Source: a virus (lineage: Duplodnaviria; Caudoviricetes). From it: a stretch of 30,464 nucleotides of DNA. This document shows positions 1 through 30,464 of this stretch, in pieces. Location of the stretch: positions 1 through 30,464 of the IMG/VR virus record IMGVR_UViG_3300029179_000020, one strand, 5' to 3'. Each line of letters starts with the position of its first letter. Positions within the stretch are counted from its first letter, which is position 1. Below the pieces are notes generated by a model, which was not told where the DNA came from, did not search any database, and was given only the letters and a program-made list of their open reading frames with translations. The position numbers and the translations under genes are program-made.

Positions 1-22
1 TGTGTGTGTGTGTGTGTGTGTG
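1..22. repeat. (TG)11 microsatellite at window start
   Basis: Read directly from the sequence. Confidence 0.95.
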
Positions 23-78
23 CCAGTTTAGAAAGTGTCACAGTGTTGGTAACGGGATAAAAGTTTTCTTGTTAAATT
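19..78 (+). promoter_or_regulatory. Imperfect palindrome TGTGCCAGTT-TAGA-AAGTGTCACA (19-42) plus extended -10 TGtTAAATT (70-78); second copy 489-548
   Basis: Palindrome with 2 mismatches, then a sigma70-type extended -10 about 30 nt before the ATG. Confidence 0.55.
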
Positions 79-106
79 GAAAGAGTAAAGATTAGGGATT
101 TCAACC

Positions 107-439
107 ATGACCGTAGCTAAAGCAGCAAAAGCGACATTAGAATTGGGTAGCCTGCAACTAGATTGCTACCAGAAGCCCGATGGCAACTATGCTTTTTCCA
201 TGAACCAGATGAAGGAAACATTAGGTATTTTTATAGGTAACTCAAGAGGCAAAAAGTACGCCAAACCCTTGATGGAAGCCAACTCTCATCAGGTACACAT
301 GGTAGCGATTGAGGGTAGTAATGCAAAAGCAAAACTTATCGATTTAAAGTTGTTTTCCGAGATTGTGGTAACTTATGCTCAGCTAGGAAATAAAGAATGC
401 ATGGCAGTTTGTTTTGCATCAGTTACGGAAGCAATATAG
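107..439 (+). CDS. Truncated paralog (N-terminal domain only) of the antirepressor-like protein at 577
   Basis: 110 aa nearly identical to residues 1-110 of 577..1377; TAG replaces GAG; followed by a terminator. Confidence 0.75.
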   Translation: MTVAKAAKATLELGSLQLDCYQKPDGNYAFSMNQMKETLGIFIGNSRGKKYAKPLMEANSHQVHMVAIEGSNAKAKLIDLKLFSEIVVTYAQLGNKECMAVCFASVTEAI

Positions 440-471
440 CGACATGTGGTAAACGTGTCGCTTTTTATTTT
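438..471 (+). terminator. AGCGAC-family intrinsic terminator
   Basis: AGCGACATGT-GGTAA-ACGTGTCGCT then TTTTATTTT. Confidence 0.8.
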
Positions 472-576
472 CTAGGCTTGTGTGTGTGTGTGCCAGTTTA
501 GAAAGTGTCACAGTGTTGGTAACGGGATAAAAGTTTTCTTGTTAAATTGAAAGAGTAAAGATTAGGGATTTCAACC

Positions 577-1377
577 ATGACCGTAGCTAAAGCAGCAAAA
601 GCGACATTAGAATTGGGTAGCCTGCAACTAGATTGCTACCAGAAGCCCGATGGCAACTATGCTTTTTCCATGAACCAGATGAAGGAAACATTAGGTATTT
701 TTATAGGTGACTCAACAGGCAAAAAGTACGCCAAACCCTTGATGGAAGCCAACTCTCATCAGGTGAATATGTTAGCGATTGAGGGTAGTAATGCAAAAGC
801 AAAACTTATCGATTTAAAGTTGTTTTCCGAGATTGTGGCTGCTTATGCTCAGCTAGGAAATAAAGAATGCATGGCAGTTTGTTTTGCATCAGTTACGGAA
901 GCACTAGAGCGACGCGCAGACAAAGCTTTTGATGTTGTACGCACGGAGAAAGAACGCAATGCTCGCTTTGAGCAACGTCGCGCTGGCATCATGGCTCGCA
1001 AGGGTTTTACTAACACGATTCAACTCTATATCTCTGAACATCCAGAGTTGTCTACAAACTATGTTCGCTTCATCTATAGCAACGTGAGTGACTGCATCAA
1101 CAGGCAACTCTTTGGTATGAAAGCCAAAGGATTGTGGAAACTAATTGATGCCAAAAAGGTGTCGCTAATGGATGAATGCGACATAAAAAATTCTGAGGCG
1201 CTGCGCGATTATTTCCCTGCGGATGTTCTGAAGGAAATTGAAAGTATCGAAAGCGCTGCCACGAGCTTGGTCTTTAACCGAGGCTATGAACCGTTCGCAG
1301 CCGTTAAGGAAACGTTGGATTTTCTTTGCTTGCCAACGTATGAGCTATACGAGATTGAAGAAATGATTGAAGTGTAG
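577..1377 (+). CDS. Phage antirepressor-like DNA-binding protein
   Basis: N-term LGSLQLDCYQKPDGNY pattern; C-term RxxGxxxRKxFTxxI...INRQLFGMKAK...LRDYF resembles antirepressor/DinD-like C-terminal domains (recognised by eye). Confidence 0.6.
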   Translation: MTVAKAAKATLELGSLQLDCYQKPDGNYAFSMNQMKETLGIFIGDSTGKKYAKPLMEANSHQVNMLAIEGSNAKAKLIDLKLFSEIVAAYAQLGNKECMAVCFASVTEALERRADKAFDVVRTEKERNARFEQRRAGIMARKGFTNTIQLYISEHPELSTNYVRFIYSNVSDCINRQLFGMKAKGLWKLIDAKKVSLMDECDIKNSEALRDYFPADVLKEIESIESAATSLVFNRGYEPFAAVKETLDFLCLPTYELYEIEEMIEV

Positions 1378-1379
1378 AC

Positions 1380-1408
1380 AAATAAAAAGCGACACTAAAC
1401 ATGTCGCT
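1380..1408. terminator. AGCGAC-family hairpin between convergent genes
   Basis: AGCGACACTAAACATGTCGCT (1388-1408) after an A-run; identical 21-mer at 9723-9743. Confidence 0.75.
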
Positions 1409-1420
1409 CCTTAAATCCAT

Positions 1421-2155
1421 TTATTTTTTACTATCGATTAACTTCAGTGCCTGCGCATGTGAGATCGACATGTCCGCATCTCCCGACCCTAGCTCTGCGT
1501 CAATCTTAAACCCTAGCTTTTGATAAAAACCAATCGCATCCTTGAGCGCCACAACCTTGACACCTTTTTTGTGCGCTGCCGTAGCAATTTTAAGAACCTC
1601 AACCACAGCTTGTGTGCCAGCACCTTTGACACCAGTACCTGCTAACGATTCAGGGCTTGCAACTAAATAATCAATCTCTGTTCCTTTTTTAGAGTGTGAG
1701 TACAATATGCCCGCGGCTGTCTCACCATTGGAGTCTTTTACCGTAGCTGCTATCTTGCTTGAATAGTTAGCATTTAGCTCACGCACCACGGCATCCCAAA
1801 CATCTGCGTTAAATAAGAGTTTATCTTTAGTTGCCTTGTCCTTTGCTACTTTCGCTAGCTTTCTGGCTTTAGCGGCGTTTTTTCTCGCAACATCTTTTGT
1901 TAAATCCTCAACGAGCCCGGGGCTCAGGCTAGAGACTGCGGATGTTTTAACGGGGGTAGCAGCAACGGGGGCGGGCTCACGGGCATCGGCACCCGATTTC
2001 TTTGAAACTGTTCTTTTAGGCAATGCTTTCGCGGCACCTGCAAGAGTTTCAAGCCCTTTAGCATTATTGTTTTGCGCATCAAATCGGCACTTGTAGCTCT
2101 TACGAATACAAGTATTGCCACATACGCGGCTTTTATCTGAACAGTTTTTTGTCAT
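1421..2155 (-). CDS. GNAT-family acetyltransferase with N-terminal four-Cys leader
   Basis: EIDYLVASP...GVKGAGT (acetyl-CoA motif A-like)...AIGFYQKLGF; leader KNCSDKSRVCGNTCIRKSYKCRFD. Confidence 0.75.
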   Translation of the reverse strand: MTKNCSDKSRVCGNTCIRKSYKCRFDAQNNNAKGLETLAGAAKALPKRTVSKKSGADAREPAPVAATPVKTSAVSSLSPGLVEDLTKDVARKNAAKARKLAKVAKDKATKDKLLFNADVWDAVVRELNANYSSKIAATVKDSNGETAAGILYSHSKKGTEIDYLVASPESLAGTGVKGAGTQAVVEVLKIATAAHKKGVKVVALKDAIGFYQKLGFKIDAELGSGDADMSISHAQALKLIDSKK

Positions 2156-2191
2156 AATGCTATCTGGGTGGATAACTTACTTTCAAACAAA

Positions 2192-2217
2192 AGCGACGCA
2201 TATGTAAACACGTCGCT
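2192..2217 (-). terminator. AGCGAC-family hairpin downstream of the capsid gene
   Basis: AGCGACG...CGTCGCT with an A-run on the left (U-run on the minus strand). Confidence 0.7.
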
Positions 2218-2257
2218 CTCTAATCTATTTAAGTAGCGTGTATGTGTGTGTCTTATT

Positions 2258-3232
2258 CTAGTTGCTTCCGTTTAAAATAAGTGCGGCAGCCCCAACGAGA
2301 CCAGAAGTTCCCAGCCCTACTGGACAAATCGATCTATAGGTCATGAGTTCGCCTTTGAAGCTACGGATATCAGCATCGAAACGCTCTTCGGTCGAAGCAA
2401 CACCGCCATTGAGCATGTAGCTGTAGAAAGCAGCAGGACGACCCATGTCAGCATCGGTAGCGGGCATGAAACCAGCTTCGATAGCGGTGGGTTGGTAGAA
2501 TAGGATGGAATTGCTATACATGGGTTCCAGAGCACCTGTTACGGTGTTGAGAACGCGGCGACGGCTGACGCGAACTTCTTCTACGTCAAAAATCGTAGCC
2601 AGAAGCTCAGGGGTCATGGCAGTTCCGCGAGCCATAAATTCACGTAATCTTTTGTTGCGCTTGAGGCTCAGGTAGTCTTTCTCAGAGAGAAGCAATCTGT
2701 TAGCTTTGATACCAACTTGGTTAGTAATAACGGTGTGGAGTGTATCAAACAGAATTTCAGGGTCAGAGGTTGCTTTGTTGAATTGGTCAGCAGCAGCGAC
2801 GCTAATAACGTTGCTAGCTTCGTAGTTAGCGGGGTTTTGAACTTCAGCAGCAACTTGAACTTCCCAAGACTGCATCATGCGAGCAGCAGCATTAACGACA
2901 GCTAAGCGACGTAAGTCTAATTTGCTGCTAGCGGTTTGAGCAATCTTGTCTTGCTCTTCAGTAACAGACCAACCAATAGCTTCTTGATGTAGAGCAAAGC
3001 TACGGGTAGTGTAGCCAACATCAACACGTTTGAAAGCAGCGCCAGGTGAGCGACGTAAGTCAGCAGAAGCGAAGGACTCTTTGCCGAATTGTAAAATCTG
3101 TCCAGCTAGCGAGTTAACGTTAACTAAAGGAGCGATATAAGATGCCACACCATCAGCATTCATGTAGCCGAGGCAAAATTCTGTCAGTATGGGATCGAAA
3201 TGGTGTAAAGAAGAAAGACTGCTCTGCATCAT
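2258..3232 (-). CDS. Major capsid protein
   Basis: 324 aa; N-term DPILTEFCLGY...PLVNV...G.I..FGKESF pattern of Mu-like/gpE-type capsids; AAAGTA box at 3278-3283. Confidence 0.85.
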   Translation of the reverse strand: MMQSSLSSLHHFDPILTEFCLGYMNADGVASYIAPLVNVNSLAGQILQFGKESFASADLRRSPGAAFKRVDVGYTTRSFALHQEAIGWSVTEEQDKIAQTASSKLDLRRLAVVNAAARMMQSWEVQVAAEVQNPANYEASNVISVAAADQFNKATSDPEILFDTLHTVITNQVGIKANRLLLSEKDYLSLKRNKRLREFMARGTAMTPELLATIFDVEEVRVSRRRVLNTVTGALEPMYSNSILFYQPTAIEAGFMPATDADMGRPAAFYSYMLNGGVASTEERFDADIRSFKGELMTYRSICPVGLGTSGLVGAAALILNGSN

Positions 3233-3300
3233 AGTAGTAATTTCAGTTGTAGGATTTCTAGAAAAACATTTACAATTTACTTTTGGTAAACGTCGCTAAA

Positions 3301-3346
3301 TTCAGTATTTCCACGGATGTGTTTTACGATAGGTGTAAGCCATAAT
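3301..3346 (+). promoter_or_regulatory. Palindromic-operator promoter (TTCAGTA-N4-CACGGATG-N21-CATAAT)
   Basis: Same architecture at 9449, 15922, 20556 and 25273(-). Confidence 0.7.
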
Positions 3347-3383
3347 ATAAGAACAAAGCAAAGAGCACACACACACACACACC

Positions 3384-3518
3384 ATGACACAACAACAAAT
3401 TAAACAAGCCATTATCTCCTGGGTAGCTCAGCTTTCTGAGGACAACACCCCTGAAGAAGAACAAAACATCACTGCCATCGTTGGCAACTTGCTCGCTCGC
3501 TTAAACAATAGCCTCTAA
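3384..3518 (+). CDS. Small hypothetical protein, 44 aa (MTQQQIKQAIISW...)
   Basis: Not in the ORF track; follows the promoter and a CA tract (3366-3382); ends at the AAGGAG RBS of the next gene. Confidence 0.7.
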   Translation: MTQQQIKQAIISWVAQLSEDNTPEEEQNITAIVGNLLARLNNSL

Positions 3519-3530
3519 GGAGATACTTAC

Positions 3531-4055
3531 ATGAAAACAGTTATTGCCGTAAGCGGAAAAGCACGTGTTGGTAAGACAACCTTTGCCAACTTAGCTCAAA
3601 CCATGGGATGTGACATAGTTGACATTAGCAAATTCCTAGCTCGTATGACAGTTGCGCGTTTGGAGATGGCGGGGCAGCTTGACTTAGACATTGTTGATGC
3701 CCGCAAAGATTGGATAGCTATTGATGCCCGCACTCTGCGCCAACATATCATTGACACTGGCAACGCCCTAGACCACATTATTCCTATGTGGGTTGTGTCG
3801 GAGATTCTAAGAAGTGATAAAGACACTATTGTTATTCCCTCTGTGAAAGACATGGGGCAGGTTGCCAGCATAAAGTTGTTGGCGGGTAAGCTCTTTAGAG
3901 TGAAAACCCTTGAGATTGTAAACTCACGTGTGCCACACGTTAGCGACGTGAGAACTCCATTTGCTTGCAACGTTGTGATTGATAACAATAGTAGTAAGCA
4001 CGAGTTTTATGACAAAATTATTGCTTATTTTCAAACACTTAAGGAGATTAGATAA
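3531..4055 (+). CDS. P-loop kinase, deoxynucleoside monophosphate kinase-like
   Basis: Walker A VIAVSGKARVGKTT; C-term VIDNNSS; RBS AAGGAG. Confidence 0.7.
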   Translation: MKTVIAVSGKARVGKTTFANLAQTMGCDIVDISKFLARMTVARLEMAGQLDLDIVDARKDWIAIDARTLRQHIIDTGNALDHIIPMWVVSEILRSDKDTIVIPSVKDMGQVASIKLLAGKLFRVKTLEIVNSRVPHVSDVRTPFACNVVIDNNSSKHEFYDKIIAYFQTLKEIR

Positions 4056-4057
4056 AT

Positions 4058-4699
4058 ATGCCGGTTCCTTCTGGTTACGTCAATGCTGCTGACTTACCTA
4101 TCATTGCTACGCCCGACAGTAATGATTACCTTATTGGTGTCGCAAACGTGGGTGGCACACCCAGCTTATTCCGCACGCAAACAGCCCCAGGTGGTAGCGG
4201 AGGTCTAGAGCGCAGAGCACACGAGACTACACCTGCTTTCAACACAACGACTGAGACCACGGGCTTTCAAAACTTTGTTGTCTCGGCTTTTATTGACAAC
4301 CATGCCCTAACAAGGTTTGTTGTCGCAAGTAGCTCTCCCATTCCAACACACGTTTGGGTTCAGTATAGTATGGCTTCAACAGGAACATTATCGTCTAATT
4401 TGAGCGGTAACTACAGCTATGCCGACAGCGGAGCTACGTCACCCTATAGACACTTTCATAACGGTAGTTCATCTAACGTGGGCATACTTTCCAACACTAG
4501 CGACACCTTATTTAATTATTGGGGCGCAGGTGGTTATGATGGCACAGGAGGCTGGACAGCTAGTTCTGATTTATATTTCTCAGTATTTGCAGACTCGGGT
4601 GTTCTTTATCTGGAAGTCGGCACAGGTGGTACGCTAGACCCGGGTGTTTTTCAAGCCTATGTCATGGCTGGATTCTTCAGTGACGGTGGTGAGACCTAA
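4058..4699 (+). CDS. Hypothetical protein, possibly virion/fiber-associated
   Basis: RBS AAGGAG; G/S/T-rich; N-term ADLP...DYLIGV resembles fiber attachment segments. Confidence 0.5.
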   Translation: MPVPSGYVNAADLPIIATPDSNDYLIGVANVGGTPSLFRTQTAPGGSGGLERRAHETTPAFNTTTETTGFQNFVVSAFIDNHALTRFVVASSSPIPTHVWVQYSMASTGTLSSNLSGNYSYADSGATSPYRHFHNGSSSNVGILSNTSDTLFNYWGAGGYDGTGGWTASSDLYFSVFADSGVLYLEVGTGGTLDPGVFQAYVMAGFFSDGGET

Positions 4700-5979
4700 G
4701 CTTCTGGCTCTTCCGTAGGTGTTTCACTCAATTCTGGCTCAGCGGGCGATTCCTCTAATTGGAGCGCCTCCTGAGCTTTTTCAATCTTGAATCCTAGCGC
4801 AGACTCTAGAACCGATTGTGGGACTTCGTATCCGAGTTGTGATAAGTCTTTGGCGTATTGCAACGCTTGCTCACCCGTTAGTTGTTGCTCCAAGTCACTG
4901 AAGTCAAAGCTTAAGGTAGGAACCTCTGCTTTCTCCCCGAAATTTAGCTCCACAAGCCACTTCACAAGAGTTTGATTCAGTAGCGTCACTATCTCGTCCG
5001 CTAATTGTTTAGCTCTACGAACCCTAACGCTGTCAGCAACTTGGTCGCGGCTTCTGCTACCGCCGTCGCCTGCACTCCCTACCGATTCTTCGCCGCACAT
5101 GAGCATAGAGATTTGCTTATCAACATAAGCCAGGATTTCTGAAAACACCTCTGCTTTACCGTCGCTGTTGAGCCAATCAACACTTACGCCTTCGGGAATT
5201 GTCATGGATGAGCGTTCGCCAAGGGACTGCATCGCTAGTTGTAAGTTGTCTATTTCTTCATCCTGCAAGCCTATAGGGTAGGTAGCGATTGCCGTGGGGT
5301 TAACGTGCTTGTCCGCATAAAGTCTCCAGTCCTTTAACTTCATGCTTCGCGCTTCCACCAGGTCAAGCAATTGTGCCCCCAAACCAGCACCATAGATATC
5401 TTGGTTATCGTGCGTCCAATATCGAAATAGTACGAGCGAACGAGGAACCACTGGCGTACCATCAATTTGGTCGTTTCTGTCGATTGCTCTGACCTCAAGC
5501 TCGTTCGTATCTTTTGTTAGACTAAAACCTATGCGACGTGCATCCCGAGGTATAAGATTGCTAACAATTGCCTGCCCCTCAACTAAGCGCCAGCTACATT
5601 CCGCAACTTCCATACCTGTAATAAGCGCTGTAGCAAGGTGTCGTACGACCGATTTTAGTCCGCGACTAGGTTCGCCACTAACGGTGCCGTTTTTGGTTAC
5701 GTTGTCGCCATTGCCAAGGTCGGCTAACACGTCTGTGACAAACTTATTAATTTTCTTCGTGCTGCCTTGCACAACCCAATCGCGCGACATTATTTCTGAC
5801 ACGAGCTTATCAAAACAAGCCAGCACCACGGGGTCAAGCAAAAGATCGCGGTAGATTTCACTAGCACGGGTTGCGGTCTTGCCTCTACGCTTGAGGATTT
5901 TATCGTTGCGAGAGATTAAACCTAGACGACTATACGCGGTAAATGGGCTTCTTGTCTCCGATAGTATTTTCCCTAACAT
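4696..5979 (-). CDS. Portal protein, Mu gp29-like (DUF935)
   Basis: 427 aa; DPVVLAC, IYGAGLG, WRLYADK, IPEGVSVDWL, DKQISMLMCGE, TLLNQTLVKWLVELNFG. Confidence 0.85.
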   Translation of the reverse strand: MLGKILSETRSPFTAYSRLGLISRNDKILKRRGKTATRASEIYRDLLLDPVVLACFDKLVSEIMSRDWVVQGSTKKINKFVTDVLADLGNGDNVTKNGTVSGEPSRGLKSVVRHLATALITGMEVAECSWRLVEGQAIVSNLIPRDARRIGFSLTKDTNELEVRAIDRNDQIDGTPVVPRSLVLFRYWTHDNQDIYGAGLGAQLLDLVEARSMKLKDWRLYADKHVNPTAIATYPIGLQDEEIDNLQLAMQSLGERSSMTIPEGVSVDWLNSDGKAEVFSEILAYVDKQISMLMCGEESVGSAGDGGSRSRDQVADSVRVRRAKQLADEIVTLLNQTLVKWLVELNFGEKAEVPTLSFDFSDLEQQLTGEQALQYAKDLSQLGYEVPQSVLESALGFKIEKAQEALQLEESPAEPELSETPTEEPEA

Positions 5980-6091
5980 ATAAAAGTTAAACCCTCTGAG
6001 TTTAATGTCTACATCATAAGTGTTGTCTTACTTTGCAGGCAAATTAAAATCGATTGCTCAAGGTGCAACCGAGAAAACCTGTTAGTATCTT

Positions 6092-8365
6092 CTAACTTTC
6101 CTCTAACTCTACGATGTTTCTACCGTTTTCAAAACGTTTGCTTTTGACTTTGAACTTAGTGCCCGCGTTAAATAGGATTTCACCTTCGTCAGCCTCGTTC
6201 TTGTAGTCATCCATGGGTTTGCCACCTGTGCCTTTGAGTTTAGGGGTAATGACAATCTCGACATCTCCCCCTGTCCAATTCCCTTTTAGCTTTCCTTCCA
6301 GGAAGTCAGATTGTGCCCCCACAGTAGTTGACATCAACCCTTTAGTTCTCCAATCCTTTCCTTCTGTGAATTGAGAAAGGAAAGCATCTGCACCATCACC
6401 CAGGTTCATTACTCTTCTTAATGTGGGGGGTACCTCTGGACGTGTTTCAAGGTCGTTATACTTCCCAGCCACAAGCCCCCAATCCGCAGAAGGAAGTTTG
6501 CTTATGCCCGCTACCATATCCTTTGCCATGGCTTTTATGTCGTTGTTGGTAACGGATGAAGGATTATAGAGCGCGCGATTAAGGTACTGAAACGCTGTCT
6601 CCTTCGCGTTAGCTCCTTTTAGTCCTTCTAAGGGGCTAATATACGCTGCTACTGCCGTGGCTTGGTTGTCGTCCATTCCTTTGGCTGCATTCTTTAATCT
6701 TGCAACTTTACGGTTATGATTATTCTTGCTAAATTGAACGCTATTTTCTAGGACGCTGTCGTAGTCTGACTCGTGCAGATAATTACCATCACTTTTAGGG
6801 TAAGTAAAATTCCCTACCTTCTTAGCTGGACTTGTGACACACTTAGAGCGGTTGAACACAATCATGTGTTTTTCTTCTGGCGTGTCCATCTCAGCCGTCA
6901 TAACCCCATCATAACCCAAGCTCATGGCTACAGCCGCGGGGTCTACCGTATCTACATTTGCCCTCTTAAGTTTATCCCTCAGCTTTTTATAGCTTTCAGC
7001 ATCCATGACTTTTGCATCGGTCTTAAGTCCCACTGCGAACACTGAACCATCCTTACCCGCGTACCATTCAGCTGTGCTTGCGGCTTCACTATTGTTAAAA
7101 CCTTTTGCAGCCGTAGCGACATAGTTACCATCACCATACACTCCTTTACCTACGAAATAATCATCGGCTGTAGCCTCTGCAAAGTTTTCTGCAATCCCAT
7201 CGCCCTCTTTAATACCCCTAAAACCGTAAATCTTGGTCTGTTTTGCAACATCATCCGCATTTCTTACGATTTGAGGTGCTTGCCTGTAGCTGGCGTATTC
7301 CGGTCTTGACATGAGCGCACCTACTGTCAACTCCTCGTCAAAACCTACGCCTGCTATAGAATTAAGACGTGATTTTAAAGCCTCGCCAGATATGTCACTT
7401 TCAATGATATCTCTGAGGTTCTGGTCAGTGTCCACGCTGACGAGAGCATCCAGGTGTTGCTTACTAGCTGAGGAGAGTTTGCTGTTGTTTTGTCTTGCTT
7501 GCTTACCTTTCTCTACATATTCCTTGTTCTGCTCGGCGTATATAGCTTGCACTTTTTTCTTAATGCCCTCTATCTTAGCCTCAGACGTTGTTTTCTCTTT
7601 TTCCGCAGCTTTTTTAATCTTTGCGGGAGAGGAAGAGCCTAGAATAAGTACATAATCATACTGGTCAGCTACATCTCCCTTGAGAGGTGTGTCCCCTGCT
7701 TGCGTCTCTAGTTCCAACTCTAAATTTAATTTTTTCAGAGGGTCTGTTTCCTCCTGCATCTTCTGCTTAAGTACCGCACTCTTGTAGTACTGTGCCGCAA
7801 TCTCTTTTACGATTCCTGTGGAGCGAGCTTCATATTGGGCTTTATCTAAACCACTGGAGTCTCCACTACTTAACAAATCCGCCGCCACTAATCTCTTAGC
7901 GTTTGCCTCTTCCGTTATCTTCTCTAAGTGCTTTTTAACTTCTTCAACACCTCCCTTTGCTTGAATATCTTCTAAGTTTTTAATGTAGTTTTCTCGTGCA
8001 GCCTTTACTTTAGCCATCTCAGGCTCTAGCTGTTGAAGTAAGGCTTCTTCTTTTTTCGCTGCTGCCTTCGTTGGGGGGTAAGTATTGCTAACACGGAACA
8101 GGTCTTTGATTAGGGCTGTGTTACCTGTACGCAAGGCTGTAAAAGCTCTTGCTGTGTCTTCCGCAGACTTGTCGATATCTACTGTGCTATCAGGTGCTTT
8201 AGCCGCAGGTGCTTTAGCCGCTTTTGCCTTAGTTTTCTTAGCAGCAGTTGCAAGCGTTGTTAGTCCTGCATTAGAGGTAGCGGGTGGGTCAAAGCGACAT
8301 TTATAGGATTTTTTAATACAAGTGTCACCGCATACGCGGGATTTTTCTGAACAATTCTTAGCCAT
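6092..8365 (-). CDS. Large protein: four-Cys leader, helical region and two ADP-ribosyltransferase-like domains
   Basis: C-terminal R-S-E ART (LNRAL, TLRR, GLMSTT, DEGEILF..GTKFKV); middle domain FRG...GVYGDGNY...AEWYA...GYDGV...MIVFN is a PARP-like ART pattern; ATG 8365 preferred by match to the GNAT leader. Confidence 0.75.
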   Translation of the reverse strand: MAKNCSEKSRVCGDTCIKKSYKCRFDPPATSNAGLTTLATAAKKTKAKAAKAPAAKAPDSTVDIDKSAEDTARAFTALRTGNTALIKDLFRVSNTYPPTKAAAKKEEALLQQLEPEMAKVKAARENYIKNLEDIQAKGGVEEVKKHLEKITEEANAKRLVAADLLSSGDSSGLDKAQYEARSTGIVKEIAAQYYKSAVLKQKMQEETDPLKKLNLELELETQAGDTPLKGDVADQYDYVLILGSSSPAKIKKAAEKEKTTSEAKIEGIKKKVQAIYAEQNKEYVEKGKQARQNNSKLSSASKQHLDALVSVDTDQNLRDIIESDISGEALKSRLNSIAGVGFDEELTVGALMSRPEYASYRQAPQIVRNADDVAKQTKIYGFRGIKEGDGIAENFAEATADDYFVGKGVYGDGNYVATAAKGFNNSEAASTAEWYAGKDGSVFAVGLKTDAKVMDAESYKKLRDKLKRANVDTVDPAAVAMSLGYDGVMTAEMDTPEEKHMIVFNRSKCVTSPAKKVGNFTYPKSDGNYLHESDYDSVLENSVQFSKNNHNRKVARLKNAAKGMDDNQATAVAAYISPLEGLKGANAKETAFQYLNRALYNPSSVTNNDIKAMAKDMVAGISKLPSADWGLVAGKYNDLETRPEVPPTLRRVMNLGDGADAFLSQFTEGKDWRTKGLMSTTVGAQSDFLEGKLKGNWTGGDVEIVITPKLKGTGGKPMDDYKNEADEGEILFNAGTKFKVKSKRFENGRNIVELEES

Positions 8366-8408
8366 GGTCACGTAAAAAAGCTTCTGTAGTACTTTCTGGA
8401 TAAAACAA

Positions 8409-8438
8409 AGCGACGCTTGCGGTTAGGCTTGCGTCGCT
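8409..8438. terminator. AGCGAC-family hairpin
   Basis: AGCGACGC...GCGTCGCT between 8465-9133 and the ART gene promoter. Confidence 0.65.
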
Positions 8439-8464
8439 AAAGTTTTATTTAATTAAGCAAAGCA

Positions 8465-9133
8465 CTAGATAGCGCGACCGATGCGGAGTTCAACCGCTAG
8501 CCATTCGCCAGCGCCAACAACAGCTTCCATAGCGTAACCAATTAAGGTTTGAGTAGAGGCAGAGCGAGGTACAACACGACCCGTAGCAGCTTCGACCGTT
8601 AGAGCAGCGCCAACAGCAATAGCAGCGCCGGACTCCATACGTACGCGACCTTCGAGAGCAATTGTTCTATCATAGGCGTATTCTGGACGATATCGGTCTT
8701 GCAAAGGCAAGCGAGAGATATTGCCGTATTGGTAAGAATAGTCAGGGCGGAGTTCAGCACCTACGTAAAACACGTTAGCAGCTTCGCCAGCGGTTAAGGT
8801 AACGGCAGCAGGGGTGAAAGCAGTCTTAACTTGGTAAATACCAGCTTGTCCACCAGCGTTAACGGCTTGAGGAGCGGTCAAGGTGAAACGAGCACCAACA
8901 GCATAAGCCTGAACAGCAATCGCAGCAACGGAAGGAATTGCGGCGCGAACGGCGGGGTCTTCAGAGCGCATAAGTGTAACACCGTAGATAGCATCGGTGT
9001 TAGCAGCGGGCAGAGTACCTAAGAACGTGATAGCGCGTCCACTAGGGAGGGTAGGGCTTACGTTGCTTACGGTACGAGTTGCTTCGGGGGCAACAATATC
9101 GAGTACGAGGTATCTGCTTTCGTTAATAGCCAA
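8465..9133 (-). CDS. Capsid decoration/cement protein (DUF2190-like) with an internal insertion
   Basis: Ala-rich; C-term GAAIAVGAALT...G.V...IGYAMEA.GAGEWLAVEL; TTG start; AAAGTA box at 9170-9175. Confidence 0.65.
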   Translation of the reverse strand: MAINESRYLVLDIVAPEATRTVSNVSPTLPSGRAITFLGTLPAANTDAIYGVTLMRSEDPAVRAAIPSVAAIAVQAYAVGARFTLTAPQAVNAGGQAGIYQVKTAFTPAAVTLTAGEAANVFYVGAELRPDYSYQYGNISRLPLQDRYRPEYAYDRTIALEGRVRMESGAAIAVGAALTVEAATGRVVPRSASTQTLIGYAMEAVVGAGEWLAVELRIGRAI

Positions 9134-9241
9134 AATCTTTAATCCTTAGTTTTATTGTGAACTACAAAATACTTTGTACATGGTTTCTAACTAATTTTCT
9201 TTGCTAGAATAGTAATGACACGTTAGCGACATGTATTTTAT

Positions 9242-9511
9242 ATGAGACCAATGCTTAGCCTCAAGGGCTATAAAAACAATGCTTGTACCTTTCTAAATTA
9301 TACCCAGATACGCCAGTCCATAACGTTTGCGGCTTGGCAGTGCGATTGTGGGCGTATTTTTGAAGCCAGAGTTAACGCTATCCGCACTGGAAACACCAAA
9401 AGTTGTGGATGTCGACGCAAACAAAACAGTGGGCGACGCAAGAAAAATTTCAGTAATTTCACTGAGGACAAACCATCTAGCGACATATATATATATATAT
9501 TAGAGGAGTAG
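9242..9511 (+). pseudogene. N-terminal fragment of an HNH endonuclease family protein
   Basis: WQCDCG...TKSCGC matches the N-term of 22981..23613; no HNH core; 3' end runs into the next promoter. Confidence 0.6.
9449..9501 (+). promoter_or_regulatory. Palindromic-operator promoter (TCAGT-N6-ACTGA) with (AT)8 in the -10 region
   Basis: Perfect 5-bp inverted repeat with the same spacing as the other four copies. Confidence 0.55.
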
Positions 9512-9530
9512 TAAACAGAGAAGTACAACA

Positions 9531-9629
9531 ATGACAGCCGAAATTAAAGCCATCTTAATTGACTCCTGCAAGACCATGATTTCTGTACACAACAGACAAA
9601 TCCTTTTACTTGAGGAAGAGATGACTTAA
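9531..9629 (+). CDS. Small hypothetical protein, 32 aa (MTAEIKAILIDSCK...)
   Basis: Not in the ORF track; directly downstream of the promoter. Confidence 0.45.
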   Translation: MTAEIKAILIDSCKTMISVHNRQILLLEEEMT

Positions 9630-9722
9630 GGTTGGACATCAAAGACATTAAATTTGACCTCCACACGAAGCCCGCTTAGAGCGTTACCAGAGTCTGTAAG
9701 AAAATTAAATATTAAGGATACT

Positions 9723-9751
9723 AGCGACACTAAACATGTCGCTTTTATTTT
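9723..9751 (+). terminator. AGCGAC-family terminator
   Basis: AGCGACACTAAACATGTCGCT plus TTTTATTTT between convergent genes. Confidence 0.8.
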
Positions 9752-9753
9752 GC

Positions 9754-10191
9754 CTACACAAAATCGTTATTATCAACGGGGTAGTTAGTTTGTCTTCCGA
9801 TGGGGTTGTGTGTTCCGCGAGCACTGTTGAATCTTATGGCGTTAAAACCTCTTGCGTACCTGTAAGCGTTAACTTGTTGGTCAATTGTTTTTGTAATGCG
9901 CTCGAAATCTTCTGTAATATATGTCCTTGTCCTAAATGAGTCCAAAAAATAGCGAGCAATAATGGCGATAGTTCTCTTGCTGCTGGCACATATGACCGCA
10001 ACAGCACCCGTTGGCGCAACCGTTAGCAAATTATTGAAATACTCGTTTGCATCATCAATAGCTAGTTGCACTCTGGCAGCATTTATAGTGATGGCTGAGG
10101 GGTCATCAAGATTGCTAAGCTCCAAGATTTCTCGGCTTGTGAACATTAATTCAAGGTCTGCAACTGTTGGAACCGTGTAATTGTAAGGCAT
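9754..10191 (-). CDS. Head-tail connector, Mu gp36-like (DUF1320)
   Basis: Y..TVADL...EILELSN...IN.ARVQLAIDDA...IARYFL; AAAGTA box at 10218-10223. Confidence 0.75.
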   Translation of the reverse strand: MPYNYTVPTVADLELMFTSREILELSNLDDPSAITINAARVQLAIDDANEYFNNLLTVAPTGAVAVICASSKRTIAIIARYFLDSFRTRTYITEDFERITKTIDQQVNAYRYARGFNAIRFNSARGTHNPIGRQTNYPVDNNDFV

Positions 10192-10247
10192 TTGACAAAA
10201 GCAAGCTAATTATGCTTTACTTTGTTTGTTGTTTAACAGAAAACCCT

Positions 10248-10796
10248 ATGTACTATAGTAACGATACAACACCATTGGATTTTGCCGTAACGGCACGTAC
10301 GCACTTGAGGGCTGAGGCTAGAATCCTTCGGGAAATAACATCCAAGGAACACTCTATGACTCCACGCTACAGGGCAGCGGCAGAAGCTCTCAAATCTGTT
10401 GAGGCTGATATTGCTAACATCAATACGAGCGCATTAAAAAATACGTCGAGAGTTAGCGACACCTTTAGCGACATAAAGTTCAGTGGTACTACGGATGTTT
10501 TCCCTGTGCTAAAAGGCTATAGTATAAGAGTAGAGAGTTTCACAGGAGAAACCGAGATGAAGTTACGCACGCCCGCAATGCCAGAGTCAATCCAAGAGTG
10601 GTTAGCCACAGACACAATCGATATGTACGATTGGTTAATTGATGAGGCTGTAGCCATCTTAAAGGCTGAGTCACCCATCGTTGCTGACTGCTCTGACGAA
10701 GAGTTTGATGCAGATCTAAGAGCGAAGGTTGCCAAGGCTAAGGAAGTGGCTAAATGTCCGCTACTGCGCTACGGATATATAGACTACGACGCATAG
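10248..10796 (+). CDS. Hypothetical protein (start uncertain: ATG 10248 or TTG 10275)
   Basis: Long open frame followed by a terminator; the track's 10167 start overlaps the divergent gene. Confidence 0.6.
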   Translation: MYYSNDTTPLDFAVTARTHLRAEARILREITSKEHSMTPRYRAAAEALKSVEADIANINTSALKNTSRVSDTFSDIKFSGTTDVFPVLKGYSIRVESFTGETEMKLRTPAMPESIQEWLATDTIDMYDWLIDEAVAILKAESPIVADCSDEEFDADLRAKVAKAKEVAKCPLLRYGYIDYDA

Positions 10797-10802
10797 ATAA
10801 GC

Positions 10803-10835
10803 AAGCAAGGTTACACTAGCCTTGCTTTATTTTTT
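10803..10835 (+). terminator. Intrinsic terminator
   Basis: AAGCAAGG-N9-CCTTGCTT plus T-run; related hairpin at 22955-22973. Confidence 0.75.
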
Positions 10836-10896
10836 GTCTACTTTCTAAAGATTTTTCTATATGGTTGGGATGTCGATACAGCCTTTAACACACCTA

Positions 10897-11511
10897 TCAA
10901 GGTTTTCTAGGCTGTCTTCCTTTTTTCAAATTCGCTGAGGCTAGAACTAGAGCTAGCTCAGCGTTTTTTGTGTGGTAGGCTTGCCAGCTAGCTGTTAAAC
11001 GCAAGTCTTTAAAGGCATAAACGTTAGTAGCGACACTATTTAAATCTATATTATTTTCTTTACACCAGTCATCAACTAAGTCAGCAAAAGCCAGTCCAAT
11101 ATGATCAACATGGGTCTTGTTCCCCGCCAAAGGCTTACCTGATAGCGGACATCTCCAATCTTGCGTAAGTGTTTTAGCTCTCTGCTTGCGGTAGTTATCA
11201 ATATCAGCCTTGACCATATGTCGCATCGCCCCTAGAGCTTTTTCTCGGTTTGTTTGCACTTTGCCACTGAGTTTAGATTTCGTTAGTGGAACCATTTTAC
11301 CGTTAACGTGAGCATTTATAAGCTTACAACTATAGCGACCGCAGCTTGAGGACTCTACGGAAAAGTGTGTCGCTGTTAAACTGATAGCGACGTAGGCAGA
11401 AGTAGAGCGCAATACTCCACGAACAAAAGCAGATGCGGTCTCATTGAGCCTTATGCCACAGCTATGGGTTTTAATAATATTGCTCCAACGTTTGCCTTCT
11501 TCAGCGTTCAT
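10897..11511 (-). CDS. DCL/DUF3223-like protein with HNH-like C-terminus (putative nuclease)
   Basis: CPLSG...THVDH...FADLV...WQAYH...L.L...ANL pattern; AAAGTA box at 11556-11561. Confidence 0.55.
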   Translation of the reverse strand: MNAEEGKRWSNIIKTHSCGIRLNETASAFVRGVLRSTSAYVAISLTATHFSVESSSCGRYSCKLINAHVNGKMVPLTKSKLSGKVQTNREKALGAMRHMVKADIDNYRKQRAKTLTQDWRCPLSGKPLAGNKTHVDHIGLAFADLVDDWCKENNIDLNSVATNVYAFKDLRLTASWQAYHTKNAELALVLASANLKKGRQPRKP

Positions 11512-11570
11512 AGTACAAATGTCTTGCGACGTATTAGTGACACTAGGTGTTTTACTACTTTTCTGCGGGC

Positions 11571-11628
11571 AAAATAAAAACGCCCTGAGTAAAAACCCAA
11601 GACGTTAACAGGAGAAACAATGACTCTT
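11571..11628 (-). ncRNA. Candidate ~58-nt sRNA with anti-RBS seed
   Basis: TGcTATAAT (11643-11635), seed GAGUCAUUGUUUCUCCUG, terminator hairpin plus U-run. Confidence 0.55.
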
Positions 11629-11643
11629 ATATATATTATAGCA

Positions 11644-11988
11644 CTAGAAGCTAGAGGATAGCAAGCTAGCGTAAATAATACGTGCGTGCACATCTAAGTC
11701 CGCAATGCTTTTAGCGAGTGGCGTACCCGTAGGTAAGCTTTCGGAATCTCTGGCAACCTGCAAAACACTGATGAAAGTCTCTAGTGTCAAGTTGCTCTCG
11801 TAGTCCAACAGATACAAACGGCTATAGGCATCGGCTTGAGCCAACAGTATGGGTCTGTAAACGTTAGCGACATTAAGGGTAGCGATTGCGTTTGCCAACT
11901 CAGGTTGAATTAGAAGTTGATAATCCAACAAGGTTTCATTATAGGCAGCTTTTTGGATGTTTGTTAAGTCAGTAGCGGAAATAGGCAT
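11644..11988 (-). CDS. Hypothetical late protein (114 aa)
   Basis: AAAGTA box at 12031-12036; directly downstream of the tape measure gene. Confidence 0.6.
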   Translation of the reverse strand: MPISATDLTNIQKAAYNETLLDYQLLIQPELANAIATLNVANVYRPILLAQADAYSRLYLLDYESNLTLETFISVLQVARDSESLPTGTPLAKSIADLDVHARIIYASLLSSSF

Positions 11989-12038
11989 AGGGTGGTTTGT
12001 ATATACAGTTTACACGTCGCTATCGTGATTTACTTTTG

Positions 12039-15000
12039 TCACTCGCCTTGAAGTCTGCGGGCAGCACGAGCGCCATTGTTGCTAGGGAAGTTGTTCGTTA
12101 CATTGGTTACGTTCGTGTTAGCTGGCTTGTTGTTGCCACTCGTGAGCGCATCACGTATTTGCTCAAGAGTTTTAGTATTGAGTTCAGACGTTTGTTGTTG
12201 AGAGTTTTGCGCCGCTAACGTAGGAGGTTGCAAGTTAGCAGCACCCGTGGGACTAGCACCCAGGTCTTGTATCTGTGTTACGCTTGTGGCAAACTTAGAT
12301 GAACCCAAGCTAGCGGTTGTTCTATTGAGTGCGCGGGTTGTTTCTACCTTAGCCGCTAGTTTATCAAACTCCGCCTGCAAACCAAACTCACGGCTATCTG
12401 TTAAGCCACTCTTGCCTTGCAATATGACTTTGCCTTCAACAACGTTCCCGCCTAACTCTTGAATTCTCTTTACTAAGTCCTGAAGCGGCTTGGCATCACG
12501 GTCGATATTTTGTTGGCTACGGGTTACGGCTTCCTCTAGCCTATCTGCTACGCGCTCAAAGCCTTCGGTAAAAGCTTTTACAATCGTACCGTCGTCCCGA
12601 ATTGTTACGGTTGCACCACCGCCACTGCCTACGAAAACTCCGGGGCTTGCTCCTTGACCACTTTGATTTCCACCATTGGCTTCACTATTAGCTAATCTAG
12701 CGTCACGCTCCTGGCTCTGAGCATTAGCAATTGCTTGCTCACGTGTTGCGGCTTGATTGTTAGCTAGCGACGCTTTTTCTAGCTTATTTATTTTTTCTTG
12801 TTGCTTGGCTTTGCGTTCTAAAAACTGTTGCTGTTTTGCTTGCTCGTTGCTTATTTCGCTATTGACTTCAAGCTGCTGGTCAATGCCCTCAAGCTGAAGT
12901 TCTTTTTCCTTGCTTGATAAGTTTTTATCGGCACTAATGCTAGCTTTTTTAGCTTTAAGTTCTGCTGCGGATGCTTTGGTCTCAAGCTGACTAATGCGCA
13001 ACGCAATCTGCTCTTGCTCAATTGCAAGATTTGTCTTTTGCTGCTCAAGTTCCACACTTTGCCTCTCAAGCTCAAGCTTCGTCAGCGTCGCATTTAACGT
13101 TGCTTGGATTTGCTCTCGCTGAGCCGCAAGCAATTGGTTCGCAGCATCAATGTTCGTTACGCCGCTAGCGCCTAGTTCTGCTAATTGGTTCGCAGCCTCA
13201 ACACTACCACTTGCGGCTTTTTGCTGTAGACCTACTACCTCTTGTGCTAGCGACACTTGTATTCCCGCTCTTGCAACTTGCAAATCTGCTTGTGACTCAA
13301 TAAGGCGATTAATAGATGATTGCAAACTAGATTGCAACTCTAATTCTTTCGTAACCTGCTGACGTGCGCGCAACTCAGCCTCAAAAGGTTGTTTAGCACG
13401 AGCGCTTGAGAGGTTGCGCTCTAGTTCCTCAAGCTTCTGCTGCTGGGCAATAATTTGTTGTCGAACATTTAGCTCTTGCTCCAGGGCTGATTTTGTCTCA
13501 TTGATGATTTGAACTCGCAATGAGGCTTTTCTATCCGCTAGTTGTTGCTTCTCTGCCAAGGTTGCGGGAGATAGTTTCTCCAGTTGCGCTAGCTCATTTT
13601 TAGCATTTTCTATTCTCTTCTGTGACTGGGCAATGGTAGCTTCCGTTAGCTTTACTTGGGCTTCAGACTGTGACAGCGCCCCTTTGTTAACGAGTTCCTG
13701 TAGTTTCAACTGGCTACTAGCGGTAGATGCTTCCAGATTTTGCTGAGCCTTCTTAACCTTAAGGTCAACATCTGCTAGACTTTGGCTGAAGCGCAAACTC
13801 CCTAGCTTAGCATTGGCGCTATCGATCTCTGCGTTTAATTTATCAAGTTCTCCTTTTTCCTTACTGAAGTCCAACCCATTTGCTTGCTTGAAGTTCAAAC
13901 TCTCTTGTGTAAGCCTTGCCTGGTCTTCGAGTTTCTTAAGTTCCGCAACCTGAGCATTAACGGCTCCTTGCTCCGAACTAATTTTACCACGAGCCACAAG
14001 AGCGTCATTAACGGCTTTCTCTACCTCAAGTACGCTATTAAGTTTTTCCGATTCTTCCGACCTCAATTTTTGCGCTTCCTCAAACGCAGCAATACGAATC
14101 TCTCGCTTTGCTACCTCCGATTTGCTAACGGCATCTAAGTCCGCAATTGCTTGCTCACGGGTAATAAGCCCCAGTTCTTTTGCTTTCTTGATTTGGTCAA
14201 CGTAGGCTTGGGTGGCGGTGTCGAAAGTGTTTTCGTTGCCAGTACCACGTTCGTTAACAGTGTTAAAAGCCTGCCGCGAAGCATTAAGCTCCTTAAGTGT
14301 TTCATCAAGTGCGTTAGCTTCCTTATTTAAGTCCTTGAAATCGACGCTGAAATCATCTCCTATGTTTCTGCCTGTCAGCTTTTGATATTGCGCCTCAAGT
14401 TTAGCTTTCTCAGCCGCAAGCTGATTTAGCTTTTGACTTCTGTCAAGATTTTCTCTGTCTCCAAAAGCTCTAGATTTCTCTACCTGATTATAAGCGTCTT
14501 CAATTCCTTTGTAACCGTCCACAAGAGAATTTAATGCTGCCTTGTTTTTTGGGTCAACACTTAAAGCCTCACTAGCTTTATCTGCCAAGCCTTCGGATGC
14601 ATCCGCAAGCGCACCTATGGAGTCACGGATTTCATCATAGCCTTGAACAACCGCGTCACTGTTTTGAGGATTAATAACGAGGTCAACTGCTAGTTTCGTA
14701 CCATTCAAGGCAGCTTGGATTAAAGGGTTTTCTAACAGGGGTTGAATCGCTTTGTTGAACGTGTTTAGAAGCGTACTCCCCAGAGGCTCAAAGATTTTCC
14801 CTATGAATTTGCCAACTTCAACGATAATGCCTCGTGTAAAATTCAAATAGTTATTCAGTGCCGTGAAAGCCCCTGTGATAAAACGCAGTGACACTACGGT
14901 AATGCCCGCAACCCCTTTGAACGCAGTGGTTACAATTGGTATTAGCGGCGTTAGCTGTGTTTTTAATACCTGCGCTAGAGACACAACCAAATCAAAAGCA

Positions 15001-15872
15001 GTTTTAAAAGCCGTTGTTAAACCGCTTTGTATATCGCCTTCATTGTTTTGCAGAATAGTGTAAAATTCGTTCAATGCGTCCGTAATGGGTTTGAGAGCAT
15101 CCTCGCCCGCAACACGCGTTATTCTCTGGAAGAAATCCGTAATGTTGCTGCTAACACCTGTTAAGCTATCTGCCGCGAGTGCGTTTGCTTCACGAAAAGA
15201 TGCTAACTTTTCTTGCAAGAAATCGATGTATTCACCTTGGGCTTTTTTCTGAGCTACGACACCTTTATCTAAGCCAAGCGATTGAGAAAGCAAAGCATCA
15301 GGGTTGTTAACGTCGCCCGACAGCAATGCTCTGGCTTCCTGCGCTATCTGGTCTCGTCCTAGTCCCAAAGCCCCCGCTGCCGCTACGATATCTGCCGTAA
15401 TGTCCTTAGCCGCATCCAGTGTGGATTTTTTGCTTTGCCCCTGAATGTCACCGATGTTGCGCAGTACGATGTTGAAAGCCGCATTTACGTCTTCGGTTGT
15501 AACACCGACCAACTGCTGCGTATCTTTCTCTAACTCCTTGATCGTGTCTTTGAGCAAACCCCTCGTGCTCTCTAGTTTCTCACGTAAATCCGTGACTTTA
15601 TTACCGTATAGGTCAAAGACGTTTACATTATTTGCCAGCAGTCCTTGCGACGCAAGCAATTGTTGATTGAGAGCTTCGTTGCTTTGTACAAACACTCCAA
15701 AGATTTGATTAAGCAAGCTAAATACCCCTTGCGCGGCACCTGCGGCTGCGTTTAGTTTCTTTAGCTGTTCCTCTGACGCACCCAATTCCACTCCAAGCAA
15801 ATTGAGTGTCCCGATTGTTTGCCCCAGAGCGCCTTGCCCAAAGCTTAGGAGAGATGGAAGTACGAAAGCCAT
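12039..15872 (-). CDS. Tail tape measure protein
   Basis: 1277 aa, A/Q/E/L/K-rich helical; SLTGVSSNITD followed by an amphipathic repeat zone; AAAGTA box at 15906-15911. Confidence 0.85.
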   Translation of the reverse strand: MAFVLPSLLSFGQGALGQTIGTLNLLGVELGASEEQLKKLNAAAGAAQGVFSLLNQIFGVFVQSNEALNQQLLASQGLLANNVNVFDLYGNKVTDLREKLESTRGLLKDTIKELEKDTQQLVGVTTEDVNAAFNIVLRNIGDIQGQSKKSTLDAAKDITADIVAAAGALGLGRDQIAQEARALLSGDVNNPDALLSQSLGLDKGVVAQKKAQGEYIDFLQEKLASFREANALAADSLTGVSSNITDFFQRITRVAGEDALKPITDALNEFYTILQNNEGDIQSGLTTAFKTAFDLVVSLAQVLKTQLTPLIPIVTTAFKGVAGITVVSLRFITGAFTALNNYLNFTRGIIVEVGKFIGKIFEPLGSTLLNTFNKAIQPLLENPLIQAALNGTKLAVDLVINPQNSDAVVQGYDEIRDSIGALADASEGLADKASEALSVDPKNKAALNSLVDGYKGIEDAYNQVEKSRAFGDRENLDRSQKLNQLAAEKAKLEAQYQKLTGRNIGDDFSVDFKDLNKEANALDETLKELNASRQAFNTVNERGTGNENTFDTATQAYVDQIKKAKELGLITREQAIADLDAVSKSEVAKREIRIAAFEEAQKLRSEESEKLNSVLEVEKAVNDALVARGKISSEQGAVNAQVAELKKLEDQARLTQESLNFKQANGLDFSKEKGELDKLNAEIDSANAKLGSLRFSQSLADVDLKVKKAQQNLEASTASSQLKLQELVNKGALSQSEAQVKLTEATIAQSQKRIENAKNELAQLEKLSPATLAEKQQLADRKASLRVQIINETKSALEQELNVRQQIIAQQQKLEELERNLSSARAKQPFEAELRARQQVTKELELQSSLQSSINRLIESQADLQVARAGIQVSLAQEVVGLQQKAASGSVEAANQLAELGASGVTNIDAANQLLAAQREQIQATLNATLTKLELERQSVELEQQKTNLAIEQEQIALRISQLETKASAAELKAKKASISADKNLSSKEKELQLEGIDQQLEVNSEISNEQAKQQQFLERKAKQQEKINKLEKASLANNQAATREQAIANAQSQERDARLANSEANGGNQSGQGASPGVFVGSGGGATVTIRDDGTIVKAFTEGFERVADRLEEAVTRSQQNIDRDAKPLQDLVKRIQELGGNVVEGKVILQGKSGLTDSREFGLQAEFDKLAAKVETTRALNRTTASLGSSKFATSVTQIQDLGASPTGAANLQPPTLAAQNSQQQTSELNTKTLEQIRDALTSGNNKPANTNVTNVTNNFPSNNGARAARRLQGE

Positions 15873-15921
15873 ATGCGGTGATTACTTCTTGTGCTAAAGT
15901 TACCTTACTTTGTTTGTAAAC

Positions 15922-15966
15922 TTCAGTAGTACCACGGATGACCTAAAGCAAAATAAACGTTATCTT
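15922..15966 (+). promoter_or_regulatory. Palindromic-operator promoter (TTCAGTA-N4-CACGGATG-N20-TATCTT)
   Basis: Motif match; back-to-back with the tape measure AAAGTA box. Confidence 0.7.
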
Positions 15967-15996
15967 ATAAATATAGAAACACACGGAGAAACAACC

Positions 15997-16218
15997 ATGA
16001 ACGCACTACAAATCACCAACCAACTCATGACCGCAGAAACCATGTTCAATAGTGAAGCCCACAGTGATGCTGCTTTTGAACTATATGAAAACGCCTTAGA
16101 GCAAGTAAACGACAGCAACAGATTGCAAGTTGCTCGCTTGCTTAAGTTTAAAGGTTCCGCAATTGAAGTTATGTCCTCTTGCGATTCACTAATTTACGAG
16201 GCTCCAACCAATGCTTGA
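15997..16218 (+). CDS. Small hypothetical protein, 73 aa (MNALQITNQL...)
   Basis: RBS GGAG before ATG 15997; downstream of the promoter. Confidence 0.7.
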   Translation: MNALQITNQLMTAETMFNSEAHSDAAFELYENALEQVNDSNRLQVARLLKFKGSAIEVMSSCDSLIYEAPTNA

Positions 16219-16297
16219 GACACTGTTTGCCATAGCCGTGGGCGCAACCGTTAGCTTATCCGCTGGTGAGATTGCGTACTACTTAATAAGAAAGTAA
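16211..16297 (+). CDS. 28-aa hydrophobic peptide MLETLFAIAVGATVSLSAGEIAYYLIRK
   Basis: Overlaps the upstream stop; ends just before a terminator hairpin. Confidence 0.5.
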   Translation: MLETLFAIAVGATVSLSAGEIAYYLIRK

Positions 16298-16305
16298 AGT
16301 ACAAT

Positions 16306-16332
16306 AGCGACGTGTTTACTACATACGTCGCT
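16306..16332 (+). terminator. AGCGAC-family hairpin
   Basis: AGCGACGTGT...ATACGTCGCT. Confidence 0.65.
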
Positions 16333-16371
16333 TTAATCTAAAGCCTTGTTTTCACTTTAGAGATAAACTAA

Positions 16372-16986
16372 ATGTCTATTTTCTTTCAAAGCGATTCTAA
16401 TTCAGATTTTCTTGGCAACGGCTACAACATGCGCAGTGCCTTGATTAATAACAACACCGTCAGTATCCAAACAGACATCACGTGGCAACAACAGTACAAG
16501 ATTAAGAATATTTTGTTACGCGATACTAATACAGACATCTGGTACGGAGCGCGCTTTGAGTTTGGTTACAACGGTAAGGAAAACTTTGGTTTCTGGAGCA
16601 ATGTTAACCCCTTCGCAAGCACAGCTGCTAAACAAAATGGGTTGAAACACAAGGCGATACTCGCGAAGGATAACAACCAACCAACGCAATACTTTAACGA
16701 GTTTAAACTAACTAAGCAGTCCGTAAAGCTGGGTAACGTATATGCTCATAAAGGGTACCACGGAGGGATTGAGGTAGATATAGACGGGTTAGCAAAACTG
16801 CTTGATACTTCTGACTTTGAAGTCGTCATTAGCCCAGATTGCTTCAACGACGTTATCGTCCTCCACACAACCAAGTTTGTAGAGCCACCCCAAGGTCAGC
16901 CAAAGGAGGCACCTGAACCAGGCTTAGCACTAGGGTTGATTTGTATTGCTTGCTTGTGCGCTATTGCTAAGAAACTAAGTAAATAA
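16372..16986 (+). CDS. PEP-CTERM-like sorting-domain protein
   Basis: C-term APEP, hydrophobic helix GLALGLICIACLCAIA, basic KKLSK; no clear N-terminal signal peptide. Confidence 0.65.
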   Translation: MSIFFQSDSNSDFLGNGYNMRSALINNNTVSIQTDITWQQQYKIKNILLRDTNTDIWYGARFEFGYNGKENFGFWSNVNPFASTAAKQNGLKHKAILAKDNNQPTQYFNEFKLTKQSVKLGNVYAHKGYHGGIEVDIDGLAKLLDTSDFEVVISPDCFNDVIVLHTTKFVEPPQGQPKEAPEPGLALGLICIACLCAIAKKLSK

Positions 16987-16993
16987 AAACGTA

Positions 16994-17023
16994 AGCGACG
17001 CGGTACAAATGTATCACGTCGCT
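16994..17023. terminator. AGCGAC-family hairpin between convergent genes
   Basis: AGCGACGCGGTACA-AA-TGTATCACGTCGCT. Confidence 0.75.
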
Positions 17024-17034
17024 CTTGATCAGAC

Positions 17035-17054
17035 TGTGTGTGTGTGTGTGTGTG
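17035..17054. repeat. (TG)10 microsatellite
   Basis: Read directly; abuts the stop of 17055..17324. Confidence 0.95.
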
Positions 17055-17324
17055 TTACTGAGCCAAGTGCTTAGCAACCAAGCCATCGCGCAATTGCCAC
17101 AGTGCTTGGGCTGCTTGCAGGTAGGGCTTTAGCAAATCGTTATCGAAAGCCGCAACATCTTTGTAGCCAACTGTTAGGTCAATTTGTCGTAAGCCGTGGA
17201 TGCTTCCGTCTTTTTTGTCTATATACTCCAAGAACGTGATATCTATAGCGCCACCGTAGCTAATCTTTGCAGACTCCATACGAAGCTTAGAGAAGTTTGT
17301 AAGTAGTTCAATCATATTATCCAA
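17055..17324 (-). CDS. Hypothetical protein, possible tail fiber chaperone
   Basis: Overlaps the stop of the fiber gene (translational coupling). Confidence 0.55.
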   Translation of the reverse strand: MDNMIELLTNFSKLRMESAKISYGGAIDITFLEYIDKKDGSIHGLRQIDLTVGYKDVAAFDNDLLKPYLQAAQALWQLRDGLVAKHLAQ

Positions 17325-18726
17325 TCTCCGTAATTGATACTTGTGTTAAGGCGAATGGTGAAACGTTACTGGAAGCTAAGATGTTGAGTGAGTTAGCTGT
17401 GGTAATTTGGAACTTAATTGTTCCGTTGACCGCGGTATTGTTCACCACAAATCCGTTAGCCATGACCGATGTCCCAGTCGAATCTGTGATCCCAATCGCG
17501 CAAACAGTAGGAGCAGTTCCACTGGACATGACAGGTACAATCATTGCAGACGATGCGTTGGTTCCAGTGTTAGTTGTTACGTGGATATCAACTTTGTAAA
17601 AACCCGCTCGAGGTAAAGTAAAAACTCCTGTTCCTGTATTTAAGGAAATTGAAGCCGTACTCCCCGTTACGTTAGTTGCGGCAACGTTCCAAATAATATC
17701 GGTCGCAGTGTTTGCCGCGATTGCTTGGGCGGAGGTTCCACGTTCAGACCTTACACTGGCAGCTTGAGGTTTTTTTACAAACCCTTCCATGCTAATGGTT
17801 TTGGAGGAAGACCCCACTGTTACTTGTCCGGTTCCCACGGCTCCGAGGGATGTAACACCAGTACCACCAGCGGAAATCGAGACAGCACCGTTAACCGCAG
17901 GCAATATATTGACCGCACCAGAGGAGTTTAAACCAATTTCAGTATTTCCAGACGCTCCCGCACTTAATCTAAGAGTACCAGAAGTCATACCGAAACCGAC
18001 GGTGGTAGTGCCTGTACTCGTGCCTGTTAATGCTACTGCCCCCGCACCCGTTGGCTGGATCGTAATAGTACCAGAGGAGGTAGAGCCAATAGTTGTAGCA
18101 CCTGTGCCTGTCCCAGAGACGAACACAGTAGAGTTACCATTTGCGGGGGCAATATTAATGTTACCTGTGGAGTTAACCCCTATGTTTGTAGCATTTGCGC
18201 CCGTAGGTGACAAAGTCAGGTTGCCAGACTGAGCCTGTATCGTGAGCGTCCCGCTAGAGGTGTTAATAAGAGCACCCCCGGTTTGAGAAAACGTCATGAT
18301 GCCAGCAGGGTTAGAAGCTGAGGACGTGAAGGTAAAGCGTGTCGCGGCGTTGTTTACTGCCGTCCCACTAGCTGCACCACCGTTTGGGATGTTAAATAAG
18401 ATTGACCCTACGGCGTTACCTCTGGAGTTTCCTGTAGAAAGTGTTACGTTACCTGCGGCAATGTTAGTCCCCGTACCCGAAGACCCCGCAGTAACGCTAT
18501 AGTTAACGCCGGCTGTGTTAGCAGCTTGGATGCCAAAGTTACATGCGACTTGGGTTGCTTGGGTAGCGGGAAAGGATATACCTGTTGCGTTAAGTACCGC
18601 AAGCGTCGCGCTGTTTCGCACAAGCCTAACATCAACCGCATCGAGCGTTCCCAACAAGTTAGTGGAACCATCAACCAACCCACGGTCGCCTGTAAAACCC
18701 CACGTAGGATAGAAAAAACTGCTCAT
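17317..18726 (-). CDS. Tail fiber / receptor-binding protein
   Basis: G/T/S/A-rich beta repeats; C-term TGVFTLPRAGFYKV (C1q-like head pattern). Confidence 0.7.
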   Translation of the reverse strand: MSSFFYPTWGFTGDRGLVDGSTNLLGTLDAVDVRLVRNSATLAVLNATGISFPATQATQVACNFGIQAANTAGVNYSVTAGSSGTGTNIAAGNVTLSTGNSRGNAVGSILFNIPNGGAASGTAVNNAATRFTFTSSASNPAGIMTFSQTGGALINTSSGTLTIQAQSGNLTLSPTGANATNIGVNSTGNINIAPANGNSTVFVSGTGTGATTIGSTSSGTITIQPTGAGAVALTGTSTGTTTVGFGMTSGTLRLSAGASGNTEIGLNSSGAVNILPAVNGAVSISAGGTGVTSLGAVGTGQVTVGSSSKTISMEGFVKKPQAASVRSERGTSAQAIAANTATDIIWNVAATNVTGSTASISLNTGTGVFTLPRAGFYKVDIHVTTNTGTNASSAMIVPVMSSGTAPTVCAIGITDSTGTSVMANGFVVNNTAVNGTIKFQITTANSLNILASSNVSPFALTQVSITEIG

Positions 18727-19466
18727 GGATTGTAGTACCTGATGCTAATGTTAAGTATGGAAGTAGTACCTGTGTAATTTGCGTTCGTGGAACTAACACC
18801 GATCACAATACTGTTGGTGTACAAATCCCCAGCTTTACCATAAAACGCATCATCTAAGATAAAGACTGCGCCAACAGGTAAAAAGGTTGATTGTAACGGT
18901 ACGTCTCCGTTAACGGGAACAGTAGTGCGATCGAAATACTGAATGTAGACCGGAACTGTGCCAATGTTTTGAGCGATAAAGCCCACGAGTCGTGAGTTAG
19001 CCGCAACACCACTTTGCCAGTTGTTAGCCGTTAGGTTTAAAACCTGTCCGCGCAAACGAGCTTGTGTAAAAGCACTGGAGATTCCCGTACCAATGTTGGC
19101 AAGCGTTGATTCGCTCGCCATGTTGGAACCAGTGCCGGGGACGATCGATAAAGACTCGCCCGCAGGTTGTGCACCGCGTTCATCAGGTAATTGTTTGGTT
19201 GAGATGCTGTCAATGAAAGCAAGAACTGAAGACGTGACCGAAGTCAAGAACCGGAGCTTCGCAGACAGCGTACCAACGGAACCGGATGTTGCTGCTGCAT
19301 CTGCCGCAGTCCCCAACACACCTTCAAGTTCATCTACTGCGGTTTTAATAGTTTCGATATCCGTACTAAGGTCAATACCAGCACCAATGTCAGCAGGAGT
19401 ACTGCCGCCGCCGCCACCACCACCACCCGTGCTTGTTAAGCCCGTACCTTGAATATTAATAGGCAT
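18723..19466 (-). CDS. Virion structural protein (fiber-associated)
   Basis: Poly-Gly linker, helical segment, small beta C-domain; 4-bp ATGA overlap with the fiber gene. Confidence 0.6.
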   Translation of the reverse strand: MPINIQGTGLTSTGGGGGGGGSTPADIGAGIDLSTDIETIKTAVDELEGVLGTAADAAATSGSVGTLSAKLRFLTSVTSSVLAFIDSISTKQLPDERGAQPAGESLSIVPGTGSNMASESTLANIGTGISSAFTQARLRGQVLNLTANNWQSGVAANSRLVGFIAQNIGTVPVYIQYFDRTTVPVNGDVPLQSTFLPVGAVFILDDAFYGKAGDLYTNSIVIGVSSTNANYTGTTSILNISIRYYNP

Positions 19467-19479
19467 TTGTACTCAGTCC

Positions 19480-19731
19480 TCAGAATCCGTAAGCGTTAGA
19501 GTTATAAACACAAGCGATATTTCCGCTTGAGTCATAATGAAGAGAAGCAACAAGCACACCACCCGCAGCTAGCACAAGTGCGTCGCTATTGAGCGTATTA
19601 CCTGAAGGCAAATTAGCACCAGGTTGCTTGACTTCTAAGCAATATAGATTTGTACGCGTAGCAGAGGTTGCGACCGCTATATTGTGCGGAGGTACAGCCA
19701 TGCCCGACGAAGTGTATTGAAATGTAGACAT
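19480..19731 (-). CDS. Small hypothetical late protein
   Basis: First gene of the fiber operon; AAAGTA box at 19764-19769. Confidence 0.6.
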   Translation of the reverse strand: MSTFQYTSSGMAVPPHNIAVATSATRTNLYCLEVKQPGANLPSGNTLNSDALVLAAGGVLVASLHYDSSGNIACVYNSNAYGF

Positions 19732-19758
19732 CTTAACGGATTGCCTTTAATGATTAAC

Positions 19759-19804
19759 TACCTTACTTTGTACGAATGTTTAGGTCTCTAATCAAAGTAA
19801 GGTA
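19759..19804. promoter_or_regulatory. Divergent pair of AAAGTA boxes (CAAAGTAAGGTA on both strands)
   Basis: TACCTTACTTTG 19759-19770 and CAAAGTAAGGTA 19793-19804 form a perfect 12-bp inverted repeat. Confidence 0.75.
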
Positions 19805-19829
19805 ATAGCTTATAGGATGATTTGAAATC

Positions 19830-20123
19830 ATGGCAGTAAAAAATGCGGACAAGTTTTTAGCCTCTGTGATTCGCAGCGGCATTGACCAACCAATCAATCG
19901 TATCACGGACAAAGCTGGCAAACCTTTAACGGAAGACAACGCTTGGGGTTGGAATGATGAGCGCGAAGCTTTTGAAGGCATGTTTGTTTCGGGACGAGAA
20001 ATACTTGACTATAGTATTGAGAAAAACTCCAAAGGTGGCTGGAGTGTTGAGTTTGAACCTAGCAAACGCGTTAAGAACAACGGTGTAGTTGATGATGCGG
20101 ACGAAAACGAAACGGGAAAGTAG
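19830..20123 (+). CDS. Hypothetical late protein (97 aa), short form of a frameshifted gene
   Basis: Ends ACG GGA AAG TAG. Confidence 0.75.
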   Translation: MAVKNADKFLASVIRSGIDQPINRITDKAGKPLTEDNAWGWNDEREAFEGMFVSGREILDYSIEKNSKGGWSVEFEPSKRVKNNGVVDDADENETGK

Positions 20124-20175
20124 AATCCTTTAGCGAAAGCCGTGTTGGCATTGTTGTTGCCAGCGACGCTAAAGG
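20114..20175 (+). other. Programmed -1 ribosomal frameshift signal
   Basis: G GGA AAG at 20114-20120, 6-nt spacer, stem CCTTTAGCG/CGCTAAAGG with inner GTTGGCA/TGCCAGC. Confidence 0.75.
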
Positions 20176-20392
20176 TAAAAAATTTAAAGTCCTAACGAAA
20201 GAAGGCAAAACCATTCACTTTGGTGCCGAAGGCTATGTTATTGGGCAAGTAGGCAGTGAAAAGTGGAAGTCTTATTGTGCTCGTAGCAAAGCTATCACGG
20301 GAGATGAAGGCATTAGCGCTAACTGGCTAAGCCGTCGCATGTGGAAGTGCCCCGGGTTAAAACCTTTAGGGCTGGGAGATTCAATTTATTAA
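20120..20392 (+). CDS. -1 frame extension (90 aa), DUF5754-like basic domain; fusion ~187 aa
   Basis: VESFSESRVG...KKFKV...GKTIHFGAEGY...SYCARS...SANWLSRRMW; TGA at 20093-20095 in this frame and no ATG/GTG/TTG before the domain. Confidence 0.7.
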   Translation, partial: VESFSESRVGIVVASDAKGKKFKVLTKEGKTIHFGAEGYVIGQVGSEKWKSYCARSKAITGDEGISANWLSRRMWKCPGLKPLGLGDSIY

Positions 20393-20555
20393 AGAGTACA
20401 ACCCTTTATACGTAAGCATTTTAGCACAGGCGCTCCAGAGTTAATCTGAGAGCGTTTTCTCTTTAGGTATAATCCCAAGGCAAACAGTTTTAACACGCCT
20501 TGTAGCGCATCCTCGCGGGAGTAATTTTTTGCCAGAGCACAAAATATTTTTAAAG

Positions 20556-20601
20556 TTCCGTATTTTCACGGATGTCTAACCACGCTAAAGCGACGTATTA
20601 T
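20556..20601 (+). promoter_or_regulatory. Palindromic-operator promoter (TTCCGTA-N4-CACGGATG-N21-TATTAT)
   Basis: Motif match; no plus-strand ORF follows. Confidence 0.7.
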
Positions 20602-20607
20602 ATAAAT

Positions 20608-20892
20608 ATAGCGCAAGAGGTAAAGCGCTTAAGAAACGATACCTCCAACGAGCAGCAGTTGACAAATCGCCGCTAAGAGCAAAGAATCTAGCTCTAGGTA
20701 AATAAAGGGATTCCGCACCAAGTAAGCTGATGCGTAAGAAAGATAGCTTACCAGCGACGCGCTCTGACAAACGCGAACCCGTGCCAGGTTTAGGAAGTTG
20801 CCTGTAGTAAAAAAACTTCTGCCTCCCACTGAGGTTGCTCCGAGTAAGGCAATATGTGGAACTCTTGAGCGGAATCGCGCGAACGCTCAAGA
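20608..20892 (+). ncRNA. Candidate structured ncRNA (~285 nt), family unknown
   Basis: Promoter upstream; 5' pseudoknot, several hairpins, a long-range helix and a 9-bp terminal hairpin. Confidence 0.55.
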
Positions 20893-22887
20893 CTAATAGA
20901 CGACAGCAATAAATTCGTCATCGGGACTGACAATGCCAAAAAGTACTGGCGGGTTGTAGTCCGTTGGCGAGTTTATGTCATTGGCAGAGGTGCTGGCGCT
21001 TAGGTCAATTGTACCCACACCGTTTAGGGATTTCAGCAACCCATTATAGGCATAGATAAAAGCATCAGGCTCTATATATACCGCGAGAGAATCAACGTAG
21101 AATTCGTAGGCATTGCTTTCGGCGCTAACGGTAGAACGTGAAAGAGGTCTAACGGCTAAATCTAACCTGTCTGCATCACTGCTAACGCTATAAGCATTTG
21201 CTCTGCCCCAATCCAGTGCTGACAAGTTCTTTAACAAGGTCTTTGTCGTACTGTAGCCGCTAAAGCGATTAGGATCTACGGTATATGTGACGGTGCGACG
21301 CAAGCTTCCTGTGTTGGCGGTATTGAGCCTAAAGAGCAAAGGCTTGTTTGTTAGACTATATTGGCTAGGGAATCTGGCGGGTTCTTCAGGGGTTGTGTTT
21401 TGCTCGGCTCTGTTGCTACGTAATTTGCGAACCGTCAACGTAGGTATAACAGACCCTAGTGCTACGGGCGAGCTAACGGCGAACTCTTGTGCCGCTGAGG
21501 GGTCATTAAGTAGGTCAGTTTGGTAAATTACTTCGCGGCTTGACCATTGCTTGCGGTTTTTACTCCGTGTCCACGTTTTAACTATATCTTCCTCGTAAAT
21601 CCCTTGTGCGGGGTTATAATCCACCTCACCTGCTTCTGCTGTTCTCCCTAGTTTTTTGTGTCCAGCCCAAGGAGCGCTGACACCTAGCGTACCAATCTTT
21701 TGTCTACGGTATTGAATATAGTTGCCTGATAGGTTTAAGCCACCAGGGGAACCGCCACCAATTACATCAATTACAACAGGCTGACCATCTGGCTCGCTGT
21801 AATTGTAAACCCAAGTCTCTGTTAATCTGCTAACGAGTGTTTCCGCACCATAGCTATAGATCGTGCTACTGCCAGGGTTATCTAGCTCATATTTTAATCT
21901 GGTAGTGATGAATTGCTCATAAGCGATGCCGAAAGCTTTGCGAACTTCAGTAACGCGCCTAATTAAACGACCGGGGTCATCATAGGTGCAACCATCACGG
22001 TTTAAGTCTTTATCTGTTTCATACGTCTCCTCAATACGTCGCTTCTCAAGCAACACACCTGAGCCACTAGCGTAAAGGTTGCCAGCCCCTGTGGAGATTG
22101 ACTCGTAAATAATGCGACGTGTATTGGGTATGATGTCTTTTGTCTCAGTCAGTGTTCCTTCGGCAGTTGTAACGGTATCTGTTTCGTTTAAATCTATTTG
22201 GTCTAATTGAGGGTCAGCCGTTGAAAGTTGGTAGCGGCTTGCAGGTAGTTCTGTACTGTATTCTTTAGTAAAGCGGTAAAGCGTTGGCTCCGTCTCAGTC
22301 ACATGTGCTGTCGCGGGGTAATCAAACGTAGCAAAACGAACTATGCCAGCCCTGTCGCTATAGAGAAAACCATTGTTAGAAAAAGCGATGGAGCCTGCGA
22401 CCTGTATAGCTGATGTGTTGCCACGCGAAAGTTGTATATCTCGAACCTGCCCCGTAATAGTAGGGATTGTGTTAGGGATATCTAGACCATCAAGTATTAA
22501 GCCAATAGCGACGCTAGCGTTCATGCTTTGCTGAGGTTGTTGGCAAATTAGCGACCGCCCTAGTTCGTTGCTGTTGTTTAGCCCTAGCAAGCACGTTAGC
22601 TTAAGCGTTAGGACTTCCCGCCTCTCATCTAACTCATAGCCTTCAATCCATAGCGAACCAAGTACGGGAATCTCTGTCGCGTTGCGGTATAGCTTAACGG
22701 CTCTGCCAGTACGTATGTCGCTTAACCCTAGAGTTCCGCTATTGCGCAGTAGCAAATCGCCCGTAATAATAACAAAACCATTGGTATCGACCGCGCTGTA
22801 AACTGCTTGGGCGCTGATGATGTCATTGTTAACGTTTATCCCGTTTACTGTACCAGTTATTGCGTTTGGAACTAAGTTTAAACCCAT
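20893..22887 (-). CDS. Minor tail / tail-tip protein (664 aa)
   Basis: Hub-like N-term (LTLKLTCLLG...FLYSDRAGIVRF); AAAGTA box at 22922-22927. Confidence 0.6.
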   Translation of the reverse strand: MGLNLVPNAITGTVNGINVNNDIISAQAVYSAVDTNGFVIITGDLLLRNSGTLGLSDIRTGRAVKLYRNATEIPVLGSLWIEGYELDERREVLTLKLTCLLGLNNSNELGRSLICQQPQQSMNASVAIGLILDGLDIPNTIPTITGQVRDIQLSRGNTSAIQVAGSIAFSNNGFLYSDRAGIVRFATFDYPATAHVTETEPTLYRFTKEYSTELPASRYQLSTADPQLDQIDLNETDTVTTAEGTLTETKDIIPNTRRIIYESISTGAGNLYASGSGVLLEKRRIEETYETDKDLNRDGCTYDDPGRLIRRVTEVRKAFGIAYEQFITTRLKYELDNPGSSTIYSYGAETLVSRLTETWVYNYSEPDGQPVVIDVIGGGSPGGLNLSGNYIQYRRQKIGTLGVSAPWAGHKKLGRTAEAGEVDYNPAQGIYEEDIVKTWTRSKNRKQWSSREVIYQTDLLNDPSAAQEFAVSSPVALGSVIPTLTVRKLRSNRAEQNTTPEEPARFPSQYSLTNKPLLFRLNTANTGSLRRTVTYTVDPNRFSGYSTTKTLLKNLSALDWGRANAYSVSSDADRLDLAVRPLSRSTVSAESNAYEFYVDSLAVYIEPDAFIYAYNGLLKSLNGVGTIDLSASTSANDINSPTDYNPPVLFGIVSPDDEFIAVVY

Positions 22888-22917
22888 GTCGCTTGCATGT
22901 CGCTTGCACGTCGCTTT
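22885..22917. repeat. Three tandem 11-bp repeats CAYGTCGCTTK
   Basis: CATGTCGCTTG CATGTCGCTTG CACGTCGCTTT between the AAAGTA box and the ATG. Confidence 0.9.
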
Positions 22918-22980
22918 AGCTTACTTTTATTGGGGGGAGGGGACGATTGCGGGTGCAAGGTCGTTAGCCTTGCTTGTTCT

Positions 22981-23613
22981 CTATTGAGTCGATGTTGTTA
23001 GCGTTTTTTCAACTGACCAACCTAACTTATCTAACCTGTACGCTATCGTAGTTCTTTTTATGTTCGTCTGTTCCGCCCACTGTGCTAATGTTTTTGTTGT
23101 TCCGTTAAAGGTAATTTGCCTATTGTTGGTGCGGTTGTTTTGTTGGTTTTTCATGTTGTCCCACTTGACATTTCCTGGTTCGTAGTTACCGTGAGGGTTT
23201 ATTCTTTCTACAGAGTCACATTCGTCGGGTCTTAGCCCCATGTGTTCAAAAAAGTTTTCAAAGTTATTCAGCCAGCCAACAAACATTGTCACACCTTTAC
23301 CCCCATAGTGCTGCCATCTATTGTTTTTGGGGTTTGTGCAACGGTCTTTTATCATTTGCCAAGCCCGATACTCTACTGTGTTTGTCATGCCGTGGCTTAA
23401 AAGTCTTTTCCTGTTGGCTTCTGCTATCTGACAGCCGCAGCTTTTAGTGCTACAAGATGTCACAGCTTCAACGGCTATCTCTTTTTGCACTCCGCACTCG
23501 CACTGCCATAGTGCGAAGCGTCTTAGCCTTTGTCCCATCTTGCGTGGCTCTAGTTCTGAAACATACGTAAGTTTACCGAAAGTTAAATTTTCAAGGGTTT
23601 TTCTTTTAGGCAT
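22981..23613 (-). CDS. HNH homing endonuclease
   Basis: WQCECG...KSCGC...HG...YGGKGV...SVERINPHGNYEPGNVKW...QQNN; TTGTCA-N18-TAAAAT promoter upstream. Confidence 0.85.
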   Translation of the reverse strand: MPKRKTLENLTFGKLTYVSELEPRKMGQRLRRFALWQCECGVQKEIAVEAVTSCSTKSCGCQIAEANRKRLLSHGMTNTVEYRAWQMIKDRCTNPKNNRWQHYGGKGVTMFVGWLNNFENFFEHMGLRPDECDSVERINPHGNYEPGNVKWDNMKNQQNNRTNNRQITFNGTTKTLAQWAEQTNIKRTTIAYRLDKLGWSVEKTLTTSTQ

Positions 23614-23716
23614 CGCGTTCTTTAGTTCTACCTTTTTATTTTACCATTAATCAAGCATTTTTGACAAGGCGGAGATGGCACAAAGTAACGTGTAATTACA
23701 TAATAGGACTAACCGC

Positions 23717-24481
23717 ATGCTCTCGGGTGCAGGATCACTTTTTGTCAAAACTACAAACTTAACCGCAGGAAACTCTATCAGAGGTCAAAACCTTTTGTTT
23801 CCGCTTTGTATTGCCAGTTTTTCTTTAGATTTCGACACTCAGTTAGCTGAATCTAAGTGTCTTATCGATGGCAAGCGTCAGATCACGGCTGCTGCTATCA
23901 CGGAAGAAATTGCTTCTATGAAAATCAGCTTTGAATTTGCTGACTTCAAGACTTTAGGTTTCGCTTACGACGAAATTAGCCAAACCAGCACCACTGTTCA
24001 AATCCCCGTAATCAAGACCGCTACTGTTCCTACGGCTTCTCCCTACGAAATCGTTGATGCAGAAATCGTAACAGGCAACCTCGCTAGCGTATTGGTTTAC
24101 AAAAACAGCCCTACCACGTCCTACATGGTAAGCAACGCTACCCCTACCACGGCTGAGCACTTCTTAGCCTCCGCTGGTAAGATCACGTTTGCTGCGGCTT
24201 CTGCTGGCGCATCTGTTTCCTACACCATTCTCAAGACCTTCTCAACCATTGAAACCATCGGTGTTGAGTCCGCTGCCGATAGCTTCGGTAACTTAGAATT
24301 CAACGGCATCATCTACGCTGGTGGTTCAGGTGAGCGCTACGGTATTCAAGTTCCTAAGCTTAGCCGTGTTTCTACCCCTAGCATTCAGATTACGGGTGAC
24401 CTAGCTACGCTCGAAGTAGATTTTCGCGCTAGCGTGCCTGCTGGACAACGTAGACCCTTCCGCTTGTTCAAGCTTGCGTAA
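23717..24481 (+). CDS. Major tail tube protein
   Basis: 254 aa; G.G.LF start and EVDFRA end typical of tube proteins; AAAGTA box at 23682-23687; own terminator. Confidence 0.65.
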   Translation: MLSGAGSLFVKTTNLTAGNSIRGQNLLFPLCIASFSLDFDTQLAESKCLIDGKRQITAAAITEEIASMKISFEFADFKTLGFAYDEISQTSTTVQIPVIKTATVPTASPYEIVDAEIVTGNLASVLVYKNSPTTSYMVSNATPTTAEHFLASAGKITFAAASAGASVSYTILKTFSTIETIGVESAADSFGNLEFNGIIYAGGSGERYGIQVPKLSRVSTPSIQITGDLATLEVDFRASVPAGQRRPFRLFKLA

Positions 24482-24507
24482 GCATAACAGCTTAACTTAA
24501 TAGATTT

Positions 24508-24544
24508 AGCGACGCAGGGCTTACCTTACGTCGCTTTATTTTTT
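24508..24544 (+). terminator. AGCGAC-family terminator
   Basis: AGCGACGCAGGG-CTTA-CCTTACGTCGCT plus T-run. Confidence 0.85.
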
Positions 24545-24865
24545 ATGCAAAGTTCAAAACTTCTTTCAGGACTGACTCAATCATGGAGATGTTTTCTACT
24601 CCGCCTTGTCCGCTTTCGCCCCTTAGTTCGCATGTGAAAACCTTACCCTGAAAGACTTCTAAGTTTTTAGGTGCTGTTTTTGTTCCCATCCTTAGCTAGC
24701 TCATTGACCATTCTGTTATCAGCAAACATAGCCCTGTCGCTAACACCACATAAGCGTGCCAGTGCGTTCTGGCTTAGCCCACAGGTTTTACCATTAGAGC
24801 TAACGTAAAACTGAAGCTCCATATCAAGACTTTCAACTTTAACAATGCTGGTTTACAATTTCCAT
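24543..24865 (-). pseudogene. Twice-frameshifted HTH/antirepressor-like gene
   Basis: MEIV / TSIVKVESLDMELQFYVSSNGKTCGLSQNALARLCGVS...DGNK / TAPKNLEVFQGKVF...NFA*; removing one A from each of two A-runs restores one frame. Confidence 0.55.
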
Positions 24866-24955
24866 TTGCTTTACTTGTAAACTATATCTGTATACTATAT
24901 TTTGCCCTAATAGCTTGTCACTTAGATAAAAATAACCAGATTCCCTAAAACAAAA

Positions 24956-24981
24956 AGCGACACGTCGCTAAACATGTCGCT
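24956..24981 (-). terminator. AGCGAC-family hairpin with duplicated right arm
   Basis: AGCGACACGTCGCTAAACATGTCGCT after an A-run. Confidence 0.65.
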
Positions 24982-25000
24982 TGCATTTTATTTAGTTAGC

Positions 25001-25192
25001 TTACGGAATCACCATACTGAAGATAGCTTCGAGTTCGGGGCAGCTATAGCGTAGTTCGCCTTTGAAAAGCATTACGCTGCCAAGCTTTGTGCCTTCACCA
25101 TATATGTCGTAGGAGCCTTCCGTTAGTCTTTCGCTGTTGAAACCAATGGAGTTTAGGTTTTTAACAATCATGGAAAGAATTTGAGAGTTCAT
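25001..25192 (-). CDS. Small hypothetical protein, 63 aa (MNSQILSMIV...)
   Basis: AAGGAACCCACACAC-ATG; downstream of an operator promoter. Confidence 0.7.
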   Translation of the reverse strand: MNSQILSMIVKNLNSIGFNSERLTEGSYDIYGEGTKLGSVMLFKGELRYSCPELEAIFSMVIP

Positions 25193-25228
25193 GTGTGTGG
25201 GTTCCTTTTGTTTGTTTTCTATTCTTCT

Positions 25229-25273
25229 ATAATAACCTGTTGCCACTAGCGACACATCCGTGACACTACGGAA
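25229..25273 (-). promoter_or_regulatory. Palindromic-operator promoter (TTCCGTA-N4-CACGGATG-N20-TATTAT)
   Basis: Motif match; back-to-back with the AAAGTA box at 25284-25289. Confidence 0.7.
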
Positions 25274-25316
25274 CTTTCTCTCCAAAGTAAGCTAAAGTTA
25301 GAACGCACCTAAAGCT

Positions 25317-25943
25317 ATGACAGACTTACTCTTGCGCACGAATAAGCACTATTATGAGACCGTCAAAGGCGAGATAAAATACGTCGCTCAATTAAGTTTG
25401 CTCAAGCGCGAAGAATTTAAAAATACACTTGTAAGGCTAGAAACGCAACTACAGAAACATCAAGAAAAAACCTTCGGTGAGGCACTTGAGGCTGATAAGA
25501 TGTTGATGGCTTTAACACGTGAGTGCTTGGAACTAGGGGGTGTTGATTTTGATGATTGCAGCTTGGATATGGCTTGGTGCTTCCTTTTTGCTCACGAAAT
25601 TGATGGCTATTATTTTGATAGTGGAATCCTTATAGCGGTAAACTACCCGAAAGCAAAAGCCGCTAATGAAACCCTAGGTGTACAACCTGGAAAAGCACAA
25701 TCCCTTGCTAACGTTCTTGGGCGTGTCACTGCTGGCTTTGAAGACTTGCTCTCAACCCTGACTGCAATTGAAAAGCTACCGGCGGACTTGCTTGTAGATG
25801 TGCTTGAGGAACGTTCGCTCGCTATGATGTCTAGTGATGAACGCATGAAATACGAAAGTAAGAAAATGGCACAGGAAATGAAGGCTGGCAATGTTGTCTT
25901 GACTTTTGACCAGGAAATTGACCCCTCTGCTTTAGGTTTTTAA
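25317..25943 (+). CDS. Hypothetical late protein, possible tail assembly chaperone
   Basis: Acidic and helical, 208 aa; AAAGTA box upstream; near the tail tube gene. Confidence 0.45.
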   Translation: MTDLLLRTNKHYYETVKGEIKYVAQLSLLKREEFKNTLVRLETQLQKHQEKTFGEALEADKMLMALTRECLELGGVDFDDCSLDMAWCFLFAHEIDGYYFDSGILIAVNYPKAKAANETLGVQPGKAQSLANVLGRVTAGFEDLLSTLTAIEKLPADLLVDVLEERSLAMMSSDERMKYESKKMAQEMKAGNVVLTFDQEIDPSALGF

Positions 25944-25966
25944 TATAAAGGAACTACGTCGCTACC

Positions 25967-26176
25967 ATGAATTGTTGTGGAACTTTAATTACGCAAGCAC
26001 ACGCTGAGCCAAACGAAAACCAACTCGCTTGCATCGGAGAAGCCCAGGACTGGATGGCTATTCACGAGGCTGGCATAACTGTTGTGGAGGTTTCACTCGT
26101 TAATGGTGTTATAACGTCCGTGCTAACGGAAAAGAAAACTTCGGTGAAAACACGGGTTGCTAAGCGACGTAAATAG
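25967..26176 (+). CDS. Small hypothetical protein
   Basis: ORF track; AAGGA upstream. Confidence 0.55.
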   Translation: MNCCGTLITQAHAEPNENQLACIGEAQDWMAIHEAGITVVEVSLVNGVITSVLTEKKTSVKTRVAKRRK

Positions 26177-26212
26177 TGCGACAATAGATTTAGTACAGAA
26201 ACAAGAAAGCAC

Positions 26213-26401
26213 ATGCCCCAACTCTTTACACGTTTCGCCATGTATTGTGATGACAGAATTGTTAGCTTACTGGCTCCAGTTCTGAAAAACATTCCTCCTG
26301 AGTGCCCAATTCAGAAAAAGCACAAACTTAGCTGGAAACCTTGCACTCTGAACCCTTTGTTTACTGCTATCATGATTCTCAAAGCAAGAGCGGAGGGTTA
26401 A
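26213..26401 (+). CDS. Small hypothetical protein
   Basis: ORF track; tightly packed with neighbours. Confidence 0.5.
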   Translation: MPQLFTRFAMYCDDRIVSLLAPVLKNIPPECPIQKKHKLSWKPCTLNPLFTAIMILKARAEG

Positions 26402-26402
26402 G

Positions 26403-26597
26403 ATGCTAACGGTACAAAGCATACTAGATTACTTAGAAGATTGCGGCTACGTTATCGAAGTTAAGGAACGAGCTTCCGTAAGCTACAAGAAAGATAAAAC
26501 CCTTAGTCTGGCAGCCGATAGCGAAATAACCTATAGGAAAGCTATCACGCAAGTCGTAGCCCCCACATATCTTAACGAACTCTATTACCACGTTTAA
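26403..26597 (+). CDS. Small hypothetical protein
   Basis: ORF track; GGAGG RBS upstream. Confidence 0.55.
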   Translation: MLTVQSILDYLEDCGYVIEVKERASVSYKKDKTLSLAADSEITYRKAITQVVAPTYLNELYYHV

Positions 26598-26648
26598 CAC
26601 GAATACCTCTCAAAGTACCGTAGGACAACACTCTTACGGTATTTTTGT

Positions 26649-28112
26649 GTGCTTAAATCAGAGGTCATAGAAAAAAGAAAGTTAGCCTTTAGCAGTGACA
26701 TACCAGAGCGCGAAAGATTTCGTTACCTGTGTCAGACAAACTTCTTAGTTTTTTCTAAATTTGTTTTTCCTCAATTCAGTCCTGCGCAAGTACATAAACG
26801 CATTACGGGACACCTTCAAAGCGTAGCTGACGGTGACGAACCTAAGACAACTCTTAGTCTGCCACCTCGCGCAGGGAAGTCTTTGCTAGCATCGCAGCTA
26901 TTTCCAGCGTTCATATTAGGTAGAAACCCTTCCAGCCATAGCATGATTGCTAGTTACGCGCTCAAGCTGTCTCGCGAAAACGCGATGAAGACTCTGCAAA
27001 TCATGACATCTGAGCGTTACAGGTTTGTTTTCCCAGAGCTAGAGCTAAAGAGCAATGAAATTGTCGAAACCATTAGGACTAGACAAGGTGGCGTTAGCAG
27101 AATTTTCTCTGCTGGCAGTAATTGTACAGGTTTTAGCTATGGGGCACTGAGTAAGGACGAGTTACCAGGTGTCGCTATTGTGGACGATTTACTCGCGAGC
27201 GGTGGAAGCCAAGCAGTTATGAACTCCACATTCTTGTGGTGTACGGAGCAGTTCCTCACAAGGCGTTTACCAAACAACGCTATTATGCTTGTGGGAACCA
27301 GATTCCATCAAAACGATGTCACGGGCAGGCTTACAAAAAGTGATGCTGGATTTAAAACCCTTAGCATACCTGCACTCTGCATTGATGAAGAAACAGATGT
27401 TCTAGGGCGGAAACTAGGGGAGTCATACTGGGCAGAGACCTATGATGAAAACTTCCTTGCGGAAATGCGATCGCAAGTAGGGGAAAACGTATTTCAAACT
27501 TTGTACCAGAGCAACCCCCAAGCCCTTAGCACTAACGTATTCAAACCAAACCACATCCAGTATTGGGAACAGCTACCTGTTTTCAAATATAGGTTTCTTT
27601 CCCTTGATACAGCCTTTAGCACGAAAGAAAGTGCAGACTATAGCGTAATATGTGCCTGGGGTGTGGGGGCAGATAATCAGTTATACTTGATTGATGTCGT
27701 GCAAAAACAAGCAGACTTTCCTGCACTACTCAACATGACGCGAGAGTTCGCGAGAGTACATAGAGCTAAATTGTTAGTCATAGAAGATAAAGCCAGCGGA
27801 CAAAGCTTAATACAGGTACTAAAAACAGAGGTTGGCTACCAAATAAAGCCTGTGAAACCAACCAAGGACAAGGTTACTAGAGCTAATGAGATTATACCGA
27901 CACTTGATAAAGCTGTTGTATGGCTACCCTCCTCTTTAAACTCTGCACTTGTAGACCAAATGTTGAATTTTCCTCAAACGCAACATGAAGATTTCGTAGA
28001 CAGTTTTGTATACGGCGTTAAGTTCTATATGGATTCAGGCTACATGAATCAAGCCACAAAAGTGAACTCTTATGGCTTGACACCTCGTCTAGGTGGTGCT
28101 AGGCGTTATTAG
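26649..28112 (+). CDS. terL: Terminase large subunit
   Basis: Walker A LPPRAGKS, Walker B IVDD, GTRFH..D, nuclease LDTA...DYS, IEDKASG, HEDFVD. Confidence 0.92.
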   Translation: MLKSEVIEKRKLAFSSDIPERERFRYLCQTNFLVFSKFVFPQFSPAQVHKRITGHLQSVADGDEPKTTLSLPPRAGKSLLASQLFPAFILGRNPSSHSMIASYALKLSRENAMKTLQIMTSERYRFVFPELELKSNEIVETIRTRQGGVSRIFSAGSNCTGFSYGALSKDELPGVAIVDDLLASGGSQAVMNSTFLWCTEQFLTRRLPNNAIMLVGTRFHQNDVTGRLTKSDAGFKTLSIPALCIDEETDVLGRKLGESYWAETYDENFLAEMRSQVGENVFQTLYQSNPQALSTNVFKPNHIQYWEQLPVFKYRFLSLDTAFSTKESADYSVICAWGVGADNQLYLIDVVQKQADFPALLNMTREFARVHRAKLLVIEDKASGQSLIQVLKTEVGYQIKPVKPTKDKVTRANEIIPTLDKAVVWLPSSLNSALVDQMLNFPQTQHEDFVDSFVYGVKFYMDSGYMNQATKVNSYGLTPRLGGARRY

Positions 28113-28209
28113 CCACCAGAGGCTTTTAATTCATCGCCCCCTATAAAAAATCGCCAGCACTATAGCGCTAGCGATTAAAGTCTACGACAAGTATTTATGC
28201 TTTGTCAAC

Positions 28210-29304
28210 CTACATGCACTTCTTTATTGCTTCAGCATAGGAAATGCCTTCTTTAGCTTGAATTTTCTTCGCTTTAGCGTGTAGCTTGCCTCTGTCATCG
28301 AGCGAAGCATCTTCGTCTTCCATTTGCTCACTGTAGCGCTTTTCAGAGAAATCAACTTTAGTTGGCAAGCTAGAGAGCAAGCCCTTGAACCAGTCGTGTG
28401 CGGTCTCGGTTCCTTCACTGAAGTCTTCACCAGACATGAGCTTGAGCATAACCATGAAATCAGCAATCTTACTAACGTCCATCGAAGGCAAGATGCGACC
28501 TTCGGATTGTAAGCCTTCACAGAAAGAAAGTGCTTCACCACGTAGTAATTGCGCTTGCTGAGCTTCGATAATCTTTTTAAGAGCAGCAATCTCAGCGTTT
28601 TCTTGTACTTCGGGCTTAACCTTAGCAACAGGTTCTTCCGCCTTAGCTTTGGCTTTCTTCTCCGCAAAATCCATCATGTCAACTTCCTCAACAACTGTTT
28701 CCTCAATAGCTTCGGAGAAATCAGCATCAAGCTCAGCTAGTAGCTCGTTTTCATCTAGCAAATCAATTTCCTCTACCGCTTGGTCAAGGTTTTGCTCTTC
28801 AGCAGTCTCAACTGCTTGCAATTCTTGGTTTTCCATAGTATTTTCTGTATTGAACGTTCCCTCTACTTTCGGGTTAGCGTCGCTGTCATCGAAAATAGGC
28901 TCACTGAATTCTGGTAAGTCCAATGTCAAACCCTTAACAGCAGGAATATGTACAGCCGCAATGTGTCGCAGTACAAGATTACCAGGAGAAGGATTCACAG
29001 GAGAGTTAGCCCCATAGAAACCGCTTGAGATGCGTCTCCATCTGCCCGCTGCCATATCCGCCAACATATCACCCGTAAATTTCACATCAGCCCAGAGGCT
29101 TAAACCGTTGCGCCAAACTCTTTTAACCCAACCTCTCGCGGGCTGTGTGTCATCGTGGGATACGATAAAAGGAACAGTATCAGGTTGAAAGTTTTCCACG
29201 ACTTGCTGCAAGTCTGACTCACTATAGTAACGTTCATTACCTGCGGAGTCTATTTGTATGCCACCTCGAAAGATTTCAAGTTTTTTTGTTAGAGATAGAG
29301 TCAT
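28210..29304 (-). CDS. Prohead protease/scaffold, Mu I (gp32)-like
   Basis: LEIFRGG, VSHD..PARGWV, RRISSGFY, LRHIAAV..PAVKGL; acidic scaffold ending ISYAEA; ATG 29304 lies downstream of the AAAGTA box (29331-29336). Confidence 0.85.
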   Translation of the reverse strand: MTLSLTKKLEIFRGGIQIDSAGNERYYSESDLQQVVENFQPDTVPFIVSHDDTQPARGWVKRVWRNGLSLWADVKFTGDMLADMAAGRWRRISSGFYGANSPVNPSPGNLVLRHIAAVHIPAVKGLTLDLPEFSEPIFDDSDANPKVEGTFNTENTMENQELQAVETAEEQNLDQAVEEIDLLDENELLAELDADFSEAIEETVVEEVDMMDFAEKKAKAKAEEPVAKVKPEVQENAEIAALKKIIEAQQAQLLRGEALSFCEGLQSEGRILPSMDVSKIADFMVMLKLMSGEDFSEGTETAHDWFKGLLSSLPTKVDFSEKRYSEQMEDEDASLDDRGKLHAKAKKIQAKEGISYAEAIKKCM

Positions 29305-29320
29305 ATGTGAAAACAAGTAA

Positions 29321-29349
29321 AGCGACACTATACTTTCGTAGGTGTCGCT
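29321..29349. promoter_or_regulatory. AGCGAC hairpin enclosing the AAAGTA box of the protease gene
   Basis: AGCGACACTA-TACTTT-CG-TAGGTGTCGCT. Confidence 0.6.
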
Positions 29350-29356
29350 CACGGTG

Positions 29357-29545
29357 TTATCTGTTCTTTTTGTTACTGTACTTAACCACAGGAGTGTATA
29401 AAGCCAATTCCACAGCCCAGCCGTTGTTTAACCTGCTGGCTAAGGTTGCTCGACCTATGCCCACTTCCCTCGACCACTGTAATAGGGTTTGGGTTTTACC
29501 CTTACAAGTTATTCTTCGGTTGTTTCGTTTATTGCTCTGTTGCTC
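29357..29545 (-). pseudogene. C-terminal remnant of an HNH endonuclease
   Basis: EQQSNKRNNRRIT.KGKTQTL.QW...RATLASRL..GW.VE.AL matches the C-term of 22981..23613. Confidence 0.7.
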
Positions 29546-29585
29546 AAAAGACGTAATCCAACAAAGTAAAGAGCAAGCAGTAAGA

Positions 29586-30419
29586 ATGAACATGAAAGTA
29601 ATATCTTTGTTTGACGGTATAGGTGTTGGCAGATTGGCGCTAGAACAATGTAGGATTAAAGTGGACAGCTACATAGCTTATGAAATACATAGCCCCAGTA
29701 TTAGTGTCGCTAAAAATAATTTTCCTGATATTCACCACAAGGGAGATGTTCTAGGGTTTGATTACGACGATGCTAAAGATGTCGATTTGCTCCTGTTTGG
29801 GGCACCCTGCCAGGCGTTCTCGATTGCGGGGGGTCAGTTAGGTTTTAATGATGAACGCGGCAAATTGTTTTTAAAGGCTCTAGAAATTTATCACAAGGTT
29901 AAACCACGCTTTGTTTTAGCAGAGAACGTCGTAATGCGTCGCGAATCCCAAGACTACATTAGCGAGCAAATGGGCGTAGAACCCATTAAAATTAACTCTC
30001 TAGATTACGTCGCTCAAAGCCGACCGAGATTATATTGGACAAACATTCCTTACGCTTATACTGGCAGACCTTTGCACTCGCTAGGTTTTAACGAAATTAC
30101 AGGTGGCTACCCTGTTGCATATAGGGGCTATAAGCTTGATAACAAATGGGTTCCGCATCTTGACCCCTCACGCGGTGACTATTGTGGAACTTTGACCTTG
30201 GCAGGTATGACAGCTATGGTTAGTAGACAAAAACTTCAGAAGCGCTCGTTGGCAAAAAATAACTTGTGGCGAAAACTAACGGGACTTGAGAGTGAGCTAT
30301 TGCAAGGTTTGCCTGTGGGCTATACAAATTCTATCAGCAGCAACAACGAAAGACGTAAGGTCTGTGCCAATTCTTGGACGCTCCCAGTTATAAACGACAT
30401 CTTACGAAACCTTCCCTAA
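29586..30419 (+). CDS. DNA (cytosine-5)-methyltransferase
   Basis: Motif I SLFDGIG, IV GAPCQ, VI ENV, VIII QSRPR; start 29586 or 29592; AAAGTA box at 29563-29568. Confidence 0.92.
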   Translation: MNMKVISLFDGIGVGRLALEQCRIKVDSYIAYEIHSPSISVAKNNFPDIHHKGDVLGFDYDDAKDVDLLLFGAPCQAFSIAGGQLGFNDERGKLFLKALEIYHKVKPRFVLAENVVMRRESQDYISEQMGVEPIKINSLDYVAQSRPRLYWTNIPYAYTGRPLHSLGFNEITGGYPVAYRGYKLDNKWVPHLDPSRGDYCGTLTLAGMTAMVSRQKLQKRSLAKNNLWRKLTGLESELLQGLPVGYTNSISSNNERRKVCANSWTLPVINDILRNLP

Positions 30420-30436
30420 GAAAAACGCAGGAGTAG

Positions 30437-30464
30437 ACACACACACACACACACACACACACAC
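30437..30464. repeat. (AC)14 microsatellite at window end
   Basis: Read directly; preceded by AGGAG. Confidence 0.95.

Follow-up and report, generated by a model that had tools for sequence, protein, structure and literature searches.

In phage T4, which packages Alt, the capsid-targeting signal is removed by the head protease in a gp21 cleavage. The internal proteins Ip1-3 of T4, themselves packaged and injected, bear an N-terminal capsid-targeting signal according to passages of PMC12373910, and in both T4 and the phage described here one short N-terminal signal is common to unrelated, variable accessory proteins. MuF polymorphic toxins, as presented in parts of PMC12226406, resemble our case in a conserved N-terminal part that precedes a variable C-terminal enzyme near head genes. 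Polyvalent proteins (PMC5512222, Iyer et al. 2017) share in the relevant passages the same cargo classes (ART, kinase, GNAT, zincin peptidase, ParB, LPD1), and they and the head-packaged ARTs of PMC9503650 are alike in late context and predicted injection. Cyanobacteria are said in PMC5512222 to show a paucity of polyvalent proteins. In the cyanophage S-CBWM1, the kinases APH, ChoK and Rio2 were found in virions, according to passages of a secondary report (PMC10665884). The window analysed here, the whole stretch of 30,464 nucleotides of IMG/VR record IMGVR_UViG_3300029179_000020, belongs to an uncultured phage. Two of its proteins have a four-cysteine module (Cx6Cx3Cx6C) as N-terminus.

1421..2155, minus strand: gene of the GNAT-like protein, 244 aa, consisting of Cys4 module, basic Ala/Lys/Pro linker and GNAT-like domain; pI 9.7
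2027..2155, minus strand: leader copy 1, residues 1-43, with Cys5, 12, 16 and 23 at 2087-2143
6092..8365, minus strand: gene of the double-ART-like protein, 757 aa counted from the ATG at 8365, consisting of Cys4 module, basic linker, helical region and two ART-like domains
8237..8365, minus strand: leader copy 2, residues 1-43, with Cys at 8297-8353 and a predicted beta-hairpin 9-12/15-18

Pairwise BLASTP between the two proteins gave one significant match, residues 1-38 (26/38 identical, E 1e-15), and nothing aligned outside it. A six-frame scan of the window with relaxed four-Cys spacing returned seven matches, and the two at a plausible gene start are the two genes listed above. Over the first 26 codons the DNA is identical at 56 of 78 positions, and of the 16 codons that differ, 12 encode the same residue, which argues that the leader peptide is under selection. 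The match and the codon pattern bear out the near-identical starts that the original prediction had described for two separate genes. The shared start might instead be a by-product of a gene-start duplication which relocated the late promoter together with the ribosome site, the peptide itself being functionless, and an AAAGTA box indeed lies at near-equal distance from both genes (22 and 24 nt). However, the codon pattern and the internal module copies in polyproteins already largely refute this explanation, and the family spans many phages, so that we regard it as very improbable. The leader family (34 members) matched no family in Pfam, PHROGs or PDB sequences (best scattered E 0.003, 2 members), and each window protein retrieved nothing but itself in word-index searches. 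Among 48,161 chains compared by fold with the leader model, none matched at Z >= 2, which for a 41-residue model is uninformative.

Both genes are linked to head genes, and the context features are:

2178..2183, minus strand: AAAGTA box that ends 22 nt ahead of the GNAT start codon and is a putative element of a late promoter
8390..8395, minus strand: AAAGTA box that ends 24 nt ahead of the ART start codon
2258..3232, minus strand: major capsid protein, phrog_1005 E 1e-50, AAAGTA box 45 nt upstream
4696..5979, minus strand: Mu-type portal, PF06074 E 2e-55, AAAGTA box 49 nt upstream
8465..9133, minus strand: cement/decoration protein, PF09956 E 1.5e-5
28210..29352, minus strand: Mu gpI-type head protease/scaffold, acidic (72 D+E versus 39 K+R), with nine [FY][SAC]E motifs; translation probably begins from the ATG at 29304

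The GNAT gene lies 3' of the capsid gene and is followed by a hairpin and then a convergent gene, and the ART gene lies between the cement and portal genes, the portal being downstream. A common AAAGTA box 22-24 nt before these two genes and before capsid and portal had been proposed; the distance holds for the GNAT and ART genes but not for capsid and portal. Across the window AAAGTA is not enriched overall (33 seen versus 29.7 expected), whereas 16 of the 27 starts on the list, which included two alternatives for the protease and three that were wrongly set, have it in the 70 nt before them, compared with 3.4% of random 70-nt windows. Both window proteins are very probably late products that are carried in the virion. 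The [FY][SAC]E motif of the scaffold is missing from the window leaders, and IMG/VR yielded no close capsid relatives. As originally stated, no MuF gene was seen: PF04233 was found neither in the two proteins nor in the window, a contig that is 22% complete by CheckV. In contrast to the MuF toxins as described in parts of PMC12226406, where the domain has 112 positions and there is one gene, the core here spans 19 residues and occurs in 1-19 copies per genome, and no small downstream immunity gene stands beside either window gene among the listed ORFs of at least 70 aa. The idea that the module stands in for MuF did not survive either, since two of the four near-complete carrier genomes tested encode MuF too.

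The cargo regions are assigned as follows:

1424..1882, minus strand: GNAT-like cargo, spanning roughly residues 92-244; sub-threshold Pfam matches to PF13508 (E 0.012) and PF00583 (E 0.035)
6806..7363, minus strand: ART-like domain 1, residues 335-520, ART-PolyVal/PARP-like
6095..6733, minus strand: ART-like domain 2, residues 545-757, VIP2/Alt-type

That unrelated catalytic regions, a GNAT in one protein and two ART domains in the other, follow the leaders is weak by Pfam and is strengthened by other matches. Residues 92-219 of the 244-aa protein match phrog_1917, a 'virion structural protein' (E 7e-6), and its cargo resembles the last cargo of the module-bearing polyprotein P0007 (34% over 65 aa). 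AlphaFold gave no usable model of the ART half (pLDDT 39), and the ART assignments therefore rest on Pfam, the match to the related protein P0003, conserved residues and the ESM Atlas. PF03496 matches residues 663-744 of the 757-aa protein with E 0.002, and P0003 with E 1.5e-7. In domain 1, R383, GxGxYGxGxY (406-415) and E498 are kept in P0003; the ESM Atlas gave a feature score of 0.91 to ART-PolyVal-containing clusters and a TM of 0.71 to part of a MuF 'minor capsid protein' cluster, and the domain thus resembles one that occurs in MuF proteins. In domain 2, P0003 keeps R651, S679 and E727-x-E729, which we take to be the R-S-ExE catalytic triad of an Arg-specific ART of the Alt/VIP2 type and which would suggest a putative activity of that kind. 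The window cargo domains had no relatives among the fetched viral ORFs. With two ART-like domains in late context the 757-aa protein agrees with the definition of polyvalent proteins, whereas the 244-aa protein has one domain.

The module is not confined to these two proteins. Phage and metagenome loci yielded 229 copies, between 1 and 19 in each genome, at the head of kinases, HNH nucleases, ARTs, esterases and others. At least 50 aa follow in 215 of the copies, and 199 cargo units fell into 51 clusters. The searches beyond the window proposed originally thus revealed diverse C-terminal enzymes behind a leader that is portable as predicted. They were anchored on motif patterns and are biased towards GKxCG forms with Cys2 and Cys4 fixed. 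A two-sequence profile was too narrow: against 1.84 billion representatives it gave six matches, two self, two real (P0003 and P0006) and two spurious. Escherichia and Streptomyces phage matches in tblastn (E 4-7) were taken as chance, and the locus L002 had no motif match. The median net charge of viral and metagenome modules is +3 to +6. Internal copies recur within polyproteins, and P0007, P0008 and gp048 of the cyanophage CL131 have a polyvalent layout. In contrast to the polyvalent proteins described so far, each unit here begins with a copy of the recurring module and a probable site for the head protease; the passages on polyvalent and packaged ART proteins in PMC5512222 and PMC9503650 mention no Cys module, the word 'cysteine' having no match in the part of PMC5512222 concerned. 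No earlier description of the module was found in the literature searched, which covered few subscription journals.

Of 48 module records, 14 contain a Mu-type protease and 12 a DUF2213 protease, and none contains both. In DUF2213 phages 31 of 39 non-redundant modules have an RxD motif in the preceding 25 aa (background 63/1106), the site being 3-17 residues before the module, compared with 0 of 9 in Mu-protease phages. RxD is probably the head-protease site of DUF2213-type phages, and because it lies upstream of the module, the latter would be kept after cleavage. A candidate F[SA]E/DF[SA] motif before modules of Mu-type phages was unsupported (2/9). In the genome G037 the module is present on the head protease/scaffold itself; seven other Mu-type proteases lack it.

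Carriers related to the window proteins occur in virions of two cultured cyanophages, as the original prediction would have it. In the published virion proteome of CL131 (23 proteins of 149 ORFs), all three clear carriers, gp044, gp047 and gp048 (the last with four modules), are present, and so is the weak carrier gp045; gp048 and gp045 gave 175 and 123 spectra versus 86 for the capsid protein. This enrichment (Fisher p 0.003) concerns clustered genes, and the virion enzyme gp046 has no module. S-CBWM1 has five carriers. Its APH, ChoK and Rio2 kinases all bear the module, on which the passages of PMC10665884 are silent, and a fourth, module-less kinase (gp173) is not named among the virion kinases there. 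The S-CBWM1 protein gp174 is annotated as 'virion structural protein' and the carrier gp106 only as 'hypothetical', and the GenBank starts of gp161 and gp113 fall downstream of the module and cut it off. The virion enzyme NMNAT of S-CBWM1 has a different two-Cys leader, and the virion kinase and HNH protein of S-CREM2 lack the module in the first 20 kb scanned. The carriers stand in structural gene clusters, and their presence in virions may come from other signals or from co-purification, a caveat that PMC10665884 itself raises.

Some 810 stretches of bacterial genomes in GTDB contain the same core, CxxGKxCGxxCIx5C, chiefly within exported proteins, and it has a median score of 25.6 bits with the phage profile; this speaks against a phage-specific leader. 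Among 120 sampled stretches, 97 have it C-terminally and 84 behind an N-terminal hydrophobic stretch; in bacteria the core therefore cannot be a capsid tag. The bacterial form differs from that of phages in this C-terminal position, in its place behind signal-like peptides and in having at least seven Cys (97/120 versus 4/229 viral). No Pfam family was found for it. In 24 scanned bacterial proteins it is an appendage of SNase (4), SH3 (3), metallo-beta-lactamase-fold (1) and Excalibur (1) proteins, and exported lipoproteins too bear this Cys-rich appendage. The phage module was probably acquired from exported proteins of bacteria or is common to both. These relatives also lend some weight to a view in which the proteins are virion cargo while the module is no loading signal: loading would proceed via the basic linker, a propeptide or other signals, and the module would be a stabilising cap or act after packaging, in ejection order or in binding host envelope or DNA on arrival. 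Retention of the module downstream of RxD, disulfides suited to the oxidising outside and a membrane-like helix after the module in 25/46 DUF2213 and 10/19 G037 cases agree with this view. However, the helix is missing in 24/24 Mu-type cases, no propeptide fits before the window leaders or before 10 of 18 non-redundant Mu-type modules, whose first Cys lies at most 12 residues from the start, and the module is the sole part common to the two window proteins. We consider this view rather unlikely, though one to be taken seriously.

The original prediction also saw in the leader a Zn-binding tag for capsid or DNA loading; in this version it would be a Zn(Cys)4 finger, a phage-specific address that binds the portal, capsid or scaffold protein. 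The four Cys are invariant in 34 aligned leaders, which were selected for them, metal binding is favoured by cytoplasmic assembly and 21 variants have His at position 3. However, Cys1 and Cys3 are both present in 160 and both absent in 70 copies and discordant in 3 (230/233 concordant, counts that are not phylogenetically independent), while Cys2 and Cys4 stay. In 45 of the 70 variants position 3 is Tyr, Gly or Phe, which cannot ligate zinc. The module also occurs on two unrelated head types and on non-phage exported proteins. We thus judge the zinc address improbable; joint loss of Cys1 and Cys3 fits two putative disulfides. Disulfides normally do not form in the cytoplasm, where heads are assembled, and the stapled form may therefore matter only after lysis.

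Taken as a whole, the idea of tag-addressed effectors is supported for a portable module and its virion carriers and unsupported for zinc and phage specificity. We lean towards the reading that the basic Cys hairpin, with two predicted disulfides, tethers polymorphic enzymes in the phage head. Fused before many unrelated enzymes and predicted to be a hairpin stapled by two disulfides, the module would tether cargo in the assembling head for delivery to the next host with the DNA. Cargo would enter the prohead, where cleavage at RxD by the DUF2213-type head protease would expose the module as the N-terminus of the mature protein; in Mu-type phages including that of the window, the module takes the same N-terminal position directly after the start Met. 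By electrostatic attraction the retained module may keep the cargo on the acidic scaffold at first and on packaged DNA afterwards, and early in infection the GNAT and the two ARTs would acetylate and ADP-ribosylate host targets. Such a tag would differ from that of T4 in being a folded four-Cys hairpin, as predicted, instead of a linear peptide, in being kept instead of cut off and in recurring inside polyproteins, on Mu-type and DUF2213-type heads and with cellular relatives.

More tentatively, we speculate that a 19-residue disulfide hairpin, acquired from exported proteins of bacteria, suffices as a portable tag for head loading and co-ejection in two unrelated cyanophage head systems, and that it defines a large undescribed polymorphic effector system. 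If true, a phage would carry up to 19 tagged enzymes, some as protease-cut polyproteins, which would account for the kinases and nucleases in cyanophage particles and offer a compact tool for virion protein loading. Enzymes such as kinases recur in cyanophage particles without a known entry route, and the module links them; it predicts virion cargo genes from sequence alone, including genes with annotated starts that cut it off, and it suggests that DUF2213 head proteases probably cut at RxD. The question is testable in two cultured phages, CL131 and S-CBWM1. The findings suggest a sizeable injected arsenal in cyanophages, a group said to be poor in polyvalent proteins.

The N-terminal four-Cys module (Cx6Cx3Cx6C) is a real shared feature of two proteins encoded in the window:

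1421..2155, minus strand: 244-aa GNAT-like protein
6092..8365, minus strand: 757-aa protein with two ART-like domains

As originally noted, these otherwise unrelated genes start almost identically: likeness is limited to the first 38-43 residues (26/38 identical), and 12 of the 16 differing codons among the first 26 codons of the two leaders are synonymous. The C-terminal GNAT-like domain of the 244-aa protein lies below the Pfam cut-off, matches phrog_1917 ('virion structural protein', E 7e-6) and is also similar to the final cargo unit of a polyprotein that carries the module. The sole relative found for the 757-aa protein, P0003, has the same leader and matches at 35% over 485 aa. Residues 335-520 look like ART-PolyVal clusters and also, when predicted models are compared (TM 0.71), like part of MuF proteins; residues 545-757 are VIP2/Alt-like with conserved R651, S679, E727 and E729. 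The ART identities are moderately, not firmly, supported.

A weak tblastn match led to the cultured cyanophage S-CBWM1, whose kinase gp161 begins 57 nt 5' of its annotated start with the same module. In GenBank, gp161 and gp113 (loci L001:20001-20873 and L004:21399-22322) lack the module, their annotated starts lying 3' of the probable true ones. In pattern scans, IMG/VR yielded sets of 87 and 125 loci and metagenomes a set of 59; chance matches were numerous in the sets of 125 and 59. The expectation that a profile built from the leader would find diverse enzymes behind it in phages was borne out: the iterated profile detected 229 modules in 62,256 reading frames and no reversed-sequence decoys at the same threshold, and 199 cargo units fell into 51 clusters. 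One to 19 copies per record were present in 48 of 50 records, all picked for holding a match. Of these 48, 14 encode a Mu-type protease, 12 encode DUF2213 and none encodes both. About 20 of 55 proteins scanned (including 3 non-carrier controls) were kinase-like; other cargo comprised HNH, zeta toxin, PGDYG, DnaJ, LPD1/zincin, hydrolase and ART domains. A second scan of 40 proteins, 24 of them without a Pfam match, added LRAT, exonuclease, cutinase/esterase, HipA-like and ART domains. For the module itself, no Pfam, PHROG or PDB family was found, nor any description in the literature searched. The phage genome G037 (118.6 kb, L401-L407) is complete and myovirus-like, with 19 module copies; its capsid and portal belong to the families found in the window. 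In Pinkberry virus LS07-2018-MD00 (19.6 kb), small proteins bear a single module or two in tandem, with no enzyme domain evident (L005:14958-15203 and 17494-17985).

The module is not phage-specific, since the same core occurs in ~810 stretches of GTDB genomes (estimated from 10 of 64 parts). In a sample of 120, it was C-terminal in 97, accompanied by at least 7 Cys in 97 and by a signal-like N-terminus in 84. Partner domains among 24 bacterial proteins scanned included SNase (4), SH3 (3), a metallo-beta-lactamase fold, Excalibur and GmrSD_C; independently, the ESM Atlas returned SH3, SNase and BON clusters with marginal TM. Exported nucleases and wall-binding domains as partners, together with the module's positive charge, suggest a polyanion as ligand.

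AlphaFold predicts a beta-hairpin at residues 9-18 of the module (pLDDT 74). In counts from anchored patterns and related sequences, Cys1 and Cys3 were both present in 160 variants, both absent in 70 and discordant in 3. In the 70 variants without the pair, position 3 held Tyr (22), His (21), Gly (13), Phe (10) or others (4), and reciprocally Cys2 and Cys4 were kept in 63/63 matches. Loss as a pair is strong but not independent sequence support for disulfides C1-C3 and C2-C4. It is not the pattern of a four-ligand zinc site, so the originally proposed Zn-binding leader is disfavored and a zinc-finger address appears very improbable.

Carriers are reported in the virions of two cultured cyanophages. 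In the cyanophage CL131, with a virion proteome of 23 proteins (PMC6293099 Table S5), a module scan covering 103.9 of 112.8 kb identified gp044, gp047 and gp048 clearly and gp045 weakly (5.3 bits), all of them virion proteins (PMC6293099). They are basic (pI 9.1-9.7), most other virion proteins being acidic, and gp045 and gp048 outnumber the capsid protein in spectra (PMC6293099). Read by eye, the CL131 portal gp012 (L095:8800-12981) appears to be a fusion that includes a MuF-like region plus additional domains. For S-CBWM1, the virion passage of PMC10665884, citing Xu et al. 2018, reports APH, ChoK and Rio2 kinases and an NMNAT. The three kinases listed there are carriers; a fourth, gp173, is module-less and is not named in that passage. 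Carrier gp174 is annotated 'virion structural protein' and carrier gp106 only 'hypothetical'. The module is absent from CL131 gp046 and from two S-CREM2 virion proteins, a kinase and an HNH protein, which counts against its being necessary for virion entry. The S-CBWM1 NMNAT listed in that passage, gp39, has another, two-Cys leader (DFTRC.R..G..YGT.G.C), also seen on S-CBWM1 gp165 and two proteins of phage genome G011 and probably a parallel tag; the loci with this leader are L003:26693-27352, L001:23070-23543 and L424:15877-17467.

The window is an entire viral contig of 30,464 bp (completeness ~22%). Its Mu-type head genes encode a portal, a gpI-type protease/scaffold, a phrog_1005 capsid protein, a cement protein and a gp36 adaptor; it also has a terminase gene and, probably, genes for the tape measure and tail. 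The gene order is scrambled, and both strands are used. Because the named module carriers are cyanophages and the capsid protein has a homologue in S-CBWM1, the host is likely a cyanobacterium. AAAGTA precedes 16/27 listed window starts against a background of 3.4%. The box claimed to be common to both carriers and the capsid and portal genes is indeed shared, but the spacing of 22 and 24 nt applies to the 244-aa and 757-aa genes, whereas it is 26-49 nt for the capsid, portal, cement, adaptor, tape-measure, tube and terminase genes. No box lies ahead of the window's antirepressor-like, kinase or HNH genes. We take AAAGTA for a putative late promoter element. Structural genes are scattered over both strands, most with their own box and without an operon. 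Eleven mostly intergenic AGCGAC...GTCGCT inverted repeats (438, 1388, 2192, 8409, 9723, 11334, 16306, 16994, 24508, 24956, 29321) are probably terminators or mobile repeat ends tied to the scrambled gene order. Within 1-1377, ORF 107-439 nearly duplicates the beginning of the antirepressor-like ORF 577-1377 (phrog_2657) but is truncated and has diverged slightly; the 70 nt 5' of the two ORFs are identical. A 204-aa protein (16372-16986) ends in a VPEP-type motif, a hydrophobic helix and a basic end, unusual for a phage; we take this tail to be PEP-CTERM-like.

Of 39 non-redundant modules in DUF2213-type phages, 31 have RxD at a distance of 3-17 residues ahead of the first Cys (background, 63/1106 windows), and the RxD-module-cargo unit is repeated in polyproteins such as CL131 gp048, P0007 and P0008. 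From gene position and motif repetition, we infer that DUF2213 could be a head protease cutting at RxD. In Mu-type phages, RxD precedes 0/9 modules, and 10/18 modules begin within 12 residues of Met. The Mu-type protease/scaffold of G037 holds a module between its protease and scaffold parts; none was present in 7 other such proteins examined. The Mu-type proteases of these phages (window 28210-29352; L417-L423) are long and acidic with 4-9 [FY][SAC]E repeats each, a candidate self-cleavage motif.

The module can be likened to the T4 internal-protein signal, to MuF systems and to polyvalent systems, as described in PMC12373910, PMC12226406, and PMC5512222 and PMC9503650, respectively, but it falls outside both the clipped T4-type signals and the MuF toxins. 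The main rival explanation, that the module is a cap or is active only at delivery, seems to us possible but rather unlikely. We lean towards a tethering role for the module: late-made enzymes would be held in the prohead first through the acidic scaffold and then through DNA, the module would be retained once the head matures, and module and cargo would travel along with the genome.

Follow-up and report, generated by a model that had tools for sequence, protein, structure and literature searches.

A candidate cyanophage RNA gene with a predicted tandem-pseudoknot design

A stretch of about 285 nt on the plus strand of a phage genome fragment appears to encode a real, uncatalogued RNA of tandem-pseudoknot design. 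Judging from the modelled structure, we consider it likely that the element is an RNA gene whose product folds as a chain of pseudoknots. More tentatively, and with somewhat greater doubt than conviction, we propose that it is a stand-alone, early phage gene whose ~285-nt RNA would act as a multivalent decoy, titrating a host protein that binds pseudoknots. The DNA analysed (hereafter the window, 30,464 nt) is an entire virus record with an estimated completeness of 22 %, and its genes include those for the portal, major capsid, protease and terminase. Because the capsid (44 %) and terminase (40 %) are closest to those of cyanophage S-TIM5, the record is likely to be a cyanophage fragment and its host a cyanobacterium. 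The nearest capsid other than the record's own (64 matches) is 53 % identical, and the lineage is therefore thinly sampled. An initial annotation, made from the letters of the DNA, had proposed an undescribed, promoter-driven phage non-coding RNA at this position, and that proposal is supported by the promoter context, by a non-coding antisense frame and by non-random structure.

Predicted architecture of the RNA

The units of the chain were spotted by eye, as loops pairing just downstream, and a finder for H-type pseudoknots was written afterwards. It accepts stems of 4-9 bp with at most one G-U pair each, L1 of 1-4 nt, L2 of 0-2 nt and L3 of 4-14 nt, and it scores by stacking energy only, ignoring loop penalties. 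Within these limits the finder places five pseudoknots along the plus strand without overlap, of which four are strong, and relaxed limits fill 20646-74, 20752-75 and 20821-45 (Table 1). Units 1 to 7 measure 24-38 nt each and are separated by linkers of 0, 1, 0, 0, 9 and 0 nt. The weak PK2 is drawn from the relaxed finder together with a mirror view on the reverse strand. PK1 corresponds to the 5' pseudoknot of the initial annotation (AGCGC/GCGCT with GAGGTA/TACCTC), which is thus supported. PK1 and PK4 have nearly the same L3 and form the best, and the only clearly similar, of the 21 unit pairs (similarity z 4.3); TRF found no tandem sequence repeats in the chain.

Table 1. Predicted features of the element and its surroundings (window positions unless another locus is named)
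Feature	Positions	Strand	Description
Promoter-like motif copies	3298, 9446, 10476, 15919, 20553, 25276(-), 26137		
Palindromic upstream element	20553..20574	+	Activator/operator-like box; repeated motif, 7 copies
-10-like hexamer and inferred start (~20607-20609)	20596..20609	+	Box spacing same as in ORF-leading copies
PK1, strong H-type	20610..20645	+	S1 5 bp, L1 2 nt, S2 6 bp, L2 2 nt, L3 10 nt, A-rich
PK1 S2	20617-22/20640-45	+	Predicted
PK2, weak	20646..20674	+	S1 4 bp; S2 3 bp, or 6 bp with one A-C mismatch
PK3, strong H-type	20676..20713	+	S1 5 bp, L1 3 nt, S2 6 bp, L2 1 nt, L3 12 nt
PK3 S2	20684-89/20708-13	+	Predicted
PK4, strong H-type	20714..20751	+	S1 4 bp, L1 4 nt, S2 8 bp, L2 1 nt, L3 9 nt
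PK4 S2	20722-29/20744-51	+	Predicted
PK5, weak	20752..20784	+	Two registers: 20752-75 or 20758-87
PK6, strong H-type	20785..20820	+	S1 5 bp, L1 3 nt, S2 7 bp, L2 0 nt, L3 9 nt
PK6 S2	20793-99/20814-20	+	Predicted
PK7 region	20821..20864	+	Either of two small pseudoknots, 20821-45 or 20835-64, which overlap and exclude each other
Terminal hairpin	20863..20892	+	9 bp, without U-run; z -3.5 on plus strand
Antisense frame	20585..20890	-	101 codons, judged spurious
Convergent gene	20893..22887	-	664 aa, possibly tail hub/Tal-like; stop codon abuts terminal hairpin
Sister RNA loci	L003:5725-6400; L007, L008, L009, L010, L011 at ~1570-1950		

The helices for which the initial annotation gave positions are all present as strings, and every named helix of at least 5 bp recurs in our helix list. 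The dense nested pairing read from them was not borne out: the folding z-score against shuffles, which had been suggested as a check, is about 0 on the plus strand (minimum free energy z = -0.05 and -0.02), the nested fold of the minus strand giving z = -1.9. The stretch has no surplus of 5-6 bp helices over shuffles (62 vs 67; 20 vs 19), and only those of at least 8 bp are in excess (4 vs 1.3; 1 of 60 shuffles). A long-range helix thought to close a multibranch domain (20711-17/20855-61) has a pair probability of 0.13, and an alternative helix thought to act as a switch (20709-16/20869-76) one of 0.40; neither domain nor switch is supported, and the two helices share bases 20709-17 with PK3 and PK4. 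The hairpins at 20676-95, 20722-51 and 20793-820 are present, but the predicted architecture differs from the one in which they had been placed, each hairpin supplying a stem to its own H-type pseudoknot. The terminal hairpin, correctly picked out from the start, is the only locally stable one, on the minus strand (z -3.0) as well as on the plus. No intrinsic terminator was predicted at this hairpin; it is likely to form the 3' end of the RNA and is possibly shared with the convergent mRNA.

The summed stacking energy of the chain is -98.1, compared with -20.7 +/- 14.0 in dinucleotide shuffles, none of 6,000 being as low, and the stretch holds four strong pseudoknots where no shuffle of the 6,000 held more than two. 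The chain was likewise matched by none of 6,000 shuffles when G-U pairs were barred or when S2 was required to have at least 5 bp, by two of 6,000 under wide loop limits, and by one of 3,000 when PK1, the unit already read in the initial annotation, was left out. Under tight loop limits 66 of 6,000 shuffles match, because only two units fit such loops. Of 2,012 windows scanned across the two strands of its record, that of the chain scores best; in other loci a value of -98 is reached by 19 of 46,776 windows, the best of which are GC-rich and largely copies of one another. When only A-rich loops were admitted, no cluster in 3.39 Mb of phage DNA (both strands, the chain itself included) ranked above it, and one other three-unit cluster was found there. 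The loops of the four strong units contain A at 37 of 56 positions, against a fraction of 0.35 +/- 0.07 in equally strong chance pseudoknots (p = 5e-5); loops being unscored, their composition is independent of the finder score. On the plus strand, pseudoknots of mirror geometry (long L1, short L3) show no enrichment (-27.9 vs -20.4 +/- 13.8), and it is therefore the short-L1, long-L3 form that lies on the promoter's strand. As a positive control, the finder recovered both pseudoknots of the Syn9 wcaG RNA.

These figures bear on the possibility that the stretch is non-functional, either spacer or the remains of a gene downstream of an orphaned promoter, its knots having arisen by chance. Such a reading could draw on the nested z of about 0, on the occurrence of the chain in a single genome and on the post hoc design of the finder. 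We consider it very improbable in view of the outcome of the 6,000 shuffles, the A-rich loops, the strand-specific geometry, the abutting units and a GC content of 0.49 in the stretch against 0.45 in the genome.

The promoter-like motif and the surrounding genes

The element is preceded by a promoter-like motif consisting of a palindromic box and, ~21 nt on, a -10-like hexamer. The initial annotation had described five copies, the other four standing before small ORFs; the motif is real, but the count is seven, against an expectation of 0.12 (0 of 100 shuffles). Elsewhere in the window, five of six copies have an ATG 56-64 nt downstream that opens an ORF of 32-79 aa, and the sixth, at 26137, also leads to an ATG and a 62-aa ORF, so that of the seven the copy at 20553 is the sole one with no downstream ATG or ORF. 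The motif is common to otherwise distant cyanophage-like records (G001, G002 and L077 among them), and an ORF lies downstream of ten of ten copies in phage G001 and of two of three in G002. The start-codon spacing and the small genes served lead us to infer a promoter function for the motif, with early activity. For the repeated inter-ORF motifs of phages A-1 and N-1, the accessible text of one study gives a role as promoters or possibly stoperators (PMC4916379). Scans with the promoter pattern returned 0 and 36 loci in IMG/VR, 21 in metagenomes and one in genomes; the cyanophage-like loci examined among them had ORFs or other sequence downstream, and none had a similar RNA. Sigma-70-like matches number six in 800 nt (1.2 expected), one at 20659-20687 (+) within the RNA and one at 20624-20597 (-) antisense to the -10 region.

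As had been noted initially, no plus-strand ORF of at least 40 aa lies in 20607-20892. The antisense frame, whose conservation at codon level had been named as one of the findings that would overturn a non-coding reading, scores -0.106 bits per codon, under the first percentile (-0.04) of 115 windows from real genes, and has no homologue (none of nine candidates at E <= 1). The protein of the convergent gene has structure neighbours in the ESM Atlas that include gp44/GpP-like hubs, and because all of them fall under the bar for naming, the hub label is a lead only. The protein shows no BLASTP similarity to the hub/lysozyme of phage Elbi and has no relative but itself among 8,000 scored candidates.

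This arrangement might suggest that the element acts in cis, convergent transcription and a decay-resistant knotted RNA together fixing the 3' end of the late tail transcript or its timing. The convergent gene has its stop codon directly against the terminal hairpin, which is stable on either strand, and a convergent layout recurs at five of the six A-1-group loci described below. However, the hairpin alone would suffice for such a role, the pseudoknot geometry fits the plus strand only and the RNA body does not overlap coding sequence; we regard an antisense or roadblock function as quite improbable.

Several other features of the record were observed. Within 19830-20395 (+), a 97-aa ORF ends in a slippery heptamer at 20114-20120, which we take to be of the lambda-G/T type, with a stem-loop (-21.7 kcal/mol) 6 nt on. 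The -1 frame that follows runs for ~90 more codons, has no start codon of its own, scores as coding and matches DUF5754 above the cut-off, and the region is a candidate for programmed -1 frameshifting. A search for DUF5754-like frames gave two distant loci, both without the motif or a pseudoknot chain. A direct repeat of 300 nt (9-308 and 479-778; 98 % identity) duplicates a gene start (110-aa and 266-aa ORFs). A 204-aa ORF at 10897-11511 (-) matches the PADLOC HamC model (Hachiman-associated, DUF3223; E 5e-13), and a 759-aa protein adjoining the portal gene (6092-8371, -) has a weak C-terminal ADP-ribosyltransferase-like Pfam match, below the cut-off. Short palindromic intergenic hairpins occur at 1390, 2189, 9725, 24953, 29768 and other positions (repeat families D2, D7, D8 and D17) and are probably terminators or operator sites.

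Searches for relatives and the RNAs of A-1-group phages

With blastn, the RNA body gave the promoter match only among 50,697 phage records and one chance match among plasmids. That sole phage match is the motif in Anabaena phage Elbi (77 % identity over ~70 nt, with an identical 14-mer in the -10 region). An exact 18-mer search in IMG/VR returned three matches, all within unrelated coding DNA, a two-loop pattern search returned none, the body matched none of 41 S-TIM5-like records (from 80 loci returned), and five named phages gave promoter or chance matches only. Collecting homologues and testing their covariation had been suggested at the outset; the searches recovered none for the RNA body, which leaves no orthologues in which covariation could show.

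Rfam covariance models, including those of self-cleaving ribozymes, riboswitches, RNase P, SRP and introns, gave no match at E <= 1 in the window, and on 401 nt at E <= 10 they gave two unrelated chance matches only. ARAGORN and the tmRNA model found no tmRNA, and a tRNA-like domain, T-loop and 5' G-run motif are all absent. These searches confirm the initial impression that the RNA matches no tRNA, tmRNA, SRP RNA, RNase P RNA or intron core. Of the roles then imagined for it, those of ribozyme and switch find no support, and a decoy is a tentative candidate. Self-cleaving ribozymes and tmRNA are built from pseudoknots, and tmRNA has them in tandem. That the element is such a ribozyme or a tmRNA remnant is nonetheless extremely unlikely, given that the 401-nt search matched no such family, that the tmRNA searches were empty and that the knots are serial, not nested. 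Resemblances to group I introns, RNase P, HEARO/omegaRNA and Cas12k tracrRNA were considered and dropped, the catalogued ones having no Rfam support. The Rfam ToxI model (RF02519) gave no match; PF13958 was not detected in this 22 %-complete record, and its control matched nowhere either. The wcaG model (RF01761) had no match in the record at E <= 10, compared with 78.6 bits for the Syn9 positive control, and 144 of 300 shuffles aligned locally to wcaG as well as the RNA did. Our search of the literature, in which subscription journals were thinly covered, found no account of the element or of phage pseudoknot-chain RNA genes; supplements aside, a 2026 preprint on the A-1 group (10.64898/2026.02.14.705889) mentions non-coding RNA once, in the context of TnpB.

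A near-identical motif fronts ORF-poor stretches of 250-360 nt in Elbi, A-1(L), YongM, YongM2, Dfl-JY23 and N1. From these six Anabaena, Nostoc and Dolichospermum phages we assembled a set of seven sister RNAs, leaving out A1, which also has a match. The sister RNAs are of two types, A and B, both of which Elbi carries in tandem; they are flanked by the tape-measure gene on one side and the hub/lysozyme gene on the other, and in some records short hypothetical ORFs are annotated opposite them. In type B (four sequences), 98.8 % of 160 cells are paired and nine pairs have changed on both sides, as in none of 500 shuffles, the structure having been drawn from the same four sequences that were used for covariation. 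A 3' pseudoknot module with compensatory stems is present in all seven, twice in YongM and YongM2, making nine copies. The sister RNAs show covariation and a long-range pseudoknot, and they have no Rfam match above chance. These observations show that in other phages the motif precedes genes for structured RNAs.

The window RNA has no significant match to the sister RNAs (type B model R1, nhmmer), and its local alignments to the seven score within the range of shuffles. Like it, the A-1-group RNAs have the promoter motif, a place in the tail region, an ORF-poor length of 250-360 nt and L3 loops that start with UAG or AUAG; unlike it, they have branched 5' domains and carry the 3' module in one or two copies. 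They are not strict chains, one of the seven beating all 60 shuffles.

The location of these RNAs, between tape-measure and hub genes, would fit a structural or scaffold role for a real knotted RNA, in virion assembly, packaging or a phage ribonucleoprotein. The window element, too, stands among likely structural genes and converges on a hub-like gene, and its abutting stems suggest a rigid rod. We nevertheless think a scaffold unlikely: the other copies of the promoter motif stand before small ORFs that are not structural, the hub assignment is the lead described above, and the N1 RNA is in the opposite orientation relative to the tape-measure and hub genes.

A possible decoy and its likeness to known RNAs

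We hypothesize that the RNA would be transcribed from ~20607, together with the small genes under the common motif, and would fold locally: the A-rich L3 loops would lie in the minor groove of S1, and the abutting stems would stack as one compact rod that resists nucleases. It would then function in trans through multivalent protein binding, a mode of action that we favour because no same-strand gene follows, because no catalytic or ligand-binding core was found and because several similar modules are present. The most likely target would be a host anti-phage ribonuclease of the kind checked by pseudoknot antitoxins; ribosomal protein S1 or an RNA-decay enzyme are other candidates. If the element is indeed an RNA gene with the chain fold, a decoy function seems a finely balanced proposition, and if it is a decoy, an antitoxin-type target, argued by analogy, is conceivable but somewhat doubtful. 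It is tempting to extend the idea to a broad-spectrum decoy, in which the divergent pseudoknots of the cassette would mimic different antitoxin-like RNAs and disarm several host ribonucleases. Although improbable, such a cassette, if real, would imply that cyanobacteria possess pseudoknot-controlled defence nucleases and that there is a wider modular class of pseudoknot-chain RNAs, the A-1-group RNAs included.

Phage anti-defence RNAs are barely catalogued, and since a stand-alone, divergent chain is invisible to minimum free energy z-scores and to Rfam, RNAs of this kind have probably been missed. The source phage is uncultured, yet its RNA can be synthesized and probed. The sister-RNA phages A-1(L), Elbi, N1 and YongM grow on Anabaena PCC 7120 or related strains, and function is therefore directly testable in them.

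Serial pseudoknots are a feature of the tobamovirus upstream pseudoknot domain and of tmRNA (pk2-pk4). The window RNA also shares its classical H-type geometry with the T4/T2 gene 32 leader pseudoknot, for which coaxial stacking is described in the accessible part of the source (PMC3014915). However, the gene 32 leader pseudoknot belongs to an mRNA, the tobamovirus domain to a viral genome and the tmRNA pseudoknots to a tRNA-like RNA, whereas the window RNA lacks both a gene downstream and a tRNA-like domain.

The wcaG RNA of T4-like cyanophages, which the accessible text of PMC2864571 describes as probably a 5' UTR element or as a candidate riboswitch, also resolves into small tandem H-type pseudoknots. 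In Syn9 there are two such modules, with a U-rich L1, a 4-nt L3 and a repeated 5-nt tail motif, while the modules predicted in the window RNA are larger, number up to seven and have A-rich loops, and this RNA stands alone and lacks the tail motif; nor is it placed as a 5' UTR, there being no plus-strand gene before the convergent one. A third small pseudoknot module with a similar tail motif was seen in Syn9 (L239:1417-1455), ~50 nt upstream of the Rfam wcaG match. The resemblance of the Syn9 modules, and the alternative pairing of 20709-16, which would cost PK3 and PK4, might point to an analogue of wcaG/manA, in which small modules that sense ligands or proteins are strung into an aptamer array or switch. 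With no match to the wcaG model, no similarity in sequence or tail motif and no downstream gene to regulate, we see little likelihood of this.

The decoy reading draws on a different comparison. Type III antitoxin arrays (ToxI, antiQ, CptI and tenpI) also consist of consecutive H-type pseudoknots, of ~34-45 nt, in one transcript. In the accessible parts of the published accounts, ToxI monomers are H-type pseudoknots of 34-36 nt with single-stranded tails (PMC5086642), such tails are bound and cut by the toxins (PMC5086642, PMC13682666), an A-rich minor-groove loop of CptI is needed for function (PMC4627078) and tenpI repeats can be non-identical (PMC13682666). The four strong units predicted in the window RNA, at 36-38 nt, are of antitoxin size, and their A-rich loops recall that of CptI. 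Unlike type III antitoxins, however, the units are divergent in sequence and mostly abut without single-stranded tails, although some would gain tails if PK2 and PK5 stay unfolded, and the next gene is convergent, not a toxin in the same operon. Type III systems are reported in only eight phyla, cyanobacteria being absent from the main text of the review concerned (PMC5086642), and the text of PMC5367252, its figure aside, offers no evidence of type III toxins in cyanobacteria. Since the RNA thus falls outside the type III antitoxins, we put forward the decoy only tentatively and think it improbable, by analogy, that the RNA mimics antitoxins. A precedent for a stand-alone mimic encoded by a phage does exist: in the accessible text on phage phiTE, ToxIN is suppressed by pseudo-ToxI repeats (PMC3475682), the only pseudoknot decoy that our literature search, partial in its sources, brought to light.
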